The position numbers and the translations under genes are program-made. A model generated the notes under the pieces. It ran no database searches. It had not been told where the DNA came from and saw only the letters and a list, made by a program, of their open reading frames with translations. A stretch of 64,000 bases of DNA, from NCBI GenBank assembly GCA_963798845.1, contig CAWCUS010000001.1:128001-192000 (forward strand), read 5' to 3'. Of the stretch, positions 1 through 64,000 are shown one piece after another (within the stretch, counting starts at the first letter, position 1; each line of letters opens with the position of its first letter). The stretch comes from an uncultured Gemmatimonadales bacterium (lineage in GTDB: Bacteria; Gemmatimonadota; Gemmatimonadetes; Longimicrobiales; RSA9).

Positions 1-628
1 ACGAGGCGGTCACGCCGCCCGTGGTGGGGTTCGTCAGGATGGAGATGAAGGGGAGGTGCGCTTCGTGGAGCCGGGCCAGTGCCGCCGAGGTCTTCGCCAT
101 CTGCATCAGGGAGAGAATCCCCTCCATCATCCGGGCCCCGCCCGATGCGCTCACCACGATGAGCGGCTCGGACTCGGCCAGCGCGCGGCGGCCGGCGCGC
201 GTGATCTTCTCCCCCACCACGGAGCCCATGCTGCCGCCGATGAAGGCGAAGTCCATCACCGCCAGGTCCACCGCGATCCCGTCCAGCTCGCCGTAGCCGG
301 TGATCACGGCTTCGTTCCGGCCCGTCTTGCGCTCCGCGCTCCGTAGCCGCTCGGTGTACGGCTTCAGGTCACGGAAGCCGAGCGGGTCCGCGCTTCGCAT
401 GCGGGGCTCCGTCTCCGTGAAACTGTCCTCGTCCAGGAGCAGATCCACGTAGTCGCTGGCCACGATGCGATGATGGTGACCGCACGCGGGACAGACGAAC
501 AGGTTCTGCGCCAGCCTGTTGCGGTACAGGATCTCGCCGCAGTTCGGGCACTTGTCGAAGACGTCGCTCGGCAGCTCGCGCTTGTCCGCGGAAGTGAGCT
601 TCTGCTTTTCCTTCCGGAACCAGGCCAT
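1..628 (-). CDS. accD: Acetyl-CoA carboxylase carboxyltransferase beta subunit (3' end runs off the window)
   Basis: Manual translation from ATG 628: [11 protein letters not shown]...[10 protein letters not shown]...VCPACG zinc ribbon, [39 protein letters not shown]. Start overlaps the rodA stop (TGATG). Not in the ORF track because it has no stop in the window. Confidence 0.96.
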
Positions 629-1875
629 CAGTACATCCTCGCCTGCTCGGCTGCGATGCGCTGCGCGAGTCCCATCGCCAGGAAGCTCGCCAGCAGGAAC
701 GACCCGCCGTAGCTGAGGAACGGCAGCGGAATCCCCGTCACGGGCATCACGCCGATCGTCATGCCGACATTCACGAGGATGTGTGCGAACCAGGCCCCGA
801 AGATACCGAACACCGCAATGCCGGCAAAGGGGTCCGACACCCGCTCGGCAATGCGCGCCAGCCGCCACAGGACCAGTCCGAAAGCCAGCAGGACGAGCGC
901 CGTGCCGACGAACCCCAGCTCTTCGCCGAGAACGCTGAAGATGAAATCCGTGTGCTGCTCGGGCAGGAACGCGAGGCGCTTCTGCGTTCCCTGGAGAAAG
1001 CCCTTCCCGAGCAGTCCGCCGCTCCCGATGGCCACCCGCGACTGGATCACGTTCCACCCCGCGCCGCGCGGGTCGACCATCGGGTCCAGGAACACCTCCA
1101 GCCTGGCTTTCTGGTACGGCTCGAGGGAGTTCCACAACGGCACCGCGATGGTGCCGGCCGCCAGGTTGGCACCTGCCACCAGCGCGCTCTCCCACAGGTA
1201 GAGCCGGTAGAAATAGAGGAAGGCGATGATGCCGAGCATGTAGGCGCTGAACACCCACGTCTGGAACGCGAGGAACAGCGCCACCAGGGGACTCACGAAC
1301 AGGAAGAGGATCCCTCCCGGCGTGCCTGCCCAGAAGAGGGTGGCCAGGAGCACCGCACCGAAAACCATGGCCGTGCCGAGGTCCGGCTGCAGGAGCACCA
1401 GCCCGAGCGGGATCGCCACGATGAGCACCGGCTTCCAGAGCGCGGCCAGCGAGCGTGGAGGCTCTCGCCAGCCACCCATCACCCGGGCGAGCATCAGGAT
1501 CGTGGCCAGGTTGGCGAACTGCGCGGGCTGGATGCTCAGACCGCCGAAGCGGAGCCAGCTCTTCACCCCCTGCGCCGTACCGGCGCCGGTGCCGATGACG
1601 AGCGTGAGCGCCAGCACCGCGAGGCTCAGGAAGTAGAGCGGTATCGCGGCCCACTCGAACCACTTGACCTCGATCCGCATGACCACGGCGAGGGCGACCA
1701 CGGAGGCGGCCAGGAACAACAGCTGCCGTTTCCAGGCATTCAGCACCGTCGGATTCGGCACGTCGACGCGGCCCGCGGAGAAGATCATGGCCACGCCCAG
1801 CAGCGCCAGCAGGAAGACGAGAACGAAGAGCGGAGGGTCTCCGAAGATGGCCCGGATCCGGTCGCCTATCGCCAT
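628..1875 (-). CDS. rodA: Rod shape-determining SEDS glycosyltransferase RodA
   Basis: Multi-TM SEDS motifs [38 protein letters not shown]; follows mrdA; start trimmed to MAIGDR. Confidence 0.95.
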
Positions 1876-3716
1876 CGGGCCGCCCAGGGGGCGTACCGCC
1901 CCGATTCCCAGTGCTCCCGCAGCGTCTGTATGGTGTCCGTCGGCATCCCGTGCTTCTTTCGCAAGTAGTAGTCCGCGGCTTTCGCCGCGATCTGCGCCAC
2001 GTCGGAGCCGTGCCGCCCGCCCTCGATGATCACGGCCACGACGATCTGCGCCGGCGCACCCGGGGGTCCACCAATGCCCACGAACCAGCCGTGGTCCGGA
2101 CCGTGCGGGTTCTGCGCCGTACCCGTCTTCCCAAGCCAGTCCCAGTGCTCCAGCGCCGAGCCGGACGCCGTGCCGCCCTGGTGGATGACGCGCCGCAATC
2201 CTTCCCGCAGCCATCCCAGGTTCTCGGCGGAAAGATGCAGGTTGATGGAGTCGGCCGGCACCGACGCGGGCGAGTCGGCGACGACGTGGGGCGCCGGTGC
2301 GGACCCGTTCGTCGCCAGCGCCGAGTAGAACTGCGCCATCTTCAGCACCGTCTGGTCGTCGGCGCCCTGCCCGATGGCGAGGCTCAACACCTCCGCTTCC
2401 GTGGGTGACCACCCGAACCTACGCTCGTACCACGAGCGCCCCGCCGGGAAGTTCCCCGCGCGCTCGGCCGGGAGGTCGACGCCCGTGCGCCGGCTGAAGC
2501 CGAGGCGCGTACCCTCCTCCAGCATGCGATCGAGACCGATCTGCAGCCCGAGCTGGTAGAAGTAGACGTCGCACGAGTGCATGATGGCATCCGGCAGCGT
2601 CAACAACCCGTGGCCGGCCGGGTCCCAGCAGCGGAAGTAGCGGTTCCCGTACCGCATTCCTCCGCGGCATGCCAGCGGCATCGTCGTTTTCGGCGTCACG
2701 ATGCCGAGCTCGAGCCCGATGGCGGCGGTCGCCAGCTTCCACGTCGAGCCCGGTGGGTAGAGCCCCGTCAGCGCACGGTTGAGCAGGCGCTTGGTGGAGT
2801 CCTGGATCAACGTGTCCCAGTGCGACGGCGACACATAGCCGACGAGGGCGTTCGGGTCGAACGGCGGGGAGGAGTACAGCGCGAGAACCTCGCCCGTTCG
2901 GGGGTCCAGCGCCGCGAGCGCGCCCCGCAGCGTGTCGGAGATGATGCGCGCGACGTAGGCCTGGAGGTCGGTGTCGACGGTGAGCGCCAGCCAATGGCCA
3001 GGGACCGGCGTCCGGTCGTGCTGCGTGGGCAGCTCGCCGCGAATTCGCCCCAGCGCATCCACCTCCAGGTACCGGACGCCGGCCAGGCCCGCCAGCCGAT
3101 CCTCGTACCCGCGCTCCACGCCGGTCTTCCCCACCAGCTGACCGGAGTGGTAGCCGGGGAAGACGGAGTCCGCCAGCTCTCCCTCGCTGATCTCGCCGAC
3201 GTACCCCACCAGGTGCGCGGCCGCGCGGCCCAGCGGGTAGCTCCGTTTCGGCCCCATCTCGATGAGCAGCTCCGGGAACGATGTCCGCCGCTCCTCGAGC
3301 GCCGACAGCTGGTCGAACGACAGATCCGCCGACACCACCAGCGGCTGCTGCGGTCGGCGACGCTGGCGCTGGATCAGCGCGTCCACGTCTTCGGGGCTCA
3401 ACCCGAGGTAGGGCACCAAACGGTGCAGCGTGCTGCGCAGTGAGTCCACGGGAGCGGGCAGGAGCGACAGGGTGTAGCCGGGCAGGTTCTCCGCCATGAT
3501 CCGGCCGTTCCGGTCCACGATGGTCCCGCGCGCTGCGGGCAGACCGATCGGCCGCAGCCGGTTCCGGTCCGACTGCATTGCATAGGCCGGGTTCCGGACC
3601 ACCTGCGCGTTGAAGAACGACAGGAGCAGTACGCCCAGGAGCGCGAACGTGGCTCCCAGCGCACCGCGGGCCCGGCGGCGCCGCTCGTGCAGATGAAATG
3701 TTTGAAGGTCCGGCAC
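1866..3716 (-). CDS. mrdA: Penicillin-binding protein 2
   Basis: N-terminal [15 protein letters not shown] (SxxK), SCD (SxN-like), KTG motifs; mre operon context. Confidence 0.95.
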
Positions 3717-3741
3717 GCTACCGCACGGTGCGTCGGGGCGG

Positions 3742-4215
3742 CTAGCGCCGGATCGATCGGTAGACCATCACCGCGACCACGCCGGCTGCAGCCGAATACA
3801 GGGACCAGAGAGGGGCCGAAACCAGCAGCGAACTCACCGCGCCGCTCCGGCGAGACCCCTCCGCCAGGAGGTAGTATAGCGCGTCCCGCAGCCAGCAGCC
3901 CAGGAACAGGTAGGCGCCGAGGAAGATCGTGGTCTCCCCGACGAACAGGTCACGGGATCGGGCGCCCAGGTACCCCGTCACCGTCTCCGCCGCCGCGGCG
4001 GCCCCGAACGCCACCACGGAGACCGCGTCCTCCAGAAGGCCGAGGGCGAACCCCAGGGCGGCCGCCCCACCTCCCGGGAGCTGCCGCGCGCCCAGCAGCA
4101 CTGCCACGGTGAGGAGATCGGGCGCCCGGGCTCCCAGCCCCAGGCTGAGGTGCAGCAGGAAGTGCAGCACCAGCAGGCCCACGATCATCGCCCAGAACGG
4201 CCAGCCCCCCTTCAC
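3742..4215 (-). CDS. mreD: Rod shape-determining protein MreD
   Basis: Hydrophobic ~157 aa with PDLL and GLLED motifs between mreC and mrdA; GTG start overlaps the mreC stop (GTGA). Confidence 0.88.
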   Translation of the reverse strand: MKGGWPFWAMIVGLLVLHFLLHLSLGLGARAPDLLTVAVLLGARQLPGGGAAALGFALGLLEDAVSVVAFGAAAAAETVTGYLGARSRDLFVGETTIFLGAYLFLGCWLRDALYYLLAEGSRRSGAVSSLLVSAPLWSLYSAAAGVVAVMVYRSIRR

Positions 4216-5099
4216 TGTCCCCCTCTTCCATCGGCGCTGTCCGCCAGCGGCAGGCCCGAGCTCCACAGGCCGGTCAGGTCACCGTCACCGCGAGCCGTGC
4301 TCAGGCCCACCAGCACGTGGGTCACCGCCTCCGGCCGCACGGCCGGGCGCAGGAGATAGCTCTTTCGCCACCCCGTGTCCGCCTCCTCGATCCCGAGCAC
4401 GGTCCCCAGCAGGATCCCGCGTGGGTAGACACCCCCGCGTCCTGACGTGACGATCCGGGTTCCCGGCTGCACGTCCACGTGGAAGGGGGCGCCCACCAGC
4501 GCGAGCTCGTCCTCCTCACGGTATTCCCCGCGCCGGGACTCGACGATTCCGTACGCCTCGCCGTCTGCGGTCATGGCGCTCGCCCGGAAGTCCGGGTGCG
4601 TCCAGTCGATCCCCTGCGACCAGCTCGGTCCCACTTCCTGGACCACGCCCAGCAGGCCGGACGATGCCACCACCGGGCTTCCGACGACCACCCCGTCCTC
4701 CCGCCCCACGTCCAGAAGGAAGCCGCTCTCGCCACCCACCGTCCCCACCCGGACGACCTCGGCCGGCACGAACGACTTCGGCGCCCGTTCCCGCAGTCCG
4801 AGCAGCTGACGCAGGCGACGGTTCTCCTCGGCGAGGCTCGCCTGCGCCGCCACCACCACCAGCAGCGAGTCCCGTTGGGCACGCAGCGCCGTCACGTCCA
4901 CGGAGCGAACCCCGCTCTTCACCAGCCGCGCCTGCGTCCATATGAACGGACGCAGGACGGTGGACTGCACCCCGTGTCGGATGGTCGTGCGGTAGCCCGG
5001 GGGGAGGAACATCAGGAAGAGGGCCAGCACCAGGAGCGCCGCCGCGGCACCCATCTCCCGCCAGCGGCCGCGGGGTTTCCGATCGAAGTAATCGACCAC
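4212..5099 (-). CDS. mreC: Rod shape-determining protein MreC
   Basis: N-terminal TM, coiled coil ENRRLRQLL, TSGRGGVYPRGI motif. Confidence 0.93.
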   Translation of the reverse strand: MVDYFDRKPRGRWREMGAAAALLVLALFLMFLPPGYRTTIRHGVQSTVLRPFIWTQARLVKSGVRSVDVTALRAQRDSLLVVVAAQASLAEENRRLRQLLGLRERAPKSFVPAEVVRVGTVGGESGFLLDVGREDGVVVGSPVVASSGLLGVVQEVGPSWSQGIDWTHPDFRASAMTADGEAYGIVESRRGEYREEDELALVGAPFHVDVQPGTRIVTSGRGGVYPRGILLGTVLGIEEADTGWRKSYLLRPAVRPEAVTHVLVGLSTARGDGDLTGLWSSGLPLADSADGRGGQ

Positions 5100-5115
5100 G
5101 TGGCTGCGACGCCGC

Positions 5116-6147
5116 TCAGGCGGCCAGAACGCTTCGGTAGCGCGGCAGGTCGTCGAGGATGCGCCCTGCCCCGCGCACCACGCACGTCAGCGGCTCCTCG
5201 TCCACGTGGATCGGGAGGTTGGTCTCGTGCGCGAGTAGCTGGTCCAACCCCCGGATCAGCGCCCCTCCGCCCGTCATGATGATGCCCCGATCCACGATGT
5301 CGGAAGCCAGCTCGGGAGGTGTGATCTCCAGGGCACGCCGGACCGCATCGACGATCTGCTGGATCGGCTCCTGGATGCACTCCCGGATCTCCTGCGAGTG
5401 CACCCGCACCGTCTTCGGGATTCCGCTGACCAGGTCCCTCCCCTTCACTTCCATCTCCCGCTCCTCGCCGCTCGTGAACGCGGAGCCGATCTGGATCTTG
5501 ATCGCCTCCGCCGTGGGCTCCCCGATCAGCAGGTTGTAGTTCTTCCTCAGGAACGTGACGATGGCGCTGTCGATTTCGTCCCCACCAACCCGGATCGAGG
5601 TGTCGCTCACGATTCCGTTGAGCGCGATCACTGCAATTTCCGTGGTGCCGCCCCCGATATCGATCACCATGTTACCGGTGGGCGTGTCCACGGGGAGCCC
5701 GACGCCGATCGCCGCCGCCATCGGCTCCGCCACCATGTACACTTCCTTCGCGCCCGCCGCGGCCGCGCTGGAGCGGACGGCCCGGCGCTCCAGCTCCGTG
5801 ATCCCGGACGGTACGCCCACCACCACGCGCGGCTTGATCCGGAAGATCCGCTTGGATGTGACCTGCCGCAGGAAATGGCGCAGCATCACTTCCGTGATGT
5901 CCACGTCGGCGATCACACCGTCCTTGAGCGGACGGATGGCGATGATCCCCTCTGGCGTACGGCCCAGCATCCGCTTGGCCTCCAGCCCGATCCCCTTGAT
6001 CCTGCTGGTGCCCCGCTCCACGGCCACCACCGAGGGCTCGTTCAGGACGATTCCCTCACCTTTGACGTAGACGAGCGTGTTGGCGGTCCCGAGATCTACG
6101 GCGATGTCGTTGACCGGGATGAGCCCGGCGGTCAGCCAGCTAGGCAG
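5116..6147 (-). CDS. mreB: Actin-like rod shape protein MreB (probable CTG start)
   Basis: DLGTANT, NEPSVVA, EPMAAAIG, DIGGGTT, TGGGAL. Start placed at CTG 6147, 8 nt after a GGAG SD. Confidence 0.96.
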   Translation of the reverse strand: MPSWLTAGLIPVNDIAVDLGTANTLVYVKGEGIVLNEPSVVAVERGTSRIKGIGLEAKRMLGRTPEGIIAIRPLKDGVIADVDITEVMLRHFLRQVTSKRIFRIKPRVVVGVPSGITELERRAVRSSAAAAGAKEVYMVAEPMAAAIGVGLPVDTPTGNMVIDIGGGTTEIAVIALNGIVSDTSIRVGGDEIDSAIVTFLRKNYNLLIGEPTAEAIKIQIGSAFTSGEEREMEVKGRDLVSGIPKTVRVHSQEIRECIQEPIQQIVDAVRRALEITPPELASDIVDRGIIMTGGGALIRGLDQLLAHETNLPIHVDEEPLTCVVRGAGRILDDLPRYRSVLAA

Positions 6148-6230
6148 TGGATCGTCTCCCCACCGGCGCAGAGCCGGTCCGTGTGTTGTGCCATGGATGC
6201 GCCCCGGTCGGAGCCCGAGCGGCCGGCTGC

Positions 6231-6259
6231 AAACTAGGCGCACTCCATTCCTTCGGCAA
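6231..6259 (-). promoter_or_regulatory. Sigma-70-type promoter of the mreB operon
   Basis: TTGCCG-N17-TAGTTT on the minus strand in the dut-mreB spacer. Confidence 0.55.
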
Positions 6260-6278
6260 GCTGGTGATGGGCTTGTTT

Positions 6279-6746
6279 TTAGCGCCCCGTGCTGCCGAAT
6301 CCTCCGCTCCCGCGCTCCGTCTCCGGGAGCGACTCCGCCTCCTCCCACCGGATTCGCACCACGCGCGCGAGCACGAGCTGGGCTACCCTCTCGCCGTGGG
6401 CAATCTCCTGCGGACCCGCGTCGTGGTTGATCACCGGGACCTTCAGTTCTCCGCGGTAGTCGCTGTCGATCGTACCTGGGGAGTTGATCAGACCGATGCC
6501 GCGGCGGATCGCCAGCCCCGAGCGCGGCCGGACCTGCGCCTCCATTCCCGACGGCAGCGCGATGGCCAGCCCCGTGGGCACGAGCACCCGCTCCCCCGGC
6601 CCCAGCATCAGCCCCGGCCCCACGTTGCGCAGGTCCACCGCCGCCGCGCCCGGGGTCGCGTACTCCGGCAGCCCCCACTCCTGCGGGTAATGCGGCAGCC
6701 GCCGCACCTGCACCCGCGCCGCTTCGTCTCGCGCCTCTGCGTCCAC
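6279..6746 (-). CDS. dut: dUTP diphosphatase
   Basis: AAAVDL, VPTG, QVRPRSGLA, GTIDSDYRGE, RGSGGFGSTG; GTG start after GGAGG. Confidence 0.95.
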   Translation of the reverse strand: MDAEARDEAARVQVRRLPHYPQEWGLPEYATPGAAAVDLRNVGPGLMLGPGERVLVPTGLAIALPSGMEAQVRPRSGLAIRRGIGLINSPGTIDSDYRGELKVPVINHDAGPQEIAHGERVAQLVLARVVRIRWEEAESLPETERGSGGFGSTGR

Positions 6747-6930
6747 CGTCACGACCTCCCTCCCGAATGCGGGACGGCGCCCCGGGGCGCGGCCAGCCGG
6801 CCGCCGTCCGGAGCGCCTTCTCCCCCGCCCCAGCCAGGCTCCCTCGACCCGACCGCCGGGGCCGGCTACGCGTGCGAGCCCGACCGTCGGTTCGACGACG
6901 GGCCCGGCGCCGATGTCGAGGGCGGGCTCG

Positions 6931-8043
6931 TCAGAGCACGTCCTCCACCGCGGTGTACTCCAGATCGAAAGCCTCGGCGACACCCGGATACGTGACCTTG
7001 CCGCGGACGACGTTCAGCCCGAGTGCCAGCGCACGGTCCTCGCGGCAGGCCTGCTCCCAGCCCTTGGCCGCCAGCTTGAACGCGTAGGGGAAGGTGGCGT
7101 TCGTGAGCGCCAGAGTGGACGTGCGCGCCACGCCGCCGGGCATGTTCGCCACCCCGTAGTGGATCACGCCGTCGATGGTGTAGATCGGGTTCTCGTGCGT
7201 GGTCGCCTTGATGGTCTCGACGCACCCGCCCTGGTCCACGGCCACGTCCACGATCACCGACCCGGCCTTCATCAGCTTCAGGTCCTCACGCCGCACCAGG
7301 TGCGGAGCACGGGCGCCCGGAAGCAGAACGGCCCCGATGAGGAGATCGGCTCGCTCGAGCCAGTTGAGAATGTTGTGGCGGTTGGAATACACCAGCTGAA
7401 CGTTCGCCGGCATCACCTCCGAGAGGTAGCGCAGGCGGTTCAGCGAGACGTCGAGCATGATGACCTGCGCGCCGAGACCCGCGGCCATCCTCGCCGCGTT
7501 CGTCCCGACCACCCCGCCACCCAGCACAACCACCGTGGCGGGCTCTACACCCGGAACGCCGCCCAGCAGCACGCCCCGGCCGCCGTGCAGCTTCTCCAGG
7601 TACTTCGCCCCCTCCTGCACCGCCATACGCCCCGCCACCTCGCTCATGGGCGTGAGCAGCGGCAGTTCGCCCGTGGGCAGCTGCACCGTCTCGTACGCGT
7701 TCGCAATGGCGCCCGAGTCGATCACCGCCGCCGTCAGCTCCTCGGCCGCGGCGAAGTGGAAGTAGGTGAACATGAGCTGCCCTTCGCGCATGCGCGGCCA
7801 CTCCACCTCGATGGGCTCCTTCACCTTGATGATCATGTCGGCCCGCTCCCAGACGTCGTCGGGCGTGTCCACCTGCTCGGCGCCCGTGGACACGTACTGC
7901 TCGTCCGTGAAGCCCGACCCCGTCCCGGCGCCCTTCTCCACCAGCACCGTGTGGCCCGCGTGCACCAGTGCCTCAGACCCGGCCGGCACCAGCGCCACCC
8001 GGTTCTCGTTCGTCTTGATCTCCTTCGGAACCCCAATGATCAT
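6931..8043 (-). CDS. ald: Alanine dehydrogenase
   Basis: [44 protein letters not shown]. Confidence 0.96.
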
Positions 8044-8058
8044 CGCCCTCTGCTCCTG

Positions 8059-9297
8059 TTAATGGGCCGGGCCGAGCCGGACCGTCAGCCACTTCGCCGG
8101 GTCCAGGTGCGCGGCCGCGATCTCAGCCGTTTCAGCCTGCGTGACTGCATCAATGCGCGCCGTCAGCTCATCCACGCTCCGCTGCGGCTCGCCGTTCAGC
8201 TCCTGCATGGCCAGGCGGTGCATCCGGCCGCCGGGCGACTCCATCCCCAGCACCATCTGCCCTTTCACCTGCCCCTTCGCATCCGCCAGCTCGGCGGGCG
8301 AAAGTCCGTCCCGGACCAGCTCGCCCAGCTCCTGGCGGATCACCTCTACTGCCCGGTCCGCCCATTCCGGGCGCGTTCCCACGTAAACGCCCGCCGCGCC
8401 GGCGGCGCGGTAGAAGGACTGAAACGTGTACACCGAGTAGGCAAGGCCCAGCTCTTCTCGCACCCGCTGGAACAGGCGCGAGCTCATGCCGCCACCGAGG
8501 GCGTTCGACAGGAGGATCAGCCCGAAACGGCGCGGATCCGCGTGCGGGACCGTGCGGCCGCCCATGACGATCTGCGCCTGCGCGCCCTCCCGCTCGATCC
8601 GCTGCTCCGCCGGCTCCAGCGGCGGCGGCGGCGCCACGGGCGAAGGGTCCTGCCCGTTCGGCACGGTCTCGAACAATCGGGCGGCGGCGGCGACCATGGC
8701 CGCGTGATCCACGGCCCCGGCGGCAGCCAGCACCAGGTTCGGGCGGCGGTAGCGCGCCTCGTGCACCCGCCGGAGCATCTCGGCGGTCATCCCGCCGACC
8801 GTCTCGCGCGTCCCCAGGATGCTGTGGCCGTATGGGTGGTCCGGCCACAGGGCGTCATTGTGGAGCTCGAAGACCAGGTCGTCCGGCGTGTCCTCCACGG
8901 TCGAGATCTCCTCGAGCACCACCTCCCGCTCCAGCGCGAGGTCTTCCGGACGGAGCGCCGGAGAGGCCACCATGTCGGCCAGGACGTCCAGCGCCACTTC
9001 CGCGTGCTCCGCCAGCACCCGGGCCTGGAAGCTGGTGTGCTCCCGGGACGTGTAGGCGTCCAGCGACCCGCCCAGCCGCTCCAGCACCAGCGCGATGTCC
9101 CTGGCGCTGCGACGGCCGGTGCCCTTGAACACCATGTGCTCGAGCAGGTGCGCCGCCCCCTGCTCCGCCGGCGCCTCGTGCGCCGACCCGTACCGGACCC
9201 AAACGCCGACGGAGGCCGAGCGAACCCCTGACATGTGCTGGGTCAGGACGCTCAGGCCTCCGTCGAGTTGGCTCCGGTCGATGCGGTCGTCGCTCAA
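8059..9297 (-). CDS. M16 family (pitrilysin-like) zinc peptidase
   Basis: Inverted zinc motif [25 protein letters not shown]; usual position downstream of pnp; TTG start. Confidence 0.9.
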
Positions 9298-9310
9298 CCG
9301 AACGCCCTCA

Positions 9311-11410
9311 TCACCCCTCGAGCTCTTCCAGCGCGGCCTTCCGCGACAGACGGAGCCGACCCTTCTCGTCAATGGCGAGGAGCTTGACCTTCGTGACGTC
9401 GCCCACCTTCAGCACGTCCTCCGTCTTCTCCGTCCGCCCGGACTGGAGCTCCGAGATGTGGCACAGGCCCTCCGTGCCCGGGGTGATCTCCACGAACGCG
9501 CCGAACGACGTCGTGGTCTTCACGACGCCCTCGTAGATCCGCCCCACCTCGGGCTCCTCCACGATCGCTTCCACCATCTGCTTCGCCCGCTCGCCACCCT
9601 CCCCGCCCGGGCTCGAGATCATGACCGTGCCATCGTCGTTGATGTCGATCTTGGCACCCGTCTCGTCCTGGATCCCGCGGATCGTCTTCCCCTTCGGGCC
9701 GATCACCTCGCCGATCTTCTCGGGGTTGATGTGGATCGTGATGATCCGCGGCGCGAACTCGCTCAGCTCGCTCCGACCCTCCTTGATCGCGCCGTCCATC
9801 ACGTCCAGGATGTGCAGCCTGGCCTTGCGCGCACGCTGCAGCGCCTCCTTCATGATGGCCACCGTGAGCCCCTCGATCTTGATGTCCATCTGGATCGAGG
9901 TCACGCCCTCACGCGTGCCCGCCACCTTGAAATCCATGTCCCCGAGCGCGTCCTCCACGCCCAGGATGTCCGTCAGCACCGCGACCTGGTCGCCCTCCTT
10001 GATCAGCCCCATGGCGATCCCCGCCACCGCTGCCTTCATCGGAACGCCCGCGTCCATCAACGACAGGCTCGCCGAACAGACGGTGGCCATGGAGCTCGAC
10101 CCGTTCGATTCCAGGATCTCGCTCACCACCCGGATCGTGTACGGGAAGTCCTCGTACGCCGGCAGCAGCGGCTGGACGGCTCGCTCTGCCAGGTGGCCGT
10201 GGCCGATCTCCCTGCGGCTCGTGCCCCGGATCGGCTTCGCCTCACCTGTCGAGAAGGGCGGGAAATTGTAGTGCAGCATGAACGACTTCGACGTCTCCGC
10301 CGGCACGTCCACCGTGTCCACCCGCTGCTCGTCCGCGCTCGTCCCAAGCGTCACAACACCCAGGGACTGCGTCTGCCCGCGCGTGAACAGAGCCGACCCG
10401 TGCACGCGCGGCAATATGCCGACCTCGGCCGTGATTTCGCGGACGTCGTCCAGGCCCCGGCCGTCGATCCGCTTCCCCGTCTCCAGCACCTGCCGGCGCA
10501 TGAGCTGCTTCTCCGTGGACCGGAGGTGCGCCTTGATCGCCGACTCGTGCTCCGCTTCGCCGAACTCCCCGCTCAGCTCCGCCAGAACCTCGTCCCGGAC
10601 CAGCGTCAGCGCCTCGTTGCGCGCGGCCTTGTCCTCCACGTTCAGCGCCTCGCGCACCCGGGCCAACGCCACACTCTCCACACGCGTCCGCAGGTCCTCG
10701 GGCACGGCCACGTCCGGCGACCAGGCCATCTCTTCCGGCACGTCGAGCGTCGAGAGGACCTCCTTCTGGATCCCGATCAGCTCCTTGATCCCGGCGTGCG
10801 CCGCCTCCAGCGCCTCCACCAGGTCCTCCTCCGGAACCTCCAGCGTGCCGCCCTCCACCATCGTGATGGCGTTCTCCGTCCCAGCCACGATCAGGTCGAC
10901 ATCGCTGTACTCCAGCTGCTCGAACGTAGGGTTCAGCACCCACTGCTCGTTCAGCCGACCGATCCGCACCGACGCCACCGGCGTGCTGAACGGGATCTTC
11001 GACATGTTCAACGACAGCGATGCGCCCAGCATCGCCGGGACGTCGCCGTTGTTCTGCTGGTCCGCACTCACGACGTAGATCACGATCTGCGTCTCGTGCA
11101 TGAAGCCATCCGGGAACAGCGGACGCAGCGGCCGGTCGATCAGCCGCGCCGTCAGGATCTCCGTGTCGCTCGGACGACCCTCCCGCTTGATGAACCCGCC
11201 CGGGTACTTGCCGGCCGCGTACATCTTTTCCCGGTACTCCACCGTCATCGGGAAGAACGGCAGGTGCGTCGGCGAGTCCTGCACCGTCGCCGCACAGATC
11301 ACCGTGGTTTCCCCGTACTGCACCAGCGCCGACCCATGGGCCTGCCGCGCCATCTTCCCCGTCTCGATCACCAGCTTCCGGCCGGCGAACTCCCGCTCCA
11401 CTCTCTTCAT
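9311..11410 (-). CDS. pnp: Polyribonucleotide nucleotidyltransferase (PNPase)
   Basis: GGFIKREGRP, RREIGHG, ESNGSSSMA, GDMDFKVAGT, KH and S1 domains. Confidence 0.98.
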   Translation of the reverse strand: MKRVEREFAGRKLVIETGKMARQAHGSALVQYGETTVICAATVQDSPTHLPFFPMTVEYREKMYAAGKYPGGFIKREGRPSDTEILTARLIDRPLRPLFPDGFMHETQIVIYVVSADQQNNGDVPAMLGASLSLNMSKIPFSTPVASVRIGRLNEQWVLNPTFEQLEYSDVDLIVAGTENAITMVEGGTLEVPEEDLVEALEAAHAGIKELIGIQKEVLSTLDVPEEMAWSPDVAVPEDLRTRVESVALARVREALNVEDKAARNEALTLVRDEVLAELSGEFGEAEHESAIKAHLRSTEKQLMRRQVLETGKRIDGRGLDDVREITAEVGILPRVHGSALFTRGQTQSLGVVTLGTSADEQRVDTVDVPAETSKSFMLHYNFPPFSTGEAKPIRGTSRREIGHGHLAERAVQPLLPAYEDFPYTIRVVSEILESNGSSSMATVCSASLSLMDAGVPMKAAVAGIAMGLIKEGDQVAVLTDILGVEDALGDMDFKVAGTREGVTSIQMDIKIEGLTVAIMKEALQRARKARLHILDVMDGAIKEGRSELSEFAPRIITIHINPEKIGEVIGPKGKTIRGIQDETGAKIDINDDGTVMISSPGGEGGERAKQMVEAIVEEPEVGRIYEGVVKTTTSFGAFVEITPGTEGLCHISELQSGRTEKTEDVLKVGDVTKVKLLAIDEKGRLRLSRKAALEELEG

Positions 11411-11496
11411 GCTCTGGCTTGCCTTTCGCTTACCGCATTCCGCACCCGGCCGCCCCCCGGCGTCCGGGCTGTCGACCATGACCTCCCCGCCCGCCC

Positions 11497-11757
11497 TCAG
11501 TGCCGCAGGCCGAGGTCCTCGATCAGTCCTCTGTACTTCTCCAGGTCCGTCCGCCGCAGGTAATCCAGCAGACGACGACGACGCCCAACCATCTTGAGCA
11601 GCCCACGCCGGCTGTGGTGGTCCTTCATGTGCTTGCGGAAATGATCGGTGAGATCGTTGATGCGCGCCGTCAGGATTGCGACCTGCACCGGCGCGCTCCC
11701 CCTGTCGGTGGGATGGAGCTGGTACTTCTTGATGATGTCTTCTTTCTCGATGGCCAT
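11497..11757 (-). CDS. rpsO: 30S ribosomal protein S15
   Basis: [33 protein letters not shown]. Confidence 0.98.
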
Positions 11758-11829
11758 CTTCCTCTGCCTCTCCGAGAGTCTACGCTGATCGGGAAGCGCG
11801 CTTCCTGATACCCACAGTCTTTCACAATA
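11758..11829 (-). promoter_or_regulatory. rpsO -10 element and structured 5' leader (candidate S15 autoregulatory RNA)
   Basis: -10 TATTGT at 11824-11829; leader can fold as CUGU/GCAG closing AUC(A)GGAAG/CUUCC(C)GAU and CUCU/AGAG hairpins next to the SD. Confidence 0.5.
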
Positions 11830-11905
11830 CAATCATTCTCCCGCCCCGGCCACCCCCTCCGACCAACCCTCTCATCAACCCCACGGCTGAACGGTGGCGA
11901 ACGGT

Positions 11906-12850
11906 TCATGCCGTTCCGCCCAGCCGCCGCCTCGCCTCCGCGCAGTCGGCCTCGATGGCCTGGATCAGATCGCCGACACTCGAGAATCGGTGGATCTCCC
12001 GCAGCCACCCCATGAACTCGACGCGCACCTCCTCACCGTAGATGTCGGCTTCGAAGTCGAAGAGGTGGAGCTCGATGGACGGCGGGGCCCCGCGGAACAT
12101 GGGCCGTGGTCCCAGGTGGAGGACGCCGTCGAAGCTGCCCCGGCGCAGCGTGGCGCGCACTGCGTACACGCCCTCGTGCGGCAGCAGCTTGTCCCCGTTG
12201 GGGACGTGGATGTTGGCGGTGGGGAAACCGAGAGCGTGTCCGCGACCGTCGCCGCGGACGATGGGTCCCCGGAGCGAGTAGGGGCGGCCGAGCCCCGCGG
12301 CGGCGTCCTCCACGCGCCCCTCGGCGACGGCTGCGCGGATCTTCGACGAGGAGACGGCGTCGCCCTCGGTGCGGAGCGCCTCGATGACCTCGACGGTGAA
12401 GCCAATGTCGCGTCCGATGTCGCGCAGGGTATCCACGTCGCCGGAGCGGCCACGTCCGAAGCCGTGATCATAGCCGATGACGAGGTGCTTCATGCGCAGC
12501 CGCCCGATGAGGATCTCCCGGACGAAGCGCTCGGGCGGGTAGCCCTGGAGCACCTTCGTGAACGGGATGAACACCGCGTAGTCCACGCCGGACTCCGCCA
12601 GGATCTCGGTCTTCTCGACGGGCGTGGTGAGGAGCTTCGGGGCGGCTCCGGGCCGCACGACGCGCAGCGGGTGCGGATGGAACGTGACGAGGACGGCCGG
12701 GAGCCCCTCGGCGTCGGCGCGGGCGCGGAGCTGCTCCAGGACCTGCCAGTGGCCGCGGTGGACGCCGTCGAAGGTGCCCACGGTGACGGCGGTCCCGGGG
12801 TGGTCGGCGGGGATCCCGGGTGGAAGGCCGGGATCGATGGCGTAGTTCAC
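11906..12850 (-). CDS. ribF: Bifunctional riboflavin kinase/FAD synthetase
   Basis: GTFDGVHRGH, VSSSKIR, LGFPTAN, GVYA; GTGA overlap with truB. Confidence 0.96.
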   Translation of the reverse strand: MNYAIDPGLPPGIPADHPGTAVTVGTFDGVHRGHWQVLEQLRARADAEGLPAVLVTFHPHPLRVVRPGAAPKLLTTPVEKTEILAESGVDYAVFIPFTKVLQGYPPERFVREILIGRLRMKHLVIGYDHGFGRGRSGDVDTLRDIGRDIGFTVEVIEALRTEGDAVSSSKIRAAVAEGRVEDAAAGLGRPYSLRGPIVRGDGRGHALGFPTANIHVPNGDKLLPHEGVYAVRATLRRGSFDGVLHLGPRPMFRGAPPSIELHLFDFEADIYGEEVRVEFMGWLREIHRFSSVGDLIQAIEADCAEARRRLGGTA

Positions 12851-13710
12851 GCGAACACCTTTCGCGGCCGCAGGGTTTCGCCATCGCTCTCGGCCACGGC
12901 GACGAGCTGGCCGCCGGCCGCGAGGGCGACGAGCCCCCGCGGAGCGCGCCCGGCGGCAGGAAGCGGTTGGCCGTGTCGGACCCGCTCGACATCCGGCCCG
13001 GCCAGCTCGATCGTCGGCCAGTCCACGAGCGCGTCGAGGGGCGGAACCAGCTTGTCGAGGACGGTGGCGGTGTCGCCCAGCGCGGAGGTGCGCACCGCGT
13101 CCTCGACGCGGAACGGTCCCACCGCGGTGCGACGCAGGGCGACCAGGTGACCGCCCACCCCCAGCGTATCGCCGGCGTCGCGGGCGATGGCGCGGACATA
13201 GGTGCCGCTGGAGCATCGCACCCGGAAGCGGACTGTGTCGTCCTCGACCTCCTGGACGTCGATCCCGTGGATGGTGACCTCCACGGGCTCGAGCTCGACC
13301 GTGGCGCCCTGGCGGGCCAGCTCGTACGCCCTCCGGCCCGCCACTTTCTTGGCCGAATACGCCGGGGGCGTCTGGAAGCGCGTGCCCTGCTGGCCCTCGA
13401 ACGCCTGGCGCACGACCGAAGGGGGCAGTCCCCGCCACTCGTCGGTGCAGGAAACTTCGGCGCCCGTATGGTCGAGCGTGTCGGTGGCGATGCCGATGCG
13501 GGCACTGGCTTCGTACTCCTTGTCGAGCCCGGAGAGGAACTCGGCCAGCCGCGTGGCGGCGCCGATGCAGAGGAGGAGGAGCCCGCTGGCGAACGGGTCG
13601 AGCGTGCCCGTGTGTCCCACACGGCGCTCTCGCAGGGCGCGCCGCGCGCTCGCTACGACGTCGTGCGAGGTCGGCCCTGCTGGCTTGTCCACGGGCAGCA
13701 CGCCGATCAT
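12847..13710 (-). CDS. truB: tRNA pseudouridine(55) synthase
   Basis: DKPAGPTSHDVV, GHTGTLDPFASG, CSSGTYVR. Confidence 0.97.
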   Translation of the reverse strand: MIGVLPVDKPAGPTSHDVVASARRALRERRVGHTGTLDPFASGLLLLCIGAATRLAEFLSGLDKEYEASARIGIATDTLDHTGAEVSCTDEWRGLPPSVVRQAFEGQQGTRFQTPPAYSAKKVAGRRAYELARQGATVELEPVEVTIHGIDVQEVEDDTVRFRVRCSSGTYVRAIARDAGDTLGVGGHLVALRRTAVGPFRVEDAVRTSALGDTATVLDKLVPPLDALVDWPTIELAGPDVERVRHGQPLPAAGRAPRGLVALAAGGQLVAVAESDGETLRPRKVFA

Positions 13711-14114
13711 TCCCCGTCCGGCCCCTCGTCCTCCGACCCGTCGGCATCGGAGGACGTCTCCGCGTCCGCAGGCTCCGGCGCGACTTCCGAAAGAATGGCC
13801 TCGATCCGGAGCGCGTGTTCCAGGCTTCGGTCGCGCTCGAAGCGGATCTCGGGAACGCGGCGAAGGTCGATCCGTCGGCCCAGCGAGCCGCGGATGTAGG
13901 ACGCGGCGGCGTCCAGACCCTTCAGGGTGGCCTCGCGTTCGTCCTCCTCTCCCAGGAGCTGGACGAACACGCGGGCCAGTGTCAGGTCCGGCGCCGTGAT
14001 CACGCGCGTCACCGTGACCGTGCCCACGCGCGGGTCCTTCACCTCCCCGTGGAGGATCTCGGACAGCTCCCGCTTCAGCTGCTCGTTGACGCGTTCGATC
14101 CTGTGCCCAGCCAT
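13707..14114 (-). CDS. rbfA: Ribosome-binding factor A
   Basis: RIERVNEQLKRELS, KDPR, PDL, RRVPEIRF. Confidence 0.96.
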   Translation of the reverse strand: MAGHRIERVNEQLKRELSEILHGEVKDPRVGTVTVTRVITAPDLTLARVFVQLLGEEDEREATLKGLDAAASYIRGSLGRRIDLRRVPEIRFERDRSLEHALRIEAILSEVAPEPADAETSSDADGSEDEGPDGE

Positions 14115-14154
14115 ATCCGATGCATTCGGCGGCGGACGCCCGGCGCCCGCCGCC

Positions 14155-14436
14155 TCAGTAGAAGGTGCGATAGGTTTCTATGATCCGGCCCGCGACTTCC
14201 GAAGCCACGAGCCGGTCGGCGCGGTCCAGGATCGACTCCGCCCGGCGCCGGTCCGTCGCCACCGTGCAGACGGTGATCTCCGCGCGCTGCCACAGGTCCT
14301 GGTGGCCCGTCTCGGCGACGGAGACGTTCAGCCTGGACCGCAAACGGTCCTTCAAGCTCCTGACCACGGACCGCTTTTCCTTCAGCGAGCGGGCCTCATA
14401 GATCTGGAGATCCCACCCGATCACGCCGACGACCAC
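14155..14436 (-). CDS. DUF503 (YlxP-like) protein
   Basis: SLKEKRSVV, NVSVAE, QDLWQR; usual position between infB and rbfA. Confidence 0.9.
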   Translation of the reverse strand: MVVGVIGWDLQIYEARSLKEKRSVVRSLKDRLRSRLNVSVAETGHQDLWQRAEITVCTVATDRRRAESILDRADRLVASEVAGRIIETYRTFY

Positions 14437-14459
14437 GCCTCAACGCTCCCGGCCGCGGT

Positions 14460-17186
14460 TCAGCCGCCGCTCGTCCCGCCGGCGCTGCTGGCCAGCGTGC
14501 GGGCGATCTCCTCCACCGTGAAGCACTCGATCACGTCGCCGACCTTGATATCGTTGTAGCCGTCGATGCTCATCCCGCACTCGAAGCCCTCGCGGACTTC
14601 CCGAACATCGTCCTTGAAGCGCTTCAGGCTCCCCAGCTGGCCCAGGTAGACCTGCACGCCGTCGCGCACAAGCCGCACCGGGTCGCCTCTCCGGATCACG
14701 CCCTCGGTGACGTAACAGCCCGCCACGGTCCCGGCACGCGGGACACGGAACAGCTGCCGCACCTCCGCCGCGCCCAGCAGCTTCTCCCGCTCTTCGGGTG
14801 CGAGCATCCCTTCCAGCGCCGAGCGCACGTCCTCGATGGCCTCGTAGATCACGTCGTAGACCCGGACATCCACGTCCTCCTGCTCCGCCACCTGCCGGGC
14901 ATCCGCGTCCGGGCGGACATGGAAGCCGATGATGATCGCGCCGGCCGTTGCAGCCAGCAGCGCGTCGGAGCGGTTGATCGCGCCCACGCCGCGATGGATC
15001 ACGTCGACTTCCACCTCGTTCGTGCCCAGCTGTTCAATGGAGTCGGCCAGCGCCTGCACCGAGCCATCCACGTCGCCCTTGATCACCACGTTGAGCTGAG
15101 CGGTCTCGCCCGCGGCCAGCAGCTGGCTGATGTCGGTGAGCTTCACGCCGCGGCTCTTGATCCGCAGCTGCTTCTCACGGTCCAGCCGCTGGCGCGTCTG
15201 CGCGATCTCCGCCGCGCGCTCCGGCTCCATGACCATGAGCTTGTCGCCCGCCTGGGGCACGCCGTTGATCCCGAGCACCTGGGCGGGCATTCCGGGGCCG
15301 ACCTCGTCGACGTGGTTGCCGCGCTCGTCCAGCAGCGCGCGCACCCTGCCGCCGTGCAGGCCGCACACCAGGTCGTCGCCGACGCGCAGCGTCCCGTTGG
15401 TCACCAGCACGGTGGCCACGGGGCCCTTCCCCACGTCCAGCTCGGCTTCGATGACGATTCCGTGCGCATCCCGGTCCGGGTTCGCCTTCAGCTCCAGCAG
15501 CTCAGCCTGGAGGAGCACCTTTTCCAGCAGCTCGCCGACGCCCTTCCCCGTCTTCGCGCTTACCGGCTGCGCCAGCACGTCGCCGCCGAACTCCTCCACG
15601 ACGACGCTGTGCTCGAGCAGGCCCTGCTTCACCCGGTCCGGGTTCGCTCCGGGCAGGTCGATCTTGTTGATGGCCACGATCATGGGCACGCCCGCGTTGC
15701 GTGCGTGGCTGATCGCCTCCACGGTCTGCGGCATCACGGCGTCATCCGCGGCCACCACGAGGATCACCACGTCCGTGACGTCCGCGCCGCGGGCCCGCAT
15801 GGCGGTGAACGCCGCGTGGCCCGGGGTGTCCAGGAAGCTGATCGACCGACCATCGTCCAGGGTCACGTGGTAGGCGCCAATGTGCTGCGTGATCCCGCCG
15901 GACTCGCCCGCGATCACGTTCGTCTTGCGGATGTGGTCCAGCAGCGACGTCTTGCCGTGGTCCACGTGCCCCATGACCGTGACCACGGGCGGACGCGGCA
16001 CCAGATCCTCCGGCAGATCCTCTGCTTCCTCTTCCTCGAGCTCCCCCTCGTATTCCTCCTCGCGCACCGCCTTGAAGCCGAACTCGTCCAGCAGCAGCTC
16101 GATCTGGTCGAAATCGAGCCGCTGGTTGATCGTGACCATCATGCTGAGGTTCTTGAACGCGCTCGCGATGATCTGCGACGCGTTCTCGTCGATCAGCTCC
16201 GCCAGCTCCGCCACCGTGAGAAACTCGTTCACGCGGACGGTCTTCGCCTCTTCGGCCGCCACCCGTTGCCGCTCGGCCTCCTGCTGCTCCCGCTCCTCCG
16301 GCCCGTGCCGCGAGCGACGGCGCTTGCTCCGGCCGCCGCTCCCGCCGCCCTTGATCTCGGCCATCACGCGCTGCACGTTCTCCTGCACCGCGCCCTGGTC
16401 CACACGCGCCCGCCGCTTCTTCCGCTTGTCCTTCTTGCTGCGCCCGTCCGGGGTGTAGCCCTCGGCCTGGATGCGCACTTTCCCACCCGGGCCCGCGCTC
16501 GCGGCCGGCGCCAGACCGGGAAGGGACTCGCTGACCCGCTTCGGCCGGCGCTTCGGCTTCTCCTTCGGCTCCTGGGCAGCCGGCGCGGGTTGCGCTTCGA
16601 CCTCCGCGCCCTCGGCCTGCTCTTCCTCGGCCTCGGCGACGGGCGCTTCGGCCTCCCCGGCCTCTTCCGGCTCCGTTTCCGCGGCTTCCTCCCTGGCTGC
16701 CTTCTTCGGACGGACCGGCGTCGGCTTCTCCTTCGCCGCGGGGGCGGCCCGGACCTCTTCCGGCTCCGCCTCCGCCTCCTCGACGGCTTCGACTTCGGCG
16801 ACCTCCGTCTCCTCGGACTCGGGCTCCGCCTCGTCCGCCTCCGCGTAGACCACTTCCGTTTCCGCGACTTCCTCCGCCGCCGCGCCCGCGAGCTCTTCCT
16901 CGTCTTCGCCCGCCAGCTCCGCCGCTTCCTCCGGCTCTTCCGTCTTGCGACGACGCCGACGACGCCGCGTCGGGGCCTGCGCGTCCTCGATCGCAGCTTC
17001 GACCACCTCCACCGCATCGGAAGCGCCGGCGCGCCGCTGTCGCTCGAATCGAGCCCGCAGCTTCGCGATCACCGCGTCGTCCACGGCGGATGACTCCGTG
17101 CGGACCGCCGCCCCCATCTCCCTCAGGAGCTGGATCAGGCTGTCGGCCGGAACGTTGAATTCCTTCGCTACCTCGTTTACGCGCAT
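14460..17186 (-). CDS. infB: Translation initiation factor IF-2
   Basis: MGHVDHGKT, GGITQHIGAY, DTPGH, NKID, SLKRFKDDV; long acidic N-terminal linker. Confidence 0.98.
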   Translation of the reverse strand: MRVNEVAKEFNVPADSLIQLLREMGAAVRTESSAVDDAVIAKLRARFERQRRAGASDAVEVVEAAIEDAQAPTRRRRRRRKTEEPEEAAELAGEDEEELAGAAAEEVAETEVVYAEADEAEPESEETEVAEVEAVEEAEAEPEEVRAAPAAKEKPTPVRPKKAAREEAAETEPEEAGEAEAPVAEAEEEQAEGAEVEAQPAPAAQEPKEKPKRRPKRVSESLPGLAPAASAGPGGKVRIQAEGYTPDGRSKKDKRKKRRARVDQGAVQENVQRVMAEIKGGGSGGRSKRRRSRHGPEEREQQEAERQRVAAEEAKTVRVNEFLTVAELAELIDENASQIIASAFKNLSMMVTINQRLDFDQIELLLDEFGFKAVREEEYEGELEEEEAEDLPEDLVPRPPVVTVMGHVDHGKTSLLDHIRKTNVIAGESGGITQHIGAYHVTLDDGRSISFLDTPGHAAFTAMRARGADVTDVVILVVAADDAVMPQTVEAISHARNAGVPMIVAINKIDLPGANPDRVKQGLLEHSVVVEEFGGDVLAQPVSAKTGKGVGELLEKVLLQAELLELKANPDRDAHGIVIEAELDVGKGPVATVLVTNGTLRVGDDLVCGLHGGRVRALLDERGNHVDEVGPGMPAQVLGINGVPQAGDKLMVMEPERAAEIAQTRQRLDREKQLRIKSRGVKLTDISQLLAAGETAQLNVVIKGDVDGSVQALADSIEQLGTNEVEVDVIHRGVGAINRSDALLAATAGAIIIGFHVRPDADARQVAEQEDVDVRVYDVIYEAIEDVRSALEGMLAPEEREKLLGAAEVRQLFRVPRAGTVAGCYVTEGVIRRGDPVRLVRDGVQVYLGQLGSLKRFKDDVREVREGFECGMSIDGYNDIKVGDVIECFTVEEIARTLASSAGGTSGG

Positions 17187-17207
17187 GCTCTTCCTGCTAC
17201 CCCTCGG

Positions 17208-17534
17208 TTACTGCCCTCGCTCTTGCCCGCCAGCGCCCAGCAAAGACCGGAGCCGCCTCGCCAGGCCGGCTTCCGTGATTCCCACCGCAGCCACGGGCGC
17301 CCTGCCCACAGCCGCCCCGAGATCCGCTCTCGTGTACTTCATCACGAACGCAACCCCACGCCCTTCCAGTGGCGGAACCAGCTTGTCCCGCCCCGTGGCC
17401 GTGAGGTCGCTCGCCACGAGCACGAATCGCAGCCGACCCCCGCGAAGCGCCTCCCGCACCGCGGGCGTGCCCGGCACCACCGCGCCCGCCCGGGCGGCAA
17501 GCCCGAGCAGCTGCAGGACCGGGTCAGGCGACGT
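17208..17534 (-). CDS. L7Ae/L30e-family RNA-binding protein (YlxQ-like); start codon uncertain
   Basis: LLGLAARAGAVVPG, LVASD, LGAAVGR, VGITEAGLA; usual position between nusA and infB. Confidence 0.85.
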   Translation of the reverse strand, partial: TSPDPVLQLLGLAARAGAVVPGTPAVREALRGGRLRFVLVASDLTATGRDKLVPPLEGRGVAFVMKYTRADLGAAVGRAPVAAVGITEAGLARRLRSLLGAGGQERGQ

Positions 17535-19059
17535 GCTCGCGATCCTCCCCTTCCCCGGGCGCGGCCGCTTCCTCGCCCTTGCCCGGGTCCTCCCCCTCTT
17601 CTTCCGCTTCCTCGACCTCGGGCTTCGCCTTCGCCGCCCTGGTGGCCGCCTTCTTCGAGGTCGGCGCACCGCCCACCTCGCTCACATCCACGCCGAGGAT
17701 CTCGGCCGCCACCTGGCGAACCTCCTCCATCTCCTCAGCGGTCGGACCCGATTCTTCGGTCGCTGGCTCCTCAACAACGGTCAGCTCGTCGATGATGCCG
17801 ACGAGCCGATCCGCAGCCGCCTCATCCACGCCTTCCATGGCGAGGAAGTCTTCACGCTCGAAGTCGATGATATCGAAAAAAGTAGTATATCCAGCACTTT
17901 CGAGCGCCGCCAGCGTGGCTGGCTCCACCTCCAGCTCGGAGAGCGGGAAGTCGGCGACCTCGTATTCCTCCTCGCCGCCGCCGAAGAGTGCCGCGTCGGC
18001 GCCCCGCTCCAGCCACTCGCGACTCCCGTACAGGTCCAGCTGCCAGCCGATGAGCTGACTCGCCAGCCGCACGTTCTGGCCGTTGCGGCCGATGGCCAGA
18101 GAGAGCTGGTCCTCATCGACGATGGCCGTGATCACGCCACGGTCCGGATCGCTCAGCACCTTCGCGACGCGGGCGGGCGCGAGCGACCGCCGAGCGTAGA
18201 CCTCGGGGTCCGGGTGCCACGGGACGATATCGATGCGCTCGCCCCCGAGCTCGCTCACCACGGCCTGCACGCGCGAGCCCTTGAGGCCAACGCACGCGCC
18301 CACGGGATCGATGGACTCGTCCCGGGAGGAAACGGCCACCTTGGTGCGGCCTCCCACTTCGCGGGCGAGCCCCTTGACCTCGACGATGCCCTGATAGATC
18401 TCCGGCACCTCGAGCTTGAACAGCGCCGCTACGAAGCCAGGGTCGGCGCGCGACAGGATCAGGCGCGGCCCCTTGGAAGTCTCCTCCACCTTCTTGAGCA
18501 CCGCCCGGATCGGCTCGCCCTGGCGGAAGCGCTCGCGAGGGTTCTGCTCCTTCCACGGGATGATCGCGTCCGCGTCCCGCGCCTCGTTCAGCATGACCAC
18601 GAGCTTGCCCCGCTCGACCTGCTGCACCTCGCCGCTCAGCAGCTCCCCTTCGCGGTCTTCGAACTCGTTGCGGATCTTCTGGCGCTCCCCTTCCCGCACG
18701 CGCTGGATGATCCGCTGCTTGGCCGCCATCACGGCGTTCCGGCCGAACTCCGCGAACGCCACCGGGATCTCCAGGATGTCGCCAGGCTGGAAATCGGGGT
18801 CGTCCCATCGCGCCTCCTCCAGAGAGACCTCACGGGACGCGTCCTCGACCTCCGCCACCACCTCCTTCAGGACAACGATCTGGATGCCACCGCCCTGCTC
18901 ATCGATGGTGATCTCGGCCTCGACGTTGGGGCCGAAGCGCTTGGCCAGCGCGGCCATGATGCCGTCGCGGATGAGGTCGCGCAGCTCGAGATCCGAGAGG
19001 TTCTTGTTGTTCGTCAGCTCCCGGAACGCCGCGAGGACCTGCATGCCTTCGTTCGCCAT
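17524..19059 (-). CDS. nusA: Transcription termination/antitermination factor NusA
   Basis: FGRNAVMAAKQ, LEVPEI, VGACVGLKGSRV, AIGRNGQNVRLAS; acidic C-terminal extension. Confidence 0.97.
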   Translation of the reverse strand: MANEGMQVLAAFRELTNNKNLSDLELRDLIRDGIMAALAKRFGPNVEAEITIDEQGGGIQIVVLKEVVAEVEDASREVSLEEARWDDPDFQPGDILEIPVAFAEFGRNAVMAAKQRIIQRVREGERQKIRNEFEDREGELLSGEVQQVERGKLVVMLNEARDADAIIPWKEQNPRERFRQGEPIRAVLKKVEETSKGPRLILSRADPGFVAALFKLEVPEIYQGIVEVKGLAREVGGRTKVAVSSRDESIDPVGACVGLKGSRVQAVVSELGGERIDIVPWHPDPEVYARRSLAPARVAKVLSDPDRGVITAIVDEDQLSLAIGRNGQNVRLASQLIGWQLDLYGSREWLERGADAALFGGGEEEYEVADFPLSELEVEPATLAALESAGYTTFFDIIDFEREDFLAMEGVDEAAADRLVGIIDELTVVEEPATEESGPTAEEMEEVRQVAAEILGVDVSEVGGAPTSKKAATRAAKAKPEVEEAEEEGEDPGKGEEAAAPGEGEDREHVA

Positions 19060-19068
19060 AGATCTCCC

Positions 19069-19557
19069 TTACTCGTTCCACCGGAATACGAGATGCGCCC
19101 TGGCGATGCTGTCTCGCGGCACCTCGACTTCCTCGCCGTCCGCGAGCCGCACCCGCACGGCGTCTCCCGCCTCTCCTTCCACCAGCCCCAGAAGCTCACC
19201 TTCGAGCCGCTTGCTCCGGCCCGCCAGTGGCGCGTACCCTCGGAGCGCCACTTCGTGCCCCGCGAAGCGCTTGAAATCGCGTGGCCGCACCAGCGGCCGC
19301 TCCACCCCGGGCGACGAGACCTCGAGCACGTAAGTCGCCGGGACGCCGGCCAGCCCGTCCAGATACGACTCCAGCGCGCGGCTGATCGTGGCACAGTCGT
19401 CCAGCGACACGCCGTGACCCGGCTCCGAATCCGGGCGGTCGACCCGCAGTCGCAAAACGGGCCGGCTCTTCGACCCGGCCCGCTCGAGCTCCACCAGCTC
19501 GAACCCGAGCGCCTCCGTGCGCCGTTCCAGCTCTTCCCGCAGTGACGGCTCGCTCAT
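19069..19557 (-). CDS. rimP: Ribosome maturation factor RimP
   Basis: VSLDDC, YVLEVSSPGVERPL. Confidence 0.96.
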   Translation of the reverse strand: MSEPSLREELERRTEALGFELVELERAGSKSRPVLRLRVDRPDSEPGHGVSLDDCATISRALESYLDGLAGVPATYVLEVSSPGVERPLVRPRDFKRFAGHEVALRGYAPLAGRSKRLEGELLGLVEGEAGDAVRVRLADGEEVEVPRDSIARAHLVFRWNE

Positions 19558-19567
19558 GGCGCTTCAA

Positions 19568-19596
19568 TAAAAAAGTGGGGGTGTGCCCCCCACTCC
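19568..19596 (-). terminator. rimP leader terminator/attenuator
   Basis: AGUGGGGG-GCACA-CCCCCACU hairpin followed by a U-tract, between the promoter and the rimP start. Confidence 0.75.
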
Positions 19597-19633
19597 ATAG
19601 CGGCACCCGCCCCCGGGCGCCACGCACGTTCCG

Positions 19634-19662
19634 ATGATAAAGGAGCGCCGGCCGAGAGGCAA
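19634..19662 (-). promoter_or_regulatory. Sigma-70-type promoter of the rimP-nusA-infB operon
   Basis: TTGCCT-N17-TATCAT. Confidence 0.65.
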
Positions 19663-19741
19663 CCCCGGACCCTCCCCACGCATGCCCGGGGGCGTGGCCC
19701 CCGGGAGGGTCCGGGGGCGGCCGGGGGCGTCCGGCGGCGCT

Positions 19742-20527
19742 TCAGCCCACGAGCGCGAGCACCCCCATCTGCCGCCCCGGTGAGCCGCCCCGGTGCGAAA
19801 AGAACCCGGAGCCGCAGCGGGTGCAGTGCTCGGACACCGTGATCGACGACGGCGGCACTCCGGCCGCCACCGCCTGCGCTGCCTGCACGGCGCGAACGTC
19901 GACCGGGCGTCGGTCAGGCGGTATCGGCAGGCCGAGCGCCCGGTGCACTTCGGGCCCGACCTCGTAACAGCGTCCGCAGATCGCAGGACCGAGGTGGACG
20001 CGGAGCGACCCGGGCTCGCCGCCCAGTTCCGCCAGACCCCGTGGCAGGATTCCGGCGGCGGTGCCGCGCCACCCGCCGTGCAGGAGCGCGATCCGCCGCC
20101 GCACCGGATCGACCACGAAGATCGGGACACAGTCCGCCACAGACACGGTGAGCAGGACCCCCGGCTGCTGCGTCGCGTGGCCGTCGTACCCCTCGACGAC
20201 GAGGAGCCCGGCAGGCGCCACGTCGTGATACACGATCTCCCTACCGTGCACCTGGCGGCTGTGGACGGCGCCCCGGACGCCCACCGCCTGGCGCAGGGCG
20301 CGCCACCGGTCGAGCACGGCGCCTACCGGCGCGGTCCCCCAGAGGCCAAGGTCGAAATCCTCTTCCCCGGCCCCGGTGGTGGCCTGCACCAGCCAGGGAA
20401 ATTCCGGCCCCCACTCGGGGTGGTGGAACAGCGGCACCGGGCCGGGCGCCCGACGCTCGCGCAGCGCGCGGACTCCGCCCGGCAGGCCGGGCGTCGGGGC
20501 ATCCTCGGGCGGCGAGCCCGGGCTCAA
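19742..20527 (-). CDS. pgeF: PgeF/YfiH laccase-domain protein (peptidoglycan editing factor / purine nucleoside enzyme)
   Basis: RQVHG, ADCVP, HGGWRG, GPAICGRCYEVG, FFSHR. Confidence 0.9.
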   Translation of the reverse strand: MSPGSPPEDAPTPGLPGGVRALRERRAPGPVPLFHHPEWGPEFPWLVQATTGAGEEDFDLGLWGTAPVGAVLDRWRALRQAVGVRGAVHSRQVHGREIVYHDVAPAGLLVVEGYDGHATQQPGVLLTVSVADCVPIFVVDPVRRRIALLHGGWRGTAAGILPRGLAELGGEPGSLRVHLGPAICGRCYEVGPEVHRALGLPIPPDRRPVDVRAVQAAQAVAAGVPPSSITVSEHCTRCGSGFFSHRGGSPGRQMGVLALVG

Positions 20528-20937
20528 ACCTCCGACACCGGTATGTCCGGGCCCGCTCCCCCACCGCTGGTCGGACCTCCGCCGCCCGCCGCTCCCGTTC
20601 CGTCTGCCGTGTCGTGTTCGTGATGGGCGTGGGCCGCCGCCTCGTGGGCCTCGACGCGCGCGCTCAGCGCGGCGACCTCCGCGCGCAGCGCTTCGAACTC
20701 CCGCCGCGGGACCAGATCCAGTCGCGTGCGCGCCTCCTCGAACGCGGTCTGGGCGCGATCCATGGTGCTGCGGACTGCCTCCTTGGCCCGATCTGGCGTG
20801 ATCTCGCCCCGATCGAGCATCTCCTGGACCGTCTCCTCCACGGCGTCCTTGAGCGCACTGAGAATGCCGAGACTGGCGCGGATCCCTTCGCGCACCTCGT
20901 CGCCCAGGTTGGACTTTCGTTCCCGCTGATCAGTCAT
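20524..20937 (-). CDS. Phasin-like/UbiK-like coiled-coil protein
   Basis: Amphipathic helices, LDLVPRREFEALRAEVAALSARV C-terminal coiled coil, His-rich tail. Confidence 0.6.
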   Translation of the reverse strand: MTDQRERKSNLGDEVREGIRASLGILSALKDAVEETVQEMLDRGEITPDRAKEAVRSTMDRAQTAFEEARTRLDLVPRREFEALRAEVAALSARVEAHEAAAHAHHEHDTADGTGAAGGGGPTSGGGAGPDIPVSEV

Positions 20938-20941
20938 GAGA

Positions 20942-22240
20942 TCACCTCGGTTCGTCGCCCCGGGAATCCTCGCGGCTGATCCTCGCCCCGAGAGCCCGCA
21001 GGCGCTCGTCAATTTTCTGGTAGCCCCGCTCGATCTGCTGGATGTTGAATATATGGCTTTCCCCCTCCGCACCGAGTGCCGCGATCAGGAGCGCCATCCC
21101 GGCGCGGATGTCGGGGCTCTCCACCACGCCCGCATAGAGCCGCGAAGGTCCCACGACCACTGCGCGATGGGGATCGCACAGGACAACGCGCGCGCCCATC
21201 CCAATGATCTTGTCCGCGAAGAACATGCGCGATTCGAACATCTTCTCGTGGATGAGGATCGTCCCCTGGCACTGGGTCGCCACCACCAGGGCGATGGACG
21301 TGAGGTCGGCCGGGAACGCAGGCCACGGCCCGTCGTCGATCTTGGGGATGTGACCGCCCAGGTCCATCCGGATCTCGAGTGCCTGGTTTCCAGGAACGTG
21401 GAGGTCGGCCCCCTTCACCACGCACCGGATCCCGAGCCGCTCGAAGGCCAGGAGCGTCGAATCCAGGTGCTCCACGGCGGCGTCCTCGATGAGGATGTCC
21501 CCGCGGGTCACGGCCGCCAGCCCGATGAACGAGCCCACCTCGATGTGGTCGCTGCTGATCCGGTACGTGCCGCCGCCGAGCCGCTCCACGCCTTCGATCT
21601 CCAGGATGTGCGTGCCGATCCCCGAGATCTTCCCTCCCAGCGTCTGTATCATGTGGCAGAGGTCCTGGACGTGCGGCTCGGCCGCGGCGTTCCTCAGCCG
21701 CGTGGTCCCGCGGGCCAGCGAGGCCGCCATGATGGCGTTTTCGGTGGCGGTCACGCTCGGCTCGTCCAGGAAGATGTCGGCGCCTCGGAGCCCGTTCGCT
21801 TCCAGGTGGTACCCACCCCGGGTCTCCACGCGCGCCCCCAGCCGCTGGAGCGCGAGAAAATGGGTATCGACCCGACGGCGTCCGATCACGTCTCCGCCTG
21901 GCGGGGGGAGGAGCATGCTGCCCAGGCGGGCGAGCATTGGCCCGGCCAGGAGGATCGACGCCCGGATGCGCGCGGCGAGGTCGCGCTCCACCTCGGCCAT
22001 GCGCAGTTGGCGCGCGTGGACCCGCACCCGCCCGTCTCCCTGCCAGTCCACGTCGCATCCCAGCTGCTCCATAAGCTCGAGGAGCGTGCGAACGTCCCGG
22101 ATGTCGGGCACGTTCTCCAGTGTCACGGGCTGATCACTGAGCAGGGTCGCGCAGATGATCGGCAGCGCGGCATTCTTGTTGCCCGCGGGACGGATGCGTC
22201 CGTTCAGGGAGACGCCCCCGTCCACGATGTATTTTGGCAT
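20942..22240 (-). CDS. murA: UDP-N-acetylglucosamine 1-carboxyvinyltransferase
   Basis: [47 protein letters not shown]. Confidence 0.96.
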
Positions 22241-22302
22241 CGACTCTCGGTTGAGTGAGCAGGGCCGGACCGGACCGGCGCGCCCAGGAGTGGCGCGGAA
22301 AA

Positions 22303-22384
22303 AACATACCTGGCCGCCGGAACCACCGTCAAACCGTGCGCGCCCGGCTCTCGCTTGACGCGCCGACGCCGCCGCGTCTAGCTT
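22303..22384. promoter_or_regulatory. Back-to-back sigma-70-type promoters (murA and EIIA operon)
   Basis: Minus: TTGACG(22332-22327)-N18-TATGTT. Plus: TTGACG(22355-22360)-N18-TAGCTT. Confidence 0.6.
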
Positions 22385-22412
22385 CCCGCGTGGATTCCCG
22401 TCCCCACGGCGC

Positions 22413-22880
22413 ATGCGACTCAGCGACTATCTGGAACCCGATCTGATCCTGCTCCACCTCCGTACCACGGGGGTGGAAGACACGCTCGCGGCGTTCGCGG
22501 ACCGGCTCGACGAAAGCGGCCGAACGAGCGAGCCGGACGCCGTTCGCAGGGCGCTGCTGGAGCGGGAGGAGAGCCATACGACCTCCCTCGGGAACGGGGT
22601 GGCCCTCCCCCACGCCACCGTGCCCGGCCTGGCTCAACCCCTGATCCTCGTCGGGGTGGCGCCCGACGGTGTCCGCTTCGGCCGCGGCGACGCGGCCCCG
22701 CTCGATCGCCTCTTCTTCGTCCTGCTCTCCCCGCTCGAGCAGGCCGGCACCCATATCAAGCTCCTGGCCCGAATAGTCCGGCTCGTCCGCCATCCGGAGT
22801 TCGTGGATGAGCTGCTGGCCGCGGACAGCGGTGAAGCGCTCATCGAGCAGATCGAGCGCGTGGACGCGCTGCACGTCTGA
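22413..22880 (+). CDS. Stand-alone PTS EIIA domain protein (fructose/mannitol/Ntr type)
   Basis: [19 protein letters not shown] with the phospho-His; [11 protein letters not shown]. Confidence 0.9.
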
Positions 22881-22886
22881 GGCGCC

Positions 22887-23240
22887 ATGCAGCTGCTCAT
22901 CGCGGTCATCAATCAGGAAGAGCGGCTGGACGATATCCTGTCCGGGTTCCTCGAGCTCGGCATCACTGGTGCCACCATCATTGACAGCGAGGGGATGGGG
23001 CACGTGCTCTCCCACGACATCCCGATCTTCGCCGGGCTCCAGACGCTGATCTCGCGCTCCCGCCCGCAGAATACCACCATCTTCAGCGTCATCGACAGCG
23101 AGGAGAAGGTGGATGGGGCGATCGCGCTGCTGCAGGACATCTGCGGCGACCTGAACAGCCCGGCCACGGGGATCGCGTTCACGATTCCGGTCAACCGGGT
23201 GGCGGGGCTCGCGCCGGAGCTGGGATCCGGGGACCTCTGA
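22887..23240 (+). CDS. PII-like signal transduction protein (non-canonical)
   Basis: PII-type pattern LLIAVI..EERLDDIL..GITGATIIDSEGMG...TGIAFTIPV; 117 aa. Confidence 0.8.
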   Translation: MQLLIAVINQEERLDDILSGFLELGITGATIIDSEGMGHVLSHDIPIFAGLQTLISRSRPQNTTIFSVIDSEEKVDGAIALLQDICGDLNSPATGIAFTIPVNRVAGLAPELGSGDL

Positions 23241-23262
23241 CGCCCTCGAGCCCCGCACTGGC

Positions 23263-24510
23263 GTGAGCCCGCTCGTCGGCGTCCTGATCCTGGTCCTGCT
23301 CGGGCTGCTCGGCGCCCGCTCCGCGTTCGACCCCACCCGCGCGCCCCTCGGTCCGCGGCTTCTCCTGGCCACCGGCTCCCATTTTGTCCTGGTCGGCGTA
23401 CTCCTCGGGCCCGTGCTGGGCCTGCTCACGTACGAGGTCATTGGCCGCCTCGAGCCCTTCATGGCGCTCGGCCTCGGGTGGATTGGTCTGCTCTTCGGGC
23501 TCCAGCTGGACCGTCGCCAGATCCGGCAGTTCCCGCCGGCGTTTCTGGTGTTCACGATCCTGCAGGCCGCCGTCGCCTTCGTGGCCTTTTCCGCCGTTGC
23601 GCTCCTCGCCTTTCGACTCACCGGCCCCAATGACCCGCTCGGACCCGCCGCAGTGCTCGCCGCCGCCGCAACCGCCGCCGTGTCCACACCTGGCGGCGTT
23701 GCGCTCATCAGCCGGACGTTCCGCGTCCGCGGGCCGCTCACCCGGCTCCTGTTCTTCGCGGCGAGCCTGGACGCGCTGGTCGGCATCGTGGCGCTCCAGA
23801 TCACCTACGCCGTCTTCCACCCCTCCGCGGCTGCGGTGGCGAGCCTCGGTTGGGGCGTCTGGATGGGCGCCGCCGTTGCGGCCGGGGTCATCTTCGCCGT
23901 CTTCTTCCTCTGGCTCACGCGGCCCAAGCCGGAGCGCGACGAGCTGACGCTCTTCCTCCTCGGCCTGGTCATGTTCGAGGCTGGAACCGCTCTCTATCTC
24001 GGCATCTCTCCGCTCTTCGTCACCATGATCACGGGAATGGTGGTGGCGAACATGTCGCCGTCCCGCCGGCGCGTGTACTCCATACTCCAGAGCTGGGAGA
24101 AGCCGGTGTACGTGGTGGTTCTGATCCTCGCCGGCGCACTCATCAGCTTCGCCGACTGGGTCACCCTGCCCCTCGCGTTGGGCTACGCCATCCTGCGCGC
24201 CGGGGCCAAGTACGCGGGCGGTGCCGTGGGTGCCCGGTTCGTCCCCATCGACTTCTCCGTGCCGCTGGATGTGGGCGGAGGCCTGATCGCCCAGGGGGGA
24301 ATCAGTCTGGCCATGGGCCTCAGCGCCACATTAACTTACGGCGCCATCGCGGGATCGGCCGGCGTCGCCGTCCGCGTGGTGATCGGCGCCGTGGTCATCG
24401 GTGTGGCCGCGAGCGAGCTCGTCGCACCGTTCGTCACGCGCGATCTGCTCCGCCGCGCGGGCGAGATCACGCCGGGCCTCGAAACCGCCCTGGCACAGGA
24501 GGCGGAGTGA
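23263..24510 (+). CDS. Cation:proton antiporter (CPA superfamily), no cytoplasmic regulatory domain
   Basis: About 12 TM helices, VGVLLGP, LFGLQLD, ASLD, RAGAK, LIAQGGISL, SELVAP. Confidence 0.78.
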   Translation: MSPLVGVLILVLLGLLGARSAFDPTRAPLGPRLLLATGSHFVLVGVLLGPVLGLLTYEVIGRLEPFMALGLGWIGLLFGLQLDRRQIRQFPPAFLVFTILQAAVAFVAFSAVALLAFRLTGPNDPLGPAAVLAAAATAAVSTPGGVALISRTFRVRGPLTRLLFFAASLDALVGIVALQITYAVFHPSAAAVASLGWGVWMGAAVAAGVIFAVFFLWLTRPKPERDELTLFLLGLVMFEAGTALYLGISPLFVTMITGMVVANMSPSRRRVYSILQSWEKPVYVVVLILAGALISFADWVTLPLALGYAILRAGAKYAGGAVGARFVPIDFSVPLDVGGGLIAQGGISLAMGLSATLTYGAIAGSAGVAVRVVIGAVVIGVAASELVAPFVTRDLLRRAGEITPGLETALAQEAE

Positions 24511-24538
24511 TGCTGCTCAATCCAACGGAACCGTGGCC

Positions 24539-25075
24539 ATGAATTCCTGGATGCTCCTCGCGCAGGCGGAGCCCGACCTGATCTCCCACCTGGACCGGAT
24601 CATGTGGGCGCAGCTGATCATGGCGGGCGTCATGGTCGTCTGCGCGCTGGCGGTGGTGGCCGCGGGGGTGGCGGTCCTGCTCCTGGTGCGACGGGCCATG
24701 AACAAGATCGAGGAGGCGAAGGACGACCTGCTCCCCCACGTGACCCCCGTCCTGAGTCGCGCGTCCACGATCGCCGACGACGTCCGCCACATCACGGCCG
24801 GCCTGCGCGGCGATGCCGACGGAGTGAACGAAACGGTCCACGACCTGCTCGGCAGGACCCGCACCGCCGTGGACTCGCTCGAAGAGCGGATCCAGCGCTT
24901 CGGGCTCGTGCTCGAGGTCGTGCAGGAACAGGCAGAGGCGCTGCTCATGGACGCGGCCGCCACGGCCCGGGGAGTCCACACCACGGCCCAGGCGTTGCGG
25001 GATGAGAAGTCATCGCTCCCGCGGCTCGGACGCCGGCGGGCGGATCGCACATCGAGGAAACGGGACCAGCCATGA
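24539..25075 (+). CDS. DUF948/YtxG-like membrane-anchored coiled-coil protein
   Basis: Single TM then long amphipathic helices; ATGA-coupled to a YtxH-like gene. Confidence 0.6.
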   Translation: MNSWMLLAQAEPDLISHLDRIMWAQLIMAGVMVVCALAVVAAGVAVLLLVRRAMNKIEEAKDDLLPHVTPVLSRASTIADDVRHITAGLRGDADGVNETVHDLLGRTRTAVDSLEERIQRFGLVLEVVQEQAEALLMDAAATARGVHTTAQALRDEKSSLPRLGRRRADRTSRKRDQP

Positions 25076-25446
25076 AACCGGAACAGACCACCGAATACGT
25101 CACCGCGTTCATCGTGGGCACGCTCGTCGGCGTGGGTGCCGCGCTGCTGTTCGCCCCCTCTCCGCCCACCCGGCGGGAGAAGATCTTGAAGGAGCTGAAG
25201 CCGTACCGCCGCAAGATCCGCAAGACCCGCGGGCGGGCGAAGAAGCAGGTGAGCCGCGGCGCCGCGGCGGCGACGGAGTGGAGCGACGAGCTGGTTGCGG
25301 CGGCCCGCGCGGTCGCGAAGGACCTGCGCGAGGAGATCGCCGACATGGTCGCGGAAGCCCGGGACCAGATCGGGGAGACGGTCCAGACACAGGTGGAGTC
25401 GGCGCAGGACGCGCTGCGCAGGGGCGCCAAGCGCGCCCGATCCTGA
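25072..25446 (+). CDS. YtxH domain protein
   Basis: FIVGTLVGVGAALLFAP signature followed by a basic helical tail. Confidence 0.85.
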   Translation: MKPEQTTEYVTAFIVGTLVGVGAALLFAPSPPTRREKILKELKPYRRKIRKTRGRAKKQVSRGAAAATEWSDELVAAARAVAKDLREEIADMVAEARDQIGETVQTQVESAQDALRRGAKRARS

Positions 25447-25453
25447 CCCGCCG

Positions 25454-26377
25454 TTGAGCTTCCTCTGGACGCTCGTGGGGGCGCTGGCGCTCCTGCTGCT
25501 TTCACCAGACCGGCTGTTCGCGTTTGGACCCGCCACCCACATCTTCCTGGGCGAGCACCTCCTGAGCTCGCTCTATCTCCTCCCGAGCGCCCTCGCCGAG
25601 CTGCTGCGGGCGTACCCGCTCAGCTTCCTGTACGGCAACGTGGCCGCCGACATCTCGTTCGCGAAGAAGTACGTCCCGGCCGGCCGCCATTCGCATTACT
25701 GGCACGTCGGGGAGGAGATCCTCGCGGGCGCCGGGAACGACCGCCTTCGCGCTGCCGGGATGGGCTACCTCTGCCACCTCGCTGCGGACACCGTGGCTCA
25801 CAATTTCTACGTGCCGCGGCAGCTCATGCTGACCAGCTCGACCAAGGCGCTGGGGCATTCGTACTGGGAGCACCGTCTGGACGTCGAGCTGGGCGAAGGG
25901 TACACGGGGCGCGCCAGGGAGGTGGTCGTGGACTACGACCACGGCGAGGCCGATCACCTCTTCGACAGTATCCTGAGTGGCACCATCTTCTCCTTCGAAA
26001 CCAATCGCCGGATCTTCCGGGGGATGGTCCGCTTCCAGGACAACGAGCGGTGGCAGACCGTGTTCGGGCGCGTCCTGGAGCGCTCCCGCTGGGACCTGCG
26101 GGATGCCGACGTGGAGGACCACCTGTCCCGCGCCTTCGACTCCATGGTGGACTACCTGCTCCGCCGCCGCGCTGCCTTCGCCGCGGCGCGCGACCCGATC
26201 GGCGACTTCAACCTCCACCTCTCCAAGAAGGTCCGTCGACTGGCGCTGAGGGATGGCAACGCGGCGGATTACGGCCGCATGCGCGCCATGGCCGACGACT
26301 TCTTCCCCCTTCCCGACGACGCCCTGGCGTACTGGGCCCGCCGGGGACGCCCCGAGCCGAAGAGCGCCCGCGGCTGA
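25454..26377 (+). CDS. Zinc-dependent phospholipase C family protein
   Basis: Signal-like N-terminus then FGPATH, GYLCHLAADTVAHN and HSYWE zinc-ligand motifs; TTG start. Confidence 0.8.
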   Translation: MSFLWTLVGALALLLLSPDRLFAFGPATHIFLGEHLLSSLYLLPSALAELLRAYPLSFLYGNVAADISFAKKYVPAGRHSHYWHVGEEILAGAGNDRLRAAGMGYLCHLAADTVAHNFYVPRQLMLTSSTKALGHSYWEHRLDVELGEGYTGRAREVVVDYDHGEADHLFDSILSGTIFSFETNRRIFRGMVRFQDNERWQTVFGRVLERSRWDLRDADVEDHLSRAFDSMVDYLLRRRAAFAAARDPIGDFNLHLSKKVRRLALRDGNAADYGRMRAMADDFFPLPDDALAYWARRGRPEPKSARG

Positions 26378-26387
26378 TCGTACCCGG

Positions 26388-28205
26388 TCAGCGCTGCGCT
26401 TTCGCTCCCAGCCACGATTCCCTGAAGCGCCGGATCTCGGCCGTCACGCTGCGGCCGGCGCTCTCGTAGCTTTCCAGGACCAGCGCGGGATCCAATGCGA
26501 GCACCAACGATTGCGTCTTCCGCATCCCGCGCTGCTCGAACGACACGGCCACGCGGTCGCCCGGGGCGTGAGCTTCGAGCACCGCCGCGAGATCCTCTCC
26601 GGACCGCAGTGGCCGCCCGTCGAGACTCGACAGCAGATCCCCTTCGGCGATCCCGGCCTCGTACAACGGCGTGCCGTGCTGAACGGGCTCCACCACCCGC
26701 GCGCCCTCCTCCCCGAAGCGAACCGACGGGGCGCCGATCCACGCCGCGTCCGGGGCCGCCCTGCGCAGGAGGAGCCCGGCCTGAGCCAGCAGGCGCGCGT
26801 AGTCCGGCACGTCGCCGCCCTCAATGTAGCGGCGGAAGAAGTCGGCGGCGAAGACGCTGTCGCCGCTCACCTGACCGAGCGTTCGCCGCAGGTCGTCGCG
26901 CGTGTACGGGACCCCGGGCTTGCCGAAGCGGGTCCACAGCGCCCGCATGTACGCGTCCAGGGAGGACCCGAACCGCCCGCGCAGCGTGAGGTCCAGCCCG
27001 AGCCCGAGCACTTCTCCCCACGTGTAGTAGGAGATGAACGTGTTGGGGAGGTCCATCGCGTCGATGTGTACGGCGGCGTCCACAAACGGGGCGAGGCGAC
27101 TCATGTCCACGGGGGTATGGACCGCCCGGGCCGGTGAGTTGATGACGGCGTCCAGCGCCCCGCCCAGGCTGCGCGCGTAATCATCGAAGGAAGTGAAGCC
27201 GGCTCGCTTGCGGACCAGGCCGTCGTAGTAGCTGGTGAAGCCCTCGCCGAACCAGAGGTTCCCCGACATGTCGGCCCGCTCGAAGTCGAACGGTTCAATG
27301 GCCCGGTCGCGCAGCCGTTCCATGTTCCAGGAGTGGAAGAACTCGTGGGCCAGGGTGCCGAGGTTCCGCAGGGCGTTCGTGGAGAGGGGCCGGGTGCCCG
27401 TGATCAGGGTCGAGTTGCGGTGCTCCATTCCGTCCCCGAACACCCACGGCAGGTAATCGACGATGAACGTGTAGGTGCCGTAGTCGTACGGCGCGAGCTC
27501 GCCGAACACGGCCCGTTCCTCGGCCACCACGCGGCGGGCCATGTCCGCGAAGCGGTCCGCCTCGGCATCGGTCCCGAGGTGGTGCAGGGCGAGCCGGAAC
27601 GTCGCCCCATCCTCCTTCCACTCTCGCAGGGTGTAGTCCGACAGCTCCGTGGGAGAGTCCATGAAGTACTGGAAGTCCGGCGCCTCGTACGTGTTCGGTT
27701 CGTCCGCCTCCGGCAGCTGGGTGGCCGCCTTCCAGCCGTTGATCGGGTGGAAACGGACGCGGATCGCCGAGCGTTCGTGCCCGCGGGCGAACATGAACGC
27801 GGCCGGCATGTTGAAGTGCGCGTGCGTCGAGTCGATCCCGAAGTACGTCCCGTCCGCGTGGTCGCCGAACACGGTGTACGTCAGCGCGATCGTGCCGTCG
27901 TGGCCGACCACTCGCCATTCGTGCGGCGTGATCCGGCGGAGCGGAAGCGTGTCCGCGGCTGCGCTAACTGCCACGAGATCGAACACGTTCTTGGCGAAGT
28001 TGTGGACGGCGTAGCGGCCAGGCGAGCTGCGCGGCATCACGAAGTTCACGGGCGTCCCCACTTCCACGTCGTGCACGGTCATGGTGATCCGCACCAGGTG
28101 GTGCTCCGCGTCCGGGAACGAAACGTCATAGTCCACCGGCGTCTGACCGGCGACGCCGCCGACCGACGCGCCGATCGCCACCAGCACCGCCAGCGCTCGC
28201 TTCAT
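26388..28205 (-). CDS. M61 glycyl aminopeptidase family protein with C-terminal PDZ domain
   Basis: Signal peptide, SPGRY, GMEHRNS, HEFFHSWN, WFGEGFTSYY, PDZ. Confidence 0.92.
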   Translation of the reverse strand: MKRALAVLVAIGASVGGVAGQTPVDYDVSFPDAEHHLVRITMTVHDVEVGTPVNFVMPRSSPGRYAVHNFAKNVFDLVAVSAAADTLPLRRITPHEWRVVGHDGTIALTYTVFGDHADGTYFGIDSTHAHFNMPAAFMFARGHERSAIRVRFHPINGWKAATQLPEADEPNTYEAPDFQYFMDSPTELSDYTLREWKEDGATFRLALHHLGTDAEADRFADMARRVVAEERAVFGELAPYDYGTYTFIVDYLPWVFGDGMEHRNSTLITGTRPLSTNALRNLGTLAHEFFHSWNMERLRDRAIEPFDFERADMSGNLWFGEGFTSYYDGLVRKRAGFTSFDDYARSLGGALDAVINSPARAVHTPVDMSRLAPFVDAAVHIDAMDLPNTFISYYTWGEVLGLGLDLTLRGRFGSSLDAYMRALWTRFGKPGVPYTRDDLRRTLGQVSGDSVFAADFFRRYIEGGDVPDYARLLAQAGLLLRRAAPDAAWIGAPSVRFGEEGARVVEPVQHGTPLYEAGIAEGDLLSSLDGRPLRSGEDLAAVLEAHAPGDRVAVSFEQRGMRKTQSLVLALDPALVLESYESAGRSVTAEIRRFRESWLGAKAQR

Positions 28206-29638
28206 CGACCCCCTCCCTTCGCTGCGACATCCCGCAGCAGCTTCGCCGTTCGCTCGGGGTCGGCCCTCCCCCGCGACTTCCGCATGATCCGACCCATGAA
28301 GAACCCAACGAGCTGTGCCTCGCCCGCTTCCAGCCGTGACGCCTCCTGCGGATCCTCGGCCAGCGCTTCCGCCACCCACCGCTCCAGCTGCCCCGGGTCG
28401 CGGACCTGCACCAGCCCCTCCTCGACCACGATCTCCCGCGCGCTCCTCCCGCTCTCCGACATCCGGGCGAACACGGTGCGCGCCATGGTGTTGGAGAGGG
28501 TGCCCTCGGCCACCATGACGATCAGCTCCGCCAGCAATGCGGCGGCAACGGGGAATTCCGTGATGGGGGCACCGTGCTCGTTCAGCCAGCCGAGCACGTC
28601 ACCCATCACCCAGTTGCTGGCCGCCTTCGCGTCCCCCGCCCGGCCCGCCACCGACTCGTAATAGTCGGCCAGCTCCCGCAATGCGGTCAGCACGTTGGCG
28701 TCGTACGGCGGGAGCCCATGATCCTCCCGGAAGCGTGACTCCCGTGCGCTCGGCAGCTCGGGCAGCGCAGCGCGGACCGCGGCCACGTCCGCGGCCGGCA
28801 CTCGCAGGGGCGGCAGATCCGGCTCGGGGAAGTAGCGGTAGTCGAGCGACGACTCCTTCGAGCGCATCGGCCGCGCCTCGCCCACGTCAGGGTCCCAGAG
28901 CACCGTCTCGGCCACCACGCGCCGGCCGCCGTCCAGGAGCGCCGCCTGCCGACTGGCCTCGAACTCGAGCGCGCGCTCCACTGCGGTGAACGAGTTCATG
29001 TTCTTGACTTCCGTCTTCGTGCCCAGCGCCCGCTCGCCGGCAGGGCGCACGGAGACGTTCGCGTCCACCCGTAGGCTCCCCTTCTCCATGTCGCAGTCGC
29101 TCACGTCCAGGTATTCGAGCAGCCGCTTCAGCCGCGTCAGGAAGGTCCGGGCCTGGCCGGGGCTCCGCAGGTCGGGCTCCGTCACGATCTCGACGAGCGG
29201 GACGCCCGCGCGGTTCAGGTCGATGGCCGTTCGCCCGACGAAGCGATCGTGCAACGATTTCCCGGCGTCCTCCTCGAGGTGGATGCGCCTGATCCGCGCA
29301 CGCACTCCGTCCGCGGCCAGGGCGCCGCCCGTGGCAAGCGGCCGGTCGTACTGGGTGATCTGATAGCCCTTCGGCAGGTCCGGATAGAAGTAGTTCTTGC
29401 GCGCAAAAATGCTCGTCTCGTGGACCTCGCAGTCGAGCGCGACGGCGGCACGCACCGCCAGCGCGACGGCCTCCCCGTTCACCACCGGCAGCGCGCCGGG
29501 AAGTCCCAGGCAGACGGGACAGACGTGCGTGTTCGGCTCCGCCCCGAACTGCGCGGCATCCGCGCAGAACATCTTGGTTCGCGTCGCGAGCTGGACGTGG
29601 ATCTCCAGGCCGATCACCGGCTCGAACACCGCGCTCAC
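28202..29638 (-). CDS. gatB: Asp/Glu-tRNA amidotransferase subunit B
   Basis: IGLEIHVQL, YFYPDLPKGYQI, HLEEDAG, YRYFPEPDL. Confidence 0.98.
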   Translation of the reverse strand: MSAVFEPVIGLEIHVQLATRTKMFCADAAQFGAEPNTHVCPVCLGLPGALPVVNGEAVALAVRAAVALDCEVHETSIFARKNYFYPDLPKGYQITQYDRPLATGGALAADGVRARIRRIHLEEDAGKSLHDRFVGRTAIDLNRAGVPLVEIVTEPDLRSPGQARTFLTRLKRLLEYLDVSDCDMEKGSLRVDANVSVRPAGERALGTKTEVKNMNSFTAVERALEFEASRQAALLDGGRRVVAETVLWDPDVGEARPMRSKESSLDYRYFPEPDLPPLRVPAADVAAVRAALPELPSARESRFREDHGLPPYDANVLTALRELADYYESVAGRAGDAKAASNWVMGDVLGWLNEHGAPITEFPVAAALLAELIVMVAEGTLSNTMARTVFARMSESGRSAREIVVEEGLVQVRDPGQLERWVAEALAEDPQEASRLEAGEAQLVGFFMGRIMRKSRGRADPERTAKLLRDVAAKGGGR

Positions 29639-31092
29639 GATCCCCCCTGCGCCAGCGCGCGCTCGAGGGCGCCCGCCACCCGAACCATCACCGCCTCGCC
29701 CCAGCGCGGCGCGAGCACCTGCCCGCCGACGGGCAGCCCGTCGGCCCGGCCGATCGGCACCGAGATCCCGGGGATCATGGCCAGGTTGGCCGTGACCGTG
29801 AACACGTCCGACAGGTACATGGCGTACGGGTCCGCCGCCCGCTCGCCCAGCCGGAACGCCGTGGTGGGCGTGGTCGGCGTGAAGAGGACGTCGGCGCCGG
29901 ACGCGAAGGCCGCTTCGAAATCGGCGGCAATGCGCCGACGGACGCGCTGAGCCCGGGCGTAGTAGCGGTCGTGGTAACCGGCGGAAAGCACGAATGTACC
30001 GAGCATGATCCGTCGCTTCACTTCCGGGCCGAACCCCGCCTGCCTGCTGGCGCGGTACACCTCCGCCGCGGATGCCCCGGGGGCGCGCACGCCGTAACGC
30101 ACCCCGTCGAACCGCGCCAGGTTGCTGGATGCCTCCGCGGGCGCGAGGACGTAGTAGGTGGGTATGGCGTAGCGCGTGTGCGGCATCGAGATCCGGCGGA
30201 TCACCGCGCCGGCTTCCGCGAGCGCCTCCAGCGCTTCACCGCAGCGGGCGCGCACGCCCGCGTCGAGCTCTTCCGGGAAATACTCTTCCGGTACCCCCAC
30301 CACGAGCCCGTCCACGCCACGGTCCGTGTCGCCCAGCAGGTCGGGGGGCGGGCGGTCCGCGCACGTCGCATCCAGAGCGTCGCGTCCGGCTACCACTTCC
30401 AGCAGCAGGGCCGCATCCTGCACCGTGCGGCCGAACGTCCCCACCTGGTCCATGGACGAGGCGAACGCCACCAGCCCGTATCGGCTCACGCGGCCGTAGC
30501 TCGGCTTGATCCCCACCACGCCGCAGAACGCCGCGGGCTGCCGGACAGAGCCGCCGGTTTCCGACCCCAGCGCGAGGGGGACCAGACCCGCCGCCACGGC
30601 CGCGGCCGATCCACCCGACGAGCCGCCGGGGACCCGATCGGGGTCGTGCGGATTCAGCGTGGGACCGAACGCGGAGCGCTCGGTGGAGGAGCCCATCGCG
30701 AACTCGTCCAGGTTCGTCTTTCCCGCGATGAGGGCTCCCGCGGCGCGCAGCCGACGCACCACGGTGGCGTCGTAGGGTGAGCGGAAGCCTTCCAGGATGC
30801 GGGACCCGCAGGTGGTGGGATGGTCGAGGGTGACCAGGTTGTCCTTCACCGCGACCGGAACGCCCGCCAGACGCGGCGCGCTCCGCCCCTCCTCACGGGC
30901 GCGCGCGAGATCGGCGTCCAGCGCCGCCGCCGCCGCCTTCAGCCGCCGCGCGTCGTGGCTGAGGAAGGCGTGCAGCGGCCGGTCTCCGGCGTCGGAGCTG
31001 TCGATGCCGGACGACACTGCCGCCGCGACTTCCACCGGCGACGTCTCGCCCGCGGCCACGGCCGCAGACAGTGCGACCGCACCCTGCTCCAA
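29635..31092 (-). CDS. gatA: Asp/Glu-tRNA amidotransferase subunit A
   Basis: VAVKDN, PGGSSGGSAA, GSETGGSVRQPA, SSNLARFDGVRYG; TTG start approximate. Confidence 0.97.
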   Translation of the reverse strand: MEQGAVALSAAVAAGETSPVEVAAAVSSGIDSSDAGDRPLHAFLSHDARRLKAAAAALDADLARAREEGRSAPRLAGVPVAVKDNLVTLDHPTTCGSRILEGFRSPYDATVVRRLRAAGALIAGKTNLDEFAMGSSTERSAFGPTLNPHDPDRVPGGSSGGSAAAVAAGLVPLALGSETGGSVRQPAAFCGVVGIKPSYGRVSRYGLVAFASSMDQVGTFGRTVQDAALLLEVVAGRDALDATCADRPPPDLLGDTDRGVDGLVVGVPEEYFPEELDAGVRARCGEALEALAEAGAVIRRISMPHTRYAIPTYYVLAPAEASSNLARFDGVRYGVRAPGASAAEVYRASRQAGFGPEVKRRIMLGTFVLSAGYHDRYYARAQRVRRRIAADFEAAFASGADVLFTPTTPTTAFRLGERAADPYAMYLSDVFTVTANLAMIPGISVPIGRADGLPVGGQVLAPRWGEAVMVRVAGALERALAQGGS

Positions 31093-31100
31093 GAGCCCGG

Positions 31101-31436
31101 CTACGGCGCCACCTCCTCGTCGTCCCCCGGCTCCGCACGATGGGACGCGAGCCGCGGAACCGTGAAGAAGCCGCCCTCCCACGACGGGGCGTTCCCTTCC
31201 GGTCCGAACGCCAGCGGGTCCGGCCCCGGGACATCCGGGCGGAGCGGCGCCTCGCCGTCCCCGCCCGCCGTGGCGGCGTTTTCCGGGGCATCGTCCCCGC
31301 GCTCCGCTTCGGCCAGTGCTTCCATGTGCTGCAGGATTCCGTTCAGGTCGACCGTCATCCGCTCGGCTTCGGAGGCGTCGAGGCGGAGCCGCGCCAGCTC
31401 GGCCACGTGGCGGACTTCCTCCGGCGTCACACCCAT
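31101..31436 (-). CDS. gatC: Asp/Glu-tRNA amidotransferase subunit C
   Basis: EVRHVAELARL, LRPD, FFTVPR. Confidence 0.92.
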   Translation of the reverse strand: MGVTPEEVRHVAELARLRLDASEAERMTVDLNGILQHMEALAEAERGDDAPENAATAGGDGEAPLRPDVPGPDPLAFGPEGNAPSWEGGFFTVPRLASHRAEPGDDEEVAP

Positions 31437-31437
31437 T

Positions 31438-33732
31438 TCAGAGCTCCTTCTGGAGGTTGGCGTAGCGCACCACCACCTTCTTTCGCCCCACCCCATCGAA
31501 CTCGATCACCGCCTTCAGATCGCGCCCGAAGCCCGACAGCTCGCGGATGGTTCCGCGGCCGAACTGCGGGTGGCGAACCACTTCGCCCTTGATGAAGCGA
31601 GGCGCGTCCTGGCTTTCGCTGTAGTCAATGACGTAGCCGCCATCATCACCGAAGCTCTTCGCTTCCTCCTCGCGACCCCAGCGGCGGCTGCGACTCCCGA
31701 ATCCGGCCGAGCGCCGGCTCTGCCAGCTCTCGAAGGCGCGAGCCTGCCGCTCCACCTGGGGCGTCTCTCGATGCCGCACCAGCCCTTCCGGCAGCGGCTC
31801 GAGGAAGCTGGAAGCGACACACACCTTCATCTCCCCCATGCGCCGTCGCATTCGGGCGTGCGTCAGGCACACGGCCCGCTTCGCCCGGGTGATCCCCACA
31901 TAGAAGAGGCGTCGCTCCTCCTCGAGCTCCGCCGGCTCGTCGTACGCGCGGGCCAGCGGGAAGAGACCGTCCTCCAGACCGCTGATGAAGACCATGGGGA
32001 ACTCGAGTCCCTTGGCCGTGTGCAGTGTCATGAGGGTCACCGCGTTCGCTGCCGGGTCGTGCCGGTCCACGTCGGTGATCAGCGAGACCTCCTGTAGGAA
32101 GAGGTCGAGCGCTGTGGCGTTCTCCGGGAGATCGTCCAGCTCGCGGAGCGACAGCAGCCGGTCGTCGAACTCGTACGCGCCGGCGATCAGCTCCCGCACA
32201 TTCTCCGCCCGGTCCTCCCCTTCCGGCCCCTCCTCGGCCAGCGCCCCGAAGATCCCCGTATCGGCCACGATGTGCTCCACGAGCACGCCCGCTCCCTGCG
32301 ACGAGGCCCGCTCGCGGAACTCGTCGATGGCCGCCGCGAACCGCTCAAGCGACGCCGCGGCGGCGGGTGTGAGCGATGCGATCGTGGAGGCCGACCGCGC
32401 CGCGTCGAGCTGCGACACGCCCGCCCCCGCGGCCCACTCCCGCAGCCGCTCCTGATTCACCGTCCCGACGCCCCGCTTCGGATAGTTGACGCTCCGGTCG
32501 AACGCCTGCGCATCCAGAGGGTTTGAGACCAGCCGCAGGTAAGCGAGCACGTCCATGATCTCCCGCCGCTCGTAGAAGCGCGTGCCGCCCACGATCCGGT
32601 AAGGAACGCTCCGCTCCACCAGCGCACGTTCCAGCTCCCTGGACTGAGCGTTCGTCCGGTAAAGCAGCACGAAGTCGCGTGGCGAAAGGTCGCCGTGTTC
32701 CGCCATCCTCGCCTCGATCTCCGACGCGATCCAGTCCGCCTCGTCGCGCTCGTCGACCGCCTCCAGGAGCGTCAGCCGCTCCCCGGCATCAGCCTCCGTG
32801 CGCAGCGTCTTGCCCTTCCGCCGCACGTTCTCGGCGATGACCGCGTTGGCGGCGTCGAGGATCCGCTGGGTCGAGCGGTAGTTGCGCTCCAGCCGGATCA
32901 CGCGCGTCCCCGGGAACTGGGCCTCGAAGTCGAGAATGTTGCTCACGTCCGCGCCCCGCCACCCGTAGATCGACTGGTCGTCGTCGCCGACCACCATGAG
33001 GTTCGTGGGCTCGGCCTCGCGCCGCGCGAGCAGCTCCACCAGGACGTATTGGGCGTGGTTCGTGTCCTGGTACTCGTCCACCAGGACGAAATGGAAGCGG
33101 TCGCGGTACTGCGCCAGCAGCCCCGTACCCCCCCGGAGCAGCTCCACCGGCTTCACCAGCAGGTCGTCGAAGTCGAACGCGTTCTGCTCCTTCAACGCCG
33201 CCTGGTACGCCGGGTAGACGTCGGCGACCGTGCGCGAAAAGGCGTCTGATGCCAGCGTCGCGAACTCGGCCGGGTCCACCAGCCGGTTCTTGGCATCCGA
33301 CAGCGCCGCGCGAACCGCCTTCGGATGCCATTTCTTCTGCGAGATACCGAGCCGATCCATGGTCCGCCGGATCTCGCTCAGCGACGCGTCGGCATCGTAG
33401 ATGGTGAAATTCGGGGACCAGCCGAGCACGGCGGCGTGGCGCCGCAGGAGGCGGGCGCCCACGGAGTGGAACGTGCCGATCCACATCCCGGCGGGCTCCC
33501 GCCCGAGCAGGTGGCGAACCCGCTCTCTCATCTCGGCGGCCGCCTTGTTCGTGAACGTGACGGCCAGGATGGCGCCCGGATCGACGCCACGCTCCTCGAC
33601 CAGGTGGGCCACACGTGTGGTGAGCACGCGCGTTTTTCCGGATCCCGCACCCGCCAGCACCAGCAGGGGTCCCTCGAAGTGCTCGACCGCCTCGCGCTGC
33701 TCGGGGTTCAGCGAATCGAGCCAGCCGCTCAT
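31438..33732 (-). CDS. pcrA: UvrD/PcrA family ATP-dependent DNA helicase
   Basis: AGAGSGKT, VDEYQD, VGDDDQSIY, NYRS, TLHTAKGLEF, EERRLFYV, C-terminal Tudor-like HPQFG. Confidence 0.95.
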   Translation of the reverse strand: MSGWLDSLNPEQREAVEHFEGPLLVLAGAGSGKTRVLTTRVAHLVEERGVDPGAILAVTFTNKAAAEMRERVRHLLGREPAGMWIGTFHSVGARLLRRHAAVLGWSPNFTIYDADASLSEIRRTMDRLGISQKKWHPKAVRAALSDAKNRLVDPAEFATLASDAFSRTVADVYPAYQAALKEQNAFDFDDLLVKPVELLRGGTGLLAQYRDRFHFVLVDEYQDTNHAQYVLVELLARREAEPTNLMVVGDDDQSIYGWRGADVSNILDFEAQFPGTRVIRLERNYRSTQRILDAANAVIAENVRRKGKTLRTEADAGERLTLLEAVDERDEADWIASEIEARMAEHGDLSPRDFVLLYRTNAQSRELERALVERSVPYRIVGGTRFYERREIMDVLAYLRLVSNPLDAQAFDRSVNYPKRGVGTVNQERLREWAAGAGVSQLDAARSASTIASLTPAAAASLERFAAAIDEFRERASSQGAGVLVEHIVADTGIFGALAEEGPEGEDRAENVRELIAGAYEFDDRLLSLRELDDLPENATALDLFLQEVSLITDVDRHDPAANAVTLMTLHTAKGLEFPMVFISGLEDGLFPLARAYDEPAELEEERRLFYVGITRAKRAVCLTHARMRRRMGEMKVCVASSFLEPLPEGLVRHRETPQVERQARAFESWQSRRSAGFGSRSRRWGREEEAKSFGDDGGYVIDYSESQDAPRFIKGEVVRHPQFGRGTIRELSGFGRDLKAVIEFDGVGRKKVVVRYANLQKEL

Positions 33733-33736
33733 GCCG

Positions 33737-34936
33737 TCAGCTCCGGCGCAGGCGCCGTCGCGTGCCGGCCGCAGGAATTCTGATCTCGAAGCGCGCCCCG
33801 CCACCCCGCCGCTGACCGGCTCTGATCCGCCCGGAATGCACGTCCTCGACGATGCGCCGGGCCAGGGCGAGGCCGACGCCCCACCCCCCGGGCTTCGTGG
33901 TGACCCCCGGCTCGAACAGTCGGTCCCGCACACGCGCGTCCACGCCCGGCCCGTCGTCGGCGACGAGAAAGCGCACGCCATCGTCGCGGCGCGAAACGCT
34001 CAGCCGGATCTTCCCGCCTCTTCCCGCCAGCGCATCCAGCGAGTTCTTCACGCAATTCTCCAGCGCCCATACCAGCAACACACGGTTCGCTTTCACATCC
34101 GGCAGGCCGGGCGAGACGCGCACGCGCAGCTCCACGGCCGGCCGCTCCCGCGGAAGACGCGGGCGCAGGTAGTGCTCCAGTTCCTGCATCACCGCGGCCG
34201 GCCGCACCGCCGAGAGCGCCGGTGGTTTGCCGATCAGCTCGAACCGGCGCGAGACCCGCTCCAGCCGATCCACGTCCGCCCCGACCTCGCGAGCGAGCCG
34301 GCCGTCGCTCACCAGCCTCGAGCGCTCCTCCGCAGGCAGCCGGAGCACCTCGTGCCACCCCTTCAGCGACGTGAGCGGCGTGCCCATCTGGTGCGCCAGC
34401 TCCCGCGCCATCGCGCTCCACATCCGCTCCCGCTCGGTGCGCAGCGCGCCGCGTACCACCACGTACCCCACGAACAGGAGGAGCACCGCCCCGGCCACCT
34501 GGAGCGTCGCGGCCCAGCGCAGCCGATTGATGATCTCGGGGCTGCCAAAGTGGATGGACCCCCGCCCCATCTCCACGATCGGCGCGTTGCGCGCGTCCAA
34601 CGTCTTGACGTACTCGAGCACGCGCGCACGGTCCGAGGGCTCGGCGAGGTCCGCCGCGAACGGAAGGTTCGCCGCCGCGTACGGCAGGCCCTCCGCGTTC
34701 ACGGCCACGATCGGCACGCCGAGGTGCGTCAGCTCGCTCTGGAGGTCCGTCAGCGCCCGCAGCTCGGCCCCGGGGTCGTCGGAAAGCAGCCCCTGCTGGA
34801 CCAGCGCGTACATCCGCTTGTGGACTCCCGCCTCCACGCGGAACTCCCGTACGAGCTGCTCCGTGTAGAGCAGGTAGGACCCCAGCACGGCGATGGCCAG
34901 CAGTGCGAGGCCGACCGGCCAGTGGCGGGCGGTCAT
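33737..34936 (-). CDS. Membrane sensor histidine kinase
   Basis: Two TMs, H-box ELAHQMGTPL, N-box ENCVKNSLDA, DDGPG, GWGVGL. Confidence 0.92.
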   Translation of the reverse strand: MTARHWPVGLALLAIAVLGSYLLYTEQLVREFRVEAGVHKRMYALVQQGLLSDDPGAELRALTDLQSELTHLGVPIVAVNAEGLPYAAANLPFAADLAEPSDRARVLEYVKTLDARNAPIVEMGRGSIHFGSPEIINRLRWAATLQVAGAVLLLFVGYVVVRGALRTERERMWSAMARELAHQMGTPLTSLKGWHEVLRLPAEERSRLVSDGRLAREVGADVDRLERVSRRFELIGKPPALSAVRPAAVMQELEHYLRPRLPRERPAVELRVRVSPGLPDVKANRVLLVWALENCVKNSLDALAGRGGKIRLSVSRRDDGVRFLVADDGPGVDARVRDRLFEPGVTTKPGGWGVGLALARRIVEDVHSGRIRAGQRRGGGARFEIRIPAAGTRRRLRRS

Positions 34937-34951
34937 GGGAACCCCCGTGGA

Positions 34952-36229
34952 TCACGCGATTCGGTCGGTGCCGACGTACTCGACCAGGACCTCGGGTACC
35001 TTCAGGCTGCCATCCGGCTGCTGATACGTCTCGAGCAGCGCCACCATCGTCCGTGCGATCCCCAGCCCGGACCCGTTGAGCGTGTGCACGTATTCGGGCT
35101 TGGCCCCGGGCTCCGGGCGGAAGCGGATGTCCGCTCGGCGCGCCTGGTAGTCCGTGTAGGTGGAGCAGCTGGAAACCTCGAGCCACCGCTCCACCCCGGG
35201 CGACCACGCCTCCAGATCGTACGTCTTCGCGTTCGAAAAGCCGAGGTCCCCGCCCGCCAGAAGCAGCACGCGGTAGCGGAGCCCCAGCGCCCGCAGCACC
35301 GCCTCGGCGTGGCCCGTCAGCTCATCCAGCGCCGCCTCGCTCTGTTCCGGCCGCTCCAGGCGCATCATCTCCACCTTGTCGAACTGGTGGAGCCGGAGCA
35401 GGCCACGCGTGTCCTTCCCCGCCGCGCCCGCCTCCCGCCGGAAGCACGGCGTGTACGCTGCGTATCGGATCGGCAGCTGCTCGGGGCCGAGGATCTCCCC
35501 CGCATGCAGGTTCGTGAGCGGCAGCTCACCGGTCGGGACGAGATACAGGTCGTCCCGCTCCACGTGGTACATGTCCTCGGCGAACTTGGGCAGGTGCCCC
35601 GTCCCGGTGGCGGCCTCCGCGTTCACCAGCAGCGGCGGCCACACCTCGGTATAGCCGTGCTGGCTCGTCTGCAGGTCCACCATGAAGTTGATGAGCGCCC
35701 GCTCGAGCCGCGCGCCCCGGCCCACATAGAGCGGAAATCCGCTCCCCGCGATCTTGGCTCCCCGCGCCAGGTCCAGGAGGCCCAGCGACTCGCCGATTTC
35801 CCAGTGGGCCCGCCGCTCGAACGGCTCCGGCTCCTCGCCCCACTGGCGCAGCACCACGTTTGCCGATTCGTCCCCCGCCGGAACCTCCGGCGCCGGTGTG
35901 TTCGGGATCTCCAGAAGCGCCGCGTGCAGATCGGCGTCCACGGCGCCAAGGCGGGACTCCTGTACGGTGAGCCGATCGCCCAGCTCGCGCATCTCCAGGA
36001 TGACCGCCCGGGCCTCTTCGTCGCGGCGCTCCCGTTTGAGCGTGCCCACGCGCGGCGAAACCTCGTTGCGGCGAGCGCGCATGGCGTCCACGTCCGCCAC
36101 CAGCGCGCGGCGCTCCCCGTCCAGCGCCAGGACGCGGTCCACCGCCGCCGCCAGCGCCGGGCTGCCGCGCACGGCCAGCCGCTCCCGAACCGCCTCCGGC
36201 TCGTCCCGAATTCGCTTGATGTCGAGCAT
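34952..36229 (-). CDS. serS: Serine--tRNA ligase
   Basis: MLDIKRIR, PTGE, FRREAG, HQFDKVE, EVSSCS, HTLNGSG. Confidence 0.98.
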   Translation of the reverse strand: MLDIKRIRDEPEAVRERLAVRGSPALAAAVDRVLALDGERRALVADVDAMRARRNEVSPRVGTLKRERRDEEARAVILEMRELGDRLTVQESRLGAVDADLHAALLEIPNTPAPEVPAGDESANVVLRQWGEEPEPFERRAHWEIGESLGLLDLARGAKIAGSGFPLYVGRGARLERALINFMVDLQTSQHGYTEVWPPLLVNAEAATGTGHLPKFAEDMYHVERDDLYLVPTGELPLTNLHAGEILGPEQLPIRYAAYTPCFRREAGAAGKDTRGLLRLHQFDKVEMMRLERPEQSEAALDELTGHAEAVLRALGLRYRVLLLAGGDLGFSNAKTYDLEAWSPGVERWLEVSSCSTYTDYQARRADIRFRPEPGAKPEYVHTLNGSGLGIARTMVALLETYQQPDGSLKVPEVLVEYVGTDRIA

Positions 36230-36240
36230 CGCGCCGGCGG

Positions 36241-36807
36241 CTAGCCGTCGGAGGGGGTCAGGTCGCGGCGGTTGCAGTAGGTGTTGGCCGCCACCTGCAG
36301 CTCCACCTCACCATTCGCCGAGATGTTCAGCACCTTGAACTTGCCGTAGTGGTTGCAACCGCCCGCATCGCGCCGCGTCTTGATGGCGTAGAGCACGTCG
36401 GTACGCAGCGGGACGGCCGAGTCCGTGATGTACCCGCTCCTCGGCGCCACCACCAGGTCGTCCCATGTGGTCCCGCTGGAGTCGATTGCGATCCCGGGCG
36501 CGATGTCGAAGTTCTGGAACATTCCCGACGGCAGCGCCACGAACTCGCCGTTCAGCTCGCTCACTGCCATGTCGAAGCCCCGCGGGTCCGGCCGGTCCGT
36601 CCCCTCCACCACAACCGTGGTGTAGGAGATGAAGTCGTACGCGGACGGGCGGTCCATCAGCTCCGGTCGGGCGAGAGAGTACAGGGAGACGGTGTCTTCC
36701 GGCACGTACCAGGTCTGCTGGTACGTGTCGCACCCCCCCAGCGGGAGGACGGCGCCGGCACAGATGAGCCCGAAGGCCCCGATCAGCAATTTGCGTTCGT
36801 GCTTCAT
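36241..36807 (-). CDS. Hypothetical lipoprotein
   Basis: Basic N-terminus, hydrophobic stretch, LGG-C lipobox; beta-rich mature region; has its own promoter. Confidence 0.7.
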   Translation of the reverse strand: MKHERKLLIGAFGLICAGAVLPLGGCDTYQQTWYVPEDTVSLYSLARPELMDRPSAYDFISYTTVVVEGTDRPDPRGFDMAVSELNGEFVALPSGMFQNFDIAPGIAIDSSGTTWDDLVVAPRSGYITDSAVPLRTDVLYAIKTRRDAGGCNHYGKFKVLNISANGEVELQVAANTYCNRRDLTPSDG

Positions 36808-36817
36808 AAGCGGGCGA

Positions 36818-36899
36818 AGGGTAAGCCTCGGATCACGTCGATGTCAAGCTGCCACGCGGGTTTTCCGCGCTTGACACGGGGAGGGGTCGCGTCCATGTT
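36818..36899. promoter_or_regulatory. Back-to-back sigma-70-type promoters (lipoprotein-serS operon and response regulator operon)
   Basis: Minus: TTGACA(36847-36842)-N18-TACCCT. Plus: TTGACA(36871-36876)-N17-CATGTT. Confidence 0.62.
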
Positions 36900-36996
36900 T
36901 CCGCCTCCGTACCCGCGGCGGTGCGTGAGGGTCCGGCGCGCTGAGGCACGAATCTCGCACCCCCCTCACGGGCACGTCCACCCTCGACCACCCGCC

Positions 36997-37389
36997 ATGA
37001 CCACCGCGACCGACACCGACCGGAAGACCGTCCTGGTGGCCGACGACGAGCCGTACATCGGCCGGATCATCCAGATGAAGCTGGAGGATGGGCCGTACCG
37101 CGTCGAGCTCGTCCACGATGGAAGGGCGGCCCTGGAGCGACTGCGCAGCGATGACACGTTCGACGTGGTTCTCCTGGACATCATGATGCCGCATGCCAGC
37201 GGCTTCGACGTCCTGGCGGAGCTCCGCACCCTGCCTCACCGCAGCGGCACTCCCGTCATCATGCTCACCGCCAAGGGACAGGACGCGGACCGCGAGCGCG
37301 CGGCGGAGTACGGGGCGACCGATTTCCTGACCAAGCCGTTCAGCCCCAAGAAGCTCCTTGCCCGAATCGACGAACTCTTCGATCACTGA
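36997..37389 (+). CDS. Single-domain response regulator (receiver only)
   Basis: VLVADDE, LLDIMMP, MLTAKG, FLTKPF. Confidence 0.93.
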   Translation: MTTATDTDRKTVLVADDEPYIGRIIQMKLEDGPYRVELVHDGRAALERLRSDDTFDVVLLDIMMPHASGFDVLAELRTLPHRSGTPVIMLTAKGQDADRERAAEYGATDFLTKPFSPKKLLARIDELFDH

Positions 37390-38434
37390 CCGCCTGTGGG
37401 CCGTGGTCCTGGCCGGGGGCGTCGGCTCCCGGTTCTGGCCCGTGTCCACGCCGTCGCGGCCCAAGCAGCTCCTGCCTCTCGGCAGTCCGCGCCCCCTGAT
37501 CCAGGACACGATCCGCCGGATCGAGCCGCTCGTGCCCCTCGATCGCGTCCGAATCCTGGCAGGCGAGGACCTCGTCGACCCGATCCGGGACGCCGTGGAA
37601 GGGATCGAAGACCACCACTTCTTTCTGGAGCCGCAGCCCCGCGGCACCGCCCCCGTGCTCCTCTGGGCGGCACACCGGATCTCGGCCGAGGACCCCGACG
37701 CGATCATGGTCTCGCTCCACGCCGACCACGCGATCCGGCCCGAACCGGCGTTCCGCGAGCGCGTGGCGGCCGCAGCGGTGGCTGCGGACCGGCACGACCG
37801 GCTCTTCACCGTGGGTGTCCTCCCTACCCGGCCCGAGACAGGGTACGGCTACATCCACCCGGGGGAGCCCCTCGATGACCTGGGCGTGTTCGCCGTGGAC
37901 GCCTTCGTGGAGAAGCCCGACGCGGCGACCGCCCGATCCTACCTCGCCGGCGGCGAGCACCTGTGGAACAGCGGCATCTTCATCTGGCGCGTTTCCCGCC
38001 TGCTCGCCGAAGTCCGCGCCGTCGCCCCCGAGCTCGCCGACCTGCTCCCGCTGCTCGACAGCGGTGACGTGGACGAGTTCTTCGCCGTGGCCCCGCGCAT
38101 ATCCGTGGACGAGGCGCTACTCGAGCGTTCCGGTCGCGTGGGCGTCGTCGCGGCCACGTTCGAGTGGGACGACGTGGGCACCTGGGACGCCGTGGCACGC
38201 AGCCGCGACCTGGACGCCGCGGGCAACGCGACCATGGGAGCCAGCCAACTGGTCGACTCCCGCGGCTGCGTGGTCTGGAACGAGACCGGGCAGGATGTGG
38301 TGGTGTTCGGGGCACGCGACATGGTGGTGGTGAATGTGGAGGGCGTCACTCTCGTGCTACCCCGCGAGCGCGCGTCCGACCTGAAGCAGCTGCTCGAGGC
38401 GCTCCCCGACGACGTCCGCGAGTCCCGACCATGA
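37358..38434 (+). CDS. manC: Mannose-1-phosphate guanylyltransferase (no cupin isomerase domain)
   Basis: LAGGVGSRFWPVS, PKQ, PETGYGYI, FVEKP, WNSG, WDDVGTW; start approximate. Confidence 0.9.
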   Translation: MPESTNSSITDRLWAVVLAGGVGSRFWPVSTPSRPKQLLPLGSPRPLIQDTIRRIEPLVPLDRVRILAGEDLVDPIRDAVEGIEDHHFFLEPQPRGTAPVLLWAAHRISAEDPDAIMVSLHADHAIRPEPAFRERVAAAAVAADRHDRLFTVGVLPTRPETGYGYIHPGEPLDDLGVFAVDAFVEKPDAATARSYLAGGEHLWNSGIFIWRVSRLLAEVRAVAPELADLLPLLDSGDVDEFFAVAPRISVDEALLERSGRVGVVAATFEWDDVGTWDAVARSRDLDAAGNATMGASQLVDSRGCVVWNETGQDVVVFGARDMVVVNVEGVTLVLPRERASDLKQLLEALPDDVRESRP

Positions 38435-39618
38435 GCAGTCCACCGCTCATCCTCTTCGACGACGGAACCGCCCGCGACTGGCGCCCGTTCACCCTCACTC
38501 GTCCCGCCGGCGAGCTCCTCCACGGCACACTGACGCTGCGGGGCCGGGCGGAGCGCGCCCTGGGCTCGACGTGCGCCGGGCATGTCGCGGCGCCGCACCT
38601 GGCGGCCTACGACGAGCCGTGGGCGCCCCCGGTTCTGGCCGCCAATGCGGTAGGCACCGGCAATGGGGTGGTGCTGCTGAGCGCACGGCTCGTCCTCGAG
38701 CCGACCCGGCTGCCGGATGCGCCCGCGCTCCTGACCGCCGGCGGACGGGTGGCCGGCGTCCGCCTCGCTCCCGGTGCGAAGCTGCCCGGACCGTCATTCT
38801 TCGAGGCACCGGACGCCGCGCCGCCGGACCTGCCTCGCCACGAGATCCCCGGCCGCTGGCTCACCGCCCCGTGGCAGCTCATGGCCGACAACCCCGAGCG
38901 CGTCGCCCGCGACCTTGCCGACGCACCGCCTTCCGAGCTCCCCCGCCACACCCATCGGATCGGCGACGGAGTGGTCTCGCTGGGGCCGAACGTCGAGCTG
39001 GCGCCCGGCGTCGTCTTCGACACCCGCGAGGGCCCGATCCGACTGGAAGGCGACGTCACCGTCGCGCCGTTCACCCTGGTGACGGGGCCGGCGTGGGTGG
39101 GCCGGGGATCCTCCCTGCTGGGGGGTCGTTTCGAGCACGTGGCGATCGGCCCTGTGTGCCGGGTGCACGGCGAGCTCGAGGCCTCCGTGATCCTTGGGTA
39201 TTCCAACAAGGCGCACGACGGCTTCATCGGCCACTCGATCCTCGGCATGTGGGTGAACCTCGGCGCGCTCACCACCAACAGCGACCTGAAGAACAATTAC
39301 GGCTCCGTGCGCGTCTGGACTCCCGCTGGGGAGGCCGACACCGGCGAGCGCAAGGTCGGCTGTCTCCTCGGCGATCACGTGAAGACCGCCATCGGCACCA
39401 TGCTGAACACCGGGACCGTGATCGAGACGGGCTCCAACGTCTTCGGTGGGATGCCCCCGAAATACCTTCCGCCCTTCAGCTGGGGCGACGCCGACACCCG
39501 CTACGATGTCGACCGCTTCCTGGACACCGCCGCCACGGTCATGGCCCGGCGGGACGTCGTGCTCGGCGACGGACAGCGCGCGCTCCTGCGCGCCGCCTGG
39601 CGCTCCACGCGCGGCTGA
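38431..39618 (+). CDS. GlmU-like putative sugar nucleotidyltransferase / hexapeptide-repeat acyltransferase
   Basis: PFTLTRP N-terminus, left-handed beta-helix repeats, NKAHDGFIGHS, WVNLGALTTNSDLKNNY. Confidence 0.82.
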   Translation: MSSPPLILFDDGTARDWRPFTLTRPAGELLHGTLTLRGRAERALGSTCAGHVAAPHLAAYDEPWAPPVLAANAVGTGNGVVLLSARLVLEPTRLPDAPALLTAGGRVAGVRLAPGAKLPGPSFFEAPDAAPPDLPRHEIPGRWLTAPWQLMADNPERVARDLADAPPSELPRHTHRIGDGVVSLGPNVELAPGVVFDTREGPIRLEGDVTVAPFTLVTGPAWVGRGSSLLGGRFEHVAIGPVCRVHGELEASVILGYSNKAHDGFIGHSILGMWVNLGALTTNSDLKNNYGSVRVWTPAGEADTGERKVGCLLGDHVKTAIGTMLNTGTVIETGSNVFGGMPPKYLPPFSWGDADTRYDVDRFLDTAATVMARRDVVLGDGQRALLRAAWRSTRG

Positions 39619-39630
39619 CCGCGGACGCCG

Positions 39631-39659
39631 TTGACACACCCGCGGCCACGGCGGACCTT
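39631..39659 (+). promoter_or_regulatory. Sigma-70-type promoter, probably giving a leaderless mRNA
   Basis: TTGACA-N17-GACCTT-N6-ATG with no SD. Confidence 0.6.
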
Positions 39660-39665
39660 TGCTCC

Positions 39666-40487
39666 ATGCGGGTGACGATCCTTGGAAGCGGAAGCCGCGG
39701 CAACGCGGTCCTGGTGGAAGCGGGGAGCACCCGTCTGCTCGTGGATGCCGGCTTCAGCGGAAGGGACCTCGAGCGACGGCTCTCGGCGGTTGAGGTCGCC
39801 CCTGAATCCATCACCGGCATCATCATCACTCACGACCACGGCGACCATACCCGCGGCATGGGCGTCTTCGCCCGCCGCTTCGGCACGCCTCTCCACCTCA
39901 CGCCCCGCACGCGCGCCGCCACCGCCCGGCTGCTCCGCGGCGATGAGACCGTCGTGGAGTACGAAGCCGCTCGTCCCTTCCGCCTCGGCGCGCTGCGGGT
40001 GGAGCCGTTCCTGACCGTTCATGACGCCGCCGACCCGGTCGCGGTCACGGTCACGGACACGGCCACCGGCTCGAAGCTCGGGATAGCGACCGACCTGGGT
40101 CGGCCCACCACTGCGGTGCGCGCGTCCCTGGCGGGGAGCCACATCCTCGTCCTGGAAGCGAACCACGACGACGCCCGCCTCTGGGCCGGCCCCTATCCCT
40201 GGTCCGTGAAGCAGCGCATCGCGTCCAGCCACGGCCACCTTTCCAATCGCGCCTCCGCCGAGCTGGTCACGGAGCTCTTTCACGACCGGCTCGCCGGCGT
40301 CTTCCTCGCCCACCTCAGTGACTCGTGCAACGAGCCGGCGCTCGCGGAAACGGCCGTCGGCGCGGCCCTCGAGCGACTCCGCTTCCCTGGCACCCTGCGC
40401 GTCGCAGACCAGGACGAGCCCGGGGAGGCCGTGGACGTGGAAGCGCTGCGTCGTCGCCTGGCGCCGCCGCAGCTCGCCTTCTTCTGA
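39666..40487 (+). CDS. MBL-fold metallo-hydrolase (YycJ/WalJ-like)
   Basis: LGSGSRGN, VDAG, THDHGDH, HDA, TDLG, LEANHD, GHLSN, LAHLS. Confidence 0.9.
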   Translation: MRVTILGSGSRGNAVLVEAGSTRLLVDAGFSGRDLERRLSAVEVAPESITGIIITHDHGDHTRGMGVFARRFGTPLHLTPRTRAATARLLRGDETVVEYEAARPFRLGALRVEPFLTVHDAADPVAVTVTDTATGSKLGIATDLGRPTTAVRASLAGSHILVLEANHDDARLWAGPYPWSVKQRIASSHGHLSNRASAELVTELFHDRLAGVFLAHLSDSCNEPALAETAVGAALERLRFPGTLRVADQDEPGEAVDVEALRRRLAPPQLAFF

Positions 40488-40591
40488 CCCCCTGCCACCC
40501 CCACCGCAGCCACCCCCTGCGGGCCATCCACTGAAACCTCGCCGCGCCCCAGCCGTACGGTGGAACGACTCTCACGGCACACGGGGGATGC

Positions 40592-40951
40592 ATGGTACAT
40601 CGCTTCAAGAACAACAGGGTCGTGCTCCGCGACCTGGCCATTTTCCAGCTCAAGCTCCTGATCGACGGCTTCGCCGACCTCATCATCGCCCACGCCGCGG
40701 TGCTGGCCGTCCTCATCGACGTGGTCTTCCCGGCCGAGCGGAAGGGGAAGCGCTTCTATGCCGTCATGGCCCGAGCCGAGCGGTTCGACCACTGGCTGAG
40801 CCTGTACGGAGCGGCGGATGCCGCCGACCTCGAGGAGGACGGTCTCTTCGGCGCGAGCCGCGCCGGGGCGGACACGCTCCTGGGCAAGCTGGAGGCGCTG
40901 GTCACGGGCCGCTGGGAAGTGGGCGAAGAAACCCCCGAAAACGCAGCCTGA
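40592..40951 (+). CDS. Hypothetical protein
   Basis: Fills the intergenic gap, GC3-biased codons, GGGGA SD; LRDLAIFQLKLLIDG helix. Confidence 0.7.
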   Translation: MVHRFKNNRVVLRDLAIFQLKLLIDGFADLIIAHAAVLAVLIDVVFPAERKGKRFYAVMARAERFDHWLSLYGAADAADLEEDGLFGASRAGADTLLGKLEALVTGRWEVGEETPENAA

Positions 40952-40957
40952 TCCGCG

Positions 40958-42298
40958 CTACACGCCGAAGAGGCGGAGCACGTCGTTGGCCAGGGCCCAC
41001 ACCATGATGGCGACGACGATCACCAGCCCGACCTGGCTCAGCCGCGCCCGCTGATCGACGCTGAGCGCCCGGCCGCGCACCCCCTCAACGGCCAGGAAAA
41101 GCAGCTGACCGCCATCCAGGATCGGTATGGGGAGCAGGTTCAGGACGGCCAGGTTGATGGAGAAGAGTGCCATGAACTGCAGGAACGCGTCGAAGCCAAC
41201 CTGCACCACCTGCTCGCTGATCTTGTAGATCAGGATCGGCCCGCCCACGTCCCGCGGCGAGGCTTTGCCCGTGAACAGGCCGCCGAGGTAGTGGAGGATC
41301 ATGGACGTGATCCGGCCGGTCTCGTCCAGACCCCAGCCCGCCGCCTTGATCGGGCCGAGCCGCTCCCGCAGGTCCACGCCCGCCTGACCTATGCCGATCC
41401 GGCCCACCTCGCGGCCGGCGGCCACTTCCGTCGCCTTGGGCGTCACTCGCAGCTCGACACGCCGGCCGTCCCGCTCCACGACCAGAGGGATGCCTTCACC
41501 CGGCCGGTGCTCGATGGCGGCCACCAGCTCCTGCCACCCGGTCACCGGTCGGCCGCCGGCCTCCACCACCACGTCGCCGGTGTCGACCCCCGCCGCCGCC
41601 GCGGGTGACCCCTCCGTCACCATCCCCACCACGGCTGGCATCGAGACGCGCGGCTCCAGCGCCTGGACCAGGTTCGAGCGGGCGGTGTCCCCCTGCGGGA
41701 CGGGAACCGTGATGGCCGGCTGGCCCGCGAAAGCAATGCGCGCCGAGTCCTTCGCCATCGTCAGCAGCCGCTGAACGTCCGACCACGTCTCTACGGTGTC
41801 CCCGTTCACGCTGGTGATGCGCCACCCCGGCTGTACGGCGAAGAGCGCCGAGTCCACCGGCGGGACGATTTCCTCGGCCACATCGCCCACGACCGTGTCC
41901 GGCCTCGCGGCGACGCCCCACACCATCGCGATGACGAAGAACAGGAACCAGGCGAACAGGATGTTCATGATCACGCCGGCGGAGATCACCAGCGCTCGGG
42001 CAGGAAGCGACTTGGACTCGAAGTCCCGACCGGCGGCGCGGGCGGCCGTGGCGTCGTGTTCGCCGCCCTCCATCTCCTGCATGTCGTCCATCCCCGCCAT
42101 CCGCACGTAGCCGCCGAGTGGAAGCCACGCCACGACGTACTCCGTCTCGCCCCGCGTGAAGCCGAACATCTTCGGTCCCAGCCCTATGGAGAAGCGCGGG
42201 ACCTCGATGTCCACCCACTTGGCCGTGGCGAAGTGCCCCAGCTCGTGGACGAAGATCAGCACGCCCAGAATGACAATGGTGGCCAGGATCGTGATCAC
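40958..42298 (-). CDS. rseP: RIP metalloprotease RseP
   Basis: HELGH, PLGGYV, two PDZ domains, NLLPIPILDGG; GTGA overlap with dxr. Confidence 0.95.
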   Translation of the reverse strand: MITILATIVILGVLIFVHELGHFATAKWVDIEVPRFSIGLGPKMFGFTRGETEYVVAWLPLGGYVRMAGMDDMQEMEGGEHDATAARAAGRDFESKSLPARALVISAGVIMNILFAWFLFFVIAMVWGVAARPDTVVGDVAEEIVPPVDSALFAVQPGWRITSVNGDTVETWSDVQRLLTMAKDSARIAFAGQPAITVPVPQGDTARSNLVQALEPRVSMPAVVGMVTEGSPAAAAGVDTGDVVVEAGGRPVTGWQELVAAIEHRPGEGIPLVVERDGRRVELRVTPKATEVAAGREVGRIGIGQAGVDLRERLGPIKAAGWGLDETGRITSMILHYLGGLFTGKASPRDVGGPILIYKISEQVVQVGFDAFLQFMALFSINLAVLNLLPIPILDGGQLLFLAVEGVRGRALSVDQRARLSQVGLVIVVAIMVWALANDVLRLFGV

Positions 42299-43425
42299 TG
42301 CATCTCCTCGATGAGCACCCGGGCACGGGCCCGCGCTTCCGCGTCCGCCGCACGCACGGCGGCCAGCGAATCGATCGCGCCGCCGCTGCACCCAGTGAGC
42401 GTGCGCTCGATGACCTCCGGGATGTCCAGAAACCGCAAGGCTCCGTCCAGAAACCCCGCTACCGCCGTTTCGTTCGCGGCGTTGAATACGGTCGGTGCCG
42501 TGCCACCTGCGCGTCCGGCCGCGACCCCCAGGGCGAATGCCGGGAACCGCTCCGTGTCCACCCGCTCGAACGTGAGCGGCCCCGCGCGGATCGGATCGAA
42601 AGGCCGCGCTCCGTCCTCCAGCCGCTGCGGGTGCGTGAGCGCGTAAAGGATCGGCAGCTCCATGGTGGGGAATCCCATCTGTGCGAGCACCGAGCCGTCC
42701 CGGAACTCCACCATGCTGTGGATGATGGACTGCGGGTGGATCACGGCCTCCACGCGGTCGTATGGCAGGTCGAACAGGTAATGGGCTTCGATGACCTCCA
42801 GCGCCTTGTTCGCGAGCGTGGCGGAGTCCACCGTGATCTTCGCGCCCATGTCCCACGTGGGGTGGCGCAGGGCGTCTTCGGGCTGCACTGTCGCCAGCGC
42901 TTCCCGAGGCCAGCCGCGGAACGCGCCGCCGGACGCGGTGAGGATCAGGCGGCGAACGCCGGCGCTGTCGCCGCCCGGGAGGCACTGCAGCACCGCGCTG
43001 TGCTCGCTGTCGACGGGGACGAGCTCTCCGCCGCCCCGCCGCATGGCGTCCAGGACCAGCGGGCCACCCGCCACGAGCGACTCCTTGTTCGCCAGCGCGA
43101 GCCGTTTCCCGCACTCGAGCGCCGCCAACGTCGCCTCCAGCCCGGCGGCGCCCACCACGGCGTTCACCACCACCTGAGCGTCGGGGTGGCTGGCGGCCTC
43201 GACCAGGCCGCTCGTGCCCCGGCGCCAGCCCGGCTCGCCATCCGCCCCCTCACTCGCCAGGGCCACCAGGGCGGGGGCGTAGCGCTGCGCCTGTCGGCTC
43301 AGCTCCTCCACATTGCGACCTGCGGCGAGGGCCACGACCCGGAACCGATCGCGGTGCCGGTCGAGGACCGCCAGCGTGCTGCGGCCGATGGAGCCCGTCG
43401 AGCCGAGGACCGCGACTCCTACCAT
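42295..43425 (-). CDS. dxr: 1-deoxy-D-xylulose-5-phosphate reductoisomerase
   Basis: LGSTGSIG, LANKESLV, PVDSEH, TASGG, HPTWDMG, NAANE. Confidence 0.97.
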   Translation of the reverse strand: MVGVAVLGSTGSIGRSTLAVLDRHRDRFRVVALAAGRNVEELSRQAQRYAPALVALASEGADGEPGWRRGTSGLVEAASHPDAQVVVNAVVGAAGLEATLAALECGKRLALANKESLVAGGPLVLDAMRRGGGELVPVDSEHSAVLQCLPGGDSAGVRRLILTASGGAFRGWPREALATVQPEDALRHPTWDMGAKITVDSATLANKALEVIEAHYLFDLPYDRVEAVIHPQSIIHSMVEFRDGSVLAQMGFPTMELPILYALTHPQRLEDGARPFDPIRAGPLTFERVDTERFPAFALGVAAGRAGGTAPTVFNAANETAVAGFLDGALRFLDIPEVIERTLTGCSGGAIDSLAAVRAADAEARARARVLIEEMQ

Positions 43426-44321
43426 CCGTGGGCACCGGGCAGCAGCGCGGCCAGCCACCAGTACGCCGCCGGTATCGTGAACATGAGCGAGTCCATTCGG
43501 TCCAGGATCCCGCCGTGACCGGGGAAGAACCCTCCGGAGTCCTTCACGCCGGCCTCACGCTTCCACACCGATTCAGCGAGATCCCCCGCCTGGGAGACGG
43601 CGCCGATCAGGATTCCGCCCACGGCTCCGGCGAGCGGGCTCAGCGGGATCCCGAGCCACCAGCGGAACGCCAGCACGGTGACGACCCAACCCGCGATCAG
43701 TCCGCCGCTCAGACCTGCCACCGCGCCCACCACCGTCTTCCCCGGACTCACGCTCGGGATCAGGCGACGCTTGCCCCAGCGCTTCCCGGCGAAGAACGCC
43801 GCGGAGTCCGTGATCCACGTGATGGCCAGTGGATAGGCGACGAGCGCCACGCCGGCCCAGCGCGCCCACCCACCCCATGTCCCCACGGCGGGCGGCGGGT
43901 TCAGGGGGAGATGACGGAGGAAGATCGCGTACGCCATGGCGCCGGCCGGGAGCAGTGCGCCGAACACCGTGGTGGCCACGGCCACGAACGGTCTCCCGTC
44001 CGCCCCCCGCTCCCAGATCGCCGCCAGCGAGAGCAGGAGCAGGAACCCCAGCATTCCCGTCCAGAGGAAGGGAGCCGCAGCGCTCACCGATGGAAGGGCG
44101 GTCGCCGCGACCACCACCGCGACGCCCCCGGCCGCGCCGAGACCGCGCAGCGGTGAGACGCCGCGCGCTTCGGCCATACGGTACGCTTCCAGGGTGGCAC
44201 CCGCGCAGAAGAACGCGAGCGCGGGGCCCATGGCCCAGCGCCCAATGTAAACGACCGCCACGACCACGGGGATCCCCACCGCGGCCACGGCCACGCGCTG
44301 CGACAACTCGCTGCGTGGCAT
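43419..44321 (-). CDS. cdsA: Phosphatidate cytidylyltransferase
   Basis: SPGKT, GDLAESVWKR..VKDSG..PGHGGILDRMD. Confidence 0.95.
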   Translation of the reverse strand: MPRSELSQRVAVAAVGIPVVVAVVYIGRWAMGPALAFFCAGATLEAYRMAEARGVSPLRGLGAAGGVAVVVAATALPSVSAAAPFLWTGMLGFLLLLSLAAIWERGADGRPFVAVATTVFGALLPAGAMAYAIFLRHLPLNPPPAVGTWGGWARWAGVALVAYPLAITWITDSAAFFAGKRWGKRRLIPSVSPGKTVVGAVAGLSGGLIAGWVVTVLAFRWWLGIPLSPLAGAVGGILIGAVSQAGDLAESVWKREAGVKDSGGFFPGHGGILDRMDSLMFTIPAAYWWLAALLPGAHGW

Positions 44322-44325
44322 CCGC

Positions 44326-45069
44326 TCACTCTGCGCCGACGCGGCCGAACCGCCGTTCCCGGCGCTGATACTCTGCGATAGCCAGGTAGAGGTCGTGCCG
44401 CGTGAAGTCCGGCCACAGGGTCGGGGTGATGTAGAGCTCCGAGTACGCGACCTGCCAGAGCATGAAGTTGCTGATCCGCTGCTCGCCCGATGTTCGCATC
44501 AGCAGGTCCGGGTCGGAAATCCCCGCAGTGCACAGGCGCCCCGACAGCGTGCACTCGTCGATCTCCTCCGGCCGCAGCCGTCCCGCCGCGGCGTCCTCGG
44601 CCAGCGAACGCGCCGCCCTCACGATGTCGGCACGGCCGCCGTAGCTGATCATGAGGTTCAGCAGCAGCTCGGAGCCGCCGCGTGTTGCGTGCTGGATCTC
44701 GTCCACGGCGCGACGTGGACCGGACGCCAGGCGGTCGAGGTCGCCATGGACACGCACCTCCACGCCCTGCTGCCGCAGCTCCTCGCGTTCCTTCTTCACG
44801 TACCGCTGGAGGAGCGCCATGAGGGCGTTCACCTCCACCCTCGGCCGCTCCCAGTTCTCCTGCGAGAACGCGAACAGGGTGAGGACGCCCACGCCCGCCT
44901 CGATGGCCCCTTCGATCGCTTCTCGCACCGCCGTCATCCCGGCGGCATGGCCGCGATGGCGCGGGAGGCCGCGAGCGCGAGCCCAGCGGCCGTTCCCATC
45001 CATGATGATGGCCACGTGGTCGGGAATGCGGCCGTCGATCCGGAGCCGTTGGAGGAGCTCGGAAGACAT
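44326..45069 (-). CDS. uppS: Undecaprenyl diphosphate synthase
   Basis: HVAIIMDGNGRWA, FSQENW, SYGGR, RTSGEQRISNF. Confidence 0.97.
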   Translation of the reverse strand: MSSELLQRLRIDGRIPDHVAIIMDGNGRWARARGLPRHRGHAAGMTAVREAIEGAIEAGVGVLTLFAFSQENWERPRVEVNALMALLQRYVKKEREELRQQGVEVRVHGDLDRLASGPRRAVDEIQHATRGGSELLLNLMISYGGRADIVRAARSLAEDAAAGRLRPEEIDECTLSGRLCTAGISDPDLLMRTSGEQRISNFMLWQVAYSELYITPTLWPDFTRHDLYLAIAEYQRRERRFGRVGAE

Positions 45070-45109
45070 CAACGGTTCGGTGCTGTTGCGGTGAGGGGAG
45101 GCAAGGAGG

Positions 45110-45661
45110 TCAGACCTCCATCACCTCCTCCTCCTTCGACTTCATGAGATCGTCGATGCGGGCGATGTACTCGTCGGTCATCGACTGCACCTCGTCCATC
45201 TGGCGGCGCGTCTCGTCCTCGCCGATCTCGCGGTCGTGCTCCCGCTGCTTCAACTCCTTGTTCGCCTCCTGCCGCGCGTGGCGTACGCTCACTCGCCCCT
45301 CCTCCGCCATCTTGTGCAGCAGCCGCACCATGTCCCTGCGGCGCTCCTCGCTCAGCGGCGGGACCGGGACGCGGATGACGTTCCCGTCGTTCGACGGGTT
45401 CAGCCCCAGGTCCGCGGACTGGATCGCCCGCTCCACGTTGACCATCACCGACTTGTCCCACGGCTGGATCACGATCAGCCGGGGCTCCGGCGTGTTCACC
45501 GTCGCAACCTGGTTGAGCGGCACCTTGGAGCCGTACGCTTCCACGCGGACGGTATCCAGCAGCGCCGGGGTCGCCTTGCCCGTCCGTACGGTAGCGAACT
45601 CCCGCCGCATGGCATCCACGGCGGCTTCCATCTGCTCACGCGTCTTCTTGATCGTCGGCAT
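45110..45661 (-). CDS. frr: Ribosome recycling factor
   Basis: RTGKA, YG, LGLNP, PPLSEERR. Confidence 0.97.
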   Translation of the reverse strand: MPTIKKTREQMEAAVDAMRREFATVRTGKATPALLDTVRVEAYGSKVPLNQVATVNTPEPRLIVIQPWDKSVMVNVERAIQSADLGLNPSNDGNVIRVPVPPLSEERRRDMVRLLHKMAEEGRVSVRHARQEANKELKQREHDREIGEDETRRQMDEVQSMTDEYIARIDDLMKSKEEEVMEV

Positions 45662-45718
45662 TCCCACCTCGGGGTTCGCACCTGCGTCGGTCGCCCCGTG
45701 AACTTAGGGGCCGTGGCC

Positions 45719-46438
45719 TCACGACACTAGCGTTCCGATCTCCTGTCCGCGGATCGCCCGCACCACGGAGTCCGGCTCGCCAATGTTCAGCACGATGATG
45801 GGGACGTCGTTCTCCTTGCACAGGGACACGGCCGCGGCGTCCATCACCTGCAGCTCCTGCGTCATGACGTCCATGAAGCTCAGCCGGGGATAGAACTCCG
45901 CGTCCGGCTCGCGCTCGGGGTCCGCACTGTAGACGCCCTTCACCCGCGTGGCCTTGATCAGGACCTCCGCCTCCATCTCGATCGCCCGCAGCACCGCGGC
46001 GGTGTCCGTGGAGAAGTACGGGTTGCCGGTGCCGCCCGCGAACAGCACCACGCGCCCCTTCTCCAGGTGCCGGAGCGCGCGGCGGCGGATGTACGGCTCC
46101 GCGAGCTGCTCCATCCGGATGGCCGTAACCACGCGCGTCTCGATCCCCTTCCGCTCCAGCACGTCCTGGAGCGCGAGGGCGTTGATGACGGTGGCCAGCA
46201 TGCCCATGTAGTCCGCGTTCACGCGGTCCATCCCCTCGGCGCTCGCGGTGGTCCCCCGCACGATGTTGCCACCGCCGATGACGACGCCCAGGGCCACGCC
46301 CATCTGCCGGACGGCGGCCACGTGGTCCGTCAGGCGCGCGACGGCGTGCGGGGAGATTCCGAACCCCTGGTCGCCGGCCAGCGATTCGCCACTCAGCTTC
46401 AGCAGGACCCGCCCGTACTTCACGTCCGGATCCGGCAT
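45719..46438 (-). CDS. pyrH: UMP kinase
   Basis: LLKLSGE, GGGN, DYMGMLAT, GNPYFSTD. Confidence 0.97.
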   Translation of the reverse strand: MPDPDVKYGRVLLKLSGESLAGDQGFGISPHAVARLTDHVAAVRQMGVALGVVIGGGNIVRGTTASAEGMDRVNADYMGMLATVINALALQDVLERKGIETRVVTAIRMEQLAEPYIRRRALRHLEKGRVVLFAGGTGNPYFSTDTAAVLRAIEMEAEVLIKATRVKGVYSADPEREPDAEFYPRLSFMDVMTQELQVMDAAAVSLCKENDVPIIVLNIGEPDSVVRAIRGQEIGTLVS

Positions 46439-46466
46439 CACGGGCACTCCGTCGGCCCCGGCCACG

Positions 46467-47300
46467 CTATTCGCCCAGCTCGTAGCGGACGAAGCGCCGG
46501 ACTTCCGCCGGGGCGACGAGCGCCCCGATCGTCGTGTCCGGATCCTTTACGAACGGCTGCTCGACCAGGGCGCTCTCCTTGTAGAACTTCTTGAGCTTGC
46601 CCTCGACGATCTTCTCCTGGATGTTCTCCGGCTTACCCTCCTGCCGGACCTGCTCCCGGTAGACCGCCCGCTCCCGATCCACCACTTCCGGCGAGATCGC
46701 TTCCGAGCGCACGGCCAGCGGGCGAGATGCCGCCACGTGCATGGCCACGTCCCGCGCCAGCTCGTGGCTCGCCTCCCCGCTCAGCTCCACGAGCACGCCG
46801 ATCTTCCCCGTCATGTGGACGTACGTGCCGATCTGGCCATCGCCGCTGTCGAAGCGGGCGAAACGGCGGACGACGATCTTCTCGCCCGTCTTCGCGGACA
46901 CGTCCGTCACCACCGCCGCCACCGTCCGATCCCCCCCCTGGAAAGACTGATCGAGCAGGGCTTCGCCCTCCGACGAGCCGTTCGTGCCGGTGGCGTGCTC
47001 CGCCACGTGCTGCGCCAGCGCCTGCGCCAGCGCCTGGAACGCGTCGGTACGCGCGACGAAGTCCGTCTCGCAGTTCAACTCCACCAGCGCGCCCACGCTG
47101 CCGGCTACGTGGCTCGCCACCACGCCCTCCGACGCCTCCTTGCCCGCACGCTTCGCCGCCTTCGCGGCACCCTTCGAGCGCAGCAGGTCGATCGCCGCCT
47201 CCATGTCCCCGTTCGTTTCCTCCAGCGCCTTCTTGCAGTCCATCATTCCCGCGCCGGTCCGGTCCCGGAGCTCTTTCACCTGTGCCGCACTGATCGCCAT
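46467..47300 (-). CDS. tsf: Elongation factor Ts
   Basis: VKELRDRTGAGMMDCKKAL, NCETDFVA. Confidence 0.98.
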   Translation of the reverse strand: MAISAAQVKELRDRTGAGMMDCKKALEETNGDMEAAIDLLRSKGAAKAAKRAGKEASEGVVASHVAGSVGALVELNCETDFVARTDAFQALAQALAQHVAEHATGTNGSSEGEALLDQSFQGGDRTVAAVVTDVSAKTGEKIVVRRFARFDSGDGQIGTYVHMTGKIGVLVELSGEASHELARDVAMHVAASRPLAVRSEAISPEVVDRERAVYREQVRQEGKPENIQEKIVEGKLKKFYKESALVEQPFVKDPDTTIGALVAPAEVRRFVRYELGE

Positions 47301-47331
47301 GATCACTTCCCTCGTTGATCTATCCTGTCGT

Positions 47332-47377
47332 GAAAAAGCGCCGCAGTGCCGCTGTACGCGGCGCTGAAGCGCTTTTC
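47332..47377 (-). terminator. rpsB-tsf intergenic hairpin (weak terminator or processing site)
   Basis: GAAAAGCGC..CAGCGCCGC-GUACA-GCGGCACUG..GCGCUUUUUC long imperfect stem ending in U5. Confidence 0.6.
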
Positions 47378-47405
47378 GAACCCGAGCCGGAGCTCACGCC
47401 GTGCG

Positions 47406-48308
47406 CTACGCCTCCTCGCCGGCCTCGGCCCCGCTGCTGGCTTCGCCCGCCTCGGATTCGCCGCCCGTTCGCGCCTGGGCAATCGCCTCCGGACGGGGGC
47501 GACGCCGCTTCGGACGACGCTTCGGCCGCTTCGGCCCATCCTTCCGTTCTTCGACTTCCTGCACGCCCTGCTCGGTCGAGTACGTGACCCCACCCTCGTC
47601 CTCGCGCACCGCATCCTCGGGCATTTCCTTCTTCGCGGCCTCGATCGCGTCCGCGATCGCCTTCGTGATCAGCGAAACGCTGCGGATCGCGTCATCGTTG
47701 CCGGGGATCGGGAAATCGATCACGTCCGGGTCGGCATTCGTGTCCGCGATCGCCACCACGGGGATACCCAGCTTGTTCGCTTCCTTCAGCGCGATGGACT
47801 CCTTCTTGGCGTCCACGACGAAGATCGCGCCCGGCAGCCGGCCCATGTCCTTCACTCCGACCAGGTACTTGTTCAGCTTCTGCCGCTCGCGCTCCAGCAG
47901 GAGCTGCTCCTTCTTCGTATAGAACTCGTACGATCCCTCTTCGATCCCTCGCTCGAGTTCCTTGAGGCGCCGGATCTGCTGCTTGATCGTCTGGAAGTTC
48001 GTCAGCATCCCGCCCAGCCAGCGCTCGGTCACGTAGAACGCGCCGCAACGCTCCGCTTCCTGCTCCACGATCCCACGCAGCTGCCGCTTCGTGCACACGA
48101 ACAGCAACCGGTTGCCGCGCATCACCACGTCGCGCACTTCCGACTGCGCCTCCTGAAGGAGCAGGTGCGTCTTGCGCAGGTCGATGATGTGGATGCCGTT
48201 TCGGGCCGCGAAGATGTACTTCCGCATCTTCGGGTTCCATCGGCTGCTCTGGTGACCGAAATGGACCCCTGCTTCCAGCAGGTCCCTGATCTCCGGCGCT
48301 ACTGCCAT
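47406..48308 (-). CDS. rpsB: 30S ribosomal protein S2
   Basis: [35 protein letters not shown]. Confidence 0.98.
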
Positions 48309-48326
48309 GCGTTCTCTCTCTGCTCT

Positions 48327-48410
48327 CTGGGGTTTTTCTCTCGTCCGCGACCTTCCTCCGCGTGCCGCCCCTCACGGGGACCCCGGCTCCACGTCCAGCC
48401 GCGTGCGTAT
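48327..48410 (-). ncRNA. S2 (rpsB) autoregulatory leader-like RNA
   Basis: Outer CGCGGCUG/CGGC(A)CGCG stem, internal GGGGU, GGAGG 3' of the stem and downstream AAAACCCC able to pair with GGGGU, as in the known S2 leader. Confidence 0.65.
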
Positions 48411-48472
48411 TTTGTCCTGCCGTTCAGCGCCCGCCGGGCCACCCGCCAGCGCGGGAGCCGGCGCAGGCCCGC

Positions 48473-48871
48473 CTACCGCTTGGAGAACTGGAAGCGCTTG
48501 CGCGCCTTCGGACGACCGGGCTTCTTCCGCTCCACCTCACGCGGATCCCGAGTCAGCATCCCGCGCGTGCGCAGCACGCCACGGTAGTCCGCGTCCACCT
48601 TCAGCAGCGCCCTGGCGACGCCGAGGCGAACCGCCCCCGCCTGCCCCGTCGTGCCGCCACCCCGCACCACCACCTTCACGTCGTACGTGCCGGCGTTGTC
48701 GGTGGCACCCAGCGGCTCGCTCGCGTGCTGCTGGTGCGAGTTCCGCGGGAAGTACTCCTCCAGGGACCGTCCGTTCACAGACCACTCGCCGCGACCGGGT
48801 CGCAGATACACCCGCGCCACGCTGGTCTTGCGGCGGCCGACTCCGTGATACTGCTGCACTGTGGTCGCCAT
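48473..48871 (-). CDS. rpsI: 30S ribosomal protein S9
   Basis: GRRKTSVARV, GGG..GQAGA, ERKKPG..FQFSKR. Confidence 0.98.
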   Translation of the reverse strand: MATTVQQYHGVGRRKTSVARVYLRPGRGEWSVNGRSLEEYFPRNSHQQHASEPLGATDNAGTYDVKVVVRGGGTTGQAGAVRLGVARALLKVDADYRGVLRTRGMLTRDPREVERKKPGRPKARKRFQFSKR

Positions 48872-49299
48872 CAGATCTCCAGATTCTCCGGCTGCTGCGC
48901 CTCGTGCGGGTGCTCCGCGCCGGCATACACCTTCAGCTTCTTCCGCATGAGCCGCCCCAGATTGTTCTTCGGCAGCATCCCCTTCACCGCCAGCTCGATC
49001 ACCCGCTCCGGGTGCTCATCGCGCATGCGCGTGAACGGGATGTGCTTCTCGCCACCCATGTAGCCACTGTGGCGGAAGTACGTCTTCTGCTCTTCCTTCC
49101 GGCCCGTAAGCCGCACCTTCTCGGCGTTGACCACGACCACGTAGTCACCCGTGTCCAGGTGGGGCGTGTACATCGGCTTGTGCTTCCCGCGAAGCACTTC
49201 CGCCACCCGGGTGGCAAGGCGCCCGAGGACCCGGTCCTCGGCGTCCACGACCCACCACTTGTGCTCGATGTCGGTGGCTTTCGGTGTGTACGTCTTCAT
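48871..49299 (-). CDS. rplM: 50S ribosomal protein L13
   Basis: [30 protein letters not shown]. Confidence 0.98.
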
Positions 49300-49355
49300 G
49301 CGCTCGATCTTCTCGTCGGTACGGACCCCTGCGGCCCAAGGCGAAACAGCTTTGG

Positions 49356-49384
49356 AGGATAGGGGAATGGGGTGGCGGTGTCAA
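49356..49384 (-). promoter_or_regulatory. Sigma-70-type promoter of the rplM operon
   Basis: TTGACA-N17-TATCCT. Confidence 0.75.
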
Positions 49385-49495
49385 GACATTGCGGCGGCCG
49401 AAGCACCGGGATCACGAGCGGCAGCCTCCGTCGGGGCGCGCCCCGTCCAAACCCGGGCTTCGACCCTCACCCCGACGCGGCTGAACGGCCGACCT

Positions 49496-50356
49496 TCAGC
49501 CGCTCATGAATGTCTCGAGGAAGCGGGCCCGTGAGGCGTGCCTCAGGCGCAGAAGCGCCTTTTCCTTGATCTGGCGCACGCGCTCGCGCGTGATGCCGAG
49601 CAGAGAGCCGATCTCCTCCAGCGTCATCGGCTCCTGGCCGTCCAGGCCGAAGTAGAGGCGGAGGATCTTCGCCTCGCGCTCCTTCAGCGTGCCGAGCGCT
49701 TCTTCGACGGTATCCAGGAGCGCCCGGTCGTACGTCTCGTCGTCCGGGCCGGGCGAGAACTGGTCCGGCAGGTAGTCCAGGAGCCGGTTGTCCTCGCCGG
49801 GAGTCAGCGGGGCGTCCAGAGAGAGGTGGGTCTGGGAGAGCGAGAGGGTGCGCCGCACCTCGTCCTCCGAGAGGTCCAGCTCGTCCGCGAGCTCTTCGAC
49901 GGTCGGCTCGCGCCCCAGCTCCTGGAGCAGGAGCGCGGAGCGCTTCCCGATCCGGTGGAGCGCTCCCGCCCGGTTCAGTGGCACGCGCACGATTCGGCTC
50001 TGCTCGGCCAGCGCCTGGAGGATGGCCTGCCGGATCCACCAGACCGCGTAGGAGATGAACTTGATCCCTTTCGTTTCGTCGAACTTGTGGGCGGCGCGGA
50101 TCAGCCCGAGGTTGCCCTCGTTGATGAGGTCCGAGAGCGCCACCCCCTGGTTCTGGTACTTCTTGGCGACCGAGACGACGAAGCGCAGGTTCGACCGGAC
50201 CAGGCGGTCCAGCGCCTCCGCCTCCCCCTTCCGGATGCGCTGAGCCAGATCGATCTCCTCCTCTCGGGTCAGCAGCTTGTAGGCGCTGATCTCCTTGAGG
50301 TATTGATCGAGCGAGCTCTCGTCGTACTTGCCCTTGCGCGTGCTGGTGAAGCTCAT
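49496..50356 (-). CDS. RNA polymerase sigma factor, RpoD/SigA family, lacking region 1.1
   Basis: YLKEI, NLRFVVSVAKKY, EGNLGLIRA, FISYAVWWIRQ, TRERVRQI; 286 aa. Confidence 0.93.
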   Translation of the reverse strand: MSFTSTRKGKYDESSLDQYLKEISAYKLLTREEEIDLAQRIRKGEAEALDRLVRSNLRFVVSVAKKYQNQGVALSDLINEGNLGLIRAAHKFDETKGIKFISYAVWWIRQAILQALAEQSRIVRVPLNRAGALHRIGKRSALLLQELGREPTVEELADELDLSEDEVRRTLSLSQTHLSLDAPLTPGEDNRLLDYLPDQFSPGPDDETYDRALLDTVEEALGTLKEREAKILRLYFGLDGQEPMTLEEIGSLLGITRERVRQIKEKALLRLRHASRARFLETFMSG

Positions 50357-50470
50357 ACAACGCTCCGCGAGCGCGGTGAAGCGATCCCGGGACCGTGACC
50401 GGGATCATGATCCATGTTCGAGAGCAGCGGCGCCCCGGATTGTCGGGGTGGAGCGCCGCCGCGGCCGTGC

Positions 50471-51280
50471 CTAGTTCACTCCGCCCCCGATCCGGTCCCA
50501 ACGTATGTCCGTGAGCCACGGCACGTGAGACAGGGTGCGGGGATTGAACGAGTAGTAGACGAAGAGCGGCTTGCCCTTGATCGCGTCGGCCTCCACGAAC
50601 CCCCAGTAGCGCGAGTCCTCGGAGTCGTCGCGGTTGTCACCCAGCACGAAATAGCGGTCTGCCGGAACCACGATCGGGCCCCAGTTGTCCCGCGAGGGAC
50701 GATATCGGAGCTTCTGCGACGGGTCCGCCAGGTAGTCGAGCTGCCAGCGCATGCTGGGCGCATGGGCGTCCAGGGGGTCCGCGTGGATCGCGTACGGCTC
50801 GGGCACCGCGCGACCATCCACGTACAGCACCTTGTCCCGCATCGCAACCGTGTCGCCCGGCAGCCCGACCAGTCGCTTGACGTAGTTCCGATCCGGATCG
50901 TGGGGCGGTACGAAGACCACCACGTCGCCGCGCTCCGGGTCGCCGAACGCCGGCAGATGCACGTGTGTGCCAGGAACCTGCGCTCCGTACACCGCCTTGT
51001 TCACCAGCAGGAAGTCACCGACCAGAAGCGTGTTCTCCATGCTCGCCGTCGGGATCCGGAACGCCTCGATCACGAAGGTCCGCACCAGGAGGAACAGGGC
51101 GAATGCGATGACCAGGGATTTCACCCACTCCCACGTCCACCGGCCTACCGATGCCGCCACGCTGCGCCCGCTCCGCACCGCTCGGTGGGCAGGCTCGGCT
51201 GCGCGGGTTCCGTCGGCTGGCTCGGTTGCGGACACGGCCCAATGCATCGGATTGGCTGGTGATCGAACTCCCTGATCCAC
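50471..51280 (-). CDS. lepB: Signal peptidase I
   Basis: IPTASMENTL (catalytic Ser), YVKR (catalytic Lys), GDNRDDSEDSRYWG; start uncertain. Confidence 0.95.
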   Translation of the reverse strand: MDQGVRSPANPMHWAVSATEPADGTRAAEPAHRAVRSGRSVAASVGRWTWEWVKSLVIAFALFLLVRTFVIEAFRIPTASMENTLLVGDFLLVNKAVYGAQVPGTHVHLPAFGDPERGDVVVFVPPHDPDRNYVKRLVGLPGDTVAMRDKVLYVDGRAVPEPYAIHADPLDAHAPSMRWQLDYLADPSQKLRYRPSRDNWGPIVVPADRYFVLGDNRDDSEDSRYWGFVEADAIKGKPLFVYYSFNPRTLSHVPWLTDIRWDRIGGGVN

Positions 51281-51345
51281 GGCCGGGAGGCGGGGAAGAA
51301 ATCATAGCGCCTCCCTGCGCTTCGGGCCACCCCACCTCCAAGGAC

Positions 51346-51377
51346 GGAGGGGCGGCGCCGGCCGGCACCGCCCCTCC
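51346..51377. terminator. Strong GC hairpin downstream of the aldehyde dehydrogenase gene
   Basis: GGAGGGGCGGCGCC / GGCACCGCCCCTCC inverted repeat; no U-tract. Confidence 0.4.
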
Positions 51378-51411
51378 CGGTCCGCCGGCGTGGCGCCGGC
51401 ACCCACGACCC

Positions 51412-52905
51412 TCAGAGGTCGTACGTGTCGATCTGCGCGCGCTGCAGCCGTCCCGAGTAGTCGACATAGACGACCTTCGTCTCGGTGTAGAAGTCGTAGA
51501 CTTCCCAACCGCCCTCACGGTGGCCGTTCCCCGTCTGCTTCACACCGCCGAACGGGAGGTGGGCCTCCGCCCCGATGGTCGGCGCGTTGATGTACGTGAT
51601 CCCGTTGTCCAGCTCCGTCATGGCCACGAACGCGCTGCGCACGTCCTCGGTGTAGAGGGCGCTGGACAGACCATACTCCACTTCGTTGTTGATCCGGATC
51701 GCTTCCTCCAGATCGCCGAACCTGATCACGCTCAGGACCGGCCCGAAGATCTCCTCGCACGCCAGCCGACTTCCCGCCCGGACGCCCGCGAGGATCGTGG
51801 GCTGGAAGAAGAAGCCGGCGTCCAGATCGTCGCCCGTGGCCGGCTTCCCACCCGTCACCACCTCGTCGCCTTCGCCCTGCGCGATCTCAATGTACTCGGC
51901 CGTCTTCTCCACCGCGGCCTTGTTGATCATCGGCCCCACGTCCGTCTCGGCCAGCAGCCCGTCGCCCAGCTTCAACGCCTCGGTGCGGCTGACCAGCTGC
52001 TTGACGAACTCATCGTGGATGTCCTCGTGCAGCAGGAGCCGGCTGGTGGCCGTGCAGCGCTGTCCGGTGGTCCCGAACGCCCCCCAGAGCACGCCTTCCA
52101 GCGCCAGCGCCATGTTCGCGTCCGGCATCACGATCTGCGCGTTCTTCCCACCCATCTCCAGCGACAGCCGCTTGTGCATCCGGCCGCACGTCTCGCCCAG
52201 CTTCGATCCCACCCCGGTGGATCCGGTGAACGACACCAGCGCCACATCCGGGTGCTCCACGATCCGGTTCCCGACCTTGCGGCCGCCGCCGTGCACCAGC
52301 TGAACCGCCTCCGGGTGCAGTCCGGCGTCCAGCAGGATCTCCACCAGCAGCGTGGCCGTATGGGGCACATCGTGCGCCGGCTTGAACACCACCGCGTTCC
52401 CGGAGACCAGGGCCGGGAAGATCTTCCACGTCGGGATCGCCATCGGGAAATTGAACGGGGTGATGATGCCGGCCACGCCGATCGGCCGGCGGTAGCTCAT
52501 CGCCCACTTGTCGCGCAGCTCGCTCGGCACCGTGTGCCCGAACAGCCGCCGCCCCTCCGACGCGGCGTAGTAGGCCGTGTCGATCCCCTCCTGCACGTCG
52601 CCCCGGGTCTCGTCCAGGACCTTCCCCATCTCCCGCGTCATGGCGCGCGCGATCTCGTCCTTGCGCTCCGTCATGAGGTCGCCCACCCGCCGGAGCACGT
52701 CCCCGCGCTGCGGTGCCGGGACTCTCCGCCACGCAGCGAAACCCCGCTTCGCCGACTCCACGGCCCGATCCACATCGTCCGGGCCGGACGACGGAAAACG
52801 GCCAATCAGGTCGCTGTTCCGCGCCGGGTTCCGGTTCTCCGTGTATTCGCCGGTCGTGGGCGCAACCCACTCCCCGGCGATGTAGTTCCTGAACGTCTCC
52901 GCCAT
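51412..52905 (-). CDS. Aldehyde dehydrogenase family protein
   Basis: PFNFP, FTGS, LEMGGKN, GQRCT, EEIFGP, PFGG. Confidence 0.94.
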   Translation of the reverse strand: MAETFRNYIAGEWVAPTTGEYTENRNPARNSDLIGRFPSSGPDDVDRAVESAKRGFAAWRRVPAPQRGDVLRRVGDLMTERKDEIARAMTREMGKVLDETRGDVQEGIDTAYYAASEGRRLFGHTVPSELRDKWAMSYRRPIGVAGIITPFNFPMAIPTWKIFPALVSGNAVVFKPAHDVPHTATLLVEILLDAGLHPEAVQLVHGGGRKVGNRIVEHPDVALVSFTGSTGVGSKLGETCGRMHKRLSLEMGGKNAQIVMPDANMALALEGVLWGAFGTTGQRCTATSRLLLHEDIHDEFVKQLVSRTEALKLGDGLLAETDVGPMINKAAVEKTAEYIEIAQGEGDEVVTGGKPATGDDLDAGFFFQPTILAGVRAGSRLACEEIFGPVLSVIRFGDLEEAIRINNEVEYGLSSALYTEDVRSAFVAMTELDNGITYINAPTIGAEAHLPFGGVKQTGNGHREGGWEVYDFYTETKVVYVDYSGRLQRAQIDTYDL

Positions 52906-53095
52906 CGCCACCTCCTGCCGCCCGCTCGGGGCGGGTGTCGTGTTCCCTGGGTCGGGGCAACCTGCGCGGCCACCGCCCTCGCGGCAAGGTGAGTCGGGAG
53001 CACGGCGGAGCGACTCGGCGCTCTGCTTCTCGCGGCGGGGATCGCGGGGCTCGGGGCCGAGAGCTGGGCGGGTCGGTGCGCCCCGCCCGTCGTCC

Positions 53096-53280
53096 TCACC
53101 ACCAGGCGATTGCCAGGACCGCAGCGACCGTGAAGGCGAGCAGCCCCGTATAGAAGATCCAGAGCCTTCGGAAGGAGAGCGACGGGTGGATCCGCCGCGC
53201 GAGCAGGGCCAGCAGGGCCCCGCCTCCGAGGGAACACGCCAACCAGACTACGACGAAAAGGGCGATCACCGCGCGGGGGG

Positions 53281-53284
<4 letters not shown>
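53096..53284 (-). CDS. Small 2-TM membrane protein
   Basis: 62 aa, two hydrophobic helices flanking a basic loop; ATGA overlap with the regulator stop. Confidence 0.6.
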
Positions 53285-54648
<1,364 letters not shown>

Positions 54649-54649
54649 T

Positions 54650-55297
54650 CTATCCCCCGGCAGCGCGGCTGGCGACGAACACCAGGGAGTCGCCGCTGAT
54701 GTAGAGCGCGCGGATCCCCGGCGGCAGCGGCACGGCGACGGCGTTGGGCGCCAGCCCCGGCTCGCCTCCTCCGCGGAAGCGGCGCAGGATCGGCGGGATC
54801 AACCGGTCGGGCACCGGGATCCCGGCCGCGCCCAGCTCGTGGATCTCCAGGGCCACCCGCCCGCTGTCCACGGGCGTGAAGCTGCCCACCGCCTTGAGGG
54901 TGGTCGTGTCCGGGAGGATGGAGAGGATGTCCTGCAACTCCGGGATCCGGCCGAAGCGCGCGGTTGCGACTCCGGCCTGGAGTGTGACCTGCCCGTCCCG
55001 CAGCCCGATCCGCGGCCGCGCCACGTCCGCGGGCAGGAACCCGCCCCAGCGGTACTCCAGCAGGCTCTGCAGCTCGGCCTGGTGAAGCGCCACCCGATCC
55101 CGCCCCCCGGCCGTCCCGAGCTCCGCCAGCTTCCGGTCCGCCTGCGCGGCCAGTTCGGGCGTGACGGCTTCGGCCGCGTGGCTGCGCCCCTTCCACAGCT
55201 CGGTGATGCGGTCCCGGTACAGCCAGGCCGCGCCGACCAGCGCGACGACAATGACCAGCGCAAGGAGGCGACCGATGCACCCCCGCAGGAACCGCAT
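54650..55297 (-). CDS. Hypothetical membrane-anchored protein
   Basis: N-terminal TM anchor; tight 1-nt spacing to both neighbours. Confidence 0.7.
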   Translation of the reverse strand: MRFLRGCIGRLLALVIVVALVGAAWLYRDRITELWKGRSHAAEAVTPELAAQADRKLAELGTAGGRDRVALHQAELQSLLEYRWGGFLPADVARPRIGLRDGQVTLQAGVATARFGRIPELQDILSILPDTTTLKAVGSFTPVDSGRVALEIHELGAAGIPVPDRLIPPILRRFRGGGEPGLAPNAVAVPLPPGIRALYISGDSLVFVASRAAGG

Positions 55298-55298
55298 C

Positions 55299-55892
55299 TC
55301 AGGCCTTGGCGCGCGCCAGGATGTCGGCCGCCGAGTTGCCGAGCTTCGCCGCCATTCGCCGCTCGTAGCGTGCGCCCTTCGAGGACAGGTGGCTCTCCAT
55401 CAGGTCCAGCGTCCGCACGTTGCTCTCCCCCGAGAACTCCAGCGCCGCGACCATCTCCTCGAAGTTCCTGAAGTCGCCCGCCCTCGCCGTCGGCTCGGCC
55501 CGCCCCAGCGTGATGTGCGGGTGGAATGCGCGCACCTCGCGGTCGAAGCCGAGCGGGGCCAGCTCCCACTCCACGTCGTGCTTCAGGCAGCGCAGCTCCG
55601 CGGACGCCTCCGCTCCCAGCCAGATCACCTTCGGGCGACGCATGGTCGGAAACGCGCCCGCCCCCCCGAGCTTCATGACGAATGGGTGCGTCTTCTCGGC
55701 GACGCGGGCCACCGCCTGCTGCACATCCCGCAGCCGCTCCGGGCGCACCTCGCCGAGGAACTTCAGCGTCATGTGCAGCCGATCCATGTCCACCCACCGC
55801 ACGGGCAGAGCCGACTCGCGCATGCGCCGCGCCGCGCGCGCCATGCGCTGGCGATCCTTGGCAGTGAAATTGACTGCTACGAAAAGTCTCAT
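55299..55892 (-). CDS. thpR: RNA 2',3'-cyclic phosphodiesterase (2H family)
   Basis: MRLFVA, two HxT motifs (LHMTLKFLG, PHITLGR). Confidence 0.93.
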   Translation of the reverse strand: MRLFVAVNFTAKDRQRMARAARRMRESALPVRWVDMDRLHMTLKFLGEVRPERLRDVQQAVARVAEKTHPFVMKLGGAGAFPTMRRPKVIWLGAEASAELRCLKHDVEWELAPLGFDREVRAFHPHITLGRAEPTARAGDFRNFEEMVAALEFSGESNVRTLDLMESHLSSKGARYERRMAAKLGNSAADILARAKA

Positions 55893-55905
55893 CGGCTCCC
55901 TGGGT

Positions 55906-56139
55906 TCATTCCTTCGCCGGCGTCACGTCCAGCGCCACGTACCGGAATCCGAGCGTCCGGATCTCCGGCGCCAGCGCTGCAATCCGCTCCAGCGTGCCCA
56001 CGTCGGCCCGCACCGCCGCGATTTCGGCACCCACGCCGGCGGCTTCCACCGTGGCCTCGATCCCGGCGCGGTGCAGGAGATCCCTGGCCCGCGCCGCAGG
56101 CGAAGCCGCCCGTTGCGGGGCTCGAACGGGGATGCTCAC
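55906..56139 (-). CDS. 77-aa protein resembling the LarE C-terminal domain
   Basis: GTGA overlap with the larE stop; LLHRAGI...EIAAVR...LGFRYVALDV parallels LarE LLRREGL...SVARVE...LGFERVLIDV. Confidence 0.72.
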   Translation of the reverse strand: MSIPVRAPQRAASPAARARDLLHRAGIEATVEAAGVGAEIAAVRADVGTLERIAALAPEIRTLGFRYVALDVTPAKE

Positions 56140-56960
56140 GCGCTGAGCTGAACGAGGCCCTCGTTCAACGCGCCCCGGCGGTACCCTTCCACGTCGATCA
56201 GGACGCGCTCGAAGCCGAGGGCGGCGATCGCCGCCGCCTTCCCGGCCACCCGGGCGGCCGCGCCGCCCAGTTCCTCGGGGGAGATTTCTACACGAGCCAC
56301 GCTGCCATGGTGCCGCACCCGGAACTGCCGCAGCCCCTCGCGGCGGAGCAGCGCTTCTGCCGCTTCGACCTGCCACAGCCGCTGCGGCGTGACCGCCAGC
56401 CCGTAGTGCAGGCGGCTCGACAGGCAGGGCGACGCGGGCTGATCCCAGGTCGGCAAACCCAGCGCCGCCGACAGCAGCCGGATCTCCGCCTTCGTCAGCT
56501 GCGCCTCCTGGAGCGGGGACCGGACCTTCCGCTCCCGCGCGGCCCGGGCGCCCGGACGGTGGTCGGCCGCGTCGTCCGCGTTGGCGCCGTCCACCACGGT
56601 GCTCAGCCCGTGCTGCCGCGCCACCACCGACAGCCGCGACCACAGCTCACTCTTGCAGAAATAGCACCGGTCCGTGGTGTTCGCGGCGTAGCGGGGATCC
56701 GAAAGCTCGTGCGTCTCGATCTCGAGGTGCGGGATCCCGAAGCGCTCGACGCACTCCATCGCCATCCGGTGCTGCACCTCGGGGTACGCTTCCGAGCGGC
56801 CCGTGACCGCCAGCACCCGGTCGGGACCGAGCACGTCCAGCGCCGTTTTCGCCAGGAACACGCTGTCCACGCCGCCGGAATACCCGACGCACACCGAGCC
56901 GCAATCCTCGAGCGCGCCCACCAGGGCCCGGTGCTTGGATTCCAGCGCCTCCCGGTCCAA
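56136..56960 (-). CDS. larE: ATP-dependent sulfur transferase LarE family (PP-loop)
   Basis: YSGGVDS, RCYFCK, DGANADD..HRPG, TKAEIR, PCLSSR, RVRHHG, GYRRG; TTG start after a GGAG SD. Confidence 0.92.
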   Translation of the reverse strand: MDREALESKHRALVGALEDCGSVCVGYSGGVDSVFLAKTALDVLGPDRVLAVTGRSEAYPEVQHRMAMECVERFGIPHLEIETHELSDPRYAANTTDRCYFCKSELWSRLSVVARQHGLSTVVDGANADDAADHRPGARAARERKVRSPLQEAQLTKAEIRLLSAALGLPTWDQPASPCLSSRLHYGLAVTPQRLWQVEAAEALLRREGLRQFRVRHHGSVARVEISPEELGGAAARVAGKAAAIAALGFERVLIDVEGYRRGALNEGLVQLSA

Positions 56961-57087
56961 ACTCTGCTCCTTCCCCGGTTCCGTCCGTGCCCGGCGCGAA
57001 GCTACCGCATTCCGCGCACGCGGACAACACGGGCGCCCCGGCCGCTTGACGGAAACCGCTCCGAAAGGTACCCATCCGCCAACCTTC

Positions 57088-57615
57088 ATGCACGAGAAGA
57101 GCCGAATAGCCTCGACCGCGCTGGCCCCGGGCACGGAGACCGTGTGCCGCGGCCGCCGGTTCCTCGCGCCGCTGCTCGCCGCCACCCCTCTCCCCCTCCT
57201 CCGCGCCGTCGCGCCCGCCTGTCTGATCGGCGCCACGGTCCTGGCCGCCTGCTCGGGAGGGCCGACCGAAGCGGATCCCGTGTGCGGCGAATCGCCCGCC
57301 CTGGTCCCCGGCGTCGAGACGGTCGGCGATCTCGGCCCCGGTGACGCGATGCGCGACGACGCGCCCGTGGACTACTACACCCTCCAGCTCGGCCGCGGCG
57401 CCACGCTCGTGGTGCGCATGGCCACACCCCGGTTCACGCCCTTCATCTACCTGCTCGACGCAGACGCACGGCTCCTCGCCCAGGCGTACGACCCGGAGAG
57501 AGGGCACTCCACCGACCTGTCCGTGAGCGTGGATGCCGGGTGCTACATCGTGGGCGCGGGCGCCTGGGACCCCGGGAGCGCCGGGAACTACACGCTTTCG
57601 GTACACCTCCAGTAG
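57088..57615 (+). CDS. Lipoprotein with a PPC (pre-peptidase C-terminal)-like beta domain
   Basis: LAA-C lipobox, DYYTL, F.P.IYLLD, GCYIV, GNYTLSV; start uncertain. Confidence 0.68.
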   Translation: MHEKSRIASTALAPGTETVCRGRRFLAPLLAATPLPLLRAVAPACLIGATVLAACSGGPTEADPVCGESPALVPGVETVGDLGPGDAMRDDAPVDYYTLQLGRGATLVVRMATPRFTPFIYLLDADARLLAQAYDPERGHSTDLSVSVDAGCYIVGAGAWDPGSAGNYTLSVHLQ

Positions 57616-57621
57616 CGCGGG

Positions 57622-59163
57622 TCAGCCCGGCGCCTCGGCCAGGACCGGCCGGTCAAGGGCACGATACTGGACCGCCTCCGCCAGGTGTCGTCCGTCCAGC
57701 GCCTCCGTCCCCTCCAGGTCGGCGATGGTCCTCGCCACCCGCAGGATCCGGTCGTGCGCGCGCCCCGAGAGGCGAAGCTGGCGCGTCGCCGACTCCAGCA
57801 ACGCGACCCCCGCATCATCCGGGGCGCAATGAAGCCGGGTCCCCCTCGCGTCGAGCTGTGCCGTGCAGAACACGCCCGAGCCGGCGTACCGGCGCTGCTG
57901 CCGCGATCGCGCCTCGAGCACCCGCCCCCGGATCCGCTCGCTCGATTCCGACAGCCGCCGATCCGCCAGCCGCTCGGCCGGCACCGGGCGAACCTCGAGG
58001 TGGAGGTCGATGCGGTCCAACAACGGTCCCGAGATCCGCCCCCGATACCGACGCACCTGCTCCGGCGTGCACCTGCACCGACCGGATCCGTCTCCCTGCC
58101 GCCCGCACGGGCAAGGGTTCATCGTGGCCACGAGTGTGAACCGGGCCGGAAGCTCTACCGCCGCCCGCGCGCGGCCGATCAGGATGACGCCGTCCTCGAG
58201 CGGCTGCCGAAGCGCTTCCAGGGCGGACCGGCGGAACTCCGGGAGCTCGTCCAGGAAGAGGACCCCGTGATGCGCCAGCGACACTTCTCCCGGCCGCGGG
58301 ATGCTCCCACCCCCCACCAGCCCGGCGTCCGAGACACCGTGATGGGGCGCGCGGAACGGGCGCGTGTGCAGCAGCCCGGACCGGGGTGGCAGCCGGCCAG
58401 CGGCCGAGTGCACCCGGGTGGCCTCCAACGCTTCATCGCCCGTCAGCGGCGGAAGGATGGACGGGAGCCGCCGGGCCATCATCGACTTCCCTGAGCCGGG
58501 AGGTCCGATGAGCAGGATGTTGTGGCCACCCGCAGCCGCGATCTCCAGCGCCCGCCGCGCCGAAGCCTGACCTCGTACGTCGGCGAAGTCCGGTCCCGCG
58601 GCGACGGGGCGTCCGCCCCCATTGACGCTGGCGCGTGCCACTCGAGGGGGCGCTCGGCCCTGCAGCCATTTCACCACCTCGCCGAGCGACCGGGCAGGGT
58701 GCACGGTGACGCCCTTCACCACGGCGGCTTCCGCCGCATTGGCTTCCGGCACCACCACCCGCCCGACCCCGCTGCTGCGGCAGCGCAGGGCGACCGCGAG
58801 AACGCCGTGTACCGGCCGCAGTCCCCCGTCCAGCCCCAGCTCGCCCACGCAGCAGGCGCCGTCCAGCGTACCCTCGGCCAGGCGTCCCATCGCGGTCAGC
58901 ACCCCGAGCGCCATCGGCAGGTCGAAGGCGCTCCCGTTCTTCGGCACGTCCGCGGGGGCGAGGTTCACGGTGATTCGCGCTGGCGGCAGGTTGAAGCCGC
59001 TGTTCCCCAGTGCCGACGTCACGCGCTCCCGGGCTTCGCGTACAGCACCCTGCGCCAGCCCCACCACCGTCATCGAGGGAAGCCCGCGCGCCAGGTCCAC
59101 CTCGACCCGCACGAGGTACGCGTCCACGCCCAGGACCGCTCCACCCAGTATTGTCGCCAGCAT
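57622..59163 (-). CDS. comM: YifB/ComM family Mg-chelatase-like AAA ATPase
   Basis: ITVNLAPAD, GPPGSGKS, FRAPHH, GVLFLDE, NPCPCG, ISGPLLDRID. Confidence 0.93.
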   Translation of the reverse strand: MLATILGGAVLGVDAYLVRVEVDLARGLPSMTVVGLAQGAVREARERVTSALGNSGFNLPPARITVNLAPADVPKNGSAFDLPMALGVLTAMGRLAEGTLDGACCVGELGLDGGLRPVHGVLAVALRCRSSGVGRVVVPEANAAEAAVVKGVTVHPARSLGEVVKWLQGRAPPRVARASVNGGGRPVAAGPDFADVRGQASARRALEIAAAGGHNILLIGPPGSGKSMMARRLPSILPPLTGDEALEATRVHSAAGRLPPRSGLLHTRPFRAPHHGVSDAGLVGGGSIPRPGEVSLAHHGVLFLDELPEFRRSALEALRQPLEDGVILIGRARAAVELPARFTLVATMNPCPCGRQGDGSGRCRCTPEQVRRYRGRISGPLLDRIDLHLEVRPVPAERLADRRLSESSERIRGRVLEARSRQQRRYAGSGVFCTAQLDARGTRLHCAPDDAGVALLESATRQLRLSGRAHDRILRVARTIADLEGTEALDGRHLAEAVQYRALDRPVLAEAPG

Positions 59164-59361
59164 GCCAGACGATGGGGTCGGCTGCGGGGCAGCGGAATGG
59201 TGAGACGGGACTGTCGCGTTCGTGGCCGCAGCGCGCCCCCGGTCGCGGCCGGCCGCTCACCGTCCGCTCCTGCGACACTGCCGTTCCGCAAACGGACGTG
59301 GGGAAACGCCCCACACCGCTCCAAGTCCTTCAGCCAGAGCACTTTGAGATGCTGCGGGAGA

Positions 59362-59376
59362 TGGCCCCCGGGTTGC
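59362..59376 (+). promoter_or_regulatory. Sigma-54 (-24/-12) promoter
   Basis: TGGCCCCCGGGTTGC, i.e. GG-N10-GC with TTGC, about 50 nt upstream of the permease ATG. Confidence 0.65.
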
Positions 59377-59425
59377 CCGACTCCGTACCCCGACTGTGCG
59401 CTCCGCACCTCAGAGGCAAACGGAC

Positions 59426-61837
59426 ATGTACCGATTCGCGCACGAGCTGCGCCACGCCCGACGGCGGCTGGCTCGATCCCCCGTGTTCTCGCTCACGGCG
59501 CTCCTGGTCCTGACGCTCGGGATCGGCGCTGGCACCGCCGTCTTCGGCGTCGTGGACCACGTCCTCTTTCGCCCGCTGGAGCTACCCGGGTCGCAGCGGC
59601 TCATGCGGCTGTGCGAATCGCACCCGGCTGAAGGATGCTTCGGCGTGGCGCCTCCGGCAGCGGCGGACTGGTCGCGGGAGGCGACGAGCTTCGAAGCCAT
59701 CGGTCTTGCCCGGGGCGCGGCCTTCCGGATGCGGGAGGAGGGGCGCCTGCTGGGCGTGCGCGGCGGCCTCGCGACGCCCGGCCTCTTCCGGGCGCTCGGC
59801 GTCGCGCCGTTCCGTGGGCGGTTCCTGGAAGATCGAGACATGCCGCCGGCAGGACCCGCGGCTTCGGCCGTGATTTCCTACGACTACTGGCAGTCCGAGC
59901 TCGGGGCGGACCCGGCGGCGGTGGGACGCGTCCTGATGCTGGACGACCACGCGTACACAGTGGTCGGGGTCCTTCCGCGCGGCGCCTCGGTGCCCGGGCT
60001 CGAGTGGGCGCGCGTGTGGCTCCCGCTCCCGTTCGACCCCTCGGCCGCTGAGAACCGGGACTGGCGGGGGTTCCGCGGCTATGGAAGGCTGCGCCCCGGC
60101 GTGTCGCCCGAGAGGGCCGAGGCGGAGCTCGCGGCCATCCAGGCGGCCCGCGCGGAGGCGTACCCCGAAGCCGTGCGAGGATGGAGCGCGGGTGTGACGC
60201 CGTGGAAAGAGGTCCTGGTGGGCCGCACCCGGCCGCTGCTGGTCCTCCTGGCGGGCGCCGTGGCCGTGGTGCTCCTCATCGTGTGCGTCAACCTCGCCGC
60301 CCTCTTTCTTGCGCGTGCCACGAGCCGCGAGCCGGAGATGGCCGTGCGTCACGCCCTCGGCGCGGGTGGCGCCACTCTCGTAGCCCCGGTCCTTGCGGAG
60401 GTCGCCATCCTCAGCGCGGCCGGCGGCGCGGCCGGGCTCCTCGCGGCATTCGGCGCGACGCGGCTGTTCGTCGCGCTCGCCCCACCCGGCGTGCCCCGGC
60501 TGGAGGAAGTCGCCATGGACGCCAGGATCGCCGGGTTCGGCGTCGCCATCACGGCGGTCACAGCCCTGCTCTTCGGAGTCCTCCCCGCGCTCCGCCTCCG
60601 GGGCCGCGGTGCGGCGCTCTCCCTCCGGCAGGGCCACGGCGGCAGCACGGGCCGGCGCGCGGCGAGCCTGCGTCGCGCCCTGGTCGTGGCGGAGCTCGCG
60701 CTCGCGCTCATGCTCGTCCTGAGCACGGGGCTCCTGCTGCGCAGCTTCGGCACCCTCGCCCGCTGGGACCCGGGCTTCGAAACGAGCGGGCTGCTCACGT
60801 TCCAGGTCTATCCGAGCTCTGCCCGCTTCCCCGACGACACGATCCTGGCGGCCTTCTACCGTGAGGCGCGCGACCGCCTCGCCGCGCTCCCGGGCGTACG
60901 CTCCGTGGGCTCCGCTTCCGCCGGTCCGCTCTTCGGCGGCTCCGACGGCGCCACCCCGTTCCTGGTGCAGGGCCGGCCGGCCCCGCCGCTCCAGGACGCG
61001 CCGCGCCTGACCTGGTACGACGCCGGCCCCGGCTATTTCCCGACCCTGGGCGTGGAACCGGTCGAGGGACGGAACATCGAGGAGAGCGACCGGCTGGGGA
61101 GCACGCCCGTCGCGCTCATCAACGAGACGGCGGCCCGGCGATACTGGCCGGACGGCTCACCGGTCGGCGCCCATCTTTCCCTGCCCCAGTGGGGCACGGA
61201 CGTGGATGTGGTGGGCGTGGTCCCGGACACCCGCCCGTTCCTCCCGGACGAGGCGCCGCAGCCCGCGATCTACGTCTCCAATCGTCAGGCCGTCCGCGGC
61301 GCGAGCTTCTACATCCTGCGCACCGACGGCGACCCGGAAGCTCTGGCCACGGCCGTCCGGCGCACTCTGACGGAGCTCGACTCCGAGCTCGAGCCCGTGG
61401 ACATGCGCTCCATGGAGCAGCGCCTCGGCGCGCAGCTGGTCGGGCCCCGCTTCAACATGCTGCTCATGGGGATCTTCGCCCTGGTCGCCCTGGTCCTCGG
61501 GGCCGCCGGGTTGTACGGCGTGGTCGCCTACACCGTCGCCCTCAGGACGCGCGAGATGGGCATCCGGATGGCGCTCGGGGCCGTACGCCGCGACATCGTC
61601 CGCTACGTGATGGGCGACGCCTTCCGACTCCTCCTCGCCGGCCTCGTCCTGGGACTGGCCGGTGCGGCGCTCTTCGCCCGGCTGCTCACCGGACTGCTGC
61701 ACGGGGTCAGCCCGACCGATCCGCGCGCGCTGCTCGCGACCGTGGCCCTGCTCCTGGCCGCGGGCCTCCTGGCGGCGCTGAGCCCTGCGCTGCGCGCCAG
61801 CCGTACGGATCCGATGCGAGCGCTGAAGGTGGAGTGA
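59426..61837 (+). CDS. Duplicated MacB/FtsX-type ABC permease (ADOP-like orphan permease)
   Basis: Two MacB-periplasmic + FtsX repeats: LTLGIGA, CVNLA..R..EMAVRHALGA, LVVAELALA, GLYGVVAY..RTREMGIRMALGA, DPMRAL. Confidence 0.9.
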   Translation: MYRFAHELRHARRRLARSPVFSLTALLVLTLGIGAGTAVFGVVDHVLFRPLELPGSQRLMRLCESHPAEGCFGVAPPAAADWSREATSFEAIGLARGAAFRMREEGRLLGVRGGLATPGLFRALGVAPFRGRFLEDRDMPPAGPAASAVISYDYWQSELGADPAAVGRVLMLDDHAYTVVGVLPRGASVPGLEWARVWLPLPFDPSAAENRDWRGFRGYGRLRPGVSPERAEAELAAIQAARAEAYPEAVRGWSAGVTPWKEVLVGRTRPLLVLLAGAVAVVLLIVCVNLAALFLARATSREPEMAVRHALGAGGATLVAPVLAEVAILSAAGGAAGLLAAFGATRLFVALAPPGVPRLEEVAMDARIAGFGVAITAVTALLFGVLPALRLRGRGAALSLRQGHGGSTGRRAASLRRALVVAELALALMLVLSTGLLLRSFGTLARWDPGFETSGLLTFQVYPSSARFPDDTILAAFYREARDRLAALPGVRSVGSASAGPLFGGSDGATPFLVQGRPAPPLQDAPRLTWYDAGPGYFPTLGVEPVEGRNIEESDRLGSTPVALINETAARRYWPDGSPVGAHLSLPQWGTDVDVVGVVPDTRPFLPDEAPQPAIYVSNRQAVRGASFYILRTDGDPEALATAVRRTLTELDSELEPVDMRSMEQRLGAQLVGPRFNMLLMGIFALVALVLGAAGLYGVVAYTVALRTREMGIRMALGAVRRDIVRYVMGDAFRLLLAGLVLGLAGAALFARLLTGLLHGVSPTDPRALLATVALLLAAGLLAALSPALRASRTDPMRALKVE

Positions 61838-61924
61838 GCGGAGGACGATCGGCCCGGCCCTGGAAGGCCCGCGAACGGTCGGGCCGGGCGGCCCGCCCCG
61901 GGGGCCGCCCGGCCTCCGCGGGTT

Positions 61925-63133
61925 CTACTCGTAGCGGAGCGATTCGATCGGGTCCAGCGCCGCGGCGCGCCGGGCCGGCCACAGGCCGAAGAAGATCCCG
62001 ACGAACGCCGAGAAGCCGAACGCGAGCAGCACGGCCCTCGGCGCCACCGCCGTCTGCCACCCGGCCAGGCTCTGGAGCGCGTGCGCGCCACCCCACCCGG
62101 TAAGGATCCCCAGCACGCCACCCGCCATGCACAGCACCAGTGACTCTATGAGAAACTGGAGCAGGATGTGGCGACGACGCGCGCCGAGAGCCTTCCGCAC
62201 GCCGATCTCCCGCGTACGCTCCGTAACCGAGACCAGCATGATGTTCATGATTCCGATCCCGCCCACCAGCAGCGAGATGGCCGCGATCCCGGCCAGCAGG
62301 AAGGTGAAAGTCTGCGTCGTCTCCTGGAACGTGCTCATGAGTGACGCCATGTTCCGGACGCTGAAGTCCGCTTCCTCGCCCGGGGCGATCCGATGCTCCC
62401 GTCGCAGCACCCGGTCGATCTCCGTGATCGCCGCATCCATCTGCCTCGCGCTGACGGCCTGCACGTCGATGGAGCGCACGTACTCGGACCCGATCACGCG
62501 GAACTGGGCCGTCGAGAGCGGGATGTAGAGCCGCTCATCCGGGTTGTCCCACCCTTCCGACCCCTTCTCCCTGAGCACGCCGATGATCTGGAACGGGATA
62601 CCGCGCACCAGGACGTCCTGCCCCACCAGCTGCGCCGACGTCGTCCCCAGCCGCTCCCCCACCGCGGAGCCGATGACCGCGAGCCGCCGCCGCCCGCGCT
62701 CCTCCCCGGGCGTGAACAGCCGCCCCAGGTCCAGCGAGTAATTCTGGATCTGGAAGTAGGCCGGCCAGACGCCCACCACGCTCAGGTTGCCGTTGTTGCG
62801 GCCGTATTCGATCTGCTGGCGCCGCTCCAGCTCGGGCGACACCGCCTTGACGGCGGCCGCGTTCGCCACGATCGCCTCCGCGTCCTTGGCCGTCATCCGC
62901 GCGGAGCCCCGGTCCACTCCACCCCACATGTGCTGCCCGGGACGCACGGTCAGCACGTTCGTGCCGAGCCCCTCCAGCCGCGCCGCCACCTGCCGTTGTG
63001 CGCCTTCGCCCAGCGCCACCATCGTGATGACCGCCGCGATCCCGATGATGATCCCCAGCATGGTGAGGAACGAGCGCAGCTTGTTCACCCGGATCGACTC
63101 GAGGGCGACCTTCAGAATTTCCGCGATCAGCAT
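61925..63133 (-). CDS. MacB-like ABC transporter permease
   Basis: RSFLTMLGIIIG, GGIGIMNIMLVSVTERTREIG, LDPIESLRYE. Confidence 0.93.
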   Translation of the reverse strand: MLIAEILKVALESIRVNKLRSFLTMLGIIIGIAAVITMVALGEGAQRQVAARLEGLGTNVLTVRPGQHMWGGVDRGSARMTAKDAEAIVANAAAVKAVSPELERRQQIEYGRNNGNLSVVGVWPAYFQIQNYSLDLGRLFTPGEERGRRRLAVIGSAVGERLGTTSAQLVGQDVLVRGIPFQIIGVLREKGSEGWDNPDERLYIPLSTAQFRVIGSEYVRSIDVQAVSARQMDAAITEIDRVLRREHRIAPGEEADFSVRNMASLMSTFQETTQTFTFLLAGIAAISLLVGGIGIMNIMLVSVTERTREIGVRKALGARRRHILLQFLIESLVLCMAGGVLGILTGWGGAHALQSLAGWQTAVAPRAVLLAFGFSAFVGIFFGLWPARRAAALDPIESLRYE

Positions 63134-63142
63134 GGCGCCCCT

Positions 63143-64000
63143 CTATCGACGGCCGCCGCCGCCGCCGCCCGGAATCGGGCTGCTCCGCTCCCGGATCCGA
63201 TTCATCATGTCCTCCTGCTGCTGCCGCAGGCGAGCCACCGAGATCAGCACCACTGCGTCGCCTTCCTTCACGCCCGAGACCACCTCCGACTTGTCCCAGT
63301 CGTTCAGCCCGAGGAGCACCATCCTCGCTTCCGGACCCTTCGGCGTCTGCACGAACAGCACGCCGCGACGCGTCTCGCCACTTCCGCGGTCCGCGCCCGG
63401 GCCGCCGCCGGGCCCGCCGCGCATCCCCCCCATCGCCTGGAAGCACTGCCGGACCTGCACTCGCTCGGCTTCCGTCAGCGACGACCGGTCCGCCCTCGCC
63501 TTCGCCATCAGCGCTTCGCAGTCCGGTTTCCCGCCCTCGGCCGCCGGAGCGCTCACCTCCGCCTGGCCAGCCTGCGCGGCCATGCCCTGCCGCGCCTGCC
63601 CATCCGTCCCCGCGACCGCAGCGGCCTGGCGCGGCCTTTCGCCACCCGACGGCGCCGCGGCAGCGTCCTGCGACGGCCGCCGCGCCATCATTTCCCGCAG
63701 TTCGCTCTCGCTGATCCCCAGCACCTGCCCGGCCGCAGCCGCATCCTGCATGCTCACCACGGCCGAATTCGGGACCAGCAGCACGCTGTCGCGCTGGGCC
63801 ACTTCCACCTGGACCTCGGCGTTCATGTTGGGCTTCAGAAGCCCCTCGCGGTTGTCCAGCCGGACCAGCACCGGGAACATGGTCACGTTCTGGTCGACCA
63901 CCGCCTGCGGCTCGATCTTCAGCACCGCCCCCGTGAACGTACGGGTCGGATACGCCTCCACCTCCACACGCGCGACCTGCCCGGGCTGGACCTTCCCGAT
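63143..64000 (-). CDS. MacA-like efflux periplasmic adaptor subunit (5' end outside the window)
   Basis: F.G.V.KI.P, LKPNMNA, VPNSAV, GLND..SEVVSG, Gly-rich tail. Confidence 0.88.
   Translation of the reverse strand: MGKVQPGQVARVEVEAYPTRTFTGAVLKIEPQAVVDQNVTMFPVLVRLDNREGLLKPNMNAEVQVEVAQRDSVLLVPNSAVVSMQDAAAAGQVLGISESELREMMARRPSQDAAAAPSGGERPRQAAAVAGTDGQARQGMAAQAGQAEVSAPAAEGGKPDCEALMAKARADRSSLTEAERVQVRQCFQAMGGMRGGPGGGPGADRGSGETRRGVLFVQTPKGPEARMVLLGLNDWDKSEVVSGVKEGDAVVLISVARLRQQQEDMMNRIRERSSPIPGGGGGGRR

Follow-up and report, generated by a model that had tools for sequence, protein, structure and literature searches.

The larE Locus and the Small ORF at Its End

In the window, the whole 64,000-nucleotide stretch of DNA analyzed here, larE encodes a PP-loop ATP-dependent sulfur transferase and lies on the minus strand at 56136..56960, followed on the same strand by a small ORF at 56139..55906 that encodes a LarE-tail-like protein. 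The larE product matched NCBIfam TIGR00268 over profile positions 2-259 of 259 (E 7.6e-92, 307.2 bits against a cut-off of 150), and the homology-supported core of the gene spans 56139-56936. The mechanically called larE ORF, 366 aa long and starting at a GTG at 57236, is ~90 codons too long. Given that the family match begins at residue 101 of this ORF and that a TTG at 56960 lies 6 nt after GGAAGGAG, larE was taken as 56960..56136, and this inferred start gives a LarE of 274 aa, as in relatives. Residues invariant in 56 LarE sequences comprised SGGVDS (G18 S20 G21 G22 V23 D24 S25), C91-x-x-C94, and C171, the PP-loop and CXXC...C motifs being defined as in excerpts of PMC9283937. By these motifs, LarE at this locus is of the CXXC-C, predicted [4Fe-4S], type; the CXXC-C LarE of T. 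maritima, according to the same excerpts, binds a [4Fe-4S] cluster and obtains its sulfur from a cysteine desulfurase (PMC9283937). The profile of the small protein aligns to the enzyme's own C-terminal domain, whose coding segment within larE lies at 56163..56372 on the minus strand (coordinates computed from the first row of the LarE C-domain alignment A2, window 56139-56402, minus strand) and contains RVRHH, ARVE, and GFERVLIDV. Of the genes expected beside a larE that serves nickel-pincer cofactor synthesis (P2CMN to P2TMN), neither larB nor larC turned up in a scan of 57 window ORFs, and larA was likewise missing from them.

The small ORF consists of 77 codons and a TGA stop, opens with GTG, and has a stop-free translation. 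An earlier reading of this DNA from sequence only (hereafter the sequence-only reading) had described it as hidden within a longer, spurious ORF and as starting in a GTGA overlap with the larE stop, and both descriptions proved accurate: a mechanical 245-aa ORF at 55906..56643 encloses it in the same frame, and plus-strand bases 56136-56139 read tcac, i.e., GTGA on the minus strand, where the GTG start of the small ORF and the TGA stop of larE share four bases (56136..56139). G+C content at the three codon positions of the small ORF was 0.79/0.58/0.82, GC3 being the highest of the three, compared with a GC3 of 0.91 in both larE and thpR. The window as a whole has 69.9% G+C, and long chance ORFs are consequently abundant in it. 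No Pfam or NCBIfam family matched the small protein of the window at E <= 1, and when 56 members of its family were searched against Pfam the commonest match, TilS, was to two members (best E 0.0011), the rest being single matches at chance level.

Downstream, thpR/ligT, encoding an RNA 2',3'-cyclic phosphodiesterase (TIGR02258, E 3.5e-43), occupies 55299..55892 on the minus strand and starts 13 nt after the stop of the small ORF, the two belonging to the same tightly packed gene string. It is followed by a gene for a 215-aa protein (54650-55297, minus strand), which has a hydrophobic N terminus and no Pfam or NCBIfam match and is conserved at the same position in most of the loci compared below (26-59% identity), and then by a sigma-54 response regulator gene. 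A 62-codon ORF at 53096-53284 on the minus strand, hydrophobic in translation and with a GC3 of 0.87, overlaps the stop of the sigma-54 regulator by 4 nt and may be another small coupled gene. Upstream of larE, a yifB/comM-like Mg-chelatase gene lies at 57622-59163 on the minus strand. Between it and larE, the end (about 57150-57615) of a plus-strand ORF at 56803-57615 looks like a lipoprotein, having a signal-peptide-like ...ATVLAAC|SGG and then a weak match to the PPC pre-peptidase C-terminal domain (E 0.11); the start listed for this ORF falls inside larE, and the true one probably lies further downstream.

Relationship of the Small Protein to the LarE C-Terminal Domain

The sequence-only reading had aligned the small protein by eye with the C terminus of LarE just upstream. 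As a pairwise comparison this did not stand, since BLASTP of the small protein against LarE returned E 0.18 with only 10 residues aligned (LGFxxVxxDV) and the by-eye alignment is therefore not significant by itself, but the similarity was recovered by profiles and by structure. In the HMM-HMM comparison that had been proposed as a check, hhalign matched 56 small proteins (alignment A1) to the C-terminal domains of their 56 cognate LarEs (alignment A2) with a probability of 96.4% and E 1.2e-9 over 69 columns (template columns 11-80). When the small-family profile was searched against 177,635 PDB sequences, the top two matches were L. plantarum LarE (5udq, 6b2o) at residues 194-256 with E 1.1e-7, the next best match being at E 0.013. 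The HMM of the small ORFs also matched the C-terminal domain of LarE in many loci (HMM positions 5-70). The match was to LarE residues 194-256 only, with no NCBIfam or Pfam match, and the PP-loop ATP pyrophosphatase domain is absent from the 77-residue protein.

The AF2 model of the small protein (pLDDT 85.3, pTM 0.68) has a helix-strand-strand-helix-strand topology, with helices at residues 14-24 and 47-61 and strands at 30-34, 40-45, and 67-72. In the structure comparison, also suggested beforehand, the Foldseek matches listed against PDB (ranks 1-46) were all LarE chains, from L. plantarum and M. maripaludis, with TMq of 0.55-0.63 and probabilities of 0.99-1.00; the query is short, and the best Foldseek E was 7.7e-3, none being at E <= 0.001. 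Judged by these profiles and the predicted fold, the small protein is an ancient duplicate (paralog) of the LarE C-terminal alpha/beta domain, much as the sequence-only reading had proposed in calling it a free-standing paralog of that domain.

The same reading had held that the DNA is not a recent repeat, and no direct repeat (seed 7, length >=12) was found in window 55900-56420. A recent duplication is thus ruled out and, with no repeat at the DNA level between the small ORF and larE, the duplication is old.

Conservation and Selection

Loci for comparison were the best 80 of 349 confirmed stretches encoding LarE relatives, all of them Gemmatimonadota MAG records; in one of the 80 (L067), the contig ends inside larE. 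Sixty-six of the 80 loci encoded a homologous domain immediately following LarE, as a separate ORF in 59 and fused in frame to LarE in 7. In 55 loci the separate form was a homologous ORF of 64-103 aa with a normal start codon, beginning -29 to +60 nt from the larE stop, and 38 of these 55 had the exact 4-nt overlap with larE (GTGA in 23, ATGA in 13, and TTGA in 2). Applied to translated frames, the HMM of the small ORFs revealed the domain as a separate frame in four further loci (L043, L045, L051, and L060). By the ORF search and the HMM search of translated frames, the domain was absent from 13 of the 80 loci, which nonetheless have LarE; LarE can therefore do without it.

Under a codon model (IQ-TREE GY+F3X4, 56 sequences, 67 codons), omega in the frame of the small ORF was 0.10 (the run log also prints 0.11), compared with 1.13 (+1) and 4.21 (+2) in frame-shifted controls on the same columns, in which 65 and 27 stops, respectively, were masked. 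A spurious ORF is ruled out by this difference. The codon model with frame-shift controls was used in place of NG86 pairwise dN/dS, which was saturated over all pairs, with a median of 0.66 in frame versus 0.69 in the antisense frame that shares third positions.

Relatives of the small protein were also found beyond these loci. A HMMER scan of the family profile against 1.84 billion cluster representatives yielded 1480 matches at E <= 0.001, of which 199 also passed E <= 1e-10; the top 150 measured 66-179 aa, all but two being shorter than 110 aa. The nearest ESM Atlas clusters consist of 70-76 aa proteins annotated 'hypothetical protein' and belonging to no Pfam family, their commonest known phylum being Gemmatimonadota. 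A word-index homolog search with the single small protein gave four non-self matches, and the same type of search, with the alignment as query, found no longer (fused) relatives, a method that gives weak evidence only. Taken together, conservation across loci, omega, and the relatives in the HMMER and ESM Atlas searches show that the 77-codon ORF is a genuine protein-coding gene, conserved and subject to purifying selection. This accords with the prior view that it is old and maintained, and its translation would be coupled to that of larE.

At columns 69-73 of alignment A1, the small family divides into two length types. One, the Longimicrobium type, is longer by an insert of five residues and carries a conserved Trp (…AWxRMLGDEG…); the other, shorter one includes the small protein of the window. 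The small proteins of Gemmatimonadaceae are more diverged (…HGF(T/S/R)(N/H)LALE…) and do not have the three residues before strand 2.

Fusions and Gene Neighborhood

The seven in-frame fusions to the C terminus of LarE (L006, L012, L013, L058, L075, L076, and L077) were scattered among split forms on a quick LarE tree, requiring five changes, of which at least two were forced by well-supported branches. On the same tree, the loci without the domain formed two clades plus L055. A fused fragment was also present in the protein library (P0011). In the AF2 model of one natural fusion, L012 (pLDDT 90.3, pTM 0.87), the extra domain repeated the helix-strand-strand-helix-strand pattern of the LarE C-terminal domain with pLDDT of 87-96. 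This fusion was folded from alignment A4; a further MAFFT alignment, A5, placed the free-standing proteins on LarE's own C-terminal domain, not on the extra domain of the fusion, and was left out of folding.

The domain was also found joined to a second protein. At L051:4816-6048 (plus strand), residues 1-80 constitute the small domain, fused to the N terminus of a TIGR01977 cysteine desulfurase family protein, the ORF running off the contig end. L043:4790-6213 has the same gene order as L051 with the small-domain frame interrupted, possibly by an assembly indel, so that a clean desulfurase fusion is seen at one locus only (L051). No fusion of the domain to thpR was seen among the loci.

Across the loci the gene string reads yifB, larE, small gene, cysteine desulfurase family gene (TIGR01977, E 1.1e-107), thpR, 215-aa protein, and sigma-54 regulator, with the small gene, the desulfurase gene, and thpR being variably present. 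The string from the yifB-like gene to the sigma-54 regulator (window 53096-59163, minus strand) is syntenic in Longimicrobiales and Gemmatimonadales MAGs (L001-L080). Among the 66 loci with the domain, the next gene was the desulfurase in 44, thpR in 20, and another gene in 2; among the 13 loci without it, these numbers were 1, 6, and 6. In six Gemmatimonadales loci, thpR comes directly after larE, overlapping or abutting its stop. The small ORF is followed by thpR in the window and its nearest relatives, and the window is among the 22 of 66 domain loci that have no adjacent desulfurase gene; tblastn at E 1e-8 found no desulfurase in the 64 kb of the window.

Kept and Lost Residues

RVRHH, ARxE, GF, D, and GYRRGxLN were invariant in the 56 LarE C-terminal domains. 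In the 56 small proteins, V-(S/E)-(V/A)-(E/A)-G-(H) takes the place of RVRHH, ARxE and GYRRGxLN are absent, and the sequence ends just after GFRYVALDL, in agreement with the remark of the sequence-only reading that the conserved RVRH and GYR residues are missing. The small family has retained only fold-determining residues, namely a Leu and a Gly in the first helix and turn, the Gly before strand 2, and the last strand, GFRYVALDL. Over the family alignment only G64 was invariant, with L22, G26, G35, and F65 conserved at >=90%, and cysteine was not among the top three residues of any listed A1 column. The L. plantarum counterparts of the RVR arginines are Arg212 and Arg214, for which a role in binding the substrate phosphate has been proposed (excerpts of PMC9283937). 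With RVRHH, ARxE, and GYRRGxLN lost and no conserved Cys, the small protein is predicted to be neither a catalyst nor a persulfide carrier. The second of these candidates was ruled out by the lack of a conserved Cys in the small family.

The tails of the LarEs themselves also vary. In a Gemmatimonadales clade of six members, which has no small gene, they end in ...GYRRGxLLxI..., and most LarEs accompanied by the small gene have the tail ...GYRRGALNEGL...LVQLG. A Gemmatimonas clade without the small gene has a LarE tail like that of neighbors with it, and no clear rule emerged.

A Proposed Role as a LarE Partner

Three observations point to a non-catalytic partner domain of LarE: it is fused to LarE in some loci, its gene commonly overlaps larE by 4 nt, and no catalytic motif is left in it. 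On balance, and with slightly better than even confidence, we propose that the small protein is a non-catalytic accessory domain of [4Fe-4S]-type LarE that is made in step with LarE and binds it as a protein-protein contact module. Synthesis in step with LarE would follow from the overlapping stop and start codons. The small protein would then bind LarE, the same domain being a C-terminal extension of LarE in some relatives, and its most likely role would be that of a contact module that either stabilizes and shapes the LarE oligomer or docks a cysteine desulfurase, which, once docked, would reload the non-core sulfide of the cluster. In the L. plantarum LarE hexamer, two residues of the C-terminal domain, Asp231 and Arg228, sit at the three-fold axis (excerpts of PMC7118094), which makes a copy of that domain a plausible protein-contact module. 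The sequence-only reading had likewise suggested an accessory subunit that could co-assemble with or modulate LarE, for which the LarE fusions and these axis residues give indirect support; the CXXC-C type of LarE and the desulfurase gene of most relatives had escaped it.

The usual place of the small gene between larE and the desulfurase gene, together with the one desulfurase fusion, suggests that the protein may bridge LarE and its sulfur donor. A more specific form of this idea, possible but held only tentatively, is that of a docking adaptor that would mimic the LarE oligomerization domain, slot into the LarE assembly, offer a surface to the desulfurase, and so direct sulfur onto the open iron of the [4Fe-4S] cluster. 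If this were true, sulfur would be relayed by domain mimicry, not by a cysteine-bearing carrier, and the LarE-fused and desulfurase-fused forms would be two covalent versions of one three-part complex. Given the 22 of 66 domain loci without an adjacent desulfurase, such an adaptor role cannot depend on an adjacent desulfurase gene.

Other readings draw on some of the same evidence. A protein that shares the fold of the LarE C-terminal domain, which is found at the trimer axis of the L. plantarum enzyme (excerpts of PMC7118094), and that has lost the substrate-binding motifs could also act as a decoy or regulator, a mimic of the oligomerization domain that caps or competes at the C-domain interface and thereby limits or tunes LarE assembly and activity. 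We consider this unlikely: an inhibitor is less easily reconciled than a constitutive partner with the stable in-frame LarE fusions, found in 7 of 80 loci and in several lineages, or with the tight 1:1 coupling that the 4-nt overlap would bring about in 38 of 55 loci. The small protein might instead handle a ligand, binding a small molecule, be it the pyridinium mononucleotide intermediate, the product, or something else, and passing it to the next enzyme without stable binding to LarE. Its gene always adjoins larE, and the same domain in LarE provides the proposed phosphate binders Arg212 and Arg214 (excerpts of PMC9283937), yet it is exactly those arginines that are missing, along with ARxE and GYRRGxLN, and few polar residues are conserved in the family (G64 being the only invariant position and L22, G26, G35, and F65 the only others at >=90%), which leaves this role quite improbable.

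The position after larE could also be an accident of a conserved gene string, the true partner being the downstream ThpR or the 215-aa protein. thpR is indeed the next gene in 20 of the 66 domain loci, the lineage of the window included, and the whole string from yifB and larE through thpR and the 215-aa protein to the sigma-54 regulator is syntenic across the phylum. However, the domain has LarE as its homolog and, in the fusions seen, LarE or the desulfurase as its partner, never thpR; it is also kept in 40 split loci where the desulfurase and not thpR comes next, mostly with no thpR found in the locus, so we judge a downstream partner very improbable. A non-functional ORF, whether left over from a once longer LarE and decaying or arisen by chance in 70% G+C DNA, would account for the lack of a Pfam or NCBIfam match and for a GC3 of 0.82 against 0.91 in the neighboring genes, in a window of 69.9% G+C with many long chance ORFs. 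It is scarcely credible in view of an omega of 0.10 in frame versus 1.13 and 4.21 out of frame, an ORF intact in 59 and fused in 7 of 80 loci, 199 representatives at E <= 1e-10 (with the best 150 at 66-179 aa, all but two of them <110 aa), and a fold predicted with confidence (AF2 pLDDT 85.3).

The Gemmatimonadota string of larE, a LarE-tail-like protein, and a cysteine desulfurase, with natural fusions on either side, is a candidate three-part system that bears on how a cluster-dependent LarE meets its sulfur donor. A published E. coli Duet system, described in excerpts of PMC11796402, could serve to co-express and assay the three genes. A fold and a likely partner can now be assigned to a family of unnamed proteins of ~70-100 aa (199 representatives at E <= 1e-10), and the loci provide a clean case of gene fission and fusion at a 4-nt overlap.

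Comparison with Known Systems

The sequence-only reading knew of no described example, and this view stands: a full-text literature search, with supplements and subscription papers outside its scope, returned no free-standing or tandem LarE C-terminal domain and no LarE accessory protein, and none is represented in Pfam or NCBIfam. Excerpts of PMC9283937 and PMC11796402 likewise mention no LarE accessory protein, the word 'accessory' occurring 0 times in PMC11796402. What is new here is a duplicated, split-off domain of a known enzyme, LarE, with a testable link to the sulfur donor.

Among the closest known counterparts is the C-terminal domain of LarE itself (the L. plantarum 5UDQ family, ~194-256, and M. 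maripaludis 8CNZ), with which the small protein shares its fold and sequence homology (E 1.1e-7; TMq about 0.6) and, in L. plantarum LarE, the last strand GFRYV(A/T)LDL. It differs in being free-standing or a second tandem copy with no PP-loop domain, and in having no equivalents of Arg212 and Arg214, ARxE, or GYRRGxLN. TusA and SufE/CsdE are small sulfur-relay partners of cysteine desulfurases in which a conserved cysteine carries the persulfide. Encoded beside a sulfur transferase and a desulfurase, the small protein might similarly be a go-between, but its family, unlike TusA and SufE/CsdE, has no conserved cysteine, and the Pfam, NCBIfam, and PDB searches brought up neither a sequence nor a profile match to them.

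A functional precedent is the pairing of the T. maritima [4Fe-4S] LarE with E. coli IscS, which was used as a stand-in desulfurase (excerpts of PMC9283937); the LarE encoded here is likewise of the CXXC-C type, and a desulfurase gene is part of the string in most relatives. The desulfurase genes of T. maritima are distant from its larE, and the same excerpts speak of no third protein (PMC9283937). Unlike T. maritima, Gemmatimonadota place a small LarE-tail-like protein between larE and the desulfurase gene, and in some genomes it is fused to either one.
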